The notes beneath the pieces were generated by a model that was not told the origin of the DNA, did not search any database, and saw nothing but the letters and a program-made list of their open reading frames with translations. A stretch of DNA of 64,000 bases from Candidatus Poribacteria bacterium (lineage in GTDB: Bacteria; Poribacteria; WGA-4E; PCPOR2b), in NCBI GenBank assembly GCA_965215015.1, contig OZ244042.1, positions 1,056,001-1,120,000 on the forward strand, in the 5' to 3' direction. Positions within the stretch are counted from its first letter, which is position 1. Each line of letters begins with the position of its first letter. A program made the translations under genes and the position numbers. Shown here one piece after another: positions 1-64,000 of this stretch.

Positions 1-230
1 TGATCTACATCCCGCTCGCGGGCATCATCGACATTGAAAAAGAGAAAAACCGCTTACAGAAGCGGTTGGACAAGGTAGTTAAAGAACTCACCGGCACCCA
101 GAAAACGCTGGACAACCCGAAGTTCGTTGACCGTGCGCCGGAAGCAGTTGTTGAGCAGAAACGCACCCGGCTTGCAACCCTTGAATCAGAGCAGGAGAAG
201 CTAGTAGCCAATCTGGAGATGTTGGGTTAA
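1..230 (+). CDS. valS: Valyl-tRNA synthetase, C-terminal end (partial, runs off window)
   Basis: Frame from nt 3: IYIPLAGIIDIEKEKNRLQKRLDK...LDNPKFVDRAPEAVVEQKR...*, the ValRS C-terminal coiled coil; stop TAA at 228-230. Confidence 0.92.
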   Translation, partial: IYIPLAGIIDIEKEKNRLQKRLDKVVKELTGTQKTLDNPKFVDRAPEAVVEQKRTRLATLESEQEKLVANLEMLG

Positions 231-292
231 GAGGCTATTCCGATACGAGAGACAGGCGCAACCGAAATCTTTATAGATATAGGAGAAATAAG

Positions 293-550
293 ATGGACCT
301 CCATAAGGAAGTTGCCTTGAAAAAGCGACTTCGTACGGGATTCTTCAGAATCTGGGTAGTCTTGTACATATCCGCTGGCGCGATACTCTTCACTATCGGT
401 GCCATCGGGGCGCGTGGAGAAGATATGGAGTTAGGCTTCGCAGTATATTCTGGCATGACTATTAGCGCACTAGCAGTTGGCTACCTAATTATCAGGATGC
501 TCGTAGCCGCTTACTTCTGGATAGTTAAAGGGTTCAGAGGCGCGAAGTAA
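293..550 (+). CDS. Small hypothetical membrane protein (2 TM)
   Basis: AGGAG RBS, 85 aa, two hydrophobic segments. Confidence 0.6.
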   Translation: MDLHKEVALKKRLRTGFFRIWVVLYISAGAILFTIGAIGARGEDMELGFAVYSGMTISALAVGYLIIRMLVAAYFWIVKGFRGAK

Positions 551-734
551 GAGTATCCCCCGCCCGCGAAACGTGGTTTGCAGGTTCAAAACCTGCCGCG
601 GGCAGCCCCTATCTCTTAGGCTTCTATGAAGATGTAGTGGAAGCCTATACTCAGGCTGAAGCGTGGGAAAAGGTCAGGGAGATGCCCTTTAACGCTGAAG
701 CGTTTCGGATTGTCTGTTATCGTGAAGGATTAAA

Positions 735-1913
735 ATGACAATAGTTGAGCGAGATTATTCCAACGCGAAAAAGTTAAGAATTGTCGTGGTAGGAGCAGGG
801 ATTGTTGGGGCATCGATAGCCTATCACCTGTCGCGTCGCAAAGATGTTGCCCTGACCGTTCTTGAGCGAGATGAACCGTGTGCGGGAGCGTCGGGACATT
901 CTTTTGCGTGGCTGAACTCCTTCGGCAAAGATCCTGTGAGCTATCACCACTTCAATCGCCGGTCAATGGACATCTGGGATCGATTCGCTCGCAGGCTGGG
1001 AGGAGATCTTGACCTCCACTGGGGTGGTGAACTTCGGTGGGAAAGTACGCCGGAGCGAGCTGAGGCATTGCGTCAACGCATCAAGCAGCTACAGGCATGG
1101 GGTTATCCCATCCGCATTATTTCGATCGATGAACTCTGCGAACTTGAACCTAGCCTTTCACCCGGTCCCGTGACGACAGCCTCTTTTTCGGAGGTTGACG
1201 GGCGGGTAGATCCGTTCAAAGTAATTGAAGCCTGTTTACAGCGGGCGCGTGAGAGCGGAACTGTGGTGCATACCCACACCCCGGTCACCGAACTATGCCT
1301 TGACAGGCGGGGAAAGGTAGAAGCGATTAATACCCCCACCGGAGAAATCAGTTGTGATGTGGTGGTATTGGCGAACGGAACTTCTGTAACGGAACTGGCC
1401 GCCACCGCCAGGGTCTACATCCCCCAGCAGAACAGTCCCGGCATAGTGATTCGCACCAATCCGCAGCCACCGATACTACACAACGTTTCAGTGCTGCACC
1501 TACCCCCCATTGACGAGGAGCGGCATGAAATTCACCTGCGACAATCCACCGACGGGACGCTTGCTATCGGTCAAGGCTCACAGGAAAGCGTAGACCAAGA
1601 CGACTCCCAAGAACACGCGGATGCCCTGTTAAGCCGCGCCTTACATTATCTACCAACCCTCGCCGGCGCACGAGCGATTCCAACGCCGGTGGGTTACCGT
1701 CCAATGCCGATTGACGAGTTACCGGTTATAGGATTTTGTGCGGCAGTGCCCAATCTGTATATCGCTGTGATGCACAGTGGAATCACGTTAGCACCTTTGG
1801 TGGGAGAATTGGCAACAGTAGAAATTATTGATGAAGCCCGTGTTGAAATGCTTGCTCCATATCGCCCGGAACGGTTCAGGTCCGCTAATCGCGCGAAATT
1901 TACACTAATATAG
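735..1913 (+). CDS. FAD-dependent oxidoreductase, DAO/glycine oxidase family
   Basis: VVVGAGIVG FAD motif, GASGHS, GYRP, MHSGITLAP. Confidence 0.9.
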   Translation: MTIVERDYSNAKKLRIVVVGAGIVGASIAYHLSRRKDVALTVLERDEPCAGASGHSFAWLNSFGKDPVSYHHFNRRSMDIWDRFARRLGGDLDLHWGGELRWESTPERAEALRQRIKQLQAWGYPIRIISIDELCELEPSLSPGPVTTASFSEVDGRVDPFKVIEACLQRARESGTVVHTHTPVTELCLDRRGKVEAINTPTGEISCDVVVLANGTSVTELAATARVYIPQQNSPGIVIRTNPQPPILHNVSVLHLPPIDEERHEIHLRQSTDGTLAIGQGSQESVDQDDSQEHADALLSRALHYLPTLAGARAIPTPVGYRPMPIDELPVIGFCAAVPNLYIAVMHSGITLAPLVGELATVEIIDEARVEMLAPYRPERFRSANRAKFTLI

Positions 1914-2080
1914 TCTCACCATCAGAGGCTCTTTCGTGCAGATTCGTGGATTCGGAACCGAGTAGTAAGAAATAGAAGTTTTGGTAGTCTCCTCTACATT
2001 GCTAGCAGCTCCGGCGAGCCAAGGGTTTGCAACTTGCTCTGCCGGTCATAAGAAGGCACTAAACTGAAAGAGGCTTAAAT

Positions 2081-2449
2081 ATGATTCAAGTGAAGGAACA
2101 GCTAGAACAGTGCTTGGACAAATTTCGCGTGGGTAGGTTGACGGAGCAGGATTTGCATCAAGCGTTGGAAAACGTCAATGGTGAATTGGACACAGCGGCA
2201 AAGCCCCAACGCCTGTTATATCTTCAAGCCACCAATACGTCAGTTACTTCATCGGTTGAGGGCATGTCAATTGTGGATAGTGACGGCGTGCACAACGGGC
2301 CCGACGAGCCTGAAGATTGGCCCTACCAAACTGTGCACGAGGCAATGCTTGACGGCTGGCGTATCGTCAAGTTTCCCGAAATGACGCTGATGCTGGTGGG
2401 GGAAAACGAAACCTATGGACTCGGCTGCGAATTTATCCTCGAAAAGTGA
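2081..2449 (+). CDS. Conserved hypothetical protein heading a PhyH operon
   Basis: 122 aa ORF with GAGG RBS, WPYQTVHEAMLDGWRIV motif. Confidence 0.75.
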   Translation: MIQVKEQLEQCLDKFRVGRLTEQDLHQALENVNGELDTAAKPQRLLYLQATNTSVTSSVEGMSIVDSDGVHNGPDEPEDWPYQTVHEAMLDGWRIVKFPEMTLMLVGENETYGLGCEFILEK

Positions 2450-2496
2450 ACCCACAATCGCAGCGTTTCTACGAAAGGATTGAAAGGATTTTACCG

Positions 2497-3330
2497 ATGA
2501 TCGATCAAACATACGATTGCGAACCGATATTAACAGATCAACAGGTAATCGAATTTTGTCAGAAGGGATTTATCATCCTCGAAAGCGTGGTGTCAGATGA
2601 AGTCAATCGCCGCGTCTCAGATTTTCTGGATGGGCACCCTCACTTAGAACCGGTCGAAATCCTCGCTGAAGACTGGTTCGTCGAAGGCGTCCTCAAAAAT
2701 CCACAGGCAGCAGGGGCGGTACGGTCGCTGTTGGGAAAGAACTTCAAGCTGCCAATGATCATGAGCAACCACCGTGTTGAATGCCCTAGGACGCTGAGCT
2801 GTGGCTGGCATCGTGACGGCGGTGCCATTGACGGAACACGGCTCGAATTTTTACAGGTATTTTACTATCCCCAAGACACGCCGAAAGAAATGGGACCGAC
2901 CGAATTGGTGCCGAGCTCACATTTGGTCCGCACCAAACGCCGCTTTATGAGTCACTACGGCAACATCCGAAAGGGCGTCAAAACGGCAGCACCGGCGGGC
3001 TCAATTTTTATTACGCACTACAGCATTTGGCACCGCGCCACCTCCGCCACCGGCAGCGGCATCCGCAACCTGCTTAAATACAACTATTGGCGGACAGTCC
3101 CGCCGCAACGTGATTGGGTGGTTGATCCTTCTATTGACTTTATGCAGACGCGGTTCATGCCAGACGTTTCAGTCCTTGAAAAGTGGTACGATTCCATTCA
3201 TGTTGCCCGGTTGTTCCAGTGGTTGTGTGGCCTCGGTGACGATTTCGATTTCAAGGGAGGCCAATCCTGGCCCATCACTGCTGGTGGGGGCTATAACACA
3301 ACCGAGGGGCTACCACCCGGACTGGCTTGA
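2497..3330 (+). CDS. Phytanoyl-CoA dioxygenase (PhyH) family Fe/2OG dioxygenase
   Basis: WHRD...GPTELVPSSH...WHRA; ATG 2497 after GAAAGGA (alternative GTG 2446). Confidence 0.88.
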   Translation: MIDQTYDCEPILTDQQVIEFCQKGFIILESVVSDEVNRRVSDFLDGHPHLEPVEILAEDWFVEGVLKNPQAAGAVRSLLGKNFKLPMIMSNHRVECPRTLSCGWHRDGGAIDGTRLEFLQVFYYPQDTPKEMGPTELVPSSHLVRTKRRFMSHYGNIRKGVKTAAPAGSIFITHYSIWHRATSATGSGIRNLLKYNYWRTVPPQRDWVVDPSIDFMQTRFMPDVSVLEKWYDSIHVARLFQWLCGLGDDFDFKGGQSWPITAGGGYNTTEGLPPGLA

Positions 3331-3356
3331 GACATCATAGGAAGGAGCATTAACCG

Positions 3357-4187
3357 ATGCAACCAACACAGAATACTTCCACAGCAGAGGTGCCCTCAAG
3401 GTCAGCCGCCGAATTGATTGCTTACGATAGTCGAAAAGAACGAGCACAGGCGATGGAGCGTGAGGGCTTTGTTTTTCTTCCCGCGGTTCTCAGTCCTGAA
3501 CAGGTTCAAGAATTGCGCGCATGTTCCGACCGTATCCAAACTGTCGCAACACCGAGGTGGGACTTTATTGATCCCAACGGCAGCGGGATTAAAACTATCC
3601 AGAATGCGTTTAACCGAGATCCACTCTATCTCGATTTCCTAGATAAACCGGGCGTCCTCGAATTGGTCGAGGATACTCTAGGCGAAGACTGCCATATCAT
3701 CCAGATGACTCAGTGGAATACGGGGAAGCGGGAAGAGCAGGGAATGCACACCGATTGGAAGCCAGTTCTGCTGCCCAACGATGTAGCACTTGATCCGCGG
3801 GTTAAGATCCCGGCACTGATTATGACCGCCCACTTTTATCTAGATGATATGTACGAAGCTCTTGGACCAACGCGTATCATTCCCGGCAGCCACCGGGCCG
3901 GCGTAAAACCTGAACGGGATCAGGATAAGTGGAATGACGCGGAGGAACAATCAATTCTCTGCCAAGCAGGTGATGTGATTGTTTTCAGGAGCGATGTGTG
4001 GCATCGAGGCGGTGCCAATCGTACCGATCAGGTCCGCTATCTGCTGCAAGTCCATTACGCCAATCGGTGGATCGCCCAACGATTTCCACCTTTTCTGAGT
4101 TTTCAGTTTGATCCGGAAATTTTATCGAAGGCCACGCCGCGCCAGCGCAGGCTGTTAGGCGAACATCACCCAGGCCCCTTTGCTTAA
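3357..4187 (+). CDS. PhyH family dioxygenase
   Basis: MHTD, GPTRIIPGSH, WHRG motifs. Confidence 0.9.
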   Translation: MQPTQNTSTAEVPSRSAAELIAYDSRKERAQAMEREGFVFLPAVLSPEQVQELRACSDRIQTVATPRWDFIDPNGSGIKTIQNAFNRDPLYLDFLDKPGVLELVEDTLGEDCHIIQMTQWNTGKREEQGMHTDWKPVLLPNDVALDPRVKIPALIMTAHFYLDDMYEALGPTRIIPGSHRAGVKPERDQDKWNDAEEQSILCQAGDVIVFRSDVWHRGGANRTDQVRYLLQVHYANRWIAQRFPPFLSFQFDPEILSKATPRQRRLLGEHHPGPFA

Positions 4188-4250
4188 AACAAGAGTATTC
4201 TTGCAAGGGTGCAAAATCGCCGCACAGTTTTTAGTCAGGAGAATGCTCTC

Positions 4251-4832
4251 ATGATCGACATTGTATCAACACCGGTTGTCAACAGATAGAAAGATAATAT
4301 AGCAGAATTCGATATTGTTTCCAAACAGCTTGTTAAAGATTATCCCGCGTATTTCGTTCGGTTCATGTTTGAACAAGAGTGTCGAAGTTCTGGAAGTCAT
4401 TGACATTGAGCAACCTACTGTCGAATCCCGATCAATGGATAGCCTCATACGGGTACGATCCATGGTGAGGAATCATTGATACATAACGAATTTCAAACGG
4501 GGGACAGTATGAATCCGCCAATGCCACGCCGCATGACGGGATATATTGGTCAGACGATTGAAATCTACGGACTTCCCATTTGTTCCAACGTTATCTATCT
4601 TCGTCCGGAGGCCGGACAAAGAGATTCGGGGCAGTACGTGCAGGAGAGGGTTGGGGATCATATCATCATCCAGTATAAGGTCATAAGATTGATCAAAATT
4701 GAAGGACAAGCAATTATCGAGCAAGAACTCTGGGGGCGGCTCCCCTTCACTCCACTGATGAAAACGTCTCAAGGAATAGTTGCCAACAGTGGTTGCGGCG
4801 ATGTGTTCAAACCGCAGACGCTCTGCCTTTGA
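4251..4832 (+). pseudogene. Frameshifted Rpn/putative transposase-like (PD-(D/E)XK) gene remnant
   Basis: Pieces in different frames: FDIVSKQLVKDYP / EQPTVESRSMDSLIRV / HNEFQT...MPRRMTGY...VIYLRP; truncated 3' end. Confidence 0.6.
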
Positions 4833-4979
4833 ATCACACAAACAAGTCAAATTTTTTCACAGACATCGCTCTCCTCACCCCAACGTTCAATGGGTAGCAA
4901 CTTGGTTTATAGTACATTCAGTTGAGCATAATAATGCAGATTTAGCTTTTGATAATAGCGAACATAAAAGGGAGTACGC

Positions 4980-7079
4980 ATGACTTTCAGGTATCGTCTG
5001 GGAGTAGACATTGGAGGGACGTTCACCGATGCAACCCTGATCAACGAGGAAACAGGTGAGATCCGCGTCGGCAAAGTGCCTTCGACACCCCAAGACCCGT
5101 CACACGGTTTTATGGAGGCGACCCATCGTATACTACGCGAAGCCGACGTGTCGCCGGACGAGGTCGGTTACGTCGTTCACGGCACAACTGTGGCAACCAA
5201 CTCAATCATTGAAGGGAAGGTCGCCCGCACAGGTTTCATTACGACCGACGGCTTTCGCGATCTGCTGGAGATTCAGCGACAGATACGACCGTCACTCTAC
5301 GATTTACAATTTGAAAAACCTCGTCCCCTGACGCCCCGTTATCTGTGCTTCGGCGTACCTGAACGATTGGATGCACAAGGAAGTGTGCTCACACCCCTTG
5401 ATGAGTCCGCAGTCAGGCATGTAGCCGAACAACTACGTCAAGAAGATGTGGAATCGATTGCTGTTTGCTTCCTCCACGCCTATATCAATCCGAGCCATGA
5501 GAAACGGACAGGGAAGATTCTACGCGAAGCCCTCCCGGACACCGTCATCTCCCTTTCATCGGAGGTGGCCCCGGAGTTCCGGGAGTATTTCCGGGCAAGT
5601 ACGACGGTCATCAACGCTTCCATTAGGCCCGTCGTCGGGCGTTACCTCCAGAGTATTGAAGCACGGTTGCGGGCGGAGGGACTGGAGGCAGAATTGCTTG
5701 TGATGCAAAGCAGTGGCGGAGTTTTCACATTTGCGGCAGCGAGCGAGAAACCGGTCTTCATGGTAGAGTCGGGGCCCGCAGCAGGCGTCATTGCCGCGAC
5801 CTATCTAGGCACGACATTGGAATGCCCGGATGTCATCTCTTTCGACATGGGGGGCACCACAGCGAAGGCAGGACTTATCCAGAACGGGACACCACGAGTC
5901 ACCAAGGACTACGAGGTTGGAACAGCGGCTCAAACCGGCGTGGGTGCCTCCCGTGGTGCAGGCTATCCTATCCGCACCCCCGTCATCGATCTTGTGGAGA
6001 TTGGTGCCGGGGGAGGCTCTATCGCTTGGGTGGACTCCGGCGGGGTGCTGCGAGTAGGACCGCAGAGCGCAGGTGCGGATCCAGGTCCGGTGTGCTATGG
6101 AACGGGCGGCACCGAACCGACCATTACCGATGCTAATCTGGTCCTAGGGCGACTCAACCCCAGCTTTTTCTTAGGCGGTGAAATTGAATTAGATGTTGAG
6201 GCAGCGCGTCGGGCAATCCAAGAAAACTGTGCAGATCCGTTGAATCTTGATGTTGTAGACGCAGCTCACGGCATCGTGGAGATCGCTAATGCTGCAATGG
6301 TCAATGCTTTGCGACTTGTCTCTGTTCAGCGCGGTTACGATCCCAGAGACTTCGTGCTAACAGCGTTTGGCGGTGCGGGTCCGGTACACGCCAATCGCTT
6401 GGCGGCAGAAATTGAAGCACCCACCACCATTATCCCTATGAGCCCCGGTACAACTTCAGCCATGGGCTTGCTGGTGACTGACCTCAAGCATGACTACTCC
6501 ACGACCCTCATTCAACACGTCGATCAATTGAATACGGCGGCGGTAGAGGAGACCTACCAAGAGTTGGAAGCACAGGGAGGTGCAAGTCTAGAGCGGGAGG
6601 GCGTGCGTCAGGAGGACATCAGTTTCCGCCGACAGGTGGATATGCGCTATGTAGGACAAAGCTACGAGCTGACAGTGCTGTTACCGGCGGAACAGCTGGA
6701 TGTTTCAAAGATTGACCGTGTGCTTGAACAGTTTCATATCGAGCATGACCGCGCATACGGCTATAGTGCACCTGAAGAACCGGCCGAGTTCGTGAACCTG
6801 AGACTTACTGCAATCGGCAAAATCGCCAAGCCCCGCCTACGCGAGTTGGAAGGCAGCAACACAAACATCGCTGCAGCCCAGAAAGCTACCCGGTCCGTTT
6901 ATTTTGCCGAGAGTGGCGGCTATGTTGAATGCCCCATCTATGACCGCTATCGCCTGGGACCCGACTGCGTCTTGACGGGACCAGCAATCGTTGAAGAGAT
7001 CGATTCCACCACGGTCATCCACCCCGGCTACCGTGCACAGGTTGACAGGTTCGGTAACCTGATCCTGGCTCGAATTTAA
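4980..7079 (+). CDS. Hydantoinase/oxoprolinase subunit A
   Basis: DIGGTFTD, HGTTVATN, ESGPAAG, DMGGTT, GPQSAGADPGP. Confidence 0.93.
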   Translation: MTFRYRLGVDIGGTFTDATLINEETGEIRVGKVPSTPQDPSHGFMEATHRILREADVSPDEVGYVVHGTTVATNSIIEGKVARTGFITTDGFRDLLEIQRQIRPSLYDLQFEKPRPLTPRYLCFGVPERLDAQGSVLTPLDESAVRHVAEQLRQEDVESIAVCFLHAYINPSHEKRTGKILREALPDTVISLSSEVAPEFREYFRASTTVINASIRPVVGRYLQSIEARLRAEGLEAELLVMQSSGGVFTFAAASEKPVFMVESGPAAGVIAATYLGTTLECPDVISFDMGGTTAKAGLIQNGTPRVTKDYEVGTAAQTGVGASRGAGYPIRTPVIDLVEIGAGGGSIAWVDSGGVLRVGPQSAGADPGPVCYGTGGTEPTITDANLVLGRLNPSFFLGGEIELDVEAARRAIQENCADPLNLDVVDAAHGIVEIANAAMVNALRLVSVQRGYDPRDFVLTAFGGAGPVHANRLAAEIEAPTTIIPMSPGTTSAMGLLVTDLKHDYSTTLIQHVDQLNTAAVEETYQELEAQGGASLEREGVRQEDISFRRQVDMRYVGQSYELTVLLPAEQLDVSKIDRVLEQFHIEHDRAYGYSAPEEPAEFVNLRLTAIGKIAKPRLRELEGSNTNIAAAQKATRSVYFAESGGYVECPIYDRYRLGPDCVLTGPAIVEEIDSTTVIHPGYRAQVDRFGNLILARI

Positions 7080-7123
7080 TCAGGATTTTTCCAAGTTCGT
7101 CAACGCAGCCTAGGAGATTCTTC

Positions 7124-8395
7124 TTGAGCACAACAACAGCCAATAGCAGCGCACCAATTGGATACCGCGAGTTGATTCGTGGCAATCGCAATTTTCGCCT
7201 GCTTTGGCTTGGGCAGATTATCAGTCTTCTAGGGGATTGGTTCAATTTCGTCGCTTCCGCTTCGCTCATCGCGATACTGACCCAGTCTGGATTCGCTGTC
7301 GGCAGCCTCTTCGTCGTTCGTATGCTCGCACCATTCTTCGTCAGTCCTATCACTGGCGTAGTTGCCGACCGCTATAATCGCAAACACATCCTCATTATAA
7401 CGGACTTGGCGCGCGTCGTGGTCGCATTTGGCTTCCTTTTGGTTCGGACCGCAGATGATGTTTGGCTGCTTTACGTCTTGACCGCCCTCCAACTTGGAAT
7501 CGGTAGTTTTTTCTTTCCCGCGCGAAATGCGATTTTGCCCGACGTTGTTTCATCGCAGGTACTCGGTGCTGCCAACGCCTTGGGATCCGCTACCTGGTCG
7601 GTTATGCTCGCTGTGGGTGCTGCTATCGGCGGAATTGTATCCGGCGCATGGGGCATCTACCCCGCCTTTGTCATTGACGGCTTGACATTTCTCCTCTCAG
7701 CCGCATTCATCGCCCGGATCAAACTCGATGTGGAGTCAGTTCTCGCCGCGTCGGATCAAACTATCGGGGGTGCTTTCAAAGAGTACCTTGACGGTTTACG
7801 TTACCTTGGTAGGCACACCGACACACTGGTCATCGCATTGCATAAGGCTGCCAGCGCGCTGATGATGGGTTCTGGATCTCAGGTGGGATTGGTCGCCATC
7901 GCCAAAGAGATCTTTGTCACTGGAGAAGGTGGGGGTATCAGTCTCGGTCTTATGCTTGGGATGGGTGGCGTTGGAACAGGTGTGGGGCCCATCATCGCCC
8001 GTCGTTTCACCGGGGACAAGGATCTCCCACTGCGGAATACCATCATTTTCGGCTACCTGATGGGCGCTGTGGGGCTCGCCATCGTCGCGCCGATGGTTCA
8101 CTTCGGCTGGGTACTTTTGGGGGTTACCCTTCGTGGAATTGGTGGGGGAATTATCTGGGTATTCTCAACACAACTACTATTGCATCTCACCCCCAATACG
8201 GTTCGCGGGCGGGTCTTTGCCACCGATTTTGCCCTTTTTACGCTGATGAGTGCCATCGGTTCTGCGGTTGCTGGCGGAGCACTCGACGCTTCACTGAGCC
8301 TCCCGGCAATTTTCTGGTGGATGGCGGGTTTGACGCTGATCCCAGCGATTCTGTGGGCGATATGGCTAGGCAAAAGAATAAAACGCGAAACGTGA
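7124..8395 (+). CDS. MFS transporter
   Basis: About 12 TM segments, GVVADRYNRK motif A; TTG start after AGGAG. Confidence 0.9.
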   Translation: MSTTTANSSAPIGYRELIRGNRNFRLLWLGQIISLLGDWFNFVASASLIAILTQSGFAVGSLFVVRMLAPFFVSPITGVVADRYNRKHILIITDLARVVVAFGFLLVRTADDVWLLYVLTALQLGIGSFFFPARNAILPDVVSSQVLGAANALGSATWSVMLAVGAAIGGIVSGAWGIYPAFVIDGLTFLLSAAFIARIKLDVESVLAASDQTIGGAFKEYLDGLRYLGRHTDTLVIALHKAASALMMGSGSQVGLVAIAKEIFVTGEGGGISLGLMLGMGGVGTGVGPIIARRFTGDKDLPLRNTIIFGYLMGAVGLAIVAPMVHFGWVLLGVTLRGIGGGIIWVFSTQLLLHLTPNTVRGRVFATDFALFTLMSAIGSAVAGGALDASLSLPAIFWWMAGLTLIPAILWAIWLGKRIKRET

Positions 8396-8518
8396 AAAGG
8401 AACGCAAGGGCACCAGGACGCAAAAAAAAACAATAAAGGTTCTTCTTTGCACCTTTGCGTTAAGATAAGTGGATTTGAAGTGCCGGGATGTCACGGTTGG
8501 TGCAGATTCGTGGACGCT

Positions 8519-9229
8519 TCACTGACCGTATCCCAGACTGCGGAGATGTGCGACAGCTTGCTTCATATCGCCCGCCGCCTGCATAATCCATGGCCCCTGG
8601 AAGCCCACGCCCTCAAGCACCCACCGGACGCCTGCGAAATCTACCGACCCTGTGCCGAGTGTGGGGAAATCCCATTCGTCAAAATTACCGCTATGGTCCT
8701 TTAAATGGGTGCTCGCAACATATTGTGCAACCTTTTTCAACTCTGTGACCGCATCCGTTCCATTGGTATAGAAACTGATGTTCCCCGTATCAAAGTTGAT
8801 TCTGATGTTCGGATGGTCAGTCGCCTCCATGGTTTTCAACGCAACTTCGGCATTATGAAGGAGTGACGGGTGTGTTTCGAGCGCGACGGTGATACCGCGT
8901 TGCGCTGCTTCATCGCCCATCGTTTTCAGCCAGTCACAGACCTTCGGTCTCATCTCTTCATCGGCTTTGATACTGCTGAGTGCGAGATCCACGCCCATTT
9001 TGACCGCTGCATCAAAAGCATTTACCCAGGCTCGGCTCGCTGCCTCAGTCGCAACGGTATCCTCTTCAAGATACAACGCGGTCAGTCCAATGGCTTGCAG
9101 CCCTTTTGCTTTGAGATCTGCCTGAAGCTCTTCAACCTTTTCGGGTTCAGGTGCACCCACTTGAACATATTGGATGCCATGTTCTAAAAGCTCTGCACCG
9201 CCTCCTATATTCGCCAATACGTTTTTCAT
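8519..9229 (-). CDS. Sugar phosphate isomerase/epimerase (xylose isomerase-like TIM barrel)
   Basis: ALETH, NFDTGN, HLKD, LGTGSVDF. Confidence 0.85.
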   Translation of the reverse strand: MKNVLANIGGGAELLEHGIQYVQVGAPEPEKVEELQADLKAKGLQAIGLTALYLEEDTVATEAASRAWVNAFDAAVKMGVDLALSSIKADEEMRPKVCDWLKTMGDEAAQRGITVALETHPSLLHNAEVALKTMEATDHPNIRINFDTGNISFYTNGTDAVTELKKVAQYVASTHLKDHSGNFDEWDFPTLGTGSVDFAGVRWVLEGVGFQGPWIMQAAGDMKQAVAHLRSLGYGQ

Positions 9230-9380
9230 AATGACCCCTTTCTGCGCGGCTGAATCGCGCTTCTGCTCTGTCCGATTTATACAATTTGTGCATGACTATG
9301 TACTATGTTACACTTTTGGAGTGTAGATCGCAAGTCGTTTGTTGATTTGGTCTGTTTTTTTTATATTTTTTTTTTAATCG

Positions 9381-9389
9381 TGCTATAAT
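9381..9389 (+). promoter_or_regulatory. Extended -10 promoter (TGcTATAAT) upstream of 9446
   Basis: tgctataat preceded by a T-rich tract. Confidence 0.5.
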
Positions 9390-9445
9390 GTTTGTTTAAC
9401 CGACGGAGTTTTCCGCCGCGAAATGAGTGAGGAACCATTTTTACC

Positions 9446-10256
9446 ATGCTTAACGATTCACAAATTGCCACATTCAAAGAAGAAGGCTACCTGATTATTG
9501 AGGACCTTTTCACCGAAGAGGACTTGCGCCCGGTGAAGGACGAGTTCAATACTGTTATCGAAGTGCAGGCGCAGCAACTTTATCAAGCCGGGCGATTGAG
9601 TACTTTGTACGAAAATGAGTCATTTGAGCGGCGGTTGGCGAAGATTGCTGCCGAAGCACCTGAAGCAGCCTCAGCACTACAAACCCGTGCTCATAAAGAT
9701 GAGGGATTGTTTCAGTTCATGAAGCATCCTAAAATTCTTGACCGGGTAGAGTCGCTGGTGGGGCCCGATATCCTGTGTCATCCCTCCTATAACATCCATC
9801 CACGCTTACCGGGAGGATATACCAGTCCGCATCAGGATGCGGGATATTACCTGCCTGATGGCGACGAGACGTTGATTCTGGCGTGCTTGATACCGTTAGT
9901 TGATACCACTCTGGAGTGAGGGCGGGCTAAATATCCCGATCGAAGATGTCTCAGAGGCAGAGCGGCAGCCGCTCCCTACAAAGGTAGGCAGCATGGTGAT
10001 GTTCAGCAGTATGACCCCGCACGGTTCACGGGTCAATGAAACAGATACCATCCGTTGGAGTATGGACTTACGCTACCAAGCACTTGGGAAACCCACCGGA
10101 CGTTGGTATATTCCCGGTTTTGTCGCCCGGAGTCGCTCAAACGCCGAATTGGAGACACCTAACTGTAAGGAATGGATCGCTGAAGTTGAGCGCGTCGAGC
10201 AGAACGCAAACAGATACCCGGAATGGCCACGTTATCGCTGGCCCCAGACACCGTAG
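9446..10256 (+). pseudogene. PhyH family dioxygenase split by an internal deletion/frameshift
   Basis: 5' part has PHQD (9446-9919); 3' part has PHGS...RWSMD in another frame; the usual GCLxxxPGSH segment is missing at the junction near 9915. Confidence 0.8.
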
Positions 10257-10400
10257 ATACACCCTCATAACCGATGGTGCTAGTTTGCAACTGTTGTTCA
10301 TTAGTCCATTGGTTCATTAATGGACTGTTGAAGGATGTGGAAATGGCAACCTCACCAACAAGCACCAAAGGTTTATCATGGCTCGAAAGGAAGTGAAGAG

Positions 10401-11168
10401 ATGGCATCAATTGATTTTTCATTAACCGACAAGGTTGTGCTCGTAACCGGTGCAGGGAAAGGCATCGGTAAAGAGATTGCACTATCTTGTGCACATGCCG
10501 GAGCGGACAGCGTTGCAGGGAGCCGCACTGTAAGTGAAGTTGAACAGGTGGCGGAGGAGGTTCGCAAAACGGGTCAACGTGCAGAAGCGTGGCAATTGGA
10601 CGTTGCGGAGGTTTCAAGCATTAAGGGATTTGTGCGGAAAACACTTGATACCTTTGGCAGAATTGATGTGTTAGTTAACAATGCCGGAGTTAACAAAGTC
10701 CAGCCCGCGCTTGATTGCACTGAAGAAGACTTCGATTACATCGTGGATGTAAACTTTAAGGGCACGTTCTTCATGAGCCAGATGGCGGCAAAATCGATGA
10801 TTGAGGGGAGTATTCAGGGACGCATCATCAGCATCAGTTCGCAGGTTGGCGTTGTGGGAGGCCCGCTTCGAGCACCCTACAGTGGTGCGAAAGGTGCCAT
10901 TTGCCTGCTCACTAAATCGTTAGCCGCAGAATGGGCACCGCACGGCATCACGGTCAATTCAGTCGCACCAACCGTCACTCGTACACCCCTTTCGGAAATA
11001 GCGATGCAAACCCCTGAGTTTAACAAGATCGTAATCGAAAATGTTCTGATGGGGAGAATTGCAGAACCGGAAGAAATAGCAGCGGCGGTCATCTACCTCG
11101 CAAGCGACGGAGCTGGTATGGTCACCGGACATACACTCCTCGTCGATGGCGGATGGACTGCGGTCTAA
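10401..11168 (+). CDS. SDR family oxidoreductase
   Basis: TGAGKGIG, NNAG, YSGAK, VDGG. Confidence 0.92.
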   Translation: MASIDFSLTDKVVLVTGAGKGIGKEIALSCAHAGADSVAGSRTVSEVEQVAEEVRKTGQRAEAWQLDVAEVSSIKGFVRKTLDTFGRIDVLVNNAGVNKVQPALDCTEEDFDYIVDVNFKGTFFMSQMAAKSMIEGSIQGRIISISSQVGVVGGPLRAPYSGAKGAICLLTKSLAAEWAPHGITVNSVAPTVTRTPLSEIAMQTPEFNKIVIENVLMGRIAEPEEIAAAVIYLASDGAGMVTGHTLLVDGGWTAV

Positions 11169-11222
11169 CTGCCAAAATCGGCAAGTCCAGGTCAGGGCAT
11201 CGGAACAGGAAGGATAGGAGCA

Positions 11223-12086
11223 ATGGAACAACTGACTTCAAACGGTATACCGCTAGATATGGCACCGGATGCATTCGGCGAGTTGCGTGAATCAAACGAT
11301 CTGCTCGATGATATACCCACCTTGAGGGAACGAATGGCAGAGGACGGCTATCTCCTACTCCGCGACTATTTGGATATAGAATGGGTCATGGATGCCCGGC
11401 GATCTGTGCTTGAGGTGTTGGCAGAACATGAGATGATCGATGAAAACCATTCTCTCATGGAGGCGCGAGCGGCAAAAGGGGATAACAGCAAATTTCGCTC
11501 TGCAATTAGCAGCCATGCGGCGTTAGGGAAGTTACCCGCTGTGCGGAAATTGGTGCATTCTGGTCGGATGATTGAATTCTACACCGCATTCCTCGGCGGC
11601 GAGGTCAAATCGTTTGATTTTGTCTGGATGCGCGTGATGGGACCCGGCAGATCCAGTGCACCGCATTACGACATCGTGTACATGGGGCGAGGCACCACGA
11701 ATCTATACACTTCGTGGACACCGTTGGGAGACGCTCCCTTGAGCCATGCCGCGCTGATGGTGCTTGAAAACTCCCACCGTCTGGAAGAAGTCAAAGCCAC
11801 TTACGGGCAGATGGACGTAGATAAGCAAGGTAACTGGAAAAAGACAGGAGGGCAATACGGCAGAGACCCTGCAGTGATTCAGAAGGGGCTTGGGTACCGG
11901 TGGCTCACAACAGACTTCCGCGCCGGGGATCTGCTGGTGTTTAGTATGTATACGATGCACTGCTCGCTTGACAATCGCTCTGATCGGATTCGGCTATCTT
12001 CGGATACGCGCTACCAATTGGCTTCGGAGCCGGTGGATGAGCGTTGGATCGGCGAAAATCCGATTGCCCATTCCGTGCGGGAGTAA
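11223..12086 (+). CDS. PhyH family dioxygenase
   Basis: PHYD, WTPLGD, MHCS, RLSSDTRYQ. Confidence 0.88.
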   Translation: MEQLTSNGIPLDMAPDAFGELRESNDLLDDIPTLRERMAEDGYLLLRDYLDIEWVMDARRSVLEVLAEHEMIDENHSLMEARAAKGDNSKFRSAISSHAALGKLPAVRKLVHSGRMIEFYTAFLGGEVKSFDFVWMRVMGPGRSSAPHYDIVYMGRGTTNLYTSWTPLGDAPLSHAALMVLENSHRLEEVKATYGQMDVDKQGNWKKTGGQYGRDPAVIQKGLGYRWLTTDFRAGDLLVFSMYTMHCSLDNRSDRIRLSSDTRYQLASEPVDERWIGENPIAHSVRE

Positions 12087-12136
12087 GAGTGAAATGTCCG
12101 ATCGGACGAACCATGAGCGACAAAGGAGTATGAAAC

Positions 12137-12340
12137 ATGGAGTATTTCACAATAGAAATTCAACGAGATGAAAATTTCTTTGTTGCTCAGTGTCTTGAGG
12201 AAGAATCTTGTTTCACGCCAGGAAGAACACTCCAAGAAACCCTCTGTAATACGCGCGAAGTTTTGGAATTGGTGCTAGATGTAAAGGATTCTCAACTAGA
12301 AGTGCACTTACGACACGATCTGGTTGAGGTGTTTGCTTGA
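12137..12340 (+). CDS. HicB-family antitoxin-like small protein
   Basis: FVAQCLE...CFTPGRTLQETLCNTREVLEL resembles the HicB core; no intact hicA seen. Confidence 0.65.
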   Translation: MEYFTIEIQRDENFFVAQCLEEESCFTPGRTLQETLCNTREVLELVLDVKDSQLEVHLRHDLVEVFA

Positions 12341-12562
12341 AACTTTTTGTAGCGTCAAAGTCATGGATTCATCCCGATCGGCTTGGATAGACATATCCAA
12401 GCCCTTCCGTATATGTGCAGTGGATTTGGTAATCCACTGCGCGCGGTGATTGACCGAGTTTAGCTCACATTCTCCCGGCTTGCAATGTACCCCATAAGTA
12501 GCAGCTTGAATTACCATATACAACCCGCAACAACTTCACAAACCAAACAGGAGGTCGTCATC

Positions 12563-12931
12563 ATGATTATACGAAACTGGCGTGACTCAATTCCCTATGT
12601 CGGACATGAGAGCAAAATTATTTGGCCCATACTGACACGCGCTGGGAGCGAAAACGCTGATCCAGAGGAAGCGGCATGTCTGCTAGGACTGAGCAATTTC
12701 ACGCGCCACGTCGTTCAAGGACGTATCACAACGGATTACCACGACCATCAAGACAAAGAACAGGTCTATTACTTTATCAAAGGGCGCGGCAAAATGTTGA
12801 TTGATGGTAAGGAATACCCAGTAACAGCAGGTGATGCTGTGCATCTACCTCCCAAGACAAAGCATGGAGTCATCAACGAGGGCGAAGATGAAATTGAGTA
12901 CTTGAACATCAGTGCACCCGTTGAGTCGTAA
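12563..12931 (+). CDS. Cupin domain protein
   Basis: HDH...EQVYYFIKG...GDAVHLPPKTKH; GGAGG RBS. Confidence 0.88.
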   Translation: MIIRNWRDSIPYVGHESKIIWPILTRAGSENADPEEAACLLGLSNFTRHVVQGRITTDYHDHQDKEQVYYFIKGRGKMLIDGKEYPVTAGDAVHLPPKTKHGVINEGEDEIEYLNISAPVES

Positions 12932-12975
12932 CTCGACAACATAATCCTTTTATAAACTACCGCTAAGGAGTTCTT

Positions 12976-13782
12976 ATGATTAAACTCGGCATTTACGGTT
13001 CGTATTTTGGCAAGGACGATCCAAAAACACTTCCCTATGTTGAAGATGTCATCGACTTTGCCTATGAGTTGAAACTAGATGTCATCGATTTCCGTGCCGA
13101 TGTAGGCTTTCGCTCGCAGGAGCCCGATTATCTGCGCGCTATCAAGGTTAAGTGCCTCAAAGCCGGACTTCCCATTGGCTACCTAGCGACCGGTGGGCAT
13201 TTTGTGGGAACGGAAGATGAACTGCAGCAGAAAATGGCTCGGTGTAAAGCGGATTTGGATACAGCCGTTTTCCTAGGCACACCAATGGTCAGATCATTCT
13301 GTGGCCCCACGCCGGAGACCGACGAAGGGAAAGCGCGTGAAGTCCAGTGTTTCCAAGAACTTTGTGATACCGCCGCTGAAAAGGGTATCATCGTCGGGGT
13401 ACAGAATCATCCGTGTACCGGTGACGGCGTCCTGCGCCTCCTGCGTGAGACAAATCGTGAAAACTTTACCTTTATTCTGGATACTGGTCAGTGGGTCGGC
13501 TCCCCTTCACAGAACCGTGGGGTTCCTGATCCGGACATAAATACCTACGAATTTATGGAGCAGACCGCTCCCTACGCATCGTATGTCCGCGCTAAGGTTT
13601 ATAAAGTGGATAGCGGGCGCGAAGAGTGGCTAGATTATGAGCGCATCGTTGAAATTCTGAAATCAGCGAATTTCAACGGCTGCATGTCCATCACATTTGA
13701 AGGCAAAGACGCCAATGAATGCGATGATAAGGAAACCTTCAGGCGGGCGGCTAAGTATCTACGCAAACTGCTTGCCGCCTAG
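12976..13782 (+). CDS. Sugar phosphate isomerase/epimerase (TIM barrel)
   Basis: GVQNH, ILDTGQW, LDYERI, SITFEG. Confidence 0.82.
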   Translation: MIKLGIYGSYFGKDDPKTLPYVEDVIDFAYELKLDVIDFRADVGFRSQEPDYLRAIKVKCLKAGLPIGYLATGGHFVGTEDELQQKMARCKADLDTAVFLGTPMVRSFCGPTPETDEGKAREVQCFQELCDTAAEKGIIVGVQNHPCTGDGVLRLLRETNRENFTFILDTGQWVGSPSQNRGVPDPDINTYEFMEQTAPYASYVRAKVYKVDSGREEWLDYERIVEILKSANFNGCMSITFEGKDANECDDKETFRRAAKYLRKLLAA

Positions 13783-13850
13783 TCGTTTTGGTGTGGGCGA
13801 TTCTGGAAATTTACGGAATCAGAACACAATACATAATCAAGGAGATTGTA

Positions 13851-14963
13851 ATGAGTGAAAATATTTACGCAAGGTTAGGGGCAACCCCAATTATCAACGC
13901 TGCGGGCAACTCTACTGCCATGGGTGGCTCAACCCCTACCCCGATAGTCAAGCAAGCAATGGAAGAAGCGGAACAACACTTCGTAGACATGGAGGAACTG
14001 CTCGAAAAGTCTGGAGACCACATCGCTTCTCTGGTGGGTGCAGAAGCCGCTTATGTCACGGCTGGGTGTTACGCTGCTATGGTGCTGGCCACTGCCGCGT
14101 GTATCACCGGCAATGACCAAGAGAAAATGGATCAACTCCCAGACACCACCGGCATGAAAGACGAAGTCATCATCCAAGCAAAGCAGCGATACGGCTTTGA
14201 TCGGGCTTACACCTTGCCGGGGAGCAAGCTGGTGATAGCTGGCGACGAGAATGGATGCACAGCGGAGCAGTTGGAAGCCGCAATCGGGCCGCAGACCGCG
14301 GCTGTTATCCACTTCGTTAGTCCCGATCCGGACACCACTGTTGTTTCGCTCGAAGATACGGTCAGAATTGCACATTCACACAACGTGTATGTCATCGCTG
14401 ACGCCGCTTCGCAGATCTTCCCGATTGATTATTTCAAGGATACTGCCACATCGGCTGACTTGGTCTGTTTCGGCGGCAAATATGTCCACGGTCCCCACTC
14501 CGCTGGGTTTGTGGCTGGAAAGAAGGGCCTGATCCAAGCAGTAGCAGCTCACGGTTTTATCGGACCCCGTCCCCTGGGACGCGGGATGAAAATAGACCGA
14601 CAGGAAATCATCGGACTGACTGTTGCCCTCGATCAATGGTTCACTATGGACCATGAAGAACGCTTCGACGAATACCGCAAAAAGTTCGCTGTCATTGAGC
14701 GAGCTATTGAGGGAGCACCCGGCGTGGAAGAAACAAAAGAGGTATCCACGCAAAGATATTGGGGTGTTGAACTCCACGTTGCTGTCAATGCAGCAGAGTC
14801 GGCGCGGAGCGCGCGCGAACTCATTGAGGCACTTGATGCTGGTAACCCTTGCATCAAAGTCGGCGGCGAAGGTGAAGATACCGTGGTCGTCAGGGTGGAC
14901 AACCTAGAGGAGGGTGATGAACACACCATCGCCCAGCGGTTGAGAGCCTTGCTCGCCGGTTAA
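13851..14963 (+). CDS. SelA-like PLP-dependent enzyme (DgaE-like)
   Basis: IINAAG..TAMGGS, IADAA, FGGK (PLP lysine), GRGMK. Confidence 0.85.
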   Translation: MSENIYARLGATPIINAAGNSTAMGGSTPTPIVKQAMEEAEQHFVDMEELLEKSGDHIASLVGAEAAYVTAGCYAAMVLATAACITGNDQEKMDQLPDTTGMKDEVIIQAKQRYGFDRAYTLPGSKLVIAGDENGCTAEQLEAAIGPQTAAVIHFVSPDPDTTVVSLEDTVRIAHSHNVYVIADAASQIFPIDYFKDTATSADLVCFGGKYVHGPHSAGFVAGKKGLIQAVAAHGFIGPRPLGRGMKIDRQEIIGLTVALDQWFTMDHEERFDEYRKKFAVIERAIEGAPGVEETKEVSTQRYWGVELHVAVNAAESARSARELIEALDAGNPCIKVGGEGEDTVVVRVDNLEEGDEHTIAQRLRALLAG

Positions 14964-15171
14964 ATTCGATCACGGATAGAACAGATTAACGGGTAAAGAC
15001 AGATTCCAACTACATCTCGTGGACACTGCGGGGAGATGCTCACTGAAGTAATACTGTGCTGGTGTAGGGAATAACGATTGTTGTTTCCTACGAGATCCCA
15101 CCTCCCTGTTCATCTGTGTTATCTGTTTCATCTGTGATTACATTTCTCGCCAACAGATTATTGGCGAGCAC

Positions 15172-16080
15172 ATGCAGATGAACAAGCAGCTTCCAACAGC
15201 AGCATATGACCAAATTGCGGCCGATTTTTGTGGGCGTATCGGCTTCTACATTGAAGACTTGACCACCGGAATCACACACGAACATAACGCGGATCAACGC
15301 TTCCCCACTGCAAGCGTTTGCAAAATTCCAATGATGATCGAGTTGTTCCGTCAGGTTGAGATTAGTCGCCTTTCGCTTGATGAACGTTATCGGCTGCAAG
15401 GAAATATCTCTACCCACGGCTCAGGGACGCTAAAGCTGATGGAAGATGCGCCGGAGCTGACGCTACGCGATTATTGCCGGTTGATGATTGGCATCAGTGA
15501 TAACATGGCGACCGATTTCCTCCTAGGGGTGGTAGGACTGGAATCTGTCAACGCCACGCTGGATATGATGGGTTTCCCCAACACCCGAACCAGCGTGACT
15601 CTCGGTCGCTACCACTATCGGATGTTCGGCATGGATGATGTCCTGTGCAACCGAGAAAATGATGTGTTGCAGCAGAAACGGGCAGAGACGCATGGCCCTG
15701 ACTTCAACAGCATATCCTTTCAGGATTCTTTGGAGAACAACGTTGCCACCCCAAGGGACATGGGGAGCATCTTGAAGTATCTCCACGCTGGCCAGATCGT
15801 CAGCCCGCAGGCATCAGCGGCGATGATTGAAATGCTTAAACTTTGCAATGACCGCCGTATGATCCCGCGCAACTTAAAATCTGACATCCCAATCGCGCAC
15901 AAGATTGGATCGAGTGGGCGCATCAAGGGGGATGTCGGTCTTGTCTTTCTCCCAACGGGTACCCTCGTTGTCTCTGCGTTTGCGCTTGCCAGTAGTGATG
16001 GTGTCCGCGGGGACGAGGCGATTGCACAGATTAGTCGGCTGGCAGTAGAAGCCTTCTCACCCGATAGCATTGTCCGATAG
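15172..16080 (+). CDS. Serine hydrolase, class A beta-lactamase-like
   Basis: SVCK (SxxK), SDN, HKIG; no signal peptide. Confidence 0.85.
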   Translation: MQMNKQLPTAAYDQIAADFCGRIGFYIEDLTTGITHEHNADQRFPTASVCKIPMMIELFRQVEISRLSLDERYRLQGNISTHGSGTLKLMEDAPELTLRDYCRLMIGISDNMATDFLLGVVGLESVNATLDMMGFPNTRTSVTLGRYHYRMFGMDDVLCNRENDVLQQKRAETHGPDFNSISFQDSLENNVATPRDMGSILKYLHAGQIVSPQASAAMIEMLKLCNDRRMIPRNLKSDIPIAHKIGSSGRIKGDVGLVFLPTGTLVVSAFALASSDGVRGDEAIAQISRLAVEAFSPDSIVR

Positions 16081-16265
16081 CGGCCCCCCAATTCCCGTAG
16101 GTCGGGCTTCCTCGCCCGGCTCTACCCCACGGTCCAATACCGGATGGAATTTCAATAACTAGTAATTTGTGTTAAGTTAATGGAGGTTACAGCATACGGA
16201 GTATGCCTATTACTAGCAACTTGAGTTATTTTATTAAAACTTAAATTTCCTACGGAGGAAACAAA

Positions 16266-16859
16266 ATGTCAGAGATACATAGTTCTTGGAAACGCGATTT
16301 CGACGTATACGACCGACTCAACGCGCTCGGCATTGACCTAGGAACAAAAGCCGATGCGATTTCCGATCCCCGCGGTCGGCGTATCTGCAACCTCACCTTT
16401 ACTCCGTCCGGTCTGGTTTTCGCTTCGGGGACAGGTGCCGGTACAGGAGCGGTGACCAACGATGACCAAGATGTGGAAGCCGGCTATCAAGCCGGTCGAG
16501 AGGCAGGTATCAGTCACATCCTTTCCCTGCACTGGGGATTGGAACCTTTTGGCAACTTGAACGATGTCTGGTACTGCGTCAAGTGTATCGGGATGGTCAA
16601 CTCACACGGCGGCGGGTCCTTCTCAAAATCGCCCCAAGTTGTAGATGGTTACACGAAAGCTTTTCACGATGTCTTTGGTGGACCGCTATCCGAATCGGCT
16701 GAAGATGGCATGGACTCATCCCTATCGGGTTGGCACGCGCGAAGTGCCGTCGCAGGCTTTGACCTACCGGGACACTGCAAGATTGAACCTGAGATGATTT
16801 TCCAGATCGATCCAGATTTGGCAATCAGAATCATCCGAGAACGCGGTCCACACATATAA
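16266..16859 (+). CDS. RidA/YjgF family protein
   Basis: VFASG, VKCIGMVN, HARSAV...LP...EPE. Confidence 0.75.
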   Translation: MSEIHSSWKRDFDVYDRLNALGIDLGTKADAISDPRGRRICNLTFTPSGLVFASGTGAGTGAVTNDDQDVEAGYQAGREAGISHILSLHWGLEPFGNLNDVWYCVKCIGMVNSHGGGSFSKSPQVVDGYTKAFHDVFGGPLSESAEDGMDSSLSGWHARSAVAGFDLPGHCKIEPEMIFQIDPDLAIRIIRERGPHI

Positions 16860-16872
16860 ATTTGGAGATATT

Positions 16873-17763
16873 ATGTCTGTTCGTTTCACTTTTTTGACCG
16901 ATAGCCATTATTACCCCGGTGCGCCGAAAGATTACGGCGCACCAAAGATGCTGACGCAGAGTAGGACTGTTCTCGACGCAATCGTGCCAGCGGTCAATCC
17001 GATCAGACCGGACTTCATCGTTCACGGCGGCGACTTCCTCTGTGGTGGCAGTTCGTTCGATTTGCCGTGGACGACCTATCTGCAATCAATTGAGGATGTT
17101 GCGACAACTTTTGCCGGTTTTGAGGCACCGATGTATTGTGTCCCCGGCAATCATGACTCCGACGCACAACAGGGGTCTTTTGAAGCGTTTGCAGAAAAAT
17201 TCGCCATCCCCGAAACGCTCAAGGTCGTTGACGCCGCTCCACGGCTTCGCCTCGCGCTCGCCAACATCTATCACCAATGCCACCCTATCCAAGATGGCAA
17301 CGGTGTTTGGACCGATATCCTCGACAATGCCCTCCGTGAAGCAGCGGAAAAGGCTTATGACGAAGGGCACGCGATGCTGTTGTTTCTCCATACATGGGTG
17401 CTGCCAAGCGATGTGGAAGGAAAAGGAATCCTCGATGGTGCGGATCGCCTGCTGGAAACCGTGAAGGAGAGTCCCGCCATCGTTGCGCTCTTCACAGGGC
17501 ATCGGCATATCAACCGTATCCGGATGTATCGTGATTTCCTCATTGTTGACACTGCATGTCTGATCGGTTTTCCAATGGGGTTTCGAGAGATTCAACTCCG
17601 GGAGGACGGATATTTCGAGACGCGATTTCATCAACTCCCGCTACCAGCACTTATCCAAGCGTCATACGACAAATCCAGTGTTGAAACGAACAACGTTTGG
17701 TGCGGGGAAATCCATGACCGGGATACGGAAATTCTCTTGCCGAGGCTTAGAGAGATTTGGTAA
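16873..17763 (+). CDS. Calcineurin-like metallophosphoesterase
   Basis: TDSH, HGGD, PGNHD, GHRH. Confidence 0.88.
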   Translation: MSVRFTFLTDSHYYPGAPKDYGAPKMLTQSRTVLDAIVPAVNPIRPDFIVHGGDFLCGGSSFDLPWTTYLQSIEDVATTFAGFEAPMYCVPGNHDSDAQQGSFEAFAEKFAIPETLKVVDAAPRLRLALANIYHQCHPIQDGNGVWTDILDNALREAAEKAYDEGHAMLLFLHTWVLPSDVEGKGILDGADRLLETVKESPAIVALFTGHRHINRIRMYRDFLIVDTACLIGFPMGFREIQLREDGYFETRFHQLPLPALIQASYDKSSVETNNVWCGEIHDRDTEILLPRLREIW

Positions 17764-17809
17764 CCACGAATCTACGCGAAACGGTCTCTGATGATGAGCC
17801 TATATTAGT

Positions 17810-18058
17810 TAGGACTTACGCGGCTCAACATTCAAACCCTCGTAGTTTGGTGCCTCATCAAATACTGGGGGTATCACTCGACAGTGTTGGTATCTATACG
17901 ACTCACGCCGCCCGATGAACCGGGCAACTACAATTAATCCAACAGAAGTAGGCACGGTCCGTACCCCGCTTGGGGGGAGTCATTCCGAGCACAACGGTTA
18001 CGGCATACGGCGTATGCCTACTCCCTTAAAGAGGCGCAATGAACGCGCCACTACAAAC
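17810..18058. repeat. Composite intergenic repeat/MITE-like element, homologous to 50053-50367
   Basis: Shared blocks TAGGACTTA, ctcatcaaatac, tctatacgactcacgccgcccgat, ggcaactaca, cgtatgcctact, gcgcaatgaacg, actacaaac. Confidence 0.8.
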
Positions 18059-18117
18059 AACTTCTATCAGTGTAGATTCGCGTGATTAGCGGATTGGTGT
18101 TAGAAAAGGAGAGGCAG

Positions 18118-18840
18118 ATGAAAATCCTCGTCACCGGTGCCGCCGGGGCTGTTGGTACGGCGGTCGTGAAAGGGATGAAAGACCGGTATTCACTGCGTGG
18201 GTTTGACCGCGTACCAATGCCAAATATTGAAGATGCAATTGTCGGCGATGTCACTGACTTTGATGCTGTGCTCCAAGCCACTCAGGACACGGAGGCAGTG
18301 ATTCACCTCGCAGGCAACCCCTCCGGCGGCGCGCCGTGGGAAGATATTCTTCAGAATAACATTGTCGGCACTTACAATGTCTTTGAAGCGGCACGGCAAA
18401 ACGGTGTACGTCGCATTGCCTTCGCCAGCCGGGCCGGGCTGCTCGCGCCTTATCCAAAAGACATCATGCGGACGGTTGATATGATGCCTCGACCGGAGAC
18501 CTACTACTCAATCAGCAAGGTCTTTGGAGAGAATCTAGGCTATATGTACTCAGCCCGGTTTGATATGGAATTTGTCGCGGTCCGAATTGGCAATTTCAAG
18601 CGAGATCGCGACCTCCCCACACACCCCCATCAACTGAGCCATGGCGACGCGGCCCGCGTGTTCGAGCAGGCAGTTACTTCCCCCCTTTATCCTCCCGCTA
18701 GCGGAGGGAAAGGGGGGGCGAAATTTGAGGTTGTGTTCGGTGTTTCAGACAGTACATGGGCACTCTACGATCTGGAACATGGGCGGCAGGTCATCGACTA
18801 TCACCCACAGGATAAGTCGGACGCAGTACCGGAGGTTTGA
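18118..18840 (+). CDS. NAD-dependent epimerase/dehydratase (uronate dehydrogenase-like)
   Basis: TGAAGAVG, IHLAG, YSISK, RIG. Confidence 0.88.
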   Translation: MKILVTGAAGAVGTAVVKGMKDRYSLRGFDRVPMPNIEDAIVGDVTDFDAVLQATQDTEAVIHLAGNPSGGAPWEDILQNNIVGTYNVFEAARQNGVRRIAFASRAGLLAPYPKDIMRTVDMMPRPETYYSISKVFGENLGYMYSARFDMEFVAVRIGNFKRDRDLPTHPHQLSHGDAARVFEQAVTSPLYPPASGGKGGAKFEVVFGVSDSTWALYDLEHGRQVIDYHPQDKSDAVPEV

Positions 18841-18848
18841 GCAATAAC

Positions 18849-19175
18849 TTGTGAGCACAAAAAAGGGGTCCCCCGCATCACATGGGGAGACCGCTTTTCT
18901 TATTGGGACCGTGTTGCCTGGCTACTGTGCCGAGGATTCAGTCTTACCCGGCACCTCGCGGGCAGGCACCTTATTCTCCCCCTGCTTGCGGGGGGATATA
19001 GGGGGGTGCCGCTCAAATTGCCGGGCCGCTTCCGGATCCATCTCCCTGAAACGACGAAGTCCTTCCTCCGAACCGTATTGGTCTATCAACTGCGGTTCGT
19101 GTACATGCCCATCCTCGTGGTCGACATGTGCGGCATTGACCGGGGCGGACGGTGTCTCCGTTACGGGTGAGGCTT
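18849..19175 (-). repeat. Copy 1 of module repeat: terminator plus 3' remnant of the membrane-anchored partner gene
   Basis: Near-identical to 23388-23650 and 24833-25238; encodes ...LIDQYGSEKDFVVSGRWI/EMDPEAARQFERHPPISPRKQGENK remnant with a deletion and frameshift. Confidence 0.9.
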
Positions 19176-19520
19176 GTGTAGCAGCCCCGGATAGAATTAT
19201 CTACGCCGCCGGGGGCGAGGGCTGCGTATGCCCAGTTTCCTGTCAAAATAATCTTGAATTTGCTGTTGGGTGGGTGGTTTGAGATTATCATACCGATTTC
19301 CGTCAGGTTTCGTCCGTAAATGAGGGCTGACGAGGGTGTGCCATTTTTACGCAAGTCAGACGTAACGCGTTGTATCCGTGGCATAAAGGTAAGGAGACTT
19401 AGGATCGTCATGAATTATTGACAACGATTGTCAATTTCACTCAGATAATATGACAAACACAATAGATTGTCAAGTCTAAAAATATCAAATGCGTTACAAA
19501 GGAGTAGCTCATCCTGTTAT

Positions 19521-19691
19521 ATGAAAAAACTTTTTGAGTCCGGTGGTGACTTTGATGGTGGACTAGACTTTTACCCTCCCAACCCTTACGATTTCGAGCG
19601 CCCGAGCTGCCGGGGGTGTTTGGTGAATGCCATTAAATTGGTTATAATTTTATTTATCGTGTTTTTCGTCCTCTTTAAACTAATGCAGTGA
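19521..19691 (+). CDS. Small hypothetical membrane protein
   Basis: 56 aa, ...PSCRGCL then a hydrophobic C-terminus. Confidence 0.4.
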   Translation: MKKLFESGGDFDGGLDFYPPNPYDFERPSCRGCLVNAIKLVIILFIVFFVLFKLMQ

Positions 19692-19744
19692 CAGAATCAC
19701 TATTCAAATGAATCCCTAAATTTCAAAACAAAGGCGGTAAATTT

Positions 19745-20410
19745 ATGTCAACTCAACGACGTTTCACGATAGTGGTGGTGGCGGTTGTTATTCTTTTACT
19801 GGTTGGGATTAGCACTTTTTTAGTCTATGATAAGAATGCATCCATCCAAGAGGTAACGGTTTATGAATTGCCGGATTCCCATACGCCCAGTGTGGAATCT
19901 TCTCTTAGCACGACAGACATCATCGGGGCTATTACTACAGGTCAACGGGGGAGGATTTCTGATAACACCACAGAACAGTATTCTAGTGAATACGATCAAG
20001 GATATGAGGCTGCTGCTGCGCTGGGTGAAAGTACGATAGAACCGTGTTGTCCAGATGAGCTAGATCCTTTAGGTGATATGGATTCGGGGCAAGATACCAA
20101 CCTTGACCACAATCCTGTGTCCCCTGAAGTGATATCGGATGCTAGGCGTCATAATCTATGGTGGGAGGCTCAAAAAGAGCATCATGAAAAAGTGGTAGCA
20201 TCGAAAGAGAAAATGGATGAATTGATGGAGGATTTGAATTTGATTCTTGATGAGAATCGTGATTCGGATCAACTCCTTCGTAATTTGCGAGATCCTGTGT
20301 ATTGGGCGAAGGTGGAATCAACATTTGGTAAACTTGAGTTGTTGAAAAAACAGGATGATAAATTGGCAAAAGAATATCCAAGAAGTCTAACTAACCGCTA
20401 TGTAGATTAA
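19745..20410 (+). CDS. Hypothetical N-terminally membrane-anchored protein
   Basis: Basic N-terminus plus TM, acidic linker, EPCCP motif, helical C-terminus ending just before the recombinase remnant. Confidence 0.7.
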   Translation: MSTQRRFTIVVVAVVILLLVGISTFLVYDKNASIQEVTVYELPDSHTPSVESSLSTTDIIGAITTGQRGRISDNTTEQYSSEYDQGYEAAAALGESTIEPCCPDELDPLGDMDSGQDTNLDHNPVSPEVISDARRHNLWWEAQKEHHEKVVASKEKMDELMEDLNLILDENRDSDQLLRNLRDPVYWAKVESTFGKLELLKKQDDKLAKEYPRSLTNRYVD

Positions 20411-20423
20411 GGGAAAGGAGTTA

Positions 20424-20753
20424 AACGAGTCTGTGCACTTACCGAAGCAGATAAAACCACGACGAGGTTGAGGGATTCGGCCCTGATTCGACTGATGAAT
20501 GATTGCCTGTTACGAATCAGTGAAGGGGGCGCGGTAGATGCCGAGGATATCGATAGCGCATTGACAAGTGGAAGGCTTTATCTCTGGATACTCCCTTCGT
20601 GTTGGTTCCGCTGTAGCACTTGCCCAAGCAGGAACGTCCGTTGTAGATATGCAGGGTGCAGGACGATGGAAAGAATAGCGGCTGCCAGCGCATTACGCAC
20701 GGGCAGCATTGACAGAGTAAATCGCGATTGCACGCTTCAAATACAAAAAATGA
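20424..20753 (+). pseudogene. Tyrosine recombinase (Cre-like) remnant, deleted copy of 26460-27032
   Basis: LRDSALIRLMNDCLLRISE joined directly to GFISG.SLRVGS...RFKYKK; high DNA identity to the other copy. Confidence 0.88.
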
Positions 20754-20764
20754 TAGCTTCGACG

Positions 20765-20792
20765 TTGCAAACACACCATGATGTGCTATACT
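20765..20792 (+). promoter_or_regulatory. Sigma70-type promoter TTGCAA-16-TATACT with TG extension
   Basis: ttgcaa acacaccatgatgtgc tatact upstream of 20850. Confidence 0.5.
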
Positions 20793-20849
20793 ATATTCCA
20801 ATGCGTAGAGATTTGACATACTCCTCAACCTAAAGGAAAATTTGCTAAA

Positions 20850-21875
20850 ATGGACGTTCTTATTATCGGTGGCACACGATACATGGGTCGGATTGTTGTG
20901 CAGAGACTCCTTGAACGCGGAGACAAAATTACCGTTTTCTCTAGGGGAACCACCCAACCCGAATGGTGGGAGCAGATTGAACATATTCAGGGAGACCGTG
21001 AAGATCGGTCAGATTTTACCGCAAAGCTGAATGGAAAATCTTTTGATGCGGTCATTGATACGCAGGCTTACCGTAAGGAAGATGTTGAATCTGCGGTGGA
21101 GGCATTCGATGGAAACGCAGGGCGTTACGTCATAGTCAGCACCGGATCGGTATATTTGGAAGGCGCGGTAGACTTTTCTAAGTATTGCACATTCCAAGAA
21201 TCGGTTGTGGATTGGTCATCCCTTGACTATACCTACCCCGCCGGAGAAGACCCATACGGCGTCGGCAAGCGACACTGCGAAAAGTGGCTCCAAGAAAACA
21301 GCAACATTCCGTACACAATTATCCGTATTCCGGCAGTTATGGGCTGGGACGACCCGACCGGACGGATGTGGTGGTGGGTCCAGCGGGCATTGGATGGACG
21401 TGGCGTAGTTATTCCGCTAGAAGATCGTGGACTGTTCCGCACCCTATATTCCGTTGATGCTGCACAAGCTTTTATCTGTGTCCTTGATGTACCGGAGACT
21501 GCCAACCAGACATATCACATCGCCATGCAAGAGATAATGACCATTGAGCGTTGGGGGAATCTGATTTGGAGGGCAGTGGGTCACGAGTGCCAGATTACCT
21601 ACGTTCCCCGCGAAATTATCCACAAACAGCCTCACCTGAATGCCTACGCCCCGCCGATGAGTCGATCCATCTCATACATCTACAATCTGTCCAAAGCCGA
21701 GCGTGAATTCGGTTTCAGCACTACCCCTGTAGAAGAATGGATTCGGACAACCGTAGATTGGTATCGCGAGCAACACAAAGGCGATAATTCGGAGGGCTAC
21801 GAATATCGGGAGAATGAGCTAAGATTAGCAGCAAGATGGGAGACACAATTCGATCGGTTCATCTCGGAGTTCTAA
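20850..21875 (+). CDS. NAD-dependent epimerase/dehydratase family protein
   Basis: IGGTRYMG, GDRED, STGSVY, YGVGK. Confidence 0.88.
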   Translation: MDVLIIGGTRYMGRIVVQRLLERGDKITVFSRGTTQPEWWEQIEHIQGDREDRSDFTAKLNGKSFDAVIDTQAYRKEDVESAVEAFDGNAGRYVIVSTGSVYLEGAVDFSKYCTFQESVVDWSSLDYTYPAGEDPYGVGKRHCEKWLQENSNIPYTIIRIPAVMGWDDPTGRMWWWVQRALDGRGVVIPLEDRGLFRTLYSVDAAQAFICVLDVPETANQTYHIAMQEIMTIERWGNLIWRAVGHECQITYVPREIIHKQPHLNAYAPPMSRSISYIYNLSKAEREFGFSTTPVEEWIRTTVDWYREQHKGDNSEGYEYRENELRLAARWETQFDRFISEF

Positions 21876-21894
21876 TCTGACACCTCAAACCGCA

Positions 21895-21996
21895 TTAGGA
21901 TTCAAAGATTAACAGGATAAAACACCCCTCTCATTATCCTGAAAATCCTAAAATTCTGTAAATCCTGATTCAGACAATTAATCCTGTAAATCCCGA
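21895..21996. repeat. Intergenic 9-mer tandem/inverted repeats (aatcctg(a/t)aa-type)
   Basis: atcctgaaaatcctaaaattctgtaaatcctgattc...aatcctgtaaatccc with an upstream inverted aggatt/caggat arm. Confidence 0.65.
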
Positions 21997-22018
21997 TTTG
22001 ACTTTAGGAGACAGCAAA

Positions 22019-23374
22019 ATGTCAAACGTCGATGCAAAAAAAGCACTATTCCATCGCGATTTGAGTTACGATTATCCCCTAATAGTGCGCGGGGAAGGGA
22101 TCTACCTCTACGATGAAACAGGAAAAGGCTACATAGACGGTGCCGCGGGTGCAAGTAATGTGACCTTGGGACATGGCCGTCAACGTATCGCGGATGTAAT
22201 GGCAGAACAAGGCAAGACGCTCGCCTACTGCTTCGCCACCCATTTTACGACTCAACCCGCACTAGACTTAGCCGATCGGGTCGCCGCAATAGCCCCCGGC
22301 GACCTGAACCACGCCTATTTCGTTTCAGGCGGTTCAGAGGGGATTGAAACCGCGATCAAGATTGCCCGGCAGTACCATGTCCAGCGTGGGAAGGGACAGA
22401 AGCATCAAGTCATCGCCCGGTGGCGTGGCTACCACGGTGCGACGCTCGGGGCTTTGGGAGTCACAGGTACACCGGGGATGCGCGACCTTTTCGCACCCTT
22501 GCTTCCCCATTTCCCACACATCGCCCCTTGCTATCCATATCGCTGCGCGTTTGCGGGTTGTGAAGGAAAATGCAACCTGACCTGTGCCCATGAACTGGAG
22601 CAGATGATTTTGCAGACCGGGCCGGAGAATGTGGCGGCATTTGTGGCAGAACCTTTGGTGCTCGGAGGCGTTGCTGCGGCGATACCGCCCAAGGACTACT
22701 ATCCAGTCGTGCGTGAAATCTGCGATAAGTATGATGTCCTATTTATTGCGGATGAAATCATCACCGGTTTTGGGCGCAGCGGCAGATATTTCGCCATTGA
22801 GCACTGGGACGTCCTCCCGGATATGATTGTCTTTGGAAAGGCAGCGAGCAGCGGCTACGCCCCTTTGAGCGGTGTGATTATTCGGGATAGTATTCGTGAT
22901 ACCTTCGCAGCGGGCGGCACACCTTTCGCCCACGTCTTCACCTACGTCAATAATCCCATAGCCATGCGGGTTGGGTTGGAGGTGCTGGATATCATCGAAG
23001 AGGAAGGGATTCTTGAGCATACGACGCAGATGGGCGAGTATCTACTAAAAAAAGCAAGCGCGTTAGACGCCCATCCAAGCGTCGGTGAGATTCGGGGGCT
23101 CGGACTGATTCTCGGCATCGAGCTAGTACGTGACAAAGAGACGAAGGCACCCTTTCCCGCATCGCTTGGCTTTCACAAACGCCTCAACAAGATTCTACTG
23201 GATAAGGGCCTGTCCATAGGGAGTGCCGGCGGTACGGCAGATTGGAAGAACGGCGACGACCTGCGTTTTTATCCTCCGCTCATTATCACGCGCAGCCAAA
23301 TTGATGAAGTGATTGCCATCATCGATGAGGGTCTGGGACAATTGGAAGATGAGCTTTCGCGTCCCAACCGATGA
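22019..23374 (+). CDS. Class III PLP aminotransferase
   Basis: SGGSE, YHG, FIADEIITGFGRSG, FGK. Confidence 0.92.
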   Translation: MSNVDAKKALFHRDLSYDYPLIVRGEGIYLYDETGKGYIDGAAGASNVTLGHGRQRIADVMAEQGKTLAYCFATHFTTQPALDLADRVAAIAPGDLNHAYFVSGGSEGIETAIKIARQYHVQRGKGQKHQVIARWRGYHGATLGALGVTGTPGMRDLFAPLLPHFPHIAPCYPYRCAFAGCEGKCNLTCAHELEQMILQTGPENVAAFVAEPLVLGGVAAAIPPKDYYPVVREICDKYDVLFIADEIITGFGRSGRYFAIEHWDVLPDMIVFGKAASSGYAPLSGVIIRDSIRDTFAAGGTPFAHVFTYVNNPIAMRVGLEVLDIIEEEGILEHTTQMGEYLLKKASALDAHPSVGEIRGLGLILGIELVRDKETKAPFPASLGFHKRLNKILLDKGLSIGSAGGTADWKNGDDLRFYPPLIITRSQIDEVIAIIDEGLGQLEDELSRPNR

Positions 23375-23404
23375 CACCGGGATTCAAAAGGACATGTTGT
23401 GAAG

Positions 23405-23447
23405 CACAAAAAAGCGGTCCCCTGCATCACATGGGGAGACCGCTTTT
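23405..23447. terminator. Bidirectional intrinsic terminator inside the module repeat (also at ~18858-18898 and ~24850-24892)
   Basis: aaaaaagcggtcccc...ggggagaccgctttt hairpin between convergent genes. Confidence 0.75.
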
Positions 23448-23470
23448 CTTATTGAGACCGTGTTGCCGTG

Positions 23471-24484
23471 CTACTGTGTCGATGACTCAACCTCATCTGG
23501 CCTCTCACGGGCAGGCACCTTATTCTCCCCCTGCTTGCGGGGGGATATAGGGGGGTGCCGCTCAAATTGCCGGGCCGCTTCTGGATCCATCTCCCTGAAA
23601 CGGCGGAGCCCTTCCTCCGCACCGTATTGGTTAATTAACTGTTGTGCCTTCTCTTGTTGCTCTGGGGACATCCCCTCCCAGCCGCGCACTTCATGGCCTT
23701 CCACTGGTAGCGTTTCATGTACACGCTCAACCTCGTCAGTCCCGGGTGCTTTATCAACCGGGATTTTCGGCGCATTTATTACAGGGAAGACTCCAGAATC
23801 CGCAGGGGAATCCTCAAAGCTACCGGCTCCCGCAGCACTGTCGCTCCGCATCGGTGCAGGGAGCGGATCGACCCGGGCGTTTACAAACGAACTTGGAATT
23901 AAGCCCTCTGCGATTAACCTGCCCACATCTTCGATGGGGACATCATACATTGAACTCAAATGAATTTTATTTATGTACGAATCCGCAGTTTCCCCTTCTG
24001 GAACATCATACATTACCCCATCTATCAGCACCCTCGTCATAACAGGCCAAGCCTCGGGAGGAGGTACAAAGTCCCCAGGTTTAAGTTTTGAATGCCAATA
24101 TATCTTATGTACCTGCCCGTCAGGGCCTTCAATGAGCTGCGGCACCAAATCCTTCACATAATATGTTTCAGTACTCACAAGTTGGGCATCCCTATCGTCA
24201 TCCGGGTTCGACGACACCTGTGCATACTGGATCTTTACAGGCTTACCAGTCGCTGCGCTAAAAGGTTCTCCCTTAGGGGACTTCGAGGCAGCCGCTTGTA
24301 ATTGTTCCTCTTTATCAAGGGAATGTTGAGAAATCTTAGGGTCCAAAAATATCTTCCCAAACGCAACATGGTCTCTTAGTAATTCCCTTAATTCAAGGTG
24401 ATTTTTGTAAACCCAGTATCCTACGACAACAAGAAACAGCACCATCAATGCAACGGTGCAACGGAAAAAACGGCGATTAAACAT
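23471..24484 (-). CDS. Membrane-anchored hypothetical protein, module partner B
   Basis: MFNRRFF plus TM; C-terminus QQLINQYGAEEGLRRFREMDPEAARQFERHPPISPRKQGENKVPARERPDEVESSTQ. Confidence 0.85.
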   Translation of the reverse strand: MFNRRFFRCTVALMVLFLVVVGYWVYKNHLELRELLRDHVAFGKIFLDPKISQHSLDKEEQLQAAASKSPKGEPFSAATGKPVKIQYAQVSSNPDDDRDAQLVSTETYYVKDLVPQLIEGPDGQVHKIYWHSKLKPGDFVPPPEAWPVMTRVLIDGVMYDVPEGETADSYINKIHLSSMYDVPIEDVGRLIAEGLIPSSFVNARVDPLPAPMRSDSAAGAGSFEDSPADSGVFPVINAPKIPVDKAPGTDEVERVHETLPVEGHEVRGWEGMSPEQQEKAQQLINQYGAEEGLRRFREMDPEAARQFERHPPISPRKQGENKVPARERPDEVESSTQ

Positions 24485-24830
24485 GATAATCTCCTAAGAA
24501 ACGAATAAAGTGTTTGTCCATTCGGGCATACTTAGGGCCATTAGAGCAGTGGCTGTTATTACAACGGGTACCCCACATAATATCAGTCCAATCGCCGGTA
24601 AAGGTTCTCCAGAACTTCCACTCTGAAAACCCAGTCGACTTCCAAGCCCCATTACGGTACACCTGATAGTTGTATCTTTTGTTGACGGTATAGGTGTACT
24701 TGTAACGCCAACCGGATATAATGCCTGAACTACACGCGTGGCAAGACTTAGCATAACTCTTAATGTCGTATGATTGAACTGAGAATTGCACTTCCGGAAT
24801 CGTGCGAGTATCACCTTCGCTTGGACCGTT
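24477..24830 (-). pseudogene. Small Cys-containing aromatic/basic peptide gene B, apparently 5'-truncated
   Basis: Frame open to 24830: NGPSEGDTRTIPEVQF...SCHAC...RCNNSHC...; stop overlaps the partner ATG; begins right at the repeat edge. Confidence 0.6.
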
Positions 24831-24915
24831 TTAAGGACATGTTGTGAAGCACAAAAAAGCGGGCCCCTACATCACATGGAGCGACCGCTTTTCTTATTGA
24901 GACCGTGTTGCCTTG

Positions 24916-26040
24916 CTACTGTGTCGATGACTCAACCTCATCTGGCCTCTCACGGGCAGGCTTCTTATTCTCCCCCTGCTTGCGGGGGGATATAGGGGGG
25001 TGCCGCTCAAATTGCCGGGCCGCTTCTGGATCCATCTCCCTGAAACGGCGGAGCCCTTCCTCCGAACCGTATTGGTCAATCAACTGTTGTGCCGTATTAA
25101 AACGCTCTGACGATAACCGTTCCTTGAGTTGCGTTTCAAGGCTTTCAACGACTGGCGGTTCGTGTACATGCCCATCCTCGTGGTGGACGTGTGCGGCATT
25201 GACCGGGGCGGACGGTGTCTCCGTTACGGGTGAGGCTTCGGAACGGACAGGCACCTCACCGCGCTCCCTCGCAGAAACAGGGACTGTTGCATCACTAATC
25301 TGTTGCTGATACTCGCCCTCGCCGGTGGATGTCTGTTTCCCACGGTTGATGAGGTGCCCCTCGCCCCTTACCTCAAGAAACGCGTTAATCATCCTTTCAT
25401 CCTCTGGTGTTAGAGATGCAGATTCTATTATAAGCTCCCCTGACGCTAGACGCCGTTCAAGTTCTTCTATTGAGATTCCCAGTGTTTTAGCGTCAATTAA
25501 TTTCTCAACGTACGCCTCTCTCTCTGTTTCAGAGATATAATCGGGGATCTCTGAAGCTTCTATAGTATGCCAACCTTCCATTGGATTCTCTAGAATATTA
25601 TCTTCTCGTATAGGAAGTGGCGGGGGGATAGCATCCCCCTTTTTGAGCAGCTTGTCAGGCGTTGTGTACACTACCCGGACGGTGCCATCAGGGGTTTCAA
25701 CGAATTGTGGCACCAGCGGTTGCCCCTCACCGCGGATGACAGGGTAGCCTTTGGGGGACGGTTCACCGATTTCGCTCGCTTCTGCATACTGTACCCGCAC
25801 CGGCAGTTGGTCTAATAGATTGGGCACGTCATTCTCACGATTTTCACCCGCACGTCTCGAATTCCTTTCTGCTATGTGAGAGGCATCTTTATTAAGCCCC
25901 TCCTGAAACGCCTTAGATTCCGAGATAAAACGCTTAAACTGGCTATGATTTTGGTAAGCTCTATAGCCTACATAACAGAGGGAAATTAACGTAACAGTAC
26001 AAACACCAACAATATAGGGACTGAAACGACGTCTAAACAT
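24916..26040 (-). CDS. Membrane-anchored hypothetical protein, module partner A (paralog of 23471-24484)
   Basis: AAGGAGG RBS, MFRRRFS plus TM; shared PVxxQYA, LVPQ..E.PDG.V, GD..PPP motifs and near-identical C-terminus. Confidence 0.85.
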   Translation of the reverse strand: MFRRRFSPYIVGVCTVTLISLCYVGYRAYQNHSQFKRFISESKAFQEGLNKDASHIAERNSRRAGENRENDVPNLLDQLPVRVQYAEASEIGEPSPKGYPVIRGEGQPLVPQFVETPDGTVRVVYTTPDKLLKKGDAIPPPLPIREDNILENPMEGWHTIEASEIPDYISETEREAYVEKLIDAKTLGISIEELERRLASGELIIESASLTPEDERMINAFLEVRGEGHLINRGKQTSTGEGEYQQQISDATVPVSARERGEVPVRSEASPVTETPSAPVNAAHVHHEDGHVHEPPVVESLETQLKERLSSERFNTAQQLIDQYGSEEGLRRFREMDPEAARQFERHPPISPRKQGENKKPARERPDEVESSTQ

Positions 26041-26144
26041 CAGATTGACCTCCTTAGCTATAAAAAAATAACCGTTTTTTGGACAACCCATTTACCAGAT
26101 ATTACACAGAATCTCTGGCAATCAACATGCCAACAATATAGGTT

Positions 26145-26178
26145 CAGTAGGGACAGGTTGGAAATCCGGCCCCTACTG
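26145..26178. repeat. GTAG-type REP hairpin
   Basis: cagtagggacaggttggaaatccggcccctactg. Confidence 0.65.
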
Positions 26179-26206
26179 AAAATCGCCCAACACGGTGTGG
26201 ATAGAC

Positions 26207-26458
26207 TTACCCGCCATTGAGACCTGGACAGGAAAGACCATGAACGCTACAGATATAGCGATAACTATTCGTTCTTACGATGCGCCTGCTCACCTCTCTG
26301 GTTGAGACATTTCTCCAGTGGGGATTGCCATTTTCATGGTAATAATAAACGCGTACCTGTTTATAGCGAGTGTAGATTCTCCATTTTTCTTCGACTTTTA
26401 CGCTACCACCGCTACCGTTAGGGCATGAACCCCCATTATAGCTATAAAAGGTCCAAAC
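26207..26458 (-). pseudogene. Small Cys-containing aromatic/basic peptide gene A, 5'-truncated (absent from ORF track)
   Basis: Manual translation: VWTFYSYNGGSCPNGSGGSVKVEEKWRIYTRYKQVRVYYYHENGNPHWRNVSTREVSRRIVRTNSYRYICSVHGLSCPGLNGG*; no start codon at the 5' end. Confidence 0.55.
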
Positions 26459-26459
26459 T

Positions 26460-27032
26460 CAGGTGGATGGCATAACCTGGGACGAGGTAGAACGAGTCTG
26501 TGCACTTGCCGAAGTGGATAAAACCACAACAGGGTTAAGGGATTCGGCACTGATTCGACTGATGAGTGATTGCCTGTTACGAATCAGTGAAGGGGTCGCG
26601 GTAGATGCCGAGGATATCGATAGCGTGTTGACCATTCATCAATCAAAGACTGACCACGAATGGGAAGGTACAACGCTGTATGTTGGCGATCCCACACGGG
26701 AGGTGATAAATCGGTATTGTGAAGCAGGAAACATCACCTCAGGCCCCCTCTTTCGGCGGATTCGTCGGGGGGACAATATAACCCACAGCAGACTGAGTGT
26801 AGGCGGTGCAAGAAACGCTATTAAGTGCCGGGCACGCGCAGCGGGTGTGGAAGGCTTTATCTCTGGTCACTCCCTTCGTGTTGGTTCCGCTGTAGCACTT
26901 GCCCAAGCGGGAGCGTCCGTTGTAGATACGCAGGTTGCAGGCCGATGGAAAGAATCGCGGATGCCAGCGTGTTACGCACGGGCAGAATTGACAGACCAAA
27001 CCGCGATTGCACGCTTCAAATACAAAAAATGA
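26460..27032 (+). mobile_element. Cre-like tyrosine recombinase catalytic domain (N-terminally truncated)
   Basis: LLRISE (R), SKTD (K), GHSLRVG (H-x-x-R), GRW, CY (Y); core-binding domain absent. Confidence 0.88.
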
Positions 27033-27238
27033 TAACATCACGCGCAGCCAAATTGACGAGGTGATCATCATCATCTATGAAGGTCTGGGACGATTGAAAG
27101 ACAAGCTAAAGCGCGAAGGACTGGGGAAAATAGAACGCAAAGTTCCAGAGTCACAAAGGAAAGTTTTTTAATATTTTCGCAGCAGCCCAAACTTTGCGTC
27201 TTTGCACCCTTGCGTTCTATTTTTCTTGCTGCGCGTCC

Positions 27239-27979
27239 TTACCCGAATAGTGGGTTAGTTGTCCCGAATGCGTCTACTGCCGTCCCCGTAACCGCTGAAC
27301 TCATATCTGAGGCTAGGAAAACCGCGAGTGCTGCAATCTCTTCGGGCAGCATCAACTTCGGATTCTCTTCCCTGCCCCCGCTCCCGAATGCCTCGCGAAA
27401 ACCTTCCGTGTCAACCCCGCCGGGGCAGATGCAATTGACATCAATGCCGTGCTGCTTGACCTCGGCTGCGACGCTTTCCGTTAGACTGATCAGCGCGGCT
27501 TTGGTTACCCGATAGGCGGTACGACCCTTGCCCCCTTTTCGCCCACCAATGCTTGAGATGTTGATGATTTTCCCATATCGGTTTTCAATCATACTCGGCA
27601 GCGCGAACTTTGTGAGCAACGCAGCGGCGGTTAGGTTCACATCCATGACCTGCCTCCACAGATTAGCGTCCAAGTCCACCAGATCTATGGGCGGGTGGAT
27701 GATGGCAGCGTTGTTGACCAAGATATCAATCCCTCCAAACTTCGCGGTCGTTTCATCTACGATGCGTCGGATGTCTCGCTCAACGCTTAAATCTGCTGTC
27801 ACCGCTAATCCCATCGAGCCTGCCTCCTTGACCTGACCAACAACCGTTTCAATCGCCTCCGTCGTGCGAGCAGTAGCAACGACGTTAGCACCTTCCCGAC
27901 CGAATGCGAGTGCAATCGCTCTTCCAATCCCTTGGCTCGCACCGGTGACAATGGCAGTTCTATTCTCAAGTTGTCCCAT
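27239..27979 (-). CDS. SDR family oxidoreductase
   Basis: TGASQGIG, NNAA, YRVTK. Confidence 0.92.
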   Translation of the reverse strand: MGQLENRTAIVTGASQGIGRAIALAFGREGANVVATARTTEAIETVVGQVKEAGSMGLAVTADLSVERDIRRIVDETTAKFGGIDILVNNAAIIHPPIDLVDLDANLWRQVMDVNLTAAALLTKFALPSMIENRYGKIINISSIGGRKGGKGRTAYRVTKAALISLTESVAAEVKQHGIDVNCICPGGVDTEGFREAFGSGGREENPKLMLPEEIAALAVFLASDMSSAVTGTAVDAFGTTNPLFG

Positions 27980-28000
27980 TAATTGCTCCTTTCAAACCTA

Positions 28001-28830
28001 CTATCGCGCAGTCAAATCGTCCCCTAAGTCATGGGTATCGAACTGTCTCGACTCTATGCAGACGGCCATCACAAGTATTTCCAAATCCTCTTGCGTGTAA
28101 TTGTAGATACCGTGCGACCCACCTAGCTTATTCGGGATGGCGTCGCCCACATGTACCTTCTCTGTTTCACCGTCCACCGTCATTTGACCGCCGCCTGTCA
28201 TGATGATATAGGTCTCCTCTATCACCTCGTGGCGGTGATAGCCGACCAATACGCCGGGGGGCACCATGCAAAGAGCAACGAATCCCCAATTTGTTTGGAA
28301 ATCCTGATGTCCCCAAACCTGCCTCACGTCTACCGCCCCTTTGCTTCCGCGGACGTTTGGGGTAAACGTCAACAAATTGTGGTCAAGCCGCCCAACGGAA
28401 AACCTATCGGCCTTCTCCAACGGCGCCCCGACACGGCTTCCCCCAAAGTCTGTGCAGTTATATCCGTCCCCCGTATTTACGACACAGAAATTTATGAACC
28501 GCGTCTCTTTGTTTATATGATTGTAAATTGCGTGCGATTCTCCCTTCCGGCAAGGCACAGTCGCCCCCCCAACCATTCCTGCCGTTCGACAACTGCGCTG
28601 CGTTGTTCAGAATCGTGAACATTTCCTCTCACTCATCGTGGCGGTGATGACCAATCCCGCCGCCGGGCGGCAGAATCGCGAAATGGATAAACCACCTCGG
28701 CGTCTGAAAATCCCTCTCGCCCCGGAAGAGCTTCTTAAATCAAAATATGACCTGCCCCGCCATGGACACCTTCTGACGCACTCAATTCATCTCGATGCAC
28801 ATGGGCAATGCACATGGCTATTCCTCTCTT
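28001..28830 (-). pseudogene. Degraded bicupin protein
   Basis: Intact C-terminal cupin (GYHRHEVIEE...GGSHG); upstream fragments (LPPGGGIGHHRHDE*EEMF) carry stops and frameshifts. Confidence 0.7.
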
Positions 28831-29063
28831 GTACCGTATTGAAATTTGGAAGCCGCTCGCTGCAACCCTCAAAGCTAACCGAGCGGTATCTTACCACGTT
28901 TGGAATCGCAACTCAACAAAATTTGTGCGTGCAGATGAGGATTCTCAACCGGTATCAAATCGCTTGTGATACGGGTATCAAGCGAAAAGTCCATCCATTT
29001 GCTTTTGGGCTTGACGGTGTGAATCTACCGTGCTAAACTCGACAATAACGCGAAAACTTATAC

Positions 29064-29180
29064 TGTAGTTGCCTGACTTATCAGGCACCCTAGTTGCCAA
29101 ATTTATCGGGCGTTGAGGGGGCATATTCTCCGGCGATGAATTGCCGAACCACCGATTAGCGATAAATCGCTGAACTACAG
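29064..29180. repeat. GTAG-type REP cluster
   Basis: gtagttgcctgactttatcaggc, tagttgccaaatttatcgggc ... gataaatcgctgaactac. Confidence 0.65.
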
Positions 29181-29201
29181 TGCTTTGAGGAGGACAGCGT
29201 T

Positions 29202-30005
29202 ATGGATAACCTTGAATTGCAGCAGTATTTGTTTGATTTACAAGGCTACTTGGTGATTGAAAATGTCTTGGATCCAGAAGAGCTTGCAATACTCAACCAG
29301 TTGATTGACCAACAAGAACTGCCCACACCGGGAAAGGTTCAAAGATTTGGCAGTGCGCCAGATGGATCAGGATTTCTCGACTGGGGACAACCGTTCTGTG
29401 AGCTACTGACCCATCAAGCGGTTATGCCGATCCTTCGGTTTAGACTGGGCGACTGCTTCCGTCTCGATCGGATTTATGGGATGTATATGCGTGAGGGAAT
29501 GCCAAGAGGGCGGTTGCATGCTGATTACGGTGCTACCTCTCCAACCTCTGGTTCTCGACCGGGAGAATACTTTCCTTTCCGCGATAACCAAGTCCCTAAC
29601 GGATTTGTCGTGGTAACATGGGTACTATCCGATACAGGGCCCGATCACGGTGGGTTTTGCTGTACCCCCGGCAGCCACAAAAGCAACTTTAAGTTACCGC
29701 CACAGATAGATCAGGCACCTGAAGAGGCACCGTGCGTGATTATCCCCAACGCACCAGCCGGTTCGGTGATCCTATTCACCGAAGCACTGACGCACGGAAC
29801 AGCAGCGTGGCGTGGTAAACACGAGAGACGGTCCCTGCTGTATAAATATTGTGTGTCACACATGGTGTGGCTCTCCCGCCGCGTACAACCACCGGCGAAT
29901 GTGGAACTAACCCCCCGTCAGGAGATTCTCTTTGGTGAGCCCGGAGATCCGCATCGCCACTTCCCATCGCTATTTGAAGGGTTTGAAAGCGAGCAGGTTG
30001 TATGA
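29202..30005 (+). CDS. PhyH family dioxygenase
   Basis: YLFDLQGY, LHAD, PGSHKS, LTHG, LLYKY. Confidence 0.9.
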   Translation: MDNLELQQYLFDLQGYLVIENVLDPEELAILNQLIDQQELPTPGKVQRFGSAPDGSGFLDWGQPFCELLTHQAVMPILRFRLGDCFRLDRIYGMYMREGMPRGRLHADYGATSPTSGSRPGEYFPFRDNQVPNGFVVVTWVLSDTGPDHGGFCCTPGSHKSNFKLPPQIDQAPEEAPCVIIPNAPAGSVILFTEALTHGTAAWRGKHERRSLLYKYCVSHMVWLSRRVQPPANVELTPRQEILFGEPGDPHRHFPSLFEGFESEQVV

Positions 30006-30871
30006 GTAAATCATTGGAATCCACCCTACATAACTTGGTAAGACGAGACCTGGACGCTTCGGACCTCAGTTATTGTGGGATAACTAAAAAACGAGGTTGG
30101 CGCATAGCTTCCCTCCCGATGGAAACTACTTTTTTGATACGGAAATACCAGAGAGCAGATATATCTGGCGGTGGGTATCCTACCAAGCCCCTGATTTAGT
30201 GTACGTCCGCGCCGCAGTTGATAAAACGTATGGGGACGCCGCCTTTGAGCGAGATCTACCAATCACCAAGTATCTGCCAGAGGAAAAGGGCCAAGTCCTG
30301 TACCTCAAACATCTCAACTATAGCCAAGGGGGAGGATCGGAGCTTCCCCGGTCCATTCGAGGTTGATCTCGGGGCAATTCAGGTCGAAACCATCGAAAGC
30401 GGTGAGAATGCACGCCCGCATATTCCAACCTGTGGGTATCTAGTAACACACAAAGAGAAGAGTATCTCAGTCCTTCACACCGGGGACCTACATGCGCCGT
30501 ATTCTGCGTTAGAGAATATACAGGGACGAGTGGACTTTCTCATCCACATGAAGCTGGGATTGACAGAATGGGGTGGGAACCACACGCTAAACCTTGTAAA
30601 TCTTGTAGATTTGGTACAACCACGTTTTCTAATCCCGACACATTACAGAACCGATAGCGTCTCCGATCCGATTCCCCATGATACCTGGCCCCCCAACATT
30701 ACTGATGTCTTGGGTTTCATCGAGTGGATCCGTGAAACCGTAGGTAACAGAACCAAGCTGCTGCCCTTTATTGCTGGCATTGAGTACGAATTGGAAATGC
30801 CGGCAAAGAAAGTGCTGTGGAAATGGAATTGGTTCAATACATGGACGATACTACCCTGGCGCGAAGGGTAG
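30002..30871 (+). pseudogene. Fragmented remnant ending in a metallo-beta-lactamase-fold C-terminal half
   Basis: GYLV, LHTGDLH, LIPTHY in the last frame; N-terminal HxHxDH absent; preceding pieces are in other frames. Confidence 0.6.
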
Positions 30872-30922
30872 CGATAAGCCAACGATTAAAACCGATTCGC
30901 AACTAAGGAGATAAACCAACCG

Positions 30923-31405
30923 ATGCAACAATTGAACAAAGCCATTGCTTGGGCTATTGTGTTGTTCCTTCACTCGCAATTACTCGTTCAGGTATTTGCC
31001 GCTGAACCGGAACGAATTGCCTTGGTAGAGCTCAAGCACCTATTAGATGCCAAAGAGAATGTAATTCTAGTTGATGTGCGCGCCCCGATTCATTATAACT
31101 TCGGGCATATCCCCGGTGCTATCTCAATGCCATTTTCGGAGGGGATTGAAGCGAGACACCAAACACTTCCTCCCGATGGGCTAATTGTTTTATACTGAAG
31201 CTGACGGGCGGAAGCAACAAGTGCCCGTGCGGCACAAATGTTAATAGAGGAGTTTGGTTTTCCCCCGGAACGGGTAAGAGTGCTTCAAGGGGGTCTTCCC
31301 GCATGGCGGGAGGCTGGCTATCCAGTTGAAATTACAGCGGCAGTCCAACCGAAAGGAAAACGCTTCGGTCTGTGGGGCCGGATTAAATCGATAGGTCGAA
31401 GGTAG
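30923..31405 (+). CDS. Exported rhodanese-like protein, predicted selenoprotein with two in-frame TGA codons (U-S-U)
   Basis: Signal peptide; LVDVR, GHIPGA, IVLY-TGA-S-TGA-RAEATSARAA, VLQGGLPAWREAGYPV, C-terminal AVQPKGKRFGLWGRIK; stop TAG 31403-31405. Confidence 0.8.
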
Positions 31406-31451
31406 CACTCAATTGACATATTAGGTGTACCTACTAACTCAATGCGTCCCA

Positions 31452-33549
31452 TCAGATAAAAATCTTATAGGTCTGAATACCGAAGGTCATCCCGATGATT
31501 GTCCAGAGGCTGCCAATCACATAGTCACCGAGAATCAGTCCTAAAAACAGGGGAGCCACCTGCCGATGCACCCGGAGTCCACCGTACCGGAGAATAACAG
31601 GCTTAATCACCCAAGTCACAAGGGACACAGACCAAAAATAATCCATTGCATAGCTCGTGGCTAGTGCGTACCCAGCAGGATGGAAGGGCCACCACAAGAA
31701 ACGCATTCGCATGAACATGATAAAGAAACTCACCGCAGCACCACCTATCGCGTAAGAAGTCCCAGCGGTGTCCGCATCCAATGGGTTGAGCAACCAACCT
31801 CGCAGCAGTCCAAAGGATCGCCACCCCATCCAATATTGTGCGCCCCTTGCCTGAGTGACGACGCCGTCTCGAAAAGTCATATCCAAGTTTGCCCAAAAAC
31901 TGGCTAAAATTCCCACAACAGCGGCAATCAGCATAGCCCCTAAGACACCGCGATAGCCTATTCCGGGCGCGTTTGCCATTTTGAACGCTTCAATCTGATT
32001 CGGCATTGGGTGACTCCGATACCCTCGATTGAACCAAGCGAACAACGCAATAATCGTCAAACTAGCTGGATTAATCCGCCGCGTTCCAAACACGGTTGTC
32101 ATGATAAGTTGAGGGCTGACGAAAAGGAGCGCATGAGGTGTGCCGCCCTCCGCTCGAACACGAGTAATCGCAACTGCAAGTAGAAAATAAAGCCCGCAGA
32201 AGCACCCCGTAACCCAGACTGCCATCCCCGCGGCAGATGTGAACACCCCACGACCCAAGACAAGAATGCCCAGCACCGCCCACCGATAAGGCATCGGTTC
32301 GTCAGAATCATCCAGCGTTGAATCAATGCCGATAACCTTTTTGCCAACTTGAATCAGATGCCGACGTGTCATCCATACCGCCGTGCAGAAAACTGTAATC
32401 CACGCCCCATAAGACTGCTCATTAAGCTGAGGGAAATGCCACGCACCCGTCGCTGCGCCAATGACCCGTTCAATCATACGGATAGCGAAGAAGAACCAAC
32501 ATGATAGCAAAAGTTCAATCGGGAGAAAGAACGCTAATCCGATCCCAAATGGGTACAGATAAATCCGTATCCAAGCTATTACAGTCCACGGGTGATCTGA
32601 GAAGATGCCGGGCCAAATTGGCGTCGTCTTGATGCACGGAATGCCGGGGATGAGTGTATAAAGAAAATGAATCCCATTAATCACACCGATAGCCGCGGCG
32701 ATGCCGAACCCAATCCACATCATCCGATTTTTCAGGAGTCTAACCCCTTATTTTCAAATGATTCAGCTGTTTATGGTCCATTAATTTAAACGTATCCATC
32801 ACGCTCGGCATCATTGATAAGCGTACGTAAAACATACAAATCATCTCCTAATACACCAAGATGGTTGGGCTGGCAGCACCCAGCGGGCGTGTGTCGGTAA
32901 AGGGCCTGATTAAATCGGTAGGACGAAATGTCGATTGAATGAATAGCATACCACCTTCGGAGATCAGTCGCGTCATCACAATCATGATAATCAGAAACAG
33001 GCAATTTACGGTGAGACTAACGACAAAAGATACGCCAGCAATCACACTCCACATAGTCATGGTCCCGATCCCAATTAACAGACCGAGCCATGCCGCTCGT
33101 GGGGACATCGACTCATTCGCTAACTCGACTGATGATCTATCAGCAGGGTCTGATGGGTTCGATACCTGTCAGCCGGATGGAACGCAAGGCGGACCGTGTT
33201 CACCGACATGGTGAAAAAAGGTGATGTTCCACTCGTTTTCGGGGGACTGATAGTAGGTGGGCGCGATGACAATGGGAATGAAATACGCAGCAAAACCCAG
33301 CGATGAGATACCCGCGCTCACCAGTGTCATCCCGTAGATAGTTACCAATTCAGAATGGACGAGGGGTGTCCCGATGCGGTGCAGGAGGGGGTTGACTACC
33401 AGTTGGAGAAACACAAAGACCATCAGGACGCCAACCGGCAGGTGGCAGGAAGCGAGCCATGTACCTCGAATCCAAAAATCCCCAATTGGCGTGGCAATGG
33501 CAAGGATTATCGTTGCGAAGATTCCTATTAATACGCTACGTGTGGTCAT
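31452..33549 (-). pseudogene. Remnants of two tandem paralogous polytopic membrane proteins (DUF6785/DUF6784, OPT-like putative peptide transporter)
   Basis: N-terminal piece 33549-33169, middle piece 33108-32848 (ANESMSPRAAWLG), second-copy C-terminal part 32723-31452 (SDEPMPYRWAVLG, WWPFHPAGY, FLGLILGD). Confidence 0.7.
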
Positions 33550-33793
33550 AATCAACTGATACTGGAAAAATTCGTGCGTCGCCCAAGCTGTGGAAGGCCC
33601 TAACAACAATGACCTATTACGAATCTAACAACATGTTGAAGTACATATTTTTGCATCACTATGGAGGTATTTTTTTCCTCAGATTATACCCATTTTTCCC
33701 ACTGTGTCAACAGAAAAAGCGTATCCATACGTTGCGGGTGGATTGGAGGGACTAATGATGCGTAGATTACATCTTCTAAAGCATATTCTCCAC

Positions 33794-33822
33794 TTGTCAA
33801 ACTTCTTTCTTTAAAGTATACT
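33794..33822 (+). promoter_or_regulatory. Sigma70-type promoter TTGTCA-17-TATACT
   Basis: Canonical spacing, upstream of GGAGG RBS and ATG 33850. Confidence 0.55.
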
Positions 33823-33849
33823 CATGGGAAAAATAAAGGGAGGTAAAAA

Positions 33850-35355
33850 ATGAACGAATATGATCTAACCATTATCGGGGGCGGAAGTGCAGGCTTGGTT
33901 CTAGCGGTGGCAGGTGCCAAGTTAGGAGTAAAAACAGCCCTCGTCGAGAAGCACCGATTGGGGGGCGATTGCCTCTGGACAGGGTGTGTGCCATCGAAAG
34001 CCATCCTCAAATCAGCGAAGATTGCCCATTACGTCAAAGAAGCTGAAAAATACGGCGTCCTCGTGAAAGACGCGCAGGTGGACTTTGCACGGGTTATGGC
34101 GTATGTTCGCAGCACCCAACAGACCATCGAGCGCGAGCATGATAATCCGGAACGATTCCGTGAAATGGGTGTAAATGTCATCTTCGGGGAAGGGCATTTT
34201 GAATCGCCAACAACCTTTGTGGTTCAAGACACAGAGAACAACCAAACCCTCACGCTCAAGAGCAAAAAATTCGTCATCGCAACCGGCTCTCGTCCAACCG
34301 CACCCCATATTCCCGGGATAGATTCCGTCAATTATCTGGACAGCGAAAATGTCTGGGAATTAGATCAATTGCCCGAAAGGCTATTGGTGATAGGCGCGGG
34401 TCCTATCGGGGTTGAGTTGGGACAGGCATTTCATCGTTTGGGCGCAAAAGTGACGATTCTGCAACGCAGCGACCGGATTTTAACGAAAGAAGACCCGGAA
34501 GTCTCTGAGAAAATGTTGGATTACCTTCGAGAAGATGGGGTTGAAATTCTCTTAAATACCAATCCCGTTCAGATCGACCCGATCAAAGCCTCACTTAGCC
34601 AAGAACTCAATCCGGATATAGCAGTATGGGAAACGCAAAATACCGAGACATCGGAGGAGTATCGGATTCAGCTCAAGACAGCAGATACAGGGGATGAGCG
34701 CGAAATGGTCGTCGATCGGATCCTGATTGCGGCAGGACGGAAGCCAAACATCGAAGGGTTGGAACTTGAGAAAATTGGTGTCAAGGTCGGAAAAAGGGGA
34801 ATTGAGGTCAACAATAAGTTGCAAACAACCGTCAAAAGTATTTATGCTGCTGGCGATGTGATTGGACATTACCTATTTACACATGTTGCAGCGTTTCAAG
34901 CGACGCAGATTGTTCGGAATATCTGTTTCCCCGGTTCTGGTGCGGTAGACTATTCCGTCGTCCCTTGGGCCACCTTCTGCGATCCGGAGGTCGCTCGGTG
35001 CGGTCTCACCGAAGCGGAGGCTCGTGAAAAACATGGAGCGATCGATGTTTTCAGAGTGGATCTCCACGATGTCGATCGCGCTGTCGCCGAGGGAGACACG
35101 AAAGGGTTTATCAAGGTCGTTGCGACCCGTTGGACGGGAAAACTTTTGGGAGTTCACCTAGTCGGATCAAATGCGGGAGAAGTCATCCACGAGTTTATCT
35201 TGGCGATGAATGCGAATATTCCGTTGAGGAAGTTAGCGGGAATCATCCACATTTATCCGACGTTTTCGAGCATCGTTTGGCGGGTTGCCGGAAAATGGCT
35301 TGCCGAAGGCACCTTGATCCAAACAGTACGCGGCATATTCAGGAAAGGGAAATAA
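33850..35355 (+). CDS. Pyridine nucleotide-disulfide oxidoreductase (dihydrolipoamide dehydrogenase/MerA-like)
   Basis: GGGSAG, GGDCLWTGCVPSK, GAGPIG, HIYPT; no C-terminal CC. Confidence 0.9.
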   Translation: MNEYDLTIIGGGSAGLVLAVAGAKLGVKTALVEKHRLGGDCLWTGCVPSKAILKSAKIAHYVKEAEKYGVLVKDAQVDFARVMAYVRSTQQTIEREHDNPERFREMGVNVIFGEGHFESPTTFVVQDTENNQTLTLKSKKFVIATGSRPTAPHIPGIDSVNYLDSENVWELDQLPERLLVIGAGPIGVELGQAFHRLGAKVTILQRSDRILTKEDPEVSEKMLDYLREDGVEILLNTNPVQIDPIKASLSQELNPDIAVWETQNTETSEEYRIQLKTADTGDEREMVVDRILIAAGRKPNIEGLELEKIGVKVGKRGIEVNNKLQTTVKSIYAAGDVIGHYLFTHVAAFQATQIVRNICFPGSGAVDYSVVPWATFCDPEVARCGLTEAEAREKHGAIDVFRVDLHDVDRAVAEGDTKGFIKVVATRWTGKLLGVHLVGSNAGEVIHEFILAMNANIPLRKLAGIIHIYPTFSSIVWRVAGKWLAEGTLIQTVRGIFRKGK

Positions 35356-35464
35356 CTGGAGTCATCAGGTTTTTCGGTTGTTACTTTTTTGCAATCGTGG
35401 TATAATTTCTTTCATTCAATGTTGCTAAGTTATGACAGACGATTCGGATAATTAGGACTATCAA

Positions 35465-35950
35465 ATGAAGTCAACATGCAGACACTAACCATACCACGCT
35501 TATTATCCTAGCACTGATTAGTGGCATCGGCTGTGCATCATCCGGCCATGATGAAGATGGAGAACATGAGGTAAACGGTGAACTAACGGGGTACCTAACA
35601 AGTCATGAAGCGGGAGGCGGCGAAGGCGAGGAGTCTGGACAAAGGTTTGCTAAAGACAAAACTTACGCCTAGGGGCGAAACGGTGTGCAGTTAAAGCTCG
35701 CCTATGATGCGAAAACAAATGCCTTCGTTGGAGCAGTAGAAAATACGACAAACCAAATCTTGTCCAAGGGGCGCGTTGAAGCTTATCTATCTAATGGAAT
35801 AGACCTGGGACCTACGACACCGACCAATCTTGCCCCCGGTCAAAAGGTAAACGTTGAAATCAATGCGGCAGGCCAGGACTTTAATAAATGAGGTTGGCTC
35901 AAGTGAACACGGTGGCGGGAAGCAACATGACGCAGACGGTGAACATGCCT
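35465..35950 (+). pseudogene. Degraded lipoprotein with Glu/His/Gly-rich linker and Ig-like beta domain
   Basis: ISGIGCA lipobox, GGGEGEESGQ, in-frame stops at 35669 and 35889 around LAYDAKTNAFVGAVENTT...LGPTTP. Confidence 0.55.
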
Positions 35951-36009
35951 GAAATGTCTTGTTCAGAAATAATAAAAATCCACACGACGGAACGAGGAAA
36001 TTGAGAAAT

Positions 36010-37077
36010 ATGGACGCAACCATTCAACCGATTTTGGAGAAAGTATTAGCCGGTGAACGCCTAGATTTTGATGACGGACTGACGCTTTTCAAAAGTCATG
36101 ATCTCCTATCAATCGGAGCGGCTGCCGATACAATTCGACAACGGAAGCACCCGGAAAACTACATTACCTATATCGTCGATCGCAATATCAACTACACAAA
36201 CTGGTGCTATGTTGATTGCGATTTTTGCGCCTTCTATCGCCACAAAACCGATCCCGATGCGTATGTAATGTCCAAGGAGGAGCTGGGAAATAAAATCCAA
36301 GAGACGATTGACCTTGGCGGCGTACTCATCCTCATGCAGGGTGGGCTACATCCTAAACTGAAACTTGACTGGTACGAAGACCTCCTCCAGTGGATCAAGG
36401 CAAATTATAAAATCCATATTCACGGCTTCTCCCCACCAGAGCTTGACTGGTTCGCCAAAATCAACCGACTTTCTCTCAAAGAGACCTTAATCCGTCTACG
36501 CGATGCCGGGTTAGATTCCATTCCCGGCGGCGGGGCAGAAATCTTGACCGACCATGCCCGCGACGAAATCAGTCCGAAAAAATGCACGTCAGACGAGTGG
36601 TTGGAAGTGATGCGTCAAGGTCATTATGTGGGCCTCCGTTCGAGTGCAACGATGATGTACGGACATGTCGAAAGCTACGGGGAACGTGTGGAACATCTTC
36701 TCCGCCTGCGCGAACTACAGGACGAAACAGGCGGCTTTACAGCCTTCATTTGTTGGTCACTTCAACCCAAGCACACGCGCCTCGAACACATCCCACCCGC
36801 GGGCAGCTTTGAATACCTTAAGACACTCGCAATCTCCCGACTGATGCTCGACAACTTTGACAACTTCCAATCGTCATGGGTCACCCAAGGGCCGAAGATT
36901 GGTCAAATGTCGCTTAAATTTGGGGCAAACGACATGGGAGGCACAATGATCGAGGAAAACGTCGTTAGCAAGGCGGGGACAGTCTACTGTATGCCCATCG
37001 AAGAAATTGAGCGTACGATTTCTGAGTTAGGGTTCGTCCCGAAGCAGCGGAATTTTTTATATGAGCTCCTCAACTAA
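36010..37077 (+). CDS. mqnC: Cyclic dehypoxanthinyl futalosine synthase (radical SAM)
   Basis: DRNINYTNWCYVDCDFCAF, QGGLHP, PGGGAEIL, SWVTQG, MIEENVV. Confidence 0.9.
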   Translation: MDATIQPILEKVLAGERLDFDDGLTLFKSHDLLSIGAAADTIRQRKHPENYITYIVDRNINYTNWCYVDCDFCAFYRHKTDPDAYVMSKEELGNKIQETIDLGGVLILMQGGLHPKLKLDWYEDLLQWIKANYKIHIHGFSPPELDWFAKINRLSLKETLIRLRDAGLDSIPGGGAEILTDHARDEISPKKCTSDEWLEVMRQGHYVGLRSSATMMYGHVESYGERVEHLLRLRELQDETGGFTAFICWSLQPKHTRLEHIPPAGSFEYLKTLAISRLMLDNFDNFQSSWVTQGPKIGQMSLKFGANDMGGTMIEENVVSKAGTVYCMPIEEIERTISELGFVPKQRNFLYELLN

Positions 37078-37118
37078 TCTAGACCGAAATGGAGTCAATT
37101 TTTTAGTCTGAAAAACCT

Positions 37119-38171
37119 ATGCCTCTGATTTCTGCCGCCCAACTCAGAACCATCAGCATTAATATCTTCACTGCCTTAGGTCTCAAAGCAGACAAAGCCC
37201 AAACAATCTCGAATCGACTTATCGAGTCCAATCTCGCTGGACACGATTCACACGGTGTTTTGCGCCTACCGCAGTACGTTCTGAGCATCCAGAGTAAGAC
37301 AATTGATCCAGACGTAGAGATTGAGATTGTCAGCGAAACCCCTTCCAGTGCAATCATTGATGGGCATCAAGGATTGGGACAATTCATTGCTACCCAAGCG
37401 ATGGAAATCGCCATTGCAAAAGCGAAAGAGCACACCATCAGCACAGTAAACGTCTATAACTGCAACCATATTGGGCGTCTTGCTGATTATGTGATGATGG
37501 CTGCCGAAGAAAAGATGATCGGTATGCTGTTTCTTAACGGACATGGCGGGGACCACGGCGTTTCACCGTGGGGCGGCACCGATCGACGACTCAGCACCAA
37601 TCCCTTTGCATGCGCCCTCCCTACAGGGAAGGATAGCCCAATGGTCATTGATCTCACCACCAGCATCGTTGCCGGTGGGAAAATTCGGGCGTATCGCAGC
37701 CGGGGTGAGCCGTTGCCGGAAGGGTGGATCCTCGACGCCGATGGGGTTCCAAGTACCGATCCCAACGCATACCTCGAAGATCCGAAAGGCGCACTACTCC
37801 CATTTGGCGACATCGCGGGGCACAAAGGCTACGGATTAAGCATGCTGACAGATATTCTCGCCGGTGCGATGTGCGACGCCGGTTGCAGCCGCTCATCATC
37901 GCCCGGTGTCGGTAACGCCTTCTTTATCATCGTCCTCGACATTGAGAAATTCACGACGCCTGCGGATTTTGAAGCGCATGTTGCACAGTTGGTAGATTTC
38001 GTCAAAGCCTCTCCAACCGCCCCCGGTTTCGATGAAATTTCGATACCCGGTGAACGTTCCGCACGTACCCGCCAGCAGCGATTGGCAAACGGCATCCCAC
38101 TTGACGATACGACATGGGAACGCCTCGTCGAAACCGCTCAAAGCCTTGGAGTCTCCGTTTCGGACGGATGA
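37119..38171 (+). CDS. Ldh_2 family (malate/lactate/ureidoglycolate) dehydrogenase
   Basis: GHDSHG, HIGRL, TNP, HKGYGL, PGE. Confidence 0.9.
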   Translation: MPLISAAQLRTISINIFTALGLKADKAQTISNRLIESNLAGHDSHGVLRLPQYVLSIQSKTIDPDVEIEIVSETPSSAIIDGHQGLGQFIATQAMEIAIAKAKEHTISTVNVYNCNHIGRLADYVMMAAEEKMIGMLFLNGHGGDHGVSPWGGTDRRLSTNPFACALPTGKDSPMVIDLTTSIVAGGKIRAYRSRGEPLPEGWILDADGVPSTDPNAYLEDPKGALLPFGDIAGHKGYGLSMLTDILAGAMCDAGCSRSSSPGVGNAFFIIVLDIEKFTTPADFEAHVAQLVDFVKASPTAPGFDEISIPGERSARTRQQRLANGIPLDDTTWERLVETAQSLGVSVSDG

Positions 38172-38178
38172 CTCGCAA

Positions 38179-38910
38179 TTAACGGGATTCGGCAAATCGA
38201 CGCAAATCTTCGTTGGCATAAGCGGCGACCGCTGCATTCGCTTCCCGCCTGACTTTCAACATTTCGACAACTTCTTCTAACCGTTCTGACGGAATTGTGC
38301 ACGTCATCTCATCCGGCGACATCCCCGTTCGCACCCGGCTTAGCATACACCCCGTACTAATCGCGAGTTTTCCCTGCTCTTTCGAGATTGGGATGATGTG
38401 GCACTGCGGTTTACCAACGAAAACCGTATCACTAAACCCATCATGGATAACCATCGCCTGAAAAGCGTTTACCCGCAAAAGTATCACATCGGGATCAACG
38501 GGGGTATCTGCTAACGGTCCATAGGTGATGCAGCTCGGGTGATCCGTTACAAAGGGCAGCTGCATCGCTTCTTCGGGAGATACCCACCCTACCTCTACGA
38601 TGGCACCGACATCTCCGTTATTCATCACCTCTTCCAACGTTTTCAACCCGTGTGTAACACTCCCAACGCTACAGTTGTAGTGATCTTCTGGCACTGTCGT
38701 AAACGTCTGTTCAACGGCATCCTTCCAAAAGACGCATCCTGCCGCAACTTTGCCGCTGCGACCATCGGGCGTTGGGGCTGGTATCTCACCTTCATATACA
38801 GGCACGCCTTGAGGAGCTTCGTCAGAAAATGTGATCGCGATGGGAGCGTGCTTCAAACCGAGTTCTCTATCTAATTGTTCAGCTAATAATTGCCAATTTT
38901 TTGTCATCAT
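38179..38910 (-). CDS. DUF169 family protein
   Basis: AGCVFW, NCSVG, GKPQC, TGCMLSR conserved cysteines. Confidence 0.8.
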   Translation of the reverse strand: MMTKNWQLLAEQLDRELGLKHAPIAITFSDEAPQGVPVYEGEIPAPTPDGRSGKVAAGCVFWKDAVEQTFTTVPEDHYNCSVGSVTHGLKTLEEVMNNGDVGAIVEVGWVSPEEAMQLPFVTDHPSCITYGPLADTPVDPDVILLRVNAFQAMVIHDGFSDTVFVGKPQCHIIPISKEQGKLAISTGCMLSRVRTGMSPDEMTCTIPSERLEEVVEMLKVRREANAAVAAYANEDLRRFAESR

Positions 38911-39114
38911 AAAGACTGTCCTTTCGTTTGATATATTGCCTGAGACAGGATAGGCACTTGTCCCATCCTTGCTATTTGGGGGAACTGATCAATGAATTAG
39001 CAAAGATAAGTACAGGAGGGTGAGGAATCTCGTATTGCAGCTGGGCATAGATTTGATTTTCTTCTAAAGTATTCATTCCTGCCTTCAAAATTTCACCCAC
39101 CTGCCTGTGATTTG

Positions 39115-41343
39115 TTATTCAACAACATTTCTTGATTTTAATAAAATTCGTACCGTTTTCGGTAACACTTCCCACGCTAGCAATGCAGCACCAAGAATGA
39201 TAAGTGCATCGCCGGGCATCCGCAACTTATTGAGCAGGTGAACCCATGTCCCCTCGTAAAAGGACAATGCTCGGGCGGCGGCGTAGTCCACGCGCACTGC
39301 TTCCAACAACTGTAGCACGCCGATGGGAACGACTGAAAACACAAGCATAAACGCTAAGCCGATGTTAAGCAGCCAGAAACTGACCTTAAGCCACCTTTCG
39401 TCCCACCCACCCAATTCGGCATGGCGTGTTACATATAGCAACATCCCCAATGCCAGAAAACCGAATGCTCCGAAGAACGAGGCGTGCCCGTGTGCAACTG
39501 TGAGGAATGTACCGTGTTCATAGTAATTCACAATAGGCAAGTTTATCAATAGGCCCAAGATCCCTGATCCAATGAATTGCCAAAAAGCGGAGGCAATGAA
39601 GAAATAGAGCGGCAACCGATGTCGCGTTTTTCGGTTCGCGCTCGACTTGAATGTGTTCAAGGCACTAGTAAGTAAGAAAAAAAGAGGTAATACCTCTAGC
39701 GTACTAAAAACACTGCCGATTCCTATCCACAATGTTGGCTCGCCAACCCACCAGTAATGGTGTCCAATGGCTAAAAAACCTGCCAGTAAAACGATGGCAC
39801 CTTCTAGATAGAGGCTTTTGGTAACTTCCTCGTTGGTGACGAGTCGAAGCCCCGCAAAGAACCACCCCATCACCAGCAGCTGGAAGAATGTAAAGATTCC
39901 TTCAACCCAATGATGGACAACCCACCACCGCCAGAAATCAATGATGACCCAATGACTGTCGGGACGGTAGAGGAAACTAGCAAAGAACACCGCGGTGATA
40001 CCGACACCGTTTAGTATTAATAGATTTAGCAATGGTTGCCATCGAGCTCGGGCACTTCTCAAGACCGAGGTGAGCACAATTGTCCAGCATACGAATCCCA
40101 AACCGATTCCAACACGCCATAATCTCCCCATTTCTAAGTATTCCGTACCTTCACTACCGATAAGCGACCATGAAGCACCGAGCCACCCCCTAATACTAGC
40201 GTACACGCCGACCAACGTACCGACAACAGAAATTGTGAGAATGACTAAAGAAAAGTAGGTCAGTGGACGGTGCCATCGCTTTTGGCGTCCACCCAATAGA
40301 AGGGCAGTGTAAAGCGCGCCGGACATCCACATCCCGACTACCCAGATGACAGCGGTAGCGGTATGCACCGATCGGATGCTTTGAAACGGTAAAATTTTCA
40401 TCCGTTCCAATCCTAACCGATCAAACAACCCGTAGAAATCCCCCCGGCTGGCGTAGGCATTTGCCAAATAACCGCCTGCCAAGGTTTGAATCAGGAAAAC
40501 CAGTGTGCACCCTGCCAAAAGCAGCAATGATACCTTCTGAAGGAATGCCAGCGGGTTATGAGCACGTTCGTCGAGAGGGGGAAGCTCAGGGATAGGTTCG
40601 ACTTCCACAAAACTGTAACCAATCACAATCAGAAGCGCGATGAGTAACACCAGACCAATAGTCCACGCTGTCCATGTGAATGTGCGCGGTGTTGCTGTCA
40701 GTCCAAGGTCAGGGATGGGTGGGAAGTTATTCGTATAGGAGCCATCGCTGTTTGGTCGCGAAGTGATACTGAACCACGATGTCCAACCCACAAACGCAGC
40801 GAGTTTTTCGATATCTTCGGGTAGCATTGTCTTCGACGCCGTGCCTAAGTCTCGGTCACCGTCGATAAAGCGTGCTCGATAGACCTCTACGATATGTTGA
40901 TGTGCTGCTGCCCACTCTGAACAGACGACGTGATTTGCTTCATCCTTCGCAGATCTAACAGCAATCTGCACAGCATCCATAACCTGTTTCCGAGCGACCG
41001 AAGTCAAACCCATGAGCGGTTGACTAAATTTCTCTTGTGCAAATGTTTCCGCTATGAAGTCACGGAGCAGTGCTAGATATTCTGCTGTGAAATCCGGACC
41101 GAAGTAACTGCCGTTGCCGAGTAAGGTGCCAAAACCCATGAGATTGTATTTCTGGAAAATCGCTTGCCCGGCGCGAATATTTGCACGAGTGAATACGGTT
41201 TGTCCCTCCGTGGTAACAAGTTCCTCTGGTATTGGAGGAACATGACGATATGTCTTAACCGTGCCCCAAATGAGTACAATGGCACTGACTAGAATCACAA
41301 TAAGCAGAAAACGATTCATTTGAGGTATTGTTAGCCGCATCAC
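39115..41343 (-). CDS. Quinol-dependent nitric oxide reductase (qNor)-like heme-copper oxidase
   Basis: [51 protein letters not shown]. Confidence 0.9.
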
Positions 41344-41427
41344 AACACTCTCCTTTCAAACTGAGCCAAGCAAAACCCAGAGTTATGGAAGCCGCTGTGA
41401 CAGATTTCCCACCTATTTTTGTGTGTG

Positions 41428-41817
41428 TCACTCATGTGCTGCACCACCAATGATGACAAGGAGCGCACTATCCTCCTTGGCTTCGACAGCGTGAAGGACA
41501 TCAGCCGTGAAGGTAACCGCCTCACCTTGCTCCAGCGAAATCTCCGTCGCTTTTGTTGAAAATATGATGCTTCCGTTAAGTGCAATAACGGTAGCAGTAG
41601 CAGGTGCCGGATGCTCTTTAAGCGCAGCTCCTGCTTTGAGGGTGATTAGTACAACAGTCATTTCATCTCCACGAGCCAGTGTCAGCGAAGCTCGCCCTGA
41701 TGTAGTGAATGTCGCTTCTCTCATCAGTTTTTCAGCCATTGACATAAGTGGAAACGCCTTCGTCATTGAGATGTTCAGATCTACAGGTCTGTAGGGTCTT
41801 TCAAATGATGCATTCAT
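41428..41817 (-). CDS. Cupin domain protein
   Basis: LKEHPAP...LHAVEA; directly upstream of qNor. Confidence 0.8.
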   Translation of the reverse strand: MNASFERPYRPVDLNISMTKAFPLMSMAEKLMREATFTTSGRASLTLARGDEMTVVLITLKAGAALKEHPAPATATVIALNGSIIFSTKATEISLEQGEAVTFTADVLHAVEAKEDSALLVIIGGAAHE

Positions 41818-41877
41818 TATGAAACCTCCGTTGGTTGAATACTACGTTAAATAGATTCTTTTCTATCTATTCGTTGT

Positions 41878-44595
41878 TTATACTTTAGGTTTAGCGTGCT
41901 TCTCCAGAATGAGTTGCGTCCGATCCTCTCGTACCAGCATATCGAAAAAACGTTTCGCTGCGAGATAATCTTCGGGTGGGATAATTGACTCCTTGATAGT
42001 GAAGCTAATTTCGTAATGAATCTGATTCCCTTTCAGTTTATACTGTCGCTCCATGCTGGCAAAGCGATTTTCCAGACGAAGATCTTGCGGAAAGGTCGCT
42101 GTCCACCCCTCCGGCAGGATAATCCGGATTGTTTTCTTCATCTGCATCGGGTACCTCAAATCAAGTGGGTGCTGACGTTCAGCCGCTGCAAAAATCTCTG
42201 CATAGTCTGAAAATTCATCGCTCGGCAGCGGAAACATCAGGCGGTTCCCAACCAGCTCAGCGTAATTCTTAGCGGTAAAACCAACGTTGAGCTGCACCGG
42301 TTCGTTGAGATCCCCCAAATTAGAAACCTGCACTGAATCAACTCGGACGCCGGGAAATTGCTTACTAAGTCCGACAGCAAAGGTATCCTTCCACTCACTC
42401 GGCGACACCTGCTTGTACTCCAACCGCGCTTCAAAATTGTATTGCCCAAGGGTATCAATCCGCATGGCCCCCTGAACCGTCCCATCTTCTGTCACCACGA
42501 TTTCTGTGTCAACGATTAACCGATTGGATTCCGGTGTAGAGATGGGAATATCCACAAACTCACCCCAATCGCTTTGTATCACGAACCCCTTTCGTCCTCT
42601 ATTCCGTGCCGGGAGATCGCCGTAGCTGCAGGTATCGGCAGCTGGATCGAGCCAAATATAGTCGCCATCGTTACGCGGAACCGCAGCAATCAGGTGGCTA
42701 AACTGTCCGAGCGAAGGGAGTTCCAGATCAATGTATTGATACGGTGCAGGATTCAGCATCACCGGAAACGCCTCAATACCAACCAAATCAAGCATTGCAA
42801 TCATCAAGGTAGTCTTATCCTTGCAGTCACCGTATCGGACACTGAGCACCTGATCGGCGGGCGTGGGCTGATATGCACCTTGCCCCAGTTCAATCCCCAC
42901 ATAGCGAATCTGTGATGCGACGAAATGGTATATTGCCCGAATTTTGTCATCCTCCGTGAGCAGATTTGCTGTGAGTTCCTCGACGGTTTCTTCAATTGCT
43001 TGATCAACGGTATACCGGTCCTTTGCAATGTCTTTGTACCAATTGTAAACAGCGTCCCAAGACTCTACAGAGGAATAACTCAAGCGTGGAACAATATTGT
43101 TAGTCGCCGGCATGTTGTACTCCTCTTTAAGAGCAGGTGTTTCGCCGTAGATCCAGAGATGGGTGCTAGTTTCCTTCTCATGTAGTACCTGAGGATTGAG
43201 TTGGCAATGGATTGCCTTCCACTTGAAGTTCGTCCCTTTGGGTACACGTAAGGCATAGGCGGATTGCAGAATCGGATCTGTAGATTGAAAACTGAAGCCG
43301 CCCCAAAACCATGAGGTGCTCCCAACCGATGCCGCCCCCGCATCTTCAAGTGTGACCTGATACTCAATGCACACTCCCGGCTTGAGAGCGGGCATCGAGA
43401 TCACCCGCCACATAGAATCAGAATAGAGGTTATAGGAGAGCAGCCCCGGCGGTGTGACATCGTTGAACGCCTCCTCCGGGGGTTCAACAACAGACCCGTC
43501 GGGGGTAATAGTCCGCGCAATATTGACGGTAATGTATTGTGCGTTGGGTGTGTGTGGAATGGCGATATCATCATAGCTCTGCACCCCTCTCTCCGTCAGA
43601 ATCTTGATTACCTGATGGGAGGTATAGCGAGATTTCCCAGTCGGGGTGACTTCGTGGCTAAACTGGTTGAGTAAAATGATTGCGTCAGCATTGGGGTAAT
43701 CTACCGCATCAGGAGCCGCAGCGATGACTCCCTCAATGTCGATGTCAATTAAATCTACAGGCACAAGGTCAACAACCATTCGAGCAGATTGATCTAACTG
43801 TGCAAGGGCTTGGAGGCGCGTCGGTGCAAGGAGATTCTGCGGATCTATCTCTAAAATTTTATGGTACTGGAGCTGTGCTTCATAGTAACGTCCATGCTCC
43901 TCGTAGAGAGAGGCGAGGCTTTGGCGGGACCATATATCTTTCGGGAAAAGCCGGATCGACTCCCTAAATTCCGCAATAGCTTCGCCAATCTCGCCTCTCT
44001 CCCAGTAAACCAAGGCGAGATAGTTATGCAGATTTCTGCTAGCGGGCCGTGCAGATTTTGGATCAATCGCCATCGCCTTTCGTAAAACCCCTTCAGCGTC
44101 GTCAAGCCGACCAAGCTGCTTGTAAGCTACTCCAAGATGGCTGAGGGCGTACAGGTTATGCGGCTCAACCTCTAAGGTATCTTCGTAAACTTGCGCCGCA
44201 GCCTTATAGTTGTTCAGTCTCTCATAAATGTAACCGAGAGAATTGCGCGCATCCATATTCTGGGGAACGAGCCTTACTGTGGCAGCAAAAGCGTCCCTCG
44301 CCTTTTCATATTCCTCCTGTTGGAGGTAGATCTTAGCGATTTGGAATTGGATCTGGCTCATATTCGGCTTAATCACTAATGCAGCTTGATAGGCTTCAAG
44401 CGCACGCTTCAAGTCTTTATCTTGGAGAGCCAAATTTCCCGCCTCGACCTGTTCACGCCACTCTTTATTTCGTTCAACCAGCGGATCGACAATCACCCTC
44501 TCAGCGGATTGACCTCGACTGAAGATTGAACAACCACTCAGCAACAGCAGGATTGTGATCAGGGAAATGTCTGTTTTGAAATGTCGGATTACCAC
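41878..44595 (-). CDS. Lipoprotein with TPR repeats, DUF3857 and transglutaminase-like domains
   Basis: LLSGC lipobox, multiple TPRs, IRYVGIELG, GDCKD, FSH, WLDP. Confidence 0.88.
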   Translation of the reverse strand: MVIRHFKTDISLITILLLLSGCSIFSRGQSAERVIVDPLVERNKEWREQVEAGNLALQDKDLKRALEAYQAALVIKPNMSQIQFQIAKIYLQQEEYEKARDAFAATVRLVPQNMDARNSLGYIYERLNNYKAAAQVYEDTLEVEPHNLYALSHLGVAYKQLGRLDDAEGVLRKAMAIDPKSARPASRNLHNYLALVYWERGEIGEAIAEFRESIRLFPKDIWSRQSLASLYEEHGRYYEAQLQYHKILEIDPQNLLAPTRLQALAQLDQSARMVVDLVPVDLIDIDIEGVIAAAPDAVDYPNADAIILLNQFSHEVTPTGKSRYTSHQVIKILTERGVQSYDDIAIPHTPNAQYITVNIARTITPDGSVVEPPEEAFNDVTPPGLLSYNLYSDSMWRVISMPALKPGVCIEYQVTLEDAGAASVGSTSWFWGGFSFQSTDPILQSAYALRVPKGTNFKWKAIHCQLNPQVLHEKETSTHLWIYGETPALKEEYNMPATNNIVPRLSYSSVESWDAVYNWYKDIAKDRYTVDQAIEETVEELTANLLTEDDKIRAIYHFVASQIRYVGIELGQGAYQPTPADQVLSVRYGDCKDKTTLMIAMLDLVGIEAFPVMLNPAPYQYIDLELPSLGQFSHLIAAVPRNDGDYIWLDPAADTCSYGDLPARNRGRKGFVIQSDWGEFVDIPISTPESNRLIVDTEIVVTEDGTVQGAMRIDTLGQYNFEARLEYKQVSPSEWKDTFAVGLSKQFPGVRVDSVQVSNLGDLNEPVQLNVGFTAKNYAELVGNRLMFPLPSDEFSDYAEIFAAAERQHPLDLRYPMQMKKTIRIILPEGWTATFPQDLRLENRFASMERQYKLKGNQIHYEISFTIKESIIPPEDYLAAKRFFDMLVREDRTQLILEKHAKPKV

Positions 44596-44606
44596 AATTA
44601 TTCTCC

Positions 44607-44927
44607 TTACGTTTCACCTCGATGACGCATGCCAGTTAGCACAACCAACGGCTCTTCGCTCGTCACCGTAATAGAGTGATAAGTATTCGCTGGCACATCC
44701 ACGCGATCCCCAGCTTGGATCTGTCCGCGCTCCTCCTCTACCAACACATCGGCTCTACCCGACAACACGCAGACCACTTCAGCCTGTGTGTGGATGTAAT
44801 CCAGATAGGCGGCCCCGGGTGCTCCTTTCCACTGATACGCACCAAAACCTTCTGAATGTAACTGATTTTCCAACTCATCAATATCAGCAGTCTCGCCGGT
44901 TTTGAGCCAGCGAGAAATCCATTACAT
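44607..44927 (-). pseudogene. Cupin protein with a stop at codon 2 (ATG TAA), or expressed from TTG 44873
   Basis: GGAGG RBS then ATG-TAA-TGG-ATT-TCT-CGC-TGG in frame with the cupin ORF. Confidence 0.6.
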
Positions 44928-45084
44928 TGTCAACCTCCATGTTAGCACAATCCACGAAATTAGCATTTCATCCTATATAAGTTTACCAAAAAGCTGCCTT
45001 AACATCAACGATATTCATGCAAGTTCACTTTTGTTTCTTGAGACGATCACGACCTTCTGATATAATAACGTAAGTTGCTAGGGT

Positions 45085-45320
45085 ATGTTGACAGTTGACA
45101 AATTGAACCCATCTGATGTGCCTTGAGGCGATTTTTGGGTTTCTGTAGGGGCAACCCCAATACCTGATGTGTCGCACAACCGTGTATAGTGAATTGAAAA
45201 CACCCGGACTATAGCGCAATTGGGAGATTTTCCGAAATTGTCAACCTGTAGGGGGTGGGGTTCCCAACCGTCGGGCGAGGCAACCCACCCCCTACGATTA
45301 GGTTCTGTTGACATTTGACA
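45085..45320. repeat. Intergenic REP-like palindromes
   Basis: gtagggggtggggttccc...ccaccccctac and flanking gttgaca.ttgaca repeats. Confidence 0.55.
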
Positions 45321-45505
45321 GACGGTTGCAAGCACCTCGCTATCAAGGACAGTAGAGTTTCTGCCATTCAATACCACTCCCTTACGGATACCTAGAGCAA
45401 ACCCCAACACCCCAACCAACGAACAAATGAACCCAAAAATATGACGGAGCAGAAGAAAAGGACGGAAGCAACAACGAATGCAATTATTATGTCACGGAGA
45501 AAAAA

Positions 45506-46510
45506 ATGAACGCATCGCGTTATGTTGTTGATCAGATTGAGGTTGATGATATTGAGACCTATGTCTTGCGAGATGATACCACAAAAGCAGAGGCGAGAAT
45601 CGCAACGAACCTTGGAAATAACTGCTACAGCTTTGGAATCCCCGTCAATGGTGAATGGATAGACCTGATTGACCCACCCCCCGATTTGGAAACGCTGAAA
45701 AACGAGCCAACGAAGTACGGCAATCCAATTCTATTCCCGTTTCCGAACCGTATCCGCGAAGGAAAGTTCTCTTTTGGGGGAAAGGAATACACATTCGACA
45801 AGGCACCGGGAACCCCCAACGCCATTCATGGACTCTTATTGAACCAACCGTATCAGGTAGAAAGCGTAGATACAGCGGACCGCGCTTCAATCGTCTGCCG
45901 CCTAGATTCGCGGGAATTTCCAGCGATTATGCGTCAGTATCCGCTGCCCTTTGAGATCCGGATCACCCATACGCTCATAGAAACCACTTTGACGTTGGAC
46001 ATCCATATCAGAAATACCGGTGATAATAATATGCCGATGGGATTTGGCATCCACCCTTATTTTCGTGTGCCGTTGTCATCAAAATCTTCGGCTGAACGAT
46101 GCCTAATCACTGTGCCGGCTTCAAAACGTTGGGAGCTGGAGGAACTCCTACCAACAGGTGAGGTGTCCGATCTGGACGAAGATACGGACTTCCGATCCGG
46201 AAAGCCACTCGCGGGACAGCAGTTTGACGATGTTTTGACCGGCGTCATCTTGTCAGACAACGTGAGTCGTTGCATCATTGATGACCGAGACGGGGGCGTC
46301 CGCATGATCCTAGAATCCGACGCGCAGTTTCGAGAGCTGGTCGTCTACACCCCCCCAAGCCGCCCATCAATCTGCTTTGAACCGTATACCTGCCCGAGCA
46401 ACGCAATTAATCTCGAAGCGAGAGGCATTGATGCCGGTGTCATCGTTTTGGAACCAGGGGCAGCATTTTCTGGCACAATCCGAATCATTGCGGAACTTAC
46501 GAGACTTTGA
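45506..46510 (+). CDS. Aldose 1-epimerase family protein
   Basis: LFPFPNRI, AIHG, GIHPYF, CFEP. Confidence 0.9.
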   Translation: MNASRYVVDQIEVDDIETYVLRDDTTKAEARIATNLGNNCYSFGIPVNGEWIDLIDPPPDLETLKNEPTKYGNPILFPFPNRIREGKFSFGGKEYTFDKAPGTPNAIHGLLLNQPYQVESVDTADRASIVCRLDSREFPAIMRQYPLPFEIRITHTLIETTLTLDIHIRNTGDNNMPMGFGIHPYFRVPLSSKSSAERCLITVPASKRWELEELLPTGEVSDLDEDTDFRSGKPLAGQQFDDVLTGVILSDNVSRCIIDDRDGGVRMILESDAQFRELVVYTPPSRPSICFEPYTCPSNAINLEARGIDAGVIVLEPGAAFSGTIRIIAELTRL

Positions 46511-46622
46511 ATTTGTTCATTTGACAGCACCTAGGTCAAGTTTCCACACTCGACACTAAAACTTAGAAACGCCGAGAATCCTCGACGAGTCGGGAGATAC
46601 AAGCACTTATATTGGATCCTTC

Positions 46623-46940
46623 ATGCAAACCCTTCACACAACCATTCACCAACTCCACAACAACGACAGCACGTTGGTTTTAATTACGGGGAAACCGGTG
46701 TCGGTAAAGAACCGGTTGCCCGATCCATTCATGGCACTTAATTGTGGGGCGATTCCTTTTGAACTGGCAGAGCCCATCTTCTTCGGCCATATCCGTGGTG
46801 CATTCACTGGAGCAATAGCAAGTCAGACGGGCTACTTTGAACGTGCCAACGGTGGAACCTTGTTTCTGGAGGAAATAGGTGACATGCTAATCAAAACCCA
46901 GGTCAAATTCCTCCGTGCGCTGGATGAGAGTGCCATCATG
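46623..46940 (+). pseudogene. Sigma54-interaction (AAA+) domain fragment
   Basis: VLITG, ALNCGAIP, GAFTGA, GGTLFLEEIG, KFLRAL; Walker A disrupted, truncated. Confidence 0.75.
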
Positions 46941-47122
46941 CCTAAAGGTTGGTCGAGCGTCGATTTGCCTACCAATCGACCGGGGAGGTATCATATAGAC
47001 GCATATACGCGAGTTTCTCTGACACAGAATAATCAAAACATCACAACGGGGCAGAATCAGCGTGACATTGTATCTGTAGAATTTATGTTGCACTAAAGTG
47101 TTGAACTAAAGGAGGCGTAACC

Positions 47123-48103
47123 ATGCGGCTGTTGTTTTTCGTGATCAGTCTTTGGCTGATCATGAGCCCCCTCCAGGGCAAAATTGTATTTTACTCCAAG
47201 AGGGATGGAAACAGTGAGATCTACACGATGGACTCCGACGGAAGGAATCAGGTCCGCTTGACGCATAGTCCAGCATTAGATGGTTTTCCGGCTTGGTCCC
47301 CGAACGGACGACAGATTTTATTTACTAGTAATCGTGATGGGAATTCTGAAGTTTATGTGATGGATGCCGCTGGCGGGAATCAACGTAACTTATCACGCCA
47401 CCCATGGAGTGATGTGGCTGGCAATTGGTCGCCGGATGGGAAACGGATTGTATTTACGAGTGCACGTGCGGGGGAGAATGCGCCAGGCAGAGTGAATGGC
47501 ATTTATACAATGGATAACGATGGGGAACATATTCAATTAGTTGTAAAGATGAAGTTTATCGCAGAGTTGAAGTGGTCCCCGGATGGGAAGCGGATAGCGT
47601 TTGAGGGGGTTATGGAAAATGGGTCGCGGGAGATTTATGTTGTTGATGCGGATGGTACGGACTTATGGCAAGCTTCACAGTCGGTTGCCGGGGGCATAAT
47701 GTTTATAGGTGGGTGGGCACCGGATAGTAAAAAGATTATATATACAAAACTTACGCGTGAAGGCGAAAAGGAGGAGGCCACTATCGTTATTGTTACAATT
47801 GATGCAAAAGGACATGAAGCTATCGAACATGAAGATGTGAAGCTGCCTCATAATCCATGGTTAAGCGTAAGTGGTGAGGCGTGGGGTTCTGATGGAAAAT
47901 CTATCCTCATCGCGGGTCGGATTGGAATTTGGAATATTTACCGTTTCCGATTCGCTGGCCGAGAGCTTATCCAGTTGACGGATAGTCCTGCAACCGATTT
48001 TGCTCCCGATGAATGGAATCCGCGCCTGCCGATCTCGCCGCAGGGATTAATACCAAGGCTTTGGGGGATATCAAGTCCCACCCATAAGTCATTAAGGAGT
48101 TGA
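47123..48103 (+). CDS. Exported TolB-like (PD40) beta-propeller protein
   Basis: Signal peptide, repeated WSPDG/RDGNSEIY motifs, C-terminal ISPQGL...WG. Confidence 0.85.
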   Translation: MRLLFFVISLWLIMSPLQGKIVFYSKRDGNSEIYTMDSDGRNQVRLTHSPALDGFPAWSPNGRQILFTSNRDGNSEVYVMDAAGGNQRNLSRHPWSDVAGNWSPDGKRIVFTSARAGENAPGRVNGIYTMDNDGEHIQLVVKMKFIAELKWSPDGKRIAFEGVMENGSREIYVVDADGTDLWQASQSVAGGIMFIGGWAPDSKKIIYTKLTREGEKEEATIVIVTIDAKGHEAIEHEDVKLPHNPWLSVSGEAWGSDGKSILIAGRIGIWNIYRFRFAGRELIQLTDSPATDFAPDEWNPRLPISPQGLIPRLWGISSPTHKSLRS

Positions 48104-48163
48104 GACATTTCCAATCTAAATGCTGCGATCGGAATTCAAAGCAACTTTTTTGTGATCATAAAT

Positions 48164-49402
48164 CTATTTTTTTACAAATTGTTTCCCCGGTAACTGTTGA
48201 ACAATTCCCTTCAACTCAAGCATGACAAGGAGTGAGGAAACCTTACCGATCGGCAGCTGTGTGCCCCGTATAATCTCATCAATATGGACGCTTGAAGCAT
48301 CAATTGCCGATAGCACAGCTTGCTCATCAGGAGTTAAATTGCTTTGAACCCCAATCTTATCGGGGTTAGGTTCTCGCTTTGTCGTCGGTTGAGGGGCGAG
48401 TGTTGATTTTTTTTCGACTGATTGAGGATGAGCAGCCTTATCGGGTCGCTTTGAACCCCGATCTAGGCGGGGAGGAGGTTGGAGAGTTGCTTCGGGCGAT
48501 TCCCGCCCCAAGATTTTCGTGTAGTTTTGGGATAACGCATCAAGCAGGTCGTCAACGCTATTTATCAACGTCGCCCCTTGATTGATGAGGGAATGGGTGC
48601 CCCGTGACACATCGGAAAAGATCTGCCCCGGTACAGCAAACACTTCGCGTCCCTGTTCAGCGGCGTGACGCGCTGTAATGAGCGAACCGCTCCGTTCAGA
48701 AGCCTCAACAACAAGTGTGCCGAGCGTTAAACCACTAATCACGCGATTGCGGCGGGGAAAGTTATTGCCATGGGGCGGCATCGTCATCGGAAATTCAGAA
48801 ATCAATGCACCAGATTTGATAATTTCCGCTGCAAGTGCCCGGTTCGTTGATGGATAAATAATGCTCAACCCGCAGCCGAACACAGCAACCGTGCATCCAC
48901 CGGCTTCAAGGGCACCGCGATGCACACAAGTATCAATACCGCGGGCGAATCCACTCACGATAGTTATACCGCGTTCTGCGAGCTGATGGCTCAGTTGCTG
49001 ACTTATCGTTTTGCCGTATTCGGTCGGGCTACGCGATCCAACAATCGCGATGCTTGGTGCGTCCTGTAGGGGAAATTCGCCTATGATATAAAGCAATACG
49101 GGCGAATCGTCAATCTGCGTGAGGAGGGGTGGGTAAGAGTCATCGTTGATGGTTACGATGTGGCATTGATGCTGCTGGATCAGCTCAAGTTCTTGTGCAA
49201 GGGGAGCGCGCGATCCGCCCTCAATTAGCTGTTGCCGAACATCGGGAGTCAACCCATCGATCTGGGCTAACTCCTGTGATGTCGCAGCAAGCGATTTCTC
49301 TGCAGATCCAAAAGCCGCTAACAAGCGTCGGATGGTATGATTTCCGATACCCGGAATAAGGTTGAGATGAATGAGACTTTTCGTTTCAGCGGCTAACATC
49401 AT
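48164..49402 (-). CDS. dprA: DNA-processing protein DprA
   Basis: AIVGSR, SGFARGID, FPRRNRVISG, GSLITA, LELKG. Confidence 0.93.
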   Translation of the reverse strand: MMLAAETKSLIHLNLIPGIGNHTIRRLLAAFGSAEKSLAATSQELAQIDGLTPDVRQQLIEGGSRAPLAQELELIQQHQCHIVTINDDSYPPLLTQIDDSPVLLYIIGEFPLQDAPSIAIVGSRSPTEYGKTISQQLSHQLAERGITIVSGFARGIDTCVHRGALEAGGCTVAVFGCGLSIIYPSTNRALAAEIIKSGALISEFPMTMPPHGNNFPRRNRVISGLTLGTLVVEASERSGSLITARHAAEQGREVFAVPGQIFSDVSRGTHSLINQGATLINSVDDLLDALSQNYTKILGRESPEATLQPPPRLDRGSKRPDKAAHPQSVEKKSTLAPQPTTKREPNPDKIGVQSNLTPDEQAVLSAIDASSVHIDEIIRGTQLPIGKVSSLLVMLELKGIVQQLPGKQFVKK

Positions 49403-49411
49403 TTGCGAACC

Positions 49412-50017
49412 TCACTGACCCGTTGCCGGCTCTTCACCCGTCATCGGTTCTGCAGGAGGTAGGGCATAGAACACCTGAATATCACGGATCTGCTTAAAAA
49501 TGTTAACCTCTGCGCCGCCGTCTCCTCTTGTTCTACGCTTCTGCCCACCCACACGTCGAGACTCCCATTTTTTAGGGACCTTCAGACGCAACCTTTGGGT
49601 GTGAATTGGTTCCGGGAGCTGAAGTTTGTACTGGTCTTGAAAATGATTCTTAACACTCTTAATCGTTTCCCAATTTCCGGATTCATCTACAATTTGGACT
49701 TCAAAGAATTCAAGTTTCCCTTTATCTGCTATCACAACAATTCGCTGAACGGGCTGCGGTTTTGCCCATCTAAGCGTTGCCTGCGTAAAGTTCTCTTCTT
49801 CTTCTTGGTCTTCCCTGGTTAGGCGAGTTGTTTTCTCAATAATAAGCCTTGAGGTTTCCCCGACTGAGTGCATGTTATCATCATTCAGTTTTGGATCCTG
49901 ACACTCCGCAAACGGTGCAATGTTCCGACTCCACTGCACCGGAGGACCACTTGGGCCCAAACACCCCAGTGTAGAAATCAGACCTAGTATCACAACGGTT
50001 AGTACTACAAAACGCAT
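49412..50017 (-). CDS. Lipoprotein, discoidin/galactose-binding-like fold
   Basis: TLGC lipobox; paralog of 50647-51261. Confidence 0.7.
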   Translation of the reverse strand: MRFVVLTVVILGLISTLGCLGPSGPPVQWSRNIAPFAECQDPKLNDDNMHSVGETSRLIIEKTTRLTREDQEEEENFTQATLRWAKPQPVQRIVVIADKGKLEFFEVQIVDESGNWETIKSVKNHFQDQYKLQLPEPIHTQRLRLKVPKKWESRRVGGQKRRTRGDGGAEVNIFKQIRDIQVFYALPPAEPMTGEEPATGQ

Positions 50018-50052
50018 ATCTTGCCTCCTTTATTTTTTGGTTCATGTCAAAA

Positions 50053-50367
50053 TAGGACTTATGCAGTTGAACGTTCAAAGCCAACACCAAAAAAGGTCGT
50101 GCAATGTTTATGGTTGGTTGAGCCAGGATTATGGCGCAATAGTCATGGTATCCTCGGTGACTCATCAAATACCAAGTGTGCCTCTCGACAGTATTGATCT
50201 ATACGACTCACGCCGCCCGATAAATCAGGCAACTACAGTTCAACCGACAGTAATAGACACGCTCCGCTTTGCCATCATTGGCACAACGGAATGGTATACG
50301 CCGTATGCCTACTACCTTAAAGACGCGCAATGAACGTGCGACTACAAACTCAAGTGCGTAACTCCTA
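50053..50367. mobile_element. MITE-like composite repeat with terminal inverted repeats
   Basis: TAGGACTTATGCA ... TGCGTAACTCCTA ends; interior matches 17810-18058. Confidence 0.7.
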
Positions 50368-50395
50368 TTAATAAAAAGAAAGTGCAGAGCATTAG

Positions 50396-50429
50396 AGAAA
50401 CCGAGTTTTTTTAGAAAAGCTCGGTTTCT
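50396..50429. repeat. Palindrome agaaaccgagtttt...aaaagctcggtttct
   Basis: Inverted repeat read directly from the sequence. Confidence 0.6.
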
Positions 50430-50646
50430 TTGTACTATTTCTTACATGAGAGATTTTTTCTAGTCAAATTCGTAGGAATTTGGGGAAGGGGTGGTTTGGT
50501 AAACAAGTTTACATCCGCCAACCCCAAGTTGTCCAAACACTGACGAGTTCGGCGACAGACTTTCTGAGAAAACTGTTTTAGAGTGAATGAAGAGGGGAAA
50601 TGAAGTGTGATAACTCACTTATCACGCCTATCACGTCTCACTCCCG

Positions 50647-51261
50647 TTAATCCAATTTTAACAGTTGATCCAGTTCCGCTTCGCGTTGATCCTCCGACTC
50701 CTTTGGGCGCGCTGCTGTCGCTGATTGGTAGCCATATAACTCAATTTCATAAATCTTAGCTGGTGCGCGACGATTTCCGCTCGCCCAAAAGTTCCGTCTC
50801 CGTTGCCCTCTACGAAGGGCCGCATCGTCGGTCGTACCTAACACACGGATGCGGATTTTGTCAGTTGGAAACGGTGCCTTCACGGATAAATCAATTGGGT
50901 TTGATGCGACATTATTAACCTCTTTGATGATTTGCCAATCCTCGCTCCCCTTATCCGCATATACGTTGAACTTCTTCAAATTGTCCGAATGAATCACAAC
51001 GCGGCGAATTGTCTTTTTTTTAGGAAGCATGACGATTGCCTGCGAGGTCGGAGCGGGACCAAAGGTGTCCTGCACCCCTTCACGAAACGCTGTTTCCCCA
51101 AACGTCCTGATATTGCCATCAATCATCCTTGTGTTCGTTGCTCTTACCCCTTCTATCGAAGCGTAATTTTCACTCCACTCCTGCCTCGCTACGATTGCAC
51201 AACCGAGCACAAATAAAAAACAAAGACAAATGGATGATAACCCCAAATAACGACCCATCAC
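50647..51261 (-). CDS. Lipoprotein, discoidin/galactose-binding-like fold
   Basis: VLGC lipobox, MIDGNIRT, WQIIKEV, KIRIRV, IYEIELYG. Confidence 0.72.
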   Translation of the reverse strand: MMGRYLGLSSICLCFLFVLGCAIVARQEWSENYASIEGVRATNTRMIDGNIRTFGETAFREGVQDTFGPAPTSQAIVMLPKKKTIRRVVIHSDNLKKFNVYADKGSEDWQIIKEVNNVASNPIDLSVKAPFPTDKIRIRVLGTTDDAALRRGQRRRNFWASGNRRAPAKIYEIELYGYQSATAARPKESEDQREAELDQLLKLD

Positions 51262-51302
51262 TATACCCCCTTGCGGCGATTACGTGTAAACCACCGTGCA
51301 AT

Positions 51303-52766
51303 TTACCTAGTGCCTCCTTTGATAACCTTCCAAGTTGTTCCAGTTCGACTATCTTGAAGCTCAACGTTGAGCTGCTTTAACTGGTCGCGAATTTTATCCG
51401 CCGTTTCCCAATCCTTACGTTGCCTAGCATCCTGACGCACCTCCAGAATGAGATTCATCAGTTGCTCAGTCAAGGCTGCATGTGCATCGCTAGCAACCTC
51501 CTCCTCGGCGTATATGCCAAGTACATTACCAACCTCAACCAAACTTTTGTACGCTTGACTTAGGATATTTCCTCTCCCATTCGAGGGCTGATCCCCGGTC
51601 GCTGCGAGAAATTGATTCACTTCGCCGACAAACTTAAAAATCGCCCCCAACGCCCCAGCGGTATTAAAATCCTCATCCATTGCAAACTCAAAGTCGTGGC
51701 GCATTGTATCAATAGATTGAAGTAAACATCCAGCTTCGACGTCGTTCAACGCACCAGAGGCATCCTCCTCTGCATCCTGATACGGTTTTAGAGCATCAAG
51801 GCAGTTACTCAACCGTCGAACAGCACTGCTCGATTCACTCAAGCTTGTTGAGTTATAATCTAACGGGTGCCGATACTGCGCGGAAATCAGAAAATGGCGA
51901 ATCGCTTCAGGTGCATATTGCTGCACGGCATCATGGACAAAAATAAAATTGCTTTCCGACTTGCCCATCCGGCGTCCATCAATTTGCAAAAATGCTACAT
52001 GCATCCAATACCGGGCAAAGGTGTTTCCAGTTGCTACCTCGCTTTGAGCAATCTCATTTTCATGGTGTGGAAATAGCAGGTCATGCCCACCGGCGTGAAT
52101 ATCAATCGTTTCACCGAGGTGCTTCATCGCCATGGCAGAACACTCGATATGCCAACCCGGTCTGCCCTTCCCCCAAGGGCTATCCCACCACGGCTCCCCC
52201 GCTTTCGATTTTTTCCAGAGATCGAAATCCCGCGCATCCTCTTTGCGTTCATCAACCTCAACACGAGCTCCGGCAAGTAAATCCTCCGGCTTGCGGTGAG
52301 ACAGCTTTCCATATTCTGCAAAGTGGTTGACACGATAATATACATCTCCATCAATCTCATAAGCTGCCTGTTTATCAATTAACGTCTGAATCAGGGTAAT
52401 TATCTCCGAGATGTGCTCGGTCGCCCTCGGATGAACGTCAGCCGCACGGATACCTAACTCGTTTGAGTCCTCAAAATAGGCATCCACATATTTCTGAGCT
52501 AATTGACAGGTATCAATCCCTTGCTCATTTGCACGATTGATAATCTTATCATCAATATCTGTCAGATTTTGAACCAGCCTGACGGTGTAACCCTTATATT
52601 CGAGGTAGCGACGCACAATGTCAGCAACCAAAAACGTGCGAGCGTTACCAATATGAAAGTAATCGTAGACAGTGGGGCCACAATTGTACATAAGGACTTT
52701 TCCCTCATGTAACGGCACAAATTCCTCCAACTGCCTTGTAAGGGAATTATAAATTTTTAATGCCAT
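51303..52766 (-). CDS. cysS: Cysteinyl-tRNA synthetase
   Basis: CGPTVY, HIGN, GRPGWHIEC, HHENE, RMGKS. Confidence 0.96.
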   Translation of the reverse strand: MALKIYNSLTRQLEEFVPLHEGKVLMYNCGPTVYDYFHIGNARTFLVADIVRRYLEYKGYTVRLVQNLTDIDDKIINRANEQGIDTCQLAQKYVDAYFEDSNELGIRAADVHPRATEHISEIITLIQTLIDKQAAYEIDGDVYYRVNHFAEYGKLSHRKPEDLLAGARVEVDERKEDARDFDLWKKSKAGEPWWDSPWGKGRPGWHIECSAMAMKHLGETIDIHAGGHDLLFPHHENEIAQSEVATGNTFARYWMHVAFLQIDGRRMGKSESNFIFVHDAVQQYAPEAIRHFLISAQYRHPLDYNSTSLSESSSAVRRLSNCLDALKPYQDAEEDASGALNDVEAGCLLQSIDTMRHDFEFAMDEDFNTAGALGAIFKFVGEVNQFLAATGDQPSNGRGNILSQAYKSLVEVGNVLGIYAEEEVASDAHAALTEQLMNLILEVRQDARQRKDWETADKIRDQLKQLNVELQDSRTGTTWKVIKGGTR

Positions 52767-52810
52767 CAGTTTTCTTTCTCATCTAGGACTGGAATCTTGC
52801 TCATTAACAC

Positions 52811-53284
52811 CTACTTTAATTGGACGAGGCAAACAACAGCTTCAGCGCCAACCGCTTTGCCTTCGCCAATGAAACCGAGCCGTTCCGACGTTGTCGCTTT
52901 GACATTCACCCGATCGGTTGAAATATCTAGCGTCTCAGCAAGGCGTTGGCGCATGGCGGGGATATAAGGCGCAAGTCTTGGACGCTGTATAATCACCGTA
53001 CTGTCCACGTTCTGAATTGCGTAATCCGTAGAAATTAAGACCTTTACCCTACTGAGCAAGATTAGGCTATCAATTCCGGCATAAGCCGCATCCGTATCGG
53101 GAAAATGCTGACCGATGTCGCCCAAGCCCGCTGCTCCTAGCATCGCATCGCAAATGGCATGGGTCAATACATCTGCATCGGAGTGCCCAATCAAACCCAA
53201 TTCGTATGGGATTGTCACCCCACCGAGTATCAATTTACGATTTTCCCCCAAGCGGTGAACATCGTAACCAATTCCTACGCGCAT
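52811..53284 (-). CDS. ispF: 2-C-methyl-D-erythritol 2,4-cyclodiphosphate synthase
   Basis: GYDVH, GHSDADV, GDIG, KATT. Confidence 0.96.
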
Positions 53285-53317
53285 GGCATCTATGAATGTC
53301 TACTATTTTTGAATTTT

Positions 53318-54013
53318 TTATGCTTCACGCATCAGGACTTCAGCAACAATCAGGTCCTCCGGGGTCGTGATCTTCAGGTTGCCATAGCTTCCCACGACGC
53401 ACTTCACCTGGAGTCCAAGCTGCTCGACCAGCGCTGCGTCATCGGTCAATTGAATCTGTTTTCGCTGGGCGTGCTGGTGGGCTTCCAGCAGCAGATCCCG
53501 CCGAAATACCTGCGGTGTCTGTACCGCCCAGAATTGGCTCCGATCCGGTGTATCGACGACAAAGCCGTCCCTATCTGTGATTTTTATGGTATCCTTGATA
53601 GGGACCGCAACGACCGCCGTCCCCCAATCCGCTGCCGCTTCGAGACAGGTGAAAATCATTTCATCGGTCACAAAAGGACGGACTCCGTCATGGACGACGA
53701 CGAAATCCGTATCATCTGGAAGCATTTTCAATCCGTTGAACACAGAATCTTGGCGTGTTTCGCCGCCGGGGACGAGCGCAGCAACTTTTTGGAAGTCGTA
53801 CGGCTCAATCACAATAGACCGGCAAGCGTCGAAATCCGTTTCATCAACAATAACAAAGATTGTATCGACAACAGCACTTCGATCAAATACACCAATCGTG
53901 TGCGTGAGGATCGGTTTGCCAAGCAGTTCTAGGTACGGTTTCTTAGTATGATGACGTCCCATTCGGCTTCCGCGGCCAGCTGCGGGAATAAGAACGCACG
54001 TCCTCTGGTTCAT
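53318..54013 (-). CDS. ispD: 2-C-methyl-D-erythritol 4-phosphate cytidylyltransferase
   Basis: PAAGRGSRM, HDGVRP, QTPQ, TDDA, KITTPED. Confidence 0.95.
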   Translation of the reverse strand: MNQRTCVLIPAAGRGSRMGRHHTKKPYLELLGKPILTHTIGVFDRSAVVDTIFVIVDETDFDACRSIVIEPYDFQKVAALVPGGETRQDSVFNGLKMLPDDTDFVVVHDGVRPFVTDEMIFTCLEAAADWGTAVVAVPIKDTIKITDRDGFVVDTPDRSQFWAVQTPQVFRRDLLLEAHQHAQRKQIQLTDDAALVEQLGLQVKCVVGSYGNLKITTPEDLIVAEVLMREA

Positions 54014-54992
54014 CACTGTCCACTTCATCAGTCTTCGTACGCGTAAAAATCATCCGACCAGCGGTAGTCTGCAATGTTTGGGTGACAATCGCATCGATCG
54101 TCTGTCCAACATATTGCCTACCGTATTCGACAATGACCATTGTCCCGTCATCAAGATACCCAACCCCCTGGTTCGGTTCCTTCCCTTCGCGAAGAACGCG
54201 CACCTGAATAACCTCACCAGCAACGACGACCGGACGAACCGAATTCGCAAGTTCGTTGATGTTAAGCACCGTTACACCCTGAAGTTCAGCCACTTTATTC
54301 AAGTTGAAATCATTCGTAATGATTTTCGCCCCAATTTCCTGAGCAAGATGAATCAACTTGGCATCTACTTCTGCCACTTCGGGAAAATCTTCTTCAGTTA
54401 CCTCAACGTCGATGTCAGGATTGTTTTGCATCAAACGTAAAATCTCGAAGCCACGTCGTCCCTTGTTGCGACGAAGTAGATCGGAAGAATCCGCGATATG
54501 TTGCAATTCATTTAAGACAAACCGGGGAATTACAAACATACCATCAATAAATCCAGTTTGGCAAATATCCAAAATACGTCCATCGATAATAACGCTTGTA
54601 TCCAAGACCTTAACCGTTGGAGACTTGGATTGTAACCCGGGCGTTGTGAGGGAAAACAGTGCAAAGGCATCTCGCCTACGATAGACAATCATTGTCCCCA
54701 CATAAGCACATGAAAGAACGATACCTGCCGTCAATGCAGGACCAATCGTGCCAGCTGTTGCTCGAATAATATAAATAATAAGGCTAGCTACAATCAAACC
54801 AAACGTCAGTCCAGCGAAGCAGACGAAAAAATCTCGTAGCAGTAGGCGTGGAATTGATACCTCAATACCTACCAGAATGATAGTAACAAAAAAACCGATA
54901 ACACCTCCTGTGAAATCACTGATGATAAACCCTAACGCTGCACCAAACAACGTAAAAGCGATGCGGATAATCCAAATTTGCACCCGAGCCAC
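53943..54992 (-). CDS. Membrane-anchored PIN/TRAM domain protein (YacL-like)
   Basis: LDTSVIIDGRI, TNDFNL, GYLDDGTMV, QTTAGRMIF. Confidence 0.92.
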   Translation of the reverse strand: MARVQIWIIRIAFTLFGAALGFIISDFTGGVIGFFVTIILVGIEVSIPRLLLRDFFVCFAGLTFGLIVASLIIYIIRATAGTIGPALTAGIVLSCAYVGTMIVYRRRDAFALFSLTTPGLQSKSPTVKVLDTSVIIDGRILDICQTGFIDGMFVIPRFVLNELQHIADSSDLLRRNKGRRGFEILRLMQNNPDIDVEVTEEDFPEVAEVDAKLIHLAQEIGAKIITNDFNLNKVAELQGVTVLNINELANSVRPVVVAGEVIQVRVLREGKEPNQGVGYLDDGTMVIVEYGRQYVGQTIDAIVTQTLQTTAGRMIFTRTKTDEVDSDEPEDVRSYSRSWPRKPNGTSSY

Positions 54993-55011
54993 CCCCTTTC
55001 TTAATCAGGAC

Positions 55012-55290
55012 TTGACGTACTCCCAATCCTAAAATCTTGGGATTTCCTCCCGATTAGATCGAGACGGATTTGCATAGGCGCCATTGAAATCGAATACCTA
55101 TAGGGGACGCCATGACCCCAACTACGGGACTCAGCAGGAATCCCGGTACTTTGTCCAGATATTGATTGCACCGACACCGTTTTAGAATAGCAGCACCCAG
55201 ACTCACAAGCAAGCATATCCAATCCAGGCGTTGGTGCCGCTTTGATTTTTTTCGTAGTGTACACATTAGACGCCCAACGTATCTCAAGAC
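55012..55290 (-). mobile_element. Decayed IS200/IS605-family tnpB 3' end and right-end hairpin
   Basis: Frame fragments NGVGAINIWTKY and PVVGVMASPIGIRF; terminal GGAAATCCCAAGATTTTAGGATTGGGAGTACGTCAA. Confidence 0.65.
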
Positions 55291-55433
55291 AAAAATGCTA
55301 AAGCAGAAACTATATCCTAAACTTAAAAGATAGGGATTCAGACCTAAAGGAATTTTTGTTAAAGAACAAAATAGGATTACCTGTCTTCTTATCTCGTTTT
55401 CCCGTCTTTTGTGGGCTCATCAGGCATATTTAT

Positions 55434-56792
55434 TTAAAGCAGTGTACCTAGCGCACCATAAAGATCTTTAACACCAATTAAGTCAATATCTTCCTTCAAT
55501 TCTAAGCCTTTACGGTTGGACTCGGGGAAAACCGCGCAATTAAAACCTAACTTTGCAGCTTCGAGTAACCGTTTCTCAATATGTGCAACGGCCCGAACCT
55601 CTCCACCCAGACCAACCTCACCAATGACAACTGTCCGTGGGTCGATAGCTATATCTCGGTGACTCGACGTTATCGCTATGGCAGCACCCAAATCAATGCC
55701 CGGCTCATCAACGCGCATCCCGCCTGCAATATTGACAAATATATCCGAATCGCCGATGTCAAGCCCAACCCGTTTCTGTAATACCGCCAGTAACAACGCG
55801 ATGCGTTGGCGGTCTACCCCCGCTGCCGTATTGCGGGGAAACCCAAAGTTTGCAGGAGAAACCAACGCTTGGAGCTCCAGCAGTAGCGGACGGGTGCCCT
55901 CAATGCTCGACACCACCACCGATCCGGAGGTATTCTCCTGTCGTTCATTGATAAAAAGTTCTGATGGATTCTTAACTTCGACAAGCCCTCGGCCCAACAT
56001 CTCAAAAATCCCGATTTCATTAGTTGAACCAAATCGATTTTTTACCGCACGCAGCACACGGTAGATGTGCTGCCGCTCCCCTTCAAAATAGAGAACGGTA
56101 TCAACCATGTGCTCTAAAACGCGGGGACCTGCCAGGGAGCCTTCTTTGGTCACATGCCCAACGAGGATAATCGGAATGTTTTTACTTTTCGCAATAACCA
56201 ATAGTTGCGCCGCGCTTTCACGAACCTGCGTTACACTACCGGGAGCAGATTGTAATCCGGGAAGATAGACCGCTTGAATCGAATCGATAACAACCATACG
56301 GGGGTTGAGTTGCGTAATATGCGATTCAATCTGCTCCAAGTTATTTTCACACAGAACGTATAATAAATCAGAGGTGATGCCGAGCCGATTTGCGCGCAGC
56401 TTTGTTTGGGCAACAGACTCCTCACCCGACACATACAACACTCCTCCATAAATGCGGCTCAACGCATCGCTCACCTGTAACAGTATCGTCGATTTACCAA
56501 TTCCCGGATCGCCCCCAATCAATACGACGGACCCCGGCACAATCCCACCACCCAGGACCCGATCAAATTCGCCAATTCCTGTGAGCTGCCGGTCCGACTC
56601 ACTCGCACTGATTCGCGTAATAGGCGCGGGATCGCTTGCGGGCTGTCCGGCGAGCCGTGGGTGCGTAGAAACCGCTGCCTGGATCTCTTCAGCGAAAGTA
56701 TTCCATTTGTCACATTCCGGACAGCGACCAAGCCATCTGATAGAGGAGTGACCACATTCCTGACAAACGAACTGCCGGCTCTCTTTTGCCAT
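55434..56792 (-). CDS. radA: DNA repair protein RadA/Sms
   Basis: CQECG...CPEC, GDPGIGKS, KNRFG, GEVGLGGE. Confidence 0.96.
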   Translation of the reverse strand: MAKESRQFVCQECGHSSIRWLGRCPECDKWNTFAEEIQAAVSTHPRLAGQPASDPAPITRISASESDRQLTGIGEFDRVLGGGIVPGSVVLIGGDPGIGKSTILLQVSDALSRIYGGVLYVSGEESVAQTKLRANRLGITSDLLYVLCENNLEQIESHITQLNPRMVVIDSIQAVYLPGLQSAPGSVTQVRESAAQLLVIAKSKNIPIILVGHVTKEGSLAGPRVLEHMVDTVLYFEGERQHIYRVLRAVKNRFGSTNEIGIFEMLGRGLVEVKNPSELFINERQENTSGSVVVSSIEGTRPLLLELQALVSPANFGFPRNTAAGVDRQRIALLLAVLQKRVGLDIGDSDIFVNIAGGMRVDEPGIDLGAAIAITSSHRDIAIDPRTVVIGEVGLGGEVRAVAHIEKRLLEAAKLGFNCAVFPESNRKGLELKEDIDLIGVKDLYGALGTLL

Positions 56793-56817
56793 TTTAAGTC
56801 CCAACGTCTAAGCCAGT

Positions 56818-58383
56818 TTACCAATTCTTCGACGTGAATCGAAGGCCCGCTGTATAGCGGATATCACCCGATGTCAAATCTTCCGCACCGATGATTATTT
56901 GTCCGTAGGGCAAAAACCGCCATGCCACCTCCGTGCCGAGTTCCGGGTTCTTGCTAGTCAAATGCGTTCCCTCAAAGGTAATACCAAGTTTCCGAGAGAG
57001 CAGCCATATATCGAGTCCCAAGCCAACTTTTGACCACATGAACCCAACACGACCACGCAGATTGTTTGTGAAATCATAACCGTACTGGAAGTCCAGCTTT
57101 ATCTCTTCCGCACGCGTCCCCAAACCGAATCGGTATCGCTGGTTGCCCGAAGTAAAGAGCAGAACGCTTAACTCGTTGTGCAGGCTCTCCTCAAGGCTTA
57201 AATAACGGAGCTCGTAATCCCAACCGAACTCAGGTATTTTGAATTTCTCCGAGCCCTGATCTAACGTCCGAGATAGGTCCTGAAACGCAAGCATTGTGTC
57301 GTCTACTGTTTTTACTGTACCCCGCACTTCATTGAGGACATCTGGTTTATTCAACAACTGAGCGATGCTGCCATCCCCATGCTGCGCCGTATGAAGCAAC
57401 TGAGTCAAATTATCGCTCAGGCCCTCTAACTCTTGAGTGGCATTCGTGAGGTTTTCGAGCAACTTATTGACTTTCGGCTTTTCAGTCGCAATCACCTCTT
57501 GGCTTTGTGCAATCAGATCCAAAAGTCCGGCGGTCAACTTATCAAGATCTTGATCTAACTGTTCGGACATCTCACGAAAGGTTGTGGCACCCATCTGTAA
57601 ATCGGAGATTAGCTGTTCCACAGGGAACGAATTACGATTTACTAGCTCAAGGACAATTCGATTAATATCACCAATCTGGCTACTGATTAGCAAAGCATCA
57701 CTTTCTAATCTATTCATCAGACGATCGAATCGTTTATAGGTTTGTGCCAAGCGAAAATCGTTCTCTTGTGCGATACGATTCAGGTTTTTTACGGCTTCAT
57801 CCGTACTTCCAACTATCTCCGTTAAAGCGCGGCTGGTCTGCTCAATGAGTGCCCGCATCTCCACAATACCCGCGCTAATGTTCGTTTGATTAGATTGTAT
57901 CAACTGATTTGCGGATTCGATAAATTGTTTGCCTTGGCGAAGGGTTTGCTCCGCCTGTGCAGCGAAATCCGAAATGTCAAGTGGATCTTGCCCCGTCAGT
58001 GGAAGATCCGTCGGTTTCAAGTTCAGATTTCCAACGGGCCCATTGGTCAAATGAATATACGCTTCGCCAACAAAACCGATGACACCAACTTTTACTTGAC
58101 AACCTTGACGAAGCCTTTGAAAAGCGTCCTTGACGCGCATCTGAACCTCAACACGGGTTCCACTCTTATTGAGATCAACGCTAGTGACTTTGCCGACCTG
58201 CACACCGGCGAGTTGAACCTTAGCACCAACGCGGAGATCACCCGCATTATTAAAGTTGACCCGCAACAACTCACCACTCACGCTCCAGGGGGAATTGGCG
58301 GCATTCACTATTAGAACCACAAGGACAATAATACCAACGAGGACAACAAGCCCTACCTTGAGCTGCACACTCCACGACCCCAT
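56818..58383 (-). CDS. mlaD: Long MlaD/MCE protein with helical extension and C-terminal beta-rich domain
   Basis: N-terminal TM, GAKVQLAGVQVGKV MCE motif, long coiled coil, alternating beta strands at C-terminus. Confidence 0.82.
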   Translation of the reverse strand: MGSWSVQLKVGLVVLVGIIVLVVLIVNAANSPWSVSGELLRVNFNNAGDLRVGAKVQLAGVQVGKVTSVDLNKSGTRVEVQMRVKDAFQRLRQGCQVKVGVIGFVGEAYIHLTNGPVGNLNLKPTDLPLTGQDPLDISDFAAQAEQTLRQGKQFIESANQLIQSNQTNISAGIVEMRALIEQTSRALTEIVGSTDEAVKNLNRIAQENDFRLAQTYKRFDRLMNRLESDALLISSQIGDINRIVLELVNRNSFPVEQLISDLQMGATTFREMSEQLDQDLDKLTAGLLDLIAQSQEVIATEKPKVNKLLENLTNATQELEGLSDNLTQLLHTAQHGDGSIAQLLNKPDVLNEVRGTVKTVDDTMLAFQDLSRTLDQGSEKFKIPEFGWDYELRYLSLEESLHNELSVLLFTSGNQRYRFGLGTRAEEIKLDFQYGYDFTNNLRGRVGFMWSKVGLGLDIWLLSRKLGITFEGTHLTSKNPELGTEVAWRFLPYGQIIIGAEDLTSGDIRYTAGLRFTSKNW

Positions 58384-58404
58384 CGATTACCTCTCCTGCA
58401 ATTG

Positions 58405-59142
58405 TCAATCCTGATGATGGTTTTCATTAGCAATAAATTGCTGTAGAACCGGGTTATCAATCTTCCAAATTTCATCTGGGGTTCCGTGAGCAATCACCTG
58501 ACCGTGGTGTATCATTGCCATCCTGGTCCCGACTGAAAACGCGCTATCCATATCGTGCGTCACAACAACGGAAGTTACGTGCAGTTTCTGATGTAAGTCG
58601 CGTATCAGTCGGTTGATTTCTACCGCTGTAATCGGATCTAATCCTGTCGTCGGTTCATCATACAATATCACTTCTGGGTTGCAAGCAATAGCACGGGCAA
58701 GCCCCACTCGCTTTCGCATGCCGCCACTGAGCTCTGCCGGTCTCAGGTTCTGGGTATTATCTAGGTCGACCAAATGTAGCTTTTCGGCGACAATTTCGTC
58801 AATTTCACGCTTACTCAGTTTCATATGCTGGGAGACCATAAAACCGACATTTTCCCCAACAGTCATGGAGTCAAAAAGGGCCGCCGATTGGAAAAGCATA
58901 CCCAGTTTTCGTCGGGTACGATTCAAGGCTTTTCGTGTGAGCATCGTGATATCTTCACCATCAATCCAAATTTGCCCTTGGTCCGGCTTCATTAACCCGG
59001 TAATCAGTTTAAGCAGAACACTTTTCCCACAGCCGCTGCGTCCCATAATGACCAATGTCTCGCCGCGAGGGATGTACAACTCAACCCCGGTAAGGACCTC
59101 TTTATTTTCAAAGTTTTTCCAAAGATTCTCAATCCAAATCAT
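58405..59142 (-). CDS. mlaF: ABC transporter ATPase MlaF
   Basis: GRSGCGKS, FQSAALFDS, LSGGM, YDEPT. Confidence 0.9.
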   Translation of the reverse strand: MIWIENLWKNFENKEVLTGVELYIPRGETLVIMGRSGCGKSVLLKLITGLMKPDQGQIWIDGEDITMLTRKALNRTRRKLGMLFQSAALFDSMTVGENVGFMVSQHMKLSKREIDEIVAEKLHLVDLDNTQNLRPAELSGGMRKRVGLARAIACNPEVILYDEPTTGLDPITAVEINRLIRDLHQKLHVTSVVVTHDMDSAFSVGTRMAMIHHGQVIAHGTPDEIWKIDNPVLQQFIANENHHQD

Positions 59143-59222
59143 TTAACTTACGACAGAGGGACAGCACAGTTAGAGAACGAGTATAATCCAGACAACCCTT
59201 ATCCCTCATTCCGTTCCTCCGG

Positions 59223-60083
59223 CTATTCCAACCCCCAAATTGTATAAAGCAAATGGTTCAAAAAAGCGTCCAACGCTAAGATGGCAATCAGTGAAGTGAC
59301 CGCCGAGCCTGTTGTAGATTTACCAACCCCTTCCGCGCCGTCCGCTGAAGATATTGTAAACCCTTTGTAACAACCAATTGAAGCAATCGCCATTCCAAAT
59401 GCTGACGCCTTAACAAGACTAATAATAATACCGTTAATAAACAAATTGGCTTGGGCTAGTTTGAGAAAAAAAAGACCGTTCATATCAAATAGGGTAACGG
59501 CTGCAAGATAACCACCAGCAACTCCAAAAACAATCGCAAAAAGGGTTAGGATCGGTAGCATAATTGCACAGGCAAGAAAACGGGGAACAACGAGGTACTT
59601 GACGGGGTTAGTTGCCATAACCTCAAGGGCATCTATTTGTTCGGTTACTTTCATGGTACCAAGTTCCGCCGTAATTGACGCGCCGATCCGCCCCGCAAGT
59701 ACAAACGCAGTGACCATCGGTCCAAGCTCTTTGACGACAGACACACTGACAAACCTGCCCAGCGTGCCTTCTGCTGAAATCTGTTTGAGCTGATGGTATC
59801 CCTGCGTTGCCAATACCATGCCGGTAAAAAGTCCGGAGACTAGTACAACCGATATCGAATTGACACCAATCAAAGACAACTGATGAACCAGCAGTTTAAG
59901 TTGAAATGGCCGCCTAAAGGCTAACGTCCAGGTCTCCCAAACCAGAAGGGTTGCACTCCCAAGCCCAGATATCCAGTTCAAGGCTCGGCAGCCCACAACA
60001 TCAACAAACCGGACTAACAGGTTACGCGAATCGTATAGCGTCTGACAGCGGATAGGCAGTCGGTTATTCATAGGCAATCTCAC
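59223..60083 (-). CDS. mlaE: ABC transporter permease MlaE
   Basis: ELGP, AELGTMKVTEQIDAL, PR, GAEGVG; exact start uncertain. Confidence 0.9.
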   Translation of the reverse strand: MRLPMNNRLPIRCQTLYDSRNLLVRFVDVVGCRALNWISGLGSATLLVWETWTLAFRRPFQLKLLVHQLSLIGVNSISVVLVSGLFTGMVLATQGYHQLKQISAEGTLGRFVSVSVVKELGPMVTAFVLAGRIGASITAELGTMKVTEQIDALEVMATNPVKYLVVPRFLACAIMLPILTLFAIVFGVAGGYLAAVTLFDMNGLFFLKLAQANLFINGIIISLVKASAFGMAIASIGCYKGFTISSADGAEGVGKSTTGSAVTSLIAILALDAFLNHLLYTIWGLE

Positions 60084-60148
60084 ACCGGATAACGGTTACA
60101 AGGAAAATTTAATGGTTCCTAAACATGAGGGGTCCAGTTACTCTGCTT

Positions 60149-61483
60149 CTACTGGTAGGCCATGTTGGCAAATCGCATCTGCGTTTTATTGAATTCCAAT
60201 CGAACTGTCCCTGTTGGCCCATTACGCTGCTTTTTGATAATTAGATCGGCAGTTCCTTGGTCATCTGCATTTTCATCGTAATAGTCTTCTCTATATAAAA
60301 AAGCAACTAAATCAGCATCCTGCTCAATCGCTCCCGATTCTCGTAAATCCGATAGCAGCGGACGTTTATCCGGGCGCTTCTCAACCTCACGACTCAGCTG
60401 AGAACAGGCGATAATCGGCGTATCCAGCTCCCAAGCAAGAGTTTTGAGTGCACGTGAAATATCGGAAATCTCTTCTACCCGTCCGGAATATCTACCCGAA
60501 CCACTCAGCAGCTGCAGGTAGTCAATAATCATTACCGCAAGGTCCTCGTGTTCACCTTTCAAACGGCGAGCTTCTGCACGCACAGTCTGTACGCTAATCC
60601 CTCTCATATCATTGATAAAAATCGGTACGGACATTAAGCTGCTAACCGCCTGTGTCAACCCTGTCCAATCCTCACCCGTCAAGTTTCCGATACGAAGGTT
60701 ACCAAAGTTAATCCGGGCTTCAGCAGCCAGCATCCGCAATAGTACCTGCTGCGTCGGCATCTCAAGGCTGAATATCGCGACCGGCAGCTCCTGTTCAATC
60801 GCGATATTTTGAGCCATATTCAGCACTAAGGTACTCTTACCCATGCTAGGACGTGCTGCAATAATAATCAAATCACCACGTTGCAACCCCGAGGTCATTA
60901 AATCGAAATCGGTAAAGCCCGTCGGTATGCCGACAAATTGATCTTGTTTATGGAATAGCTCTTCGATCCCTGCCAAGGTCTCCTTGACAATCGAACCAAC
61001 CGATACAAAGCCTTGGTCATTATCCGATTGACCGAGACGAAAGATGCCCTCCTGAGCCTGATCCAGAACCTCCCGGAGTTCCTGTTCCTGATCCCGCGCC
61101 AGATTGCTTATCTGCTCCCCTGCCTGCACCAATTGCCGGCGTGTCGATTTCTCCCGAACAATCTGGGCATAGAACTCGGTACTGTCCGTTTCAACGATTC
61201 GGGCTTGTAGATCATAGAGATACAAATCCCCGCCCGCTCGATTGAGATTGTTTGTTTTTTCGAGCTCATCCGACACAAGGAGCGCATCTACCCTGTTATG
61301 ACGCTCATAAACAGCAAGAACTGCTGTATAAATGAGCTGGTGATCTGCGGTAAAAAAAACTTCCGAAGTATGACCGAGGATAGCGATCACACGGGGAATC
61401 GCTGCGCTATCCACCATCATTGCTCCAAGCACAGCTTGCTCCGATTCCCTGTCGTGTAGAGGTTCGGTAGTTTTGGTATTCAT
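60149..61483 (-). CDS. dnaB: Replicative DNA helicase
   Basis: AARPSMGKS, IDYLQL, SQLSR, DLRESGAIEQDAD, KQRNG. Confidence 0.96.
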   Translation of the reverse strand: MNTKTTEPLHDRESEQAVLGAMMVDSAAIPRVIAILGHTSEVFFTADHQLIYTAVLAVYERHNRVDALLVSDELEKTNNLNRAGGDLYLYDLQARIVETDSTEFYAQIVREKSTRRQLVQAGEQISNLARDQEQELREVLDQAQEGIFRLGQSDNDQGFVSVGSIVKETLAGIEELFHKQDQFVGIPTGFTDFDLMTSGLQRGDLIIIAARPSMGKSTLVLNMAQNIAIEQELPVAIFSLEMPTQQVLLRMLAAEARINFGNLRIGNLTGEDWTGLTQAVSSLMSVPIFINDMRGISVQTVRAEARRLKGEHEDLAVMIIDYLQLLSGSGRYSGRVEEISDISRALKTLAWELDTPIIACSQLSREVEKRPDKRPLLSDLRESGAIEQDADLVAFLYREDYYDENADDQGTADLIIKKQRNGPTGTVRLEFNKTQMRFANMAYQ

Positions 61484-61536
61484 CGCTCAAACCCGGACGT
61501 TATCGAACATTCTTTAAGACTTATAGAATATCATGA

Positions 61537-61989
61537 TCAGGGAGACTCTTCACGAACAACAACAACTTGAATATTGGCGGTAACGTCAGCGTGGAAGCGG
61601 ATGGGGACCATAAAAATACCCAATTCTCTAATCGGTTCTTCTAATTCAATATTCCGCCGATCCACCTCAATATCTTGGTTGGCGAGCGACTCTGCGATAT
61701 CCATGGAGGTAATCGATCCAAAAAGCCGATCGTTTTCTCCAGCGCGCCTTTCGATTGTGCACGTTACTTCTGCGATACGGCTCGCAATTTCTGTTGCCCT
61801 GACTTTTGCTTTTTCACCCTGGACCGCTAGCAACTGACGCTCATGCTCAAGCATTCGTCGGTTTTTTTCTGTTGCTCGAACCGCAAGCTGCATGGGGATT
61901 AGATAGTTGCGGGCATAGCCATTGGCAACCGTTAAAATATCCCCTTCATCTCCAAGTGTTTCTACTCTTTTTTTTAGAATAACTTCCAT
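61537..61989 (-). CDS. rplI: 50S ribosomal protein L9
   Basis: GYARNYL, LFGSIT. Confidence 0.96.
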   Translation of the reverse strand: MEVILKKRVETLGDEGDILTVANGYARNYLIPMQLAVRATEKNRRMLEHERQLLAVQGEKAKVRATEIASRIAEVTCTIERRAGENDRLFGSITSMDIAESLANQDIEVDRRNIELEEPIRELGIFMVPIRFHADVTANIQVVVVREESP

Positions 61990-62081
61990 AAAATGCCTCT
62001 CGATTTTTATGACTCGCGAATGTGCACAATGGACGAATCGAGTTGGGGAAACGGTGTGCCCCGCCTCCCGGCTATGATGAC

Positions 62082-62369
62082 CTACTGTTGCGTCGTAAAA
62101 GGTACTAAAGCGATGTTACGCGCACGTTTAATCGCTCTGGTTACCTCCCTTTGATGCTTTGCACAGTTACCCGACACTCGTCGCGGCAGAATTTTACCGC
62201 GGTCCGTCATAAAATTTCTGAGTATTTCAATACTCTTATAATCAATGAAATCTACCTTTTCCGTGCAAAATCGACACCGTTTGCGGCGTCCCCTCCGATA
62301 GGGCATCTCGCGGGAATCTCTGAAGTTGCCCCGGGTATTTCTTGTATTGCCTCGTTGTTCCCTTGCCAA
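62082..62369 (-). CDS. rpsR: 30S ribosomal protein S18
   Basis: CRFC, IDYK, GKILPRR, HQR, IKRAR; TTG start. Confidence 0.95.
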
Positions 62370-62468
62370 AATTTCAGTCCTCCAATTGATGGTAGAGAAG
62401 AAAAAGCGGGCATCAACTGGGCCCGCTTTTCGTTCCTAATATTCGTTAAATTCATGCAGTGATTAATC

Positions 62469-62924
62469 TTAGAAAGGAATGTCGTCGTCAGTGGTCGCAG
62501 GTGGTCCCTCTTCCCCCGAAAATCCGGATGGTGATGCGGGGACAGCTCCGGGGGACGCTTGGTCGTAAGCACCACTACCGTCTCCACCTTGACGCCCGCC
62601 TACCAATTGAACCCTTTCAGCAACGACATCTAGCTTGTTGCGTCTTTGTCCATCATCGGTTTCCCATGAATTAAAATTAAGTCGCCCTTCAAGAAACACG
62701 GGACTACCTTTTTTTAAATATTCGTTACAGACTTCTGCTTGTCTTGCCCAAGCAGTTATATCTACAAAACAAACATCTTCCTTTCTTTCCCCAGACTGCC
62801 GATCGTTGTAAACACGGTTGACAGCGATCCCGAATTTTGCCACAGCTGTTCCGCTTGGAAGATACTGTAACTCTGGATCACGGGTAAGGTTTCCCATGAG
62901 TATGACTTTGTTGTAACTTGCCAT
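62469..62924 (-). CDS. ssb: Single-stranded DNA-binding protein
   Basis: NKVILMGNLTRDPE, C-terminal DDDIPF. Confidence 0.97.
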   Translation of the reverse strand: MASYNKVILMGNLTRDPELQYLPSGTAVAKFGIAVNRVYNDRQSGERKEDVCFVDITAWARQAEVCNEYLKKGSPVFLEGRLNFNSWETDDGQRRNKLDVVAERVQLVGGRQGGDGSGAYDQASPGAVPASPSGFSGEEGPPATTDDDIPF

Positions 62925-62982
62925 GATTATTATCTCCTTGTACTTTATATGATGCTATACCTCATCGGCGGTATTAATAACA

Positions 62983-63390
62983 TCAAAAGTATTTGTTTTC
63001 ATCTTCGTCTTCGCTCTCAATATCTCTAAACGGACGAGCACCTGTCGAGTCGCTTCCTTCTCCCCGTGGTGCCGTTGTAGGGCTTGGAGTGGGTGTGGTC
63101 AGATCCCCCTCAAATTGTACAACGATGTGCTTGATTATCCGTTCCGTAATTCGATAGTGCCCGCTTAATTGACTTACAAACTCAGGGCTACTCTCAAATA
63201 CGATACACACATAATAGCCATCAGTGTGCTGCTTAACCGCATAAGCAAGCCTTTTCTTCCCCCATGAATCTGCCCTTAGAATCTTGCCCCCACCAGATCC
63301 AATAGCCGTCTTGACACCTTCAATAACGTCGTTTGTCTGGCTTTCGTCTAGATCTGGATTAATAATAAAAATGGTTTCGTACTGACGCAA
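62983..63390 (-). CDS. rpsF: 30S ribosomal protein S6
   Basis: YETIFI, WGKKRLAY, GYY; TTG start after GGGAGG. Confidence 0.95.
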   Translation of the reverse strand: MRQYETIFIINPDLDESQTNDVIEGVKTAIGSGGGKILRADSWGKKRLAYAVKQHTDGYYVCIVFESSPEFVSQLSGHYRITERIIKHIVVQFEGDLTTPTPSPTTAPRGEGSDSTGARPFRDIESEDEDENKYF

Positions 63391-63515
63391 TGCTTTTGTA
63401 CCTCCCTTTGGACGAATGGCTCCAATCTAAATCTTGACTGATATTTACTCGCAGAGAAAAATTCTCCTGCATATCCCTCATAACAATTCACAATCAGTCA
63501 GTTATGGAGCAGAGA
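63391..63515 (-). promoter_or_regulatory. Putative rpsF leader (S6:S18-binding) RNA
   Basis: Minus strand: ctctgctcca ... tggagccattcgtccaaagggaggt; GCTCCA/TGGAGC pairing just before the SD resembles Firmicute rpsF leaders. Confidence 0.5.
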
Positions 63516-63752
63516 TTAACTGAATTATATCATAATTCGCTTGCTTTATCAACCGTTTTTAGCTAGACGCAGAAATATGTTACAGAGGCCCTTGTGAAGT
63601 GAGATTCGATTGGGGCAAATGAGCAAATGGGAGTCAATTCCGAGAGAATTAAAGTAAAAGCAGATTCTTATAGACAACATCTGGTTCGCATACTATAATT
63701 TGTGTGGCTGCGACGGTATGGATTCGCATACTATCTTTAGTTGAAAGGAGTA

Positions 63753-64000
63753 ATGACAATGTTACCCAAAACCTACTTCTATCTTGGCGTTGGAGTTTTG
63801 CTCATTACCACTATCGGTTGTCAACCCCAAACCTTACAAAGCCCCCTCTTTGAACCGCCTCCAGAACTAAACAATTTCGCTCTGCTCGACAAAGGGGCAA
63901 CCGTTGAAGCTTCACAATACCTCCCCAATCACCTACCCGAAGAGGTGATCGATGGGGATACCTCTTCCGAAACGTGGGATGAAGGTAGTGGTTGGGGGTG
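63753..64000 (+). CDS. Lipoprotein with discoidin (F5/8 type C)-like start, partial
   Basis: AAGGAG RBS; MTMLPK...TIGC...NFALLDKGATVEAS...VIDGD...W; runs off window. Confidence 0.75.
   Translation, partial: MTMLPKTYFYLGVGVLLITTIGCQPQTLQSPLFEPPPELNNFALLDKGATVEASQYLPNHLPEEVIDGDTSSETWDEGSGWG

Follow-up and report, generated by a model that had tools for sequence, protein, structure and literature searches.

Degenerate island with fast-evolving operon copies and a Cre-like recombinase, a probable reading of an aminotransferase locus in a Poribacteria symbiont of sponges

Orphan toxin-immunity modules occur in polymorphic toxin loci such as CDI (cdiA-CT/cdiI) and Rhs. The array described here, from a Poribacteria symbiont of sponges, calls such orphans to mind: variable two-gene modules lie in tandem, with variable parts that diverge fast and co-diverge; the first gene is 5'-truncated, without start or export signal, and the second is intact; and short conserved segments permit recombinational swapping. 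Unlike in CDI and Rhs, no toxin domain can be recognised here and a large delivery protein that could serve as recombination partner is missing, and intact loci encode a complete small Sec-exported first protein together with a large, anchored partner that carries a constant C-terminal domain.

Sedentary chromosomal integrons share with this locus a tyrosine recombinase divergent from a run of variable modules that all lie in one orientation, and an array content that varies between genomes at a conserved site. Unlike in integrons (IntI, attI, attC), the recombinase is Cre-like, and each module is an operon of two genes that brings its own leader and terminator. No attC-like site was apparent at the module 3' ends, where a conserved GC-rich hairpin with a U-run looks like a terminator, and a module is present even where the recombinase is not (locus L058).

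Like the small genomic islets that tyrosine integrases place in gene 3' ends, the locus has the integrase at one edge, a repeat of the target 3' end at both borders, a target ORF kept open, and absence from close relatives. In contrast to typical islets, the target is not a tRNA gene but codes for a protein, an aminotransferase; the repeat extends over as much as 71 nt, with no more than 85% identity, and the element, of a tiny 3.7 kb, is now inactivated. As for the recombinase, Cre of phage P1 (PDB 1crx, 7rhz and others) is the best solved relative of a full-length paralogue, at low similarity; unlike for Cre, no 13-8-13 lox-like site was found at the element borders. The best explanation of the whole is probably a degenerate island with fast-evolving, exchanged operon copies and a Cre-like recombinase, whose anatomy and decay can be described with high confidence.

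Two islands in the window

The window, the whole stretch of 64,000 nt that was analysed, holds the following features around the aminotransferase gene. The 71-nt bracketing repeat, the third copy of the constant repeat and the second recombinase fragment are absent from an earlier note on this DNA.

18849-19175, minus strand: third constant-repeat copy, a 3' fragment resembling partner A from which 68-69 nt are deleted; left end of the second island
19712-20410, plus strand: ORF for a different membrane-anchored protein, ATG at 19745; within the second island
20411-20755, plus strand: second recombinase fragment, with a 214-nt internal deletion, frame breaks and stops
21998-23374, plus strand: class-III aminotransferase gene (PF00202, E 5.7e-95), whose 3' end is the insertion target
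23285-23355: 71-nt direct repeat, left copy; functional 3' end of the aminotransferase ORF, from alignment with 11 orthologous loci
23388-23736, minus strand: constant 3' repeat, copy B; terminator and last ~60-90 codons of partner B
23408-23449, minus strand: intrinsic-terminator-like hairpin and U-run after partner B (-22.9 kcal/mol, z -3.3)
23471-24484, minus strand: partner B, intact, 337 aa, single-pass membrane-anchored, with a conserved C-terminal helical domain
23518-23566, no strand assigned: G/C-rich interspersed repeat, in frame in partner B, where it encodes PPISPRKQGEN
24477-24830, minus strand: small Cys protein B (peptide B), 5'-truncated; mature domain intact, signal peptide missing
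24833-25181, minus strand: constant 3' repeat, copy A, including a terminator hairpin at 24853-24894
24916-26040, minus strand: partner A, intact, 374 aa, membrane-anchored; modelled with AF2
26207-26458, minus strand: remnant of small Cys protein A (peptide A), an 83-codon stop-to-stop frame
26463-27032, plus strand: Cre-like tyrosine recombinase fragment, catalytic domain only
27037-27107: 71-nt direct repeat, right copy; relic of the aminotransferase 3' end, continuous with native downstream DNA

In all 11 congeneric orthologous loci the aminotransferase gene, whose orthologues in 17 congeners show 91-95% amino acid identity, is followed directly by an SDR gene, without the 3.7-kb segment, and the homology of the window's locus to the congeners ends at 23355-23357. 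The two 71-nt copies are 85% identical and enclose the entire segment. Both have derived bases in common when compared with all 11 relatives, so that a duplication internal to the lineage fits better than a foreign att copy borne by the element. The stretch 23356-27036 thus shows what characterises an integrated genomic islet, namely flanking direct repeats, an integrase at its edge and absence from relatives, and it is best regarded, on balance, as a lineage-specific and now degenerate island inserted at the aminotransferase 3' end. Given the att-like duplication, the recombinase may once have integrated this island itself; the module borders yielded no att or lox-like core.

The decay of the array is evident from its coding sequences. 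Peptide A is cut off at the junction with the recombinase fragment and has no usable start, since no ATG, GTG or TTG precedes its last 23 codons. The first start of peptide B is a GTG at 24791, and the protein is without the ~30-residue AXA-type signal peptide present in nine of nine aligned homologues. The recombinase fragment matches PF00589 (Phage_integrase; E 2e-14, score 54.1 bits, model cut-off 27.1) and aligns just to residues ~124-322 of a 324-aa paralogue; it is not a complete two-domain protein and is without the N-terminal DNA-binding half. Because both small genes are 5'-truncated and the recombinase has lost this half, the array is a fossil. Furthermore, contigs from the sequencing runs of four studies bridge the truncated junctions with the same truncated arrangement, and the decay is therefore fixed. 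Most joints seen in such contigs derive from paralogues, namely the second island and a copy at genome position ~5395 kb, and are not rearrangements. The window array is, in short, a fixed fossil comparable to 'orphan' modules, in which both partner genes remain open; partner B aligns full-length with seven relatives, with no frameshift.

The constant 3' repeat spans the last ~60 codons and a GC-rich hairpin followed by a U-run, with 90% identity between 23388-23687 and 24833-25132 (300 nt) and 87% over 349 nt (blastn). None of 200 shuffles folds as well as the hairpin at 23408-23449. Between partners A and B, third-codon identity lies at 0.33-0.40 in the core and rises to 0.90-1.00 over the last ~60 codons, a jump which indicates that gene conversion homogenised the 3' ends of the two partner genes.

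These results bear on the earlier note, which had described tandem peptide/partner modules on the minus strand with nearly identical 3' ends, proposed to be shuffled or homogenised through the constant repeat, and a Cre-like recombinase fragment adjoining them divergently. The near-identity of the last ~60 codons and terminator, the homogenisation and the divergent recombinase all hold, as does the placement of ORFs and repeats. The description of the two peptides needs a qualification, both being 5'-truncated: the frame of peptide A exists merely from stop to stop, and peptide B has kept its mature domain and lost its 5' end with the signal peptide.

The G/C-rich repeat encoding PPISPRKQGEN is also found at 24966-25011, within partner A, and its 20-nt core has at least 220 copies in the genome with up to two mismatches.

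The segment 18849-20755 is probably a second copy of the island, older and more decayed. It begins with the third constant-repeat copy and ends with the second recombinase fragment, which has 91-92% DNA identity to 26491-26632 and 26847-27034; the stretch 18850-20750 is missing from all 11 congeneric orthologous loci, and no flanking repeat was found around the segment. The product of 19712-20410 resembles, as judged by reading and without a score, that of a gene beside another recombinase fragment at genome position 2858865.

The operon in other Poribacteria and the exchange of its core

The value of the window copy, itself a fossil, lies in the family that can be reached from it: an unannotated two-gene family, found solely in Poribacteria. 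Among 185,579 species genomes searched, the 49 partner loci in genomes other than the window's all belong to this group, and neither the small protein nor the partner family matches Pfam, NCBIfam, PHROGs or PADLOC. Partner A had one weak match in 19 congeneric genomes, and a scan for it in metagenome contigs gave 186 pattern stretches of which none was confirmed; these searches yielded no close relative of the partner-A locus in which peptide A is intact. A word-based search returned no candidate homologue of peptide B, and neither partner A nor an intact peptide had a usable match in the ESM Atlas.

The first gene of the intact operon probably encodes a Sec-exported, four-cysteine beta-ribbon protein of ~120 residues. 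The partner, of 340-450 aa across the family, is predicted with some confidence to carry a single TM anchor and a small domain that varies, joined by a long disordered linker to a helical C-terminal domain that is constant. Its putative membrane topology was drawn from the flanking charges alone, and these are nearly balanced. In the window's genome 24 loci encode the constant domain, on proteins whose N-terminal regions differ. In module B the stop of the small gene overlaps the partner start (ATGTTTAA), so the partner appears to be translationally coupled to it.

The earlier note had proposed to tabulate the small ORFs upstream of partner homologues, to test the co-phylogeny of the two genes and to compare modules between genomes, expecting a variable cassette system of cognate pairs. 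The tabulation gave a conserved operon: of 29 full-length partner loci in other Poribacteria, 20 have an intact Cys protein upstream, four a disrupted one and five none, and the 20 intact ones bear a signal peptide. The two genes also co-diverge (Spearman 0.31 over 24 pairs, reached by none of 2000 permutations), with nearest neighbours that agree in 17 of 24 cases. Linkage would lead any two genes to diverge together in this way.

Variation between genomes was likewise borne out at one orthologous site in three genomes, where the module core differs and the leader, the 3' end and the flanks are conserved. Two of these loci, L024 and L033, share 85% identity in flanks and recombinase, 91% in the leader and 76% at the 3' end, and have no DNA similarity in their module cores; the third, L058, carries a module that is mosaic relative to both. 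At a further locus, L041, two tandem modules are bounded by repeats of 352 nt (94%) and 277 nt (81%). Comparison of these sequences makes it likely that the module core evolves very fast and that loci and genomes exchange it whole, through recombination in the conserved 5' leader and 3' end; such cassette exchange can be put forward with good confidence. The expected cassette system therefore survives in its pairing, co-divergence and core exchange; the window array, with truncated peptides and recombinase, is no working example of it.

The Cre-like recombinase

The full-length recombinase paralogue finds its best solved relatives in Cre (E 5e-7), over an alignment that takes in the tyrosine and the other catalytic motifs, LLRI(S/A)E, GHS(L/A)R(V/I)G and G(R/G)W. 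Among NCBIfam models it matched none specific for integron integrases, only Xer-type ones, the best at 71.7 bits against 220. A literature search found no paper on a Poribacteria tyrosine recombinase; by title or abstract, nothing relevant joined Poribacteria and integrons, and the papers listed for Cre-like or tyrosine recombinases with chromosomal gene cassettes concerned integrons and integrases only.

Linkage of the recombinase to the operon, which had been predicted, proved to be enriched. A recombinase lies within 5 kb at seven of the 49 external partner loci, upstream and divergent in all seven, and in the window's genome six of 24 partner loci hold seven recombinase matches where 0.9 are expected. 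The recombinase has 14 matches in this genome and the partner family 32, compared with maxima of six and 15 in its relatives; congener genomes have from none to six recombinase copies.

The recombinase may nevertheless be a bystander, as 42 of the 49 external loci have none nearby and it forms a separable, ~1-kb presence/absence difference at the orthologous site described above (present in L024 and L033, absent from L058). It would then be a selfish single-gene element preferring sites upstream of operons, and the modules ordinary fast-evolving chromosomal paralogues moved only by homologous recombination and duplication. The nearly precise gain or loss of the recombinase gene alone fits this account, as do solitary recombinase copies between housekeeping genes and a DNA homology among copies that stops at the ORF borders. 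What makes the account unlikely is that both islands of the window run from a partner 3' end to a recombinase 3' end and are absent from relatives, which means that module and recombinase arrived together at least twice; moreover, one island is bracketed by the 71-nt repeat, and the two families have co-expanded in this genome.

No recombination site was identified. Self-comparison around eight other recombinase copies revealed no consistent flanking repeats. A lox-like palindrome, ACATTCATG-N7-CATGAATGT, near another recombinase island was rejected as a candidate site: the genome has only four copies, all outside the window, and the half-sites occur 28 and 20 times where 22.7 are expected, which is no enrichment. 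A very small Cre-like element would, if active, be of interest for the biology of mobile elements and in the search for new site-specific recombinases.

The encoded pair and a possible use of the arrays

The family bears the evolutionary signature of conflict or recognition loci: its core is hypervariable between conserved flanks for recombination, alleles are replaced at fixed sites, and truncated orphan copies occur. Few interaction factors are known for these uncultured sponge symbionts. The small protein and the variable domain of the partner may bind in the periplasm as a cognate pair. The multimer prediction suggested in the earlier note supports this weakly, with 0.57 (runs 0.50, 0.57 and 0.71) against 0.00 for the best of three controls, where the mark for a complex is reached by 58 of 80 solved complexes and two of 110 mismatched pairs, and at or below 0.60 by only seven of the 80 and by both mismatched pairs. 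The pLDDT of the partner is at least 66, and the contact agreement between runs at least 0%. The gene order, with the partner downstream of the small gene, and the overlap in module B would accord with a toxin-immunity or bacteriocin-immunity module. Cognate binding, as modelled, stands at slightly less than an even chance. In its simplest form the pair would be a secreted effector and a protective or receptor partner, an effector-immunity function which is conceivable but rather unlikely; neither protein resembles a known family, a toxin fold or a model of a defence system, and fold searches gave weak matches only, with a best E of 0.15 in Foldseek and a best Z of 5.2 in VIA. The partner is large, and the constant C-terminal domain is common to many anchored proteins, unlike typical small immunity proteins.

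A structural role in the envelope is quite unlikely. The small beta-ribbon protein would be a surface or periplasmic structural or adhesive subunit and the partner its membrane tether, whose constant C-terminal domain would dock to an envelope component common to all, and variation would be driven by phage or host recognition and not by toxin-immunity conflict. The layout of the partner (TM anchor, long disordered linker, constant terminal domain at 24 loci) agrees with this, and the best, weak structural matches of the predicted elongated ribbon are the G5 domains of surface proteins (VIA Z 5.2, rmsd 7.0, 71 aligned), although a VIA Z below 8 may reflect just a common arrangement and Pfam gave no G5 match. 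Against it, no sorting signal or known adhesin family was matched, and a truncated small gene beside an intact partner is more easily explained if the partner is valuable alone. For the partner, the alignment profile reached E 0.38 or worse against the PDB, and Foldseek returned no match to the partner model (mean pLDDT 60.7) at E 0.001 or better.

An integron-like platform, a non-IntI analogue in which the Cre-like recombinase captures, excises and reorders modules at leader or post-terminator sites, accords with the upstream, divergent recombinase at the seven linked loci as in the window, with tandem modules directly beside a recombinase between repeated 5' and 3' boundaries (L041), with differing modules at one site beside orthologous recombinases, and with a palindromic leader motif, GGAATGC-N-GCATTCC, that also lies upstream of a solitary recombinase gene, but it is very unlikely, since only generic Xer models match, far under their cut-offs, the 3' hairpins resemble plain terminators, unrelated small-protein operons that have no recombinase near them carry the leader motif upstream as well, modules are kept where the recombinase is missing (L058 and the 42 external loci), the window's module borders cut into genes and not at a common site, and contigs, in which rare forms are not visible, hold no excision joints. 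In a related reading, for which the chances are equally slim, Poribacteria would practise cassette capture without an integron integrase, a minimal ~1-kb Cre-like element docking at the conserved leader of the operons for secreted protein and partner and mobilising or stacking their hypervariable modules; if true, the arrays would give sponge symbionts a store of specificities for competition or recognition. The leader motif was also considered as an att site and set aside, CCTAACGGAATGC having 14 matches with at most one mismatch where about seven are expected; several of these precede unrelated small-protein genes, and the motif is for this reason read as a promoter or operator.

An inactivated insertion of two modules

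The module array is a recombinase-edged, lineage-specific insertion, now inactivated, which carries two copies of a hypervariable, Poribacteria-only operon with recombining ends. Together with a recombinase fragment it spans 23388-27032, where the reading frames, repeat and recombinase fragment described in the earlier note are all present. Each module consists of a gene for a small Cys-containing protein (peptide) followed by that of a membrane-anchored partner, in this order of transcription:

26458-26207, minus strand: peptide A, first in order, an 83-codon frame with Cys codons but no start
26040-24916, minus strand: partner A, second in order, 374 aa
between partner A and peptide B, minus strand: hairpin with a U-run
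24830-24477, minus strand: peptide B, a 117-codon frame with its first start, a GTG, at 24791
24484-23471, minus strand: partner B, 337 aa, whose own ATG overlaps the stop of the peptide B frame
after partner B, minus strand: second hairpin with a U-run

The description as two-gene modules stands for the partners, which are intact and can be aligned end to end with their relatives, but not for the small ORFs, both of which are incomplete. Peptide A is truncated at its junction with the recombinase fragment. Homologues of peptide B have typical signal peptides ending in VHS, VYA or VYS directly before a conserved G-D-x-R, and the peptide B frame starts exactly at this point; the stop upstream of it is separated by 3 nt from the end of the partner A constant repeat, the near-identical module end made of the last ~60 partner codons and the terminator. 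Across their 3' ends the modules repeat one another directly, at 90% identity over 300 nt or, in a longer alignment, 87% over 349 nt.

The segment 23356-27036 is enclosed by a 71-nt direct repeat (23285-23355 and 27037-27107, 85%) corresponding to the 3' end of a class-III aminotransferase gene (21998-23374); the left copy runs on from this gene, and the right copy runs into native downstream DNA. At the orthologous locus of 11/11 congeneric genomes the aminotransferase gene is directly followed by the SDR gene (27239-27979 in the window), and nothing similar to 23356-27036 was found in these loci, fetched with 1.5-kb flanks. The stretch 18850-20750 is likewise missing from the same 11 loci and belongs to a second island:

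18849-19175: third constant-repeat copy, a partner-A-like 3' fragment
19712-20410: another anchored-protein ORF
20411-20755: second recombinase fragment, with an internal deletion, its DNA 91-92% identical to the first

Both islands have a partner terminator at one end and a recombinase stop codon at the other. We infer that the island at 23356-27036 was integrated by the recombinase. A 32-nt inverted repeat (27127-27158 and 27192-27223, 81% complementary, 33 nt apart) occupies part of the spacer that separates the relic aminotransferase end from the SDR gene.

Contigs of sequencing runs from four studies were compared with 22800-27400, a comparison in which rare rearrangements are invisible. 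The junction of terminator A with the truncated peptide B is bridged in 4/4 runs and that of peptide A with the recombinase fragment in X1 and X5, with 0-9 differences from the window in each contig piece. One contig of the run X6, which belongs to another study, connects 26459, the truncated end of peptide A, directly to 27221. Missing from it are the recombinase fragment, the relic copy of the 71-nt repeat and some 110 nt of the native spacer, a difference that would amount to an indel between strains, with its left border exactly at the peptide A/recombinase junction.

Homogenised ends and variable pairs

At third codon positions, partners A and B have an identity of 0.33-0.40 within the first ~250 aligned codons and of 0.90-1.00 within the last ~60. 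Purifying selection alone cannot account for this jump, which indicates recent gene conversion or exchange of the 3' ends; the earlier note had supposed cassettes shuffled or homogenised through the constant repeat. An orthologous site, gfo-fadox-[rec]-module-endoIII, in which the Cre-like recombinase gene [rec] is present or absent, was found at three loci from other Poribacteria genomes (L024, L033 and L058). L024 and L033 share flank and recombinase (85%), an ~85-nt leader (91%), the 3' end (76%) and also the far flank, with no DNA similarity in the small gene and the N-terminal two thirds of the partner; L058 is a mosaic relative to both. The L033 module belongs to the peptide-B/partner-B type, which L021, another external locus, and the window have at different sites. 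Two tandem modules are present in L041, each between a 352-nt 5' repeat (94%) and a 277-nt 3' repeat (81%).

The peptide/partner pairing, as proposed, is conserved. Among the external loci, 29 have a full-length partner match; a same-strand ORF upstream of it, with an N-terminal hydrophobic segment and cysteines, is intact at 20 (124-174 codons), disrupted or remnant at four (L029, L034, L063, L064) and absent at five (L022, L028, L032, L037, L039), a tally combining reading of the loci with scripted criteria, the script alone scoring 22 loci 3 of 3, two of them not intact (a remnant in L063, a fused ORF in L029). Small proteins and partners co-diverge over 24 pairs, loci without an intact small gene being omitted (Spearman 0.31, reached in 0/2000 permutations; nearest neighbours concordant in 17/24), although linked genes are expected to do so anyway.

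Wherever one of the 125 partner homologues carries an organism name, this is Candidatus Poribacteria, and 49/49 confirmed partner loci in one-genome-per-species GTDB contigs come from Poribacteria MAGs. The partner profile matches 38 of 61 sampled genomes of the phylum; full-length matches are limited to the window's own family, those elsewhere covering the C-terminal domain only, and the window's genome has 32 partner-family matches vs at most 15 in any other. For the peptide-B subtype, only 9 matches (E ≤0.001) were obtained among 1.84 billion representative proteins. Partners and small proteins have no match in Pfam, NCBIfam, PHROGs or PADLOC, and no earlier description of these families or of the array was found in those portions of the literature that were searched. 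The two families are new ones, with an architecture that varies known themes, the small integrated islet and the polymorphic two-gene cassette. A third family of small anchored proteins (start M..KQK..Y, ~170 aa) adjoins several modules (e.g., genome 5433421-5433936 and 2383390-2383908; L040:6801-7238).

Predicted structures and function of the pair

The AlphaFold2 model of partner A (24 sequences, mean pLDDT 60.7) comprises a TM helix (residues 7-31), a next helix, a small region made of a hairpin plus helices, disorder over 228-300 and, at high confidence, a helical domain at the C-terminus (301-346, pLDDT about 90). This domain (QLIDQYGTEEGLRRLRE-DPEAARQFE) occurs at about 24 genome loci, on proteins with differing N-terminal regions. 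Directly before it, many partner-family members have a histidine-rich motif, HVHHEDGHVH (window 25160-25200, AHVHHEDGHVHE in partner A), which may be a metal-binding site. Peptide B is modelled (10 sequences, mean pLDDT 79) as a very long beta-hairpin (8-30, 36-59) with two short strands and, by reading of the model, its CxxC at the hairpin tip. Nothing significant was retrieved by Foldseek (best E 0.15, Clostridium perfringens enterotoxin) or VIA-align (best Z 5.2, G5 domains).

The predicted complex of partner B (30-337) with peptide B (6-117) scored 0.57 (runs 0.50, 0.57, 0.71) vs 0.00 for the best of three controls (partner pLDDT ≥66, contact agreement ≥0%); the mark is reached by 58/80 solved complexes and 2/110 mismatched pairs, and scores up to 0.60 by just 7 of these solved complexes and both mismatches. 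This gives weak support to binding. Small protein and partner may bind in the periplasm, and the pair might act like an effector with its protective or receptor partner. Orphan toxin-immunity modules have truncated first genes and intact second genes, to which the truncated small genes and intact partners of the window may be likened. The partner differs from a simple immunity protein in its size and its widely shared C-terminal domain and, since these fit such a protein poorly, it may instead be an envelope tether.

Recombinase and interspersed repeats

The fragment at 26463-27032 (plus strand) codes for a tyrosine recombinase catalytic domain only (PF00589, E 2e-14), without the first ~123 residues. 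In the window's genome, tblastn gives 18 recombinase matches, full copies and fragments together, 7 of them no more than 5 kb from a partner-family gene (at 6/24 partner loci); 0.9 would be expected, because 5-kb windows around partner genes make up 4.9% of the genome. A recombinase occurs within the fetched 5 kb at 7/49 external loci, always upstream and divergent, and copies number 0-6 per genome in congeners vs 14 in the window's genome; solitary copies also exist. The recombinase gene is separable from the modules: L058 is without ~1 kb present in L024 and L033 (L024:3370-4365 vs L058:4328-4408), little more than the recombinase ORF, and the module is kept in all three, pointing either to a minimal mobile element of a single gene or to a deletion that was nearly precise.

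The association of a recombinase with module arrays could be read as integron-like, but this is improbable given that the 3' hairpins look and behave like terminators; no site common to module borders was found, and a full-length same-genome recombinase paralogue, whose best solved relative is Cre (E 5e-7), matches no integron-integrase model.

Four lox-like palindromes with variable spacers (ACATTCATG-N7-CATGAATGT) are found at genome 2380218, 2384098, 2384880 and 1631782, three of them in one recombinase-linked island at 2380-2385 kb and none in the window. The genome contains at least 220 copies (≤2 mismatches) of a ~33-nt G/C-rich repeat (core CCCCCTGCTTGCGGGGGGAT), often clustered in tandem (e.g., genome 174827-175259); the repeat lies in frame within coding genes, in both partners encoding PPISPRKQGEN (23518-23566, 24966-25011). 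A palindrome of similar G/C-rich make-up, PLYPPASGGKGG, lies at about 18681-18718 in the gene 18076-18840, in a stretch that exceeds its counterpart in 7 congeners by 30-31 nt. Finally, a conserved palindromic motif, (C/T)C(T/C)AACGGAATGCCAAAGCATTCC (genome 51543, 909744, 917393, 4971842, 5471163, 5682846; leaders of L024, L033, L041, L022), stands about 25-60 nt 5' of the starts of several small secreted-protein operons and, at a distance of about 375 nt, also 5' of a solitary recombinase gene; it is found before unrelated small-protein genes as well and is a candidate promoter or operator.

Follow-up and report, generated by a model that had tools for sequence, protein, structure and literature searches.

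Does the frame at positions 30923-31405 of the window (the whole 64,000-nucleotide stretch of a Candidatus Poribacteria contig analyzed here) encode a rhodanese with two selenocysteines (Sec, U), or is it a broken gene? The original prediction had read the frame as a candidate di-selenoprotein interrupted by TGA-AGC-TGA, with TGA codons at 31196 and 31202. The interruption was confirmed by direct reading of the letters at 31193-31207 of the + strand, TAC TGA AGC TGA CGG, and by translation with TGA as U, which proceeds from the ATG at 30923 to the TAG at 31403-31405 and yields 160 residues with no further stop. In the list of open reading frames made with table 11, the same frame is cut into 30923-31198 (91 aa) and 31238-31405 (55 aa). 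The elements of the reading frame are the following.

30905 to 30910, + strand: Shine-Dalgarno-like AAGGAG, 12 nt 5′ of the ATG, read from the sequence
30923 to 31405, + strand: complete putative selenoprotein coding sequence, 160 codons followed by the TAG stop, with two in-frame UGA codons, translated with TGA as U
31196 to 31198, + strand: first UGA (UGA1), codon 92, read as Sec in the window, with Cys (TGT/TGC) instead in nine of the 48 orthologs
31199 to 31201, + strand: Ser93 codon AGC, located between both UGA codons, with a frozen synonymous site
31202 to 31204, + strand: second UGA (UGA2), codon 94, TGA in 48 of 48 orthologs, with alignment columns 10-12 invariant

Among the close database entries, 73 of 78 are 91 aa long and span 57% of the query; therefore, they terminate at the first TGA. 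Two public gene calls are full length and render the TGA codons as Trp, P0065 (LYWSWPAEATS) and P0152 (FYWGWRGEHTS). RNA libraries included only 0.07 of the sampled words. An RNA-library contig of a relative (X19 record 9, 30949-31269, 46 differences in 321 bases) spans both TGA codons at 85% likeness under a 31-letter rule, with no difference at 31196-31204 among those listed (57 not displayed), although RNA libraries can contain DNA.

Orthologs were found in the phylum (48 sequences from 47 of 176 genomes, all 47 genomes carrying one of the same length), with identities from 86% to about 41%. Thirty-nine are of the U-x-U form and nine of the C-x-U form. The same two TGA codons at the same positions in 39 of 48 orthologs uphold the argument of the original prediction that two such stops are not due to chance, and UGA1 is retained down to about 45% identity. 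Position 92 is Cys or TGA only, never Trp or Arg. An alternation of Cys and TGA had been expected at both positions. It was observed at position 92 (9 Cys, 39 TGA) and not at position 94, where none of the 48 phylum orthologs has Cys and all have TGA. Cys at position 94 occurs in a single cluster, P0084, which is not an ortholog, and another homolog, P0196, has Arg there. The all-Cys motif Y-C-x-C-x-A-E, which had been taken as the known subtype, turned out to be rare (P0084 being the one cluster found), and C-x-U is the usual relative. P0084 used as a search query returned nothing beyond itself, and a related-locus search with a pattern derived from the Cys codons of a 40-row alignment found no relative. 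When that alignment was used to search protein representatives, multi-domain rhodaneses dominated the best 150 matches, so that C-x-C forms were not countable there. A gene tree of 69 rows and 111 columns implies five C/U changes at position 92, a count biased by the choice of the non-Poribacteria rows through their UxU pattern; well-supported branches force only one of them, and the changes may have gone either way between C and U.

The automatic annotation, which ends at the first TGA, is what would be expected of a pseudogene or of a truncated 91-residue product followed by a frame that is open by chance. The conservation of the same two TGA codons in 39 orthologs argues against this explanation, as does the selection acting on the codons that follow them. 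Within the genus, codons 106-136, after the TGA codons, have a dN/dS of 0.19, versus 0.18 for codons 28-91, before them; the expectation of purifying selection downstream was thus correct. Furthermore, without the read-through part the fold would be incomplete.

31028 to 31312, + strand: rhodanese homology domain, residues 36-130, Pfam PF00581, 1.3e-16

The read-through protein matches the Pfam Rhodanese model at 61.3 bits (gathering cut-off 22.2) over model positions 4-101, i.e., 98 of 102. Since the match reaches residue 130, the part after the TGA codons completes the rhodanese domain, as had been proposed. In an AlphaFold model, residues 31-130 have pLDDT values of 94-98, a strand stops at residue 91 and a helix begins at 98; the best Foldseek match in the PDB is the rhodanese-like protein 3nhv (1e-8), and profile alignment matched PDB entries 1gmx and 2jtq. 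Residues A96, E97, S100, G123, G124 and W128, all located 3′ of the TGA codons, are invariant in the ortholog alignment. Taking these results together with the conserved stops, we give a pseudogene or truncated product practically no credence. The catalytic Cys of solved rhodaneses aligns with position 94 in three profile alignments and with position 92 in one (3nhv). On our reading of those three, U94 would occupy the place that the catalytic Cys has in rhodanese loops of the C-X5-S type.

The genome possesses all the components for Sec insertion that the original prediction had called for. Matches to selA (529 bits), selB (371 bits) and selD (369 bits, itself with an in-frame TGA) were found, and a tRNA-Sec, the selC product, adjoins selA/selB (aragorn; Rfam 76.5 bits). 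These findings also bear on the meaning of TGA. The two public gene calls with W would agree with a code in which TGA is an ordinary amino acid (e.g., Trp, genetic codes 4 and 25), making the motif W-x-W. However, the release factor RF2 is present (prfB, 511.7 bits), the tRNA-Sec is the only tRNA of the genome for which aragorn identified the anticodon UCA, and TGA is a genuine stop at the aligned C-terminus in 29 of 43 orthologs. Moreover, the 91-aa database entries end at the first TGA, and relatives have Cys rather than Trp opposite positions 92 and 94. Reassignment of TGA is hardly believable in view of these data.

The original prediction also named a SECIS hairpin 3′ of the UGA as part of bacterial Sec coding, and a conserved SECIS-like hairpin was located a short distance downstream.

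31221 to 31235, + strand: SECIS-like hairpin GUGCC-CGUGC-GGCAC, inside codons S100-Q105, with covariation and synonymous-site freeze

The hairpin has a 5-bp stem and a 5-nt loop, pairs in 48 of 48 orthologs, and its apical loop begins 27 nt past UGA1 and 21 nt past UGA2. Pairing was observed in 190 of 190 cells, with compensatory changes at two of the five pairs (U-A to C-G and C-G to U-A), and none of 500 shuffles matched the observed values. A first covariation test with 43 sequences was not significant (108 of 500 shuffles attained the score); the signal became clear only once five more distant orthologs were joined to these 43. The remaining three of the five pairs do not vary, so much of the support for the hairpin is invariance rather than covariation. 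Further compensatory changes occur among relatives from other phyla. Codon entropy is 0 at S93 (AGC in 42 of 42 Ser codons of that column), S100, A103 and A104, whereas 30 other degenerate codons that are conserved show 0.83-2.11 bits. The bacterial SECIS model outlined in a review (PMC13188914) specifies a loop of 3-9 nt, a stem of 4-16 bp, a G within the first two loop positions, a spacing of 16-37 nt and a minimum free energy (MFE) of at most -7.5 kcal/mol. The loop, the stem and both spacings lie within these limits, and all 48 orthologs have G at the second loop position and U or G at the third. The MFE is borderline: -7.9 kcal/mol in the window, with an ortholog median of -7.8 and a range from -9.8 to -5.1, against the threshold of -7.5. 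A lower stem flanking the hairpin (columns 25-27 with 47-49) was dropped after only 69.7% of its cells were found paired, and a CGGGC/GCCCG fold obtained as the single-sequence MFE structure was rejected because it relies on codon 95, which varies among orthologs. Rfam contains no family for the region, the sole match being sR16 with an E value of 3.3.

In the C-x-U orthologs the hairpin is likewise present, and its spacing to UGA2 is unchanged. Therefore, the first Sec would be one base away from Cys (TGY/TGA) and would make use of a pre-existing SECIS. The fixed distance in both forms is also compatible with an arrangement in which only UGA2 is efficiently decoded as Sec. UGA1, which is 6 nt more distant from the hairpin, would then serve chiefly as a brake that depends on selenium, or a near-cognate tRNA would read it, and no true di-selenoprotein would be made. 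The uniform TGA at position 94 next to Cys at position 92 in nine orthologs agrees with this possibility, as does the description of the family as CxU with one Sec in reviews. The efficiency of UGA recoding in E. coli, reported as 30-40% in PMC4513850, implies that two UGA codons would cost much. Nevertheless, UGA1 is retained in the majority of the orthologs and in 35 rhodaneses of other phyla, its 27-nt spacing falls within the 16-37 nt range, and the restriction of position 92 to Cys or TGA is what Sec/Cys exchange predicts. We consider decoding of UGA2 alone very unlikely. The double use of one hairpin, like Sec insertion itself, is suggested by the conserved UGA codons, the pairing pattern and the Sec machinery; a literature search found no experiment where one bacterial SECIS serves two UGA codons.

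The best NCBIfam match of the window protein is NF041203, "rhodanese-related (seleno)protein". The same family is the best match for all 40 aligned rows (P0084 plus the 39 Poribacteria orthologs), and it also ranks first for each of 16 UxU relatives outside this phylum. However, the cut-off of 115 bits is missed by the window protein (71.9 bits) and by all 40 rows (best row E value, 2.4e-24); a deltaproteobacterial U-A-U protein, L099, passes it with 125.3 bits. The name of the model (rhodanese_LYCAU) suggests an L-Y-C-A-U type of motif, with Cys, one residue and then Sec at the end of the central strand. The window protein has this second-position Sec; at the first position it has Sec as well, where nine orthologs have Cys. 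With the family, the window protein has in common the single rhodanese domain, the Sec that closes Y-[C/U]-x-U, and the S-A-R-[AV]-A helix whose codons hold the hairpin. It differs by having Sec rather than Cys first, as well as a predicted signal peptide and a C-terminal tag specific to its lineage. In two reviews (PMC13188914 and PMC9312934) the family appears as "rhodanese-like form 3 / COG0607 form 2, CxU", and the first of them, from 2026, assigns it one Sec.

The original prediction considered the U-x-U architecture unusual, a view that needs correction. A UxU form of rhodanese-related sulfurtransferase was already in print in 2007, from deltaproteobacterial symbionts of Olavius algarvensis (Zhang and Gladyshev, PMC1976440), and a single pattern scan identified 35 further UxU rhodaneses outside Poribacteria, Desulfobacterota members included. 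That form is also rhodanese-related, with two Sec residues one residue apart, but belongs to another phylum; the passages of PMC1976440 that describe it contain no SECIS analysis for two UGA codons. The BSepDB tables (PMC13326102), as well as Figure 3A and the supplementary data of PMC1976440, may already include the proteins studied here. Among the papers found on Poribacteria and selenocysteine, none deals with the present rhodanese, judging by titles and abstracts. What appears to be new is the Poribacteria branch below the NF041203 cut-off, with its predicted signal peptide and lineage-specific C-terminal tag; the evidence pointing to one conserved hairpin that serves both UGA codons would be new as well.

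Other proteins resemble this one in part. TsoB (NF045694, rhodanese/DsbD fusion-like, UxxxxU) also has a rhodanese domain with two close Sec residues according to PMC13188914, but it is a fusion protein with a 572-position model and a different Sec spacing. The window protein matches NF045694 weakly (1.9e-7, 29.6 bits versus a cut-off of 805). The single-domain rhodaneses PspE and GlpE, periplasmic or cytoplasmic, have the fold and size of the window protein, but they lack Sec and rely on one catalytic Cys, and the matches to NF001195 GlpE (1.9e-5) and to the PspE models (2e-5) are far below the cut-offs. SelL, from work by Shchedrina et al. in 2007, is a UxxU selenoprotein of eukaryotes that reportedly forms a diselenide bond. 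Like the window protein, it has two Sec residues within one redox motif, and it serves as a natural diselenide precedent, although it is eukaryotic and its Sec spacing is different. The fold of SelL is thioredoxin-like, and its SECIS lies in the 3′-UTR.

The regions at both ends of the protein provide indications about its location.

30923 to 31000, + strand: predicted signal peptide or membrane anchor, residues ~1-26, MQQLNKAIAWAIVLFLHSQLLVQVFA|AEP, inferred from the sequence
31340 to 31387, + strand: C-terminal tag A-V-x-P-K-G-K-x-x-x-L-W-G-x-I-K, residues 140-155, followed by five mostly basic residues

By eye, the N-terminus has a basic n-region, a hydrophobic core and a V-F-A site, and the AlphaFold model places a helix at residues 2-24. 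On these features the rhodanese is probably exported. The C-terminal motif reported by the original prediction, AVQPKGKRFGLWGRIK, is present and conserved: the tag is retained in 39 of 39 aligned orthologs, with the non-ortholog row P0084 alone lacking it, its dN/dS is 0.30, and no Pfam model covers it. The same tag closes 16 other open reading frames of the genome, most of them with signal-peptide-like N-termini. A fusion to a domain containing eight CxxCH haem motifs occurs in three Desulfobacterota relatives.

The genes near the locus were inspected as well. Synteny is restricted to the genus or family, and a search of 35 loci of other phyla found no shared partner gene. Since the conservation of any partner gene ends with the genus, the function receives no support from context. 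In 11 congeners the gene immediately 3′ of the rhodanese gene codes for a MerA/Lpd-like flavoprotein disulfide reductase. This neighbor could suggest that the Sec pair is a ligand for soft metals or metalloids (Hg, As, Cu or the products of Te/Se oxyanions) in periplasmic binding or detoxification rather than a catalytic center for chalcogen transfer. A weak local match to ExtH, the rhodanese of a selenite/tellurite operon (3e-8), points in the same direction, as does the statement, in PMC13188914, that Sec may bind metal in several predicted prokaryotic selenoproteins. On the other hand, the flavoprotein is below every equivalog cut-off, MerA included (403 versus 454 bits), it has no signal peptide, its linkage to the rhodanese gene is confined to one genus, and no conserved transporter or metal-resistance gene was found near the locus. 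A metal-binding role is thus unlikely, though less so than the alternatives discussed above.

The conserved UGA codons, the hairpin, the Sec machinery, the selection and the fold support the initial proposal of a di-selenoprotein, and all the checks listed with that proposal turned out in its favor. The locus very probably encodes a 160-residue single-domain rhodanese, predicted to be exported, with selenocysteines U92 and U94 that would be decoded via one hairpin, and with a proposed role in chalcogen transfer or reduction. In the mechanism that we propose, the active-site loop Y-U-S-U-R-A-E-A-T-S would hold both Sec residues. SelB and tRNA-Sec would decode both UGA codons with the aid of the single mRNA hairpin at 31221-31235, which lies within the codons for the helix S-A-R-A-A, at a permissive SECIS distance from both. 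U94 would be the nucleophile, accepting a sulfane sulfur or selenium atom, and U92 (or C92) would resolve the adduct through an intramolecular Se-Se (or S-Se) bond. The role of the protein, suggested by its fold and predicted location, would be extracytoplasmic chalcogen transfer or reduction rather than that of a plain sulfurtransferase. Diselenide chemistry of the U92/U94 pair is a tentative proposal, somewhat less probable than its opposite. More doubtful still is the complete picture, in which one short SECIS would program two Sec residues 6 nt apart for a catalytic diselenide in an extracytoplasmic rhodanese, whose family would occupy at least six phyla, fused to an octahaem cytochrome in Desulfobacterota and, in Poribacteria, sorted by a hitherto undescribed C-terminal tag.

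In effect, protein databases lack a conserved selenoprotein that occurs in sponge symbionts as well as in Chloroflexota, Desulfobacterota and further phyla, and gene finders still shorten the UxU rhodanese, a form known in print since 2007. A natural, strongly conserved pair of UGA codons 6 nt apart before a single hairpin offers a compact test system for questions such as the spacing tolerance of bacterial SECIS elements and the reloading of SelB within two codons. A Cys codon that lies within the SECIS window and is one base from Sec may account for the repeated C/U switching at position 92. As a candidate for a natural diselenide in bacteria, the U-x-U rhodanese loop would be a rarity; if true, the family with one hairpin and a diselenide would mark an unrecognized selenium-dependent periplasmic pathway that reduces or transfers sulfur or selenium species.

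Two in-frame TGA codons had been predicted in a frame running to the TAG that ends at 31405, and sequence and translation bore this out. Positions 31193-31207 read TAC TGA AGC TGA CGG, and translation from ATG 30923 to TAG 31403-31405 with TGA taken as U gave 160 codons with U at 92 and 94 and no further stop; the table-11 ORF list holds this frame only as two pieces, 30923..31198 and 31238..31405. The read-through protein matched the Pfam Rhodanese model over residues 36-130 (61.3 bits, cut-off 22.2). This match covers nearly the whole model; therefore, the residues behind the TGAs are needed for a complete domain, as had been proposed. An AlphaFold2 model, for which the input was a 40-row alignment (39 Poribacteria orthologs and a non-ortholog, P0084), had a mean pLDDT of 85.8, with residues 31-130 at 94-98. 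The features of the gene start and of the model were as follows.

12 nt 5' of ATG 30923, + strand: AAGGAG, by direct sequence reading
Residues 2-24: N-terminal helix (AlphaFold2 model)
Residues 87-91: strand (AlphaFold2 model)
Residues 92-97: loop U-S-U-R-A-E (AlphaFold2 model)
Residues 98-110: helix (AlphaFold2 model)
Residues 148-157: tail helix, low confidence (AlphaFold2 model)

Foldseek and a PDB profile search returned rhodaneses exclusively (3nhv at 1e-8, 1yt8, 6mxv, 3tp9, GlpE and PspE). In our reading of the printed profile alignments, position 94 lines up with the catalytic Cys of the C-X5-S loop in 1yt8 domain 2 and in each of the two 6mxv domains; the Cys of 3nhv lines up with position 92. 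The N-terminus of all orthologs, judged by eye and without a predictor, looks like a signal peptide.

The sequence behind the TGAs is under purifying selection, as a translated product would require. Among 169 within-genus pairs, dN/dS had a median of 0.19 for codons 106-136 vs 0.18 for codons 28-91, and 0.30 for the C-terminal tail. Residues A96, E97, S100, G123, G124 and W128, all located 3' of the TGAs, were invariant in the 40-row alignment. The downstream dN/dS and these invariant residues ruled out, for practical purposes, a pseudogene or a 91-residue product.

The machinery for Sec insertion was found in full (selA, selB, selC and selD). The genome, a single contig (G000:C1) of 5.94 Mb and 49.3% G+C, carries selA (529 bits), selB (371 bits) and tRNA-Sec in one cluster at G000:C1 4763339-4766646, and selD (369 bits) at G000:C1:3518779-3519699. 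The selD gene is itself a selenoprotein gene: it bears its own in-frame TGA at 3518806, and a hairpin comparable to that of the rhodanese gene, AGUCC-AGUU-GGACU, starts about 12 nt 3' of this UGA. RF2 is present (511.7 bits), tRNA-Sec alone among the genome's tRNAs has the anticodon UCA, and TGA is the terminal stop at the aligned C-terminus in 29/43 rhodanese orthologs. Thus, TGA in this lineage is a normal stop that is recoded in special contexts only.

When 176 genomes from the phylum were searched in six frames (E 1e-20 or better), 48 matches came up in 47 of them, distributed by family as 24/28 (f1), 11/11 (f3), 6/7 (f4) and 0/112 (f2). Identity to the window's protein ranged from 86% down to about 41%. 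Two internal TGAs were present in 39 matches and one in 8; the last had one TGA and a TAA, the latter a true stop. After extraction, 39 orthologs had the motif Y-U-x-U and 9 had Y-C-x-U, the Cys codon being TGT or TGC. The second position was TGA in 48/48, neither Cys nor any other codon, and looks nearly obligate for Sec. The rhodanese entry tabulated by Zhang and Gladyshev (PMC1976440), with 0 Cys homologs, is in agreement. An all-Cys relative, P0084 (IYCACHAEATS), matched nothing except itself when used as the query, and another homolog, P0196, has Arg at the second position (Y-C-S-R-P-A-E). The alternation of Cys and TGA expected at both positions is thus well shown at 92 and thinly shown at 94, where P0084 alone has Cys.

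One candidate SECIS-like element was identified at the locus, and no second hairpin was seen there.

31221-31235, + strand: hairpin GUGCC-CGUGC-GGCAC, starting 16 nt past the second TGA

Among the 48 orthologs, which represent 38 distinct sequences, standard pairs occupied 190/190 cells of the five hairpin pairs. Two of the five showed compensatory double changes, U-A to C-G in loci L082 and L084, and C-G via U-G to U-A in loci L069 and L072; the remaining three never vary, an invariance that alone says nothing on structure. None of 500 shuffles reached the observed pairing or covariation score, and pairing fell to 20-66% when the partner columns were slid. Across 35 conserved four- or six-fold degenerate codon columns, entropy was 0.83-2.11 bits in 30, 0.49 at T99 and exactly 0 at S93 (AGC), S100 (AGT), A103 (GCG) and A104 (GCA); the nucleotides are frozen precisely between the UGAs and within the stem. 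In RNA libraries, contigs from more distant relatives (X16 record 4, X19 record 11) matched the UGA-to-hairpin block at 31193-31244 alone and diverged on both sides, as would be expected if nucleotide conservation in the gene peaks in this block.

The bacterial SECIS model in PMC13188914 calls for a loop of 3-9 nt, a stem of 4-16 bp, 16-37 nt from the UGA to the apical loop, an MFE of -7.5 or lower, and a G within the first two loop positions, in most cases with G or U after it. The element at 31221-31235 fits this model: its loop has 5 nt, the second base is G and the next is U or G in 48/48, and the apical loop lies 27 nt from the first UGA and 21 nt from the second. Its energy is borderline with respect to the -7.5 threshold: -7.9 kcal/mol for the hairpin in the window, with a median of -7.8. 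In C-x-U orthologs, which have a single UGA, neither the hairpin nor its spacing from that codon differs, and on the simplest reading one SECIS would serve both UGA codons. With two TGAs in 39/48 orthologs, Sec machinery, selection and a conserved hairpin, we judged the di-selenoprotein reading correct. This is very probably a real selenoprotein gene whose two UGAs are both read through, and we have good confidence that both positions are Sec and are served by the one hairpin.

The original prediction considered this architecture unusual, but it is not new in kind: a UxU rhodanese form was noted in 2007 by Zhang and Gladyshev (PMC1976440), and the family is curated as NF041203 (rhodanese_LYCAU, "rhodanese-related (seleno)protein"). 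This was the top NCBIfam match, although the family is listed as CxU while the window's protein is U-x-U and, at 71.9 bits, below the cut-off of 115, which 0/40 alignment rows passed. The family is CxU in PMC9312934 and PMC13188914, with one Sec in the table of the latter, and the string "UxU" is absent from both. We scanned 185,579 species genomes with an IUPAC pattern (Y-U-x-U-x-A-E, then G-G-x-x-x-W at 66-84 nt) and obtained 75 loci, with about 10 expected by chance by our own estimate. Once translated, 35 were of the Poribacteria type, from genomes overlapping those of the phylum search, 5 were chance matches and 35 were genuine UxU rhodaneses of other phyla, 34 of which record titles assign to Chloroflexota (23), Desulfobacterota (4), Nitrospirota (3), Armatimonadota (2), Pirellulales (1) and Pseudomonadota (1). 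NF041203 was the best family for all 16 scanned relatives from other phyla, and L099, a deltaproteobacterial locus (LYUAUHAEHTSS), passed the cut-off at 125.3 bits; therefore, the curated family itself includes UxU members. These phyla have the same hairpin in the same place, with more compensatory pairs (e.g., loop-closing C-G to U-A in L140, L101 and L135).

UxU and CxU forms coexist. Three loci from Desulfatiglandaceae and Desulfobacteraceae MAGs (L088, L131 and L137) encode larger proteins, about 520-590 residues long, in which the UxU rhodanese forms the N-terminal domain and CxxCH haem-binding motifs occur eight times; less than 2 kb away lies a C-x-U paralog (FYCAU) that stands alone and bears a signal peptide. 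In L099 (uncultured delta proteobacterium), a UxU and a CxU paralog are neighbours with 0.5 kb between them, and an Anaerolineae locus, L147, has one UxU and two CxU paralogs in tandem. The gene tree needs 5 C/U changes, just 1 of them forced by well-supported branches, so we cannot say from it whether C-x-U or U-x-U is ancestral. The same bacterial family has a further form of rhodanese selenoprotein, L078 (G020:C20:6876-9172), a different small exported protein whose single in-frame TGA occupies the canonical catalytic position (LYUNSGRRS). In the databases, 73/78 close entries are 91-residue fragments, and the public gene calls P0065 (LYWSW) and P0152 (FYWGW; a U-G-U variant with an f4-like tail) render the TGAs as Trp, presumably because the gene caller used the wrong code.

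The C-terminal motif predicted to be intact is present and conserved: A-V-x-P-K-G-K-x-x-x-L-W-G-x-I-K occurs in 39/39 orthologs of the alignment. Sixteen other ORFs in this genome end with A-V-x-P-[KR]-[GD]-K-L-x-T-x-W-G-x-[IL]-K and then 2-10 further residues. Most have signal-peptide-like N-termini. The ORFs carry unrelated domains (LamG, Kelch propeller, DUF3108-like) or none, and the domains present end before the tail. No Pfam model covers this tag, which might be a signal for sorting or anchoring that is specific to this lineage. The tag and example ORFs (L162-L168, on G000:C1) are located as follows.

Window 31340-31387, + strand: tag in the rhodanese gene (conserved motif)
4426350-4427114: L162
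1562055-1562951: L163
3732041-3732853: L164
4890001-4890714: L165
1605285-1606085: L166
2318133-2319221: L167
5703733-5704674: L168

Neighbour genes are conserved among close relatives only. In 11 congeners, a MerA/Lpd-like class-I FAD disulfide oxidoreductase gene lies directly downstream on the same strand; in the window, a gene on the opposite strand parts the two.

31452-32723, - strand: DUF6785/DUF6784 membrane-protein gene, Pfam match from model position 207 of 498 only
33850-35355, + strand: MerA/Lpd-like flavoprotein, GGDCLWTGCVPSK redox motif

The membrane-protein gene looks 5'-truncated or frameshifted: the frame upstream of it is full of stops and its orthologs extend further. The flavoprotein starts without a signal peptide and is below all NCBIfam equivalog cut-offs (closest MerA, 403 vs 454 bits), and we give its link to the rhodanese little weight. 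A few kb upstream of the rhodanese gene, a 189-residue ORF at 26463-27032 (+), with the Phage_integrase catalytic domain as its sole match (2e-14), may be a mobile-element remnant.

PspE has a periplasmic role, and C-x-C motifs and SelL form the background to the chemistry considered here. Since position 94 is invariantly Sec, we provisionally take U94 as the nucleophile and U92 or C92 as its partner two residues off. The rhodanese fold, the i/i+2 pair, the extracytoplasmic features and the octahaem fusions suggest, tentatively, chalcogen transfer: U94 would accept a sulfane sulfur or selenium atom, U92 would resolve the adduct via a Se-Se bond, and periplasmic electron donors would re-reduce that bond. 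The main rival, that the Sec pair is a soft-metal or metalloid-binding site, we consider unlikely. Whatever its chemistry, the gene is a Poribacteria branch of a known, curated and uncharacterised family, neither an artefact nor new in kind. Worth recording are the near-universal mis-annotation of this selenoprotein, the decoding of two UGAs upstream of a single hairpin that is conserved across phyla, and the C-terminal tag.
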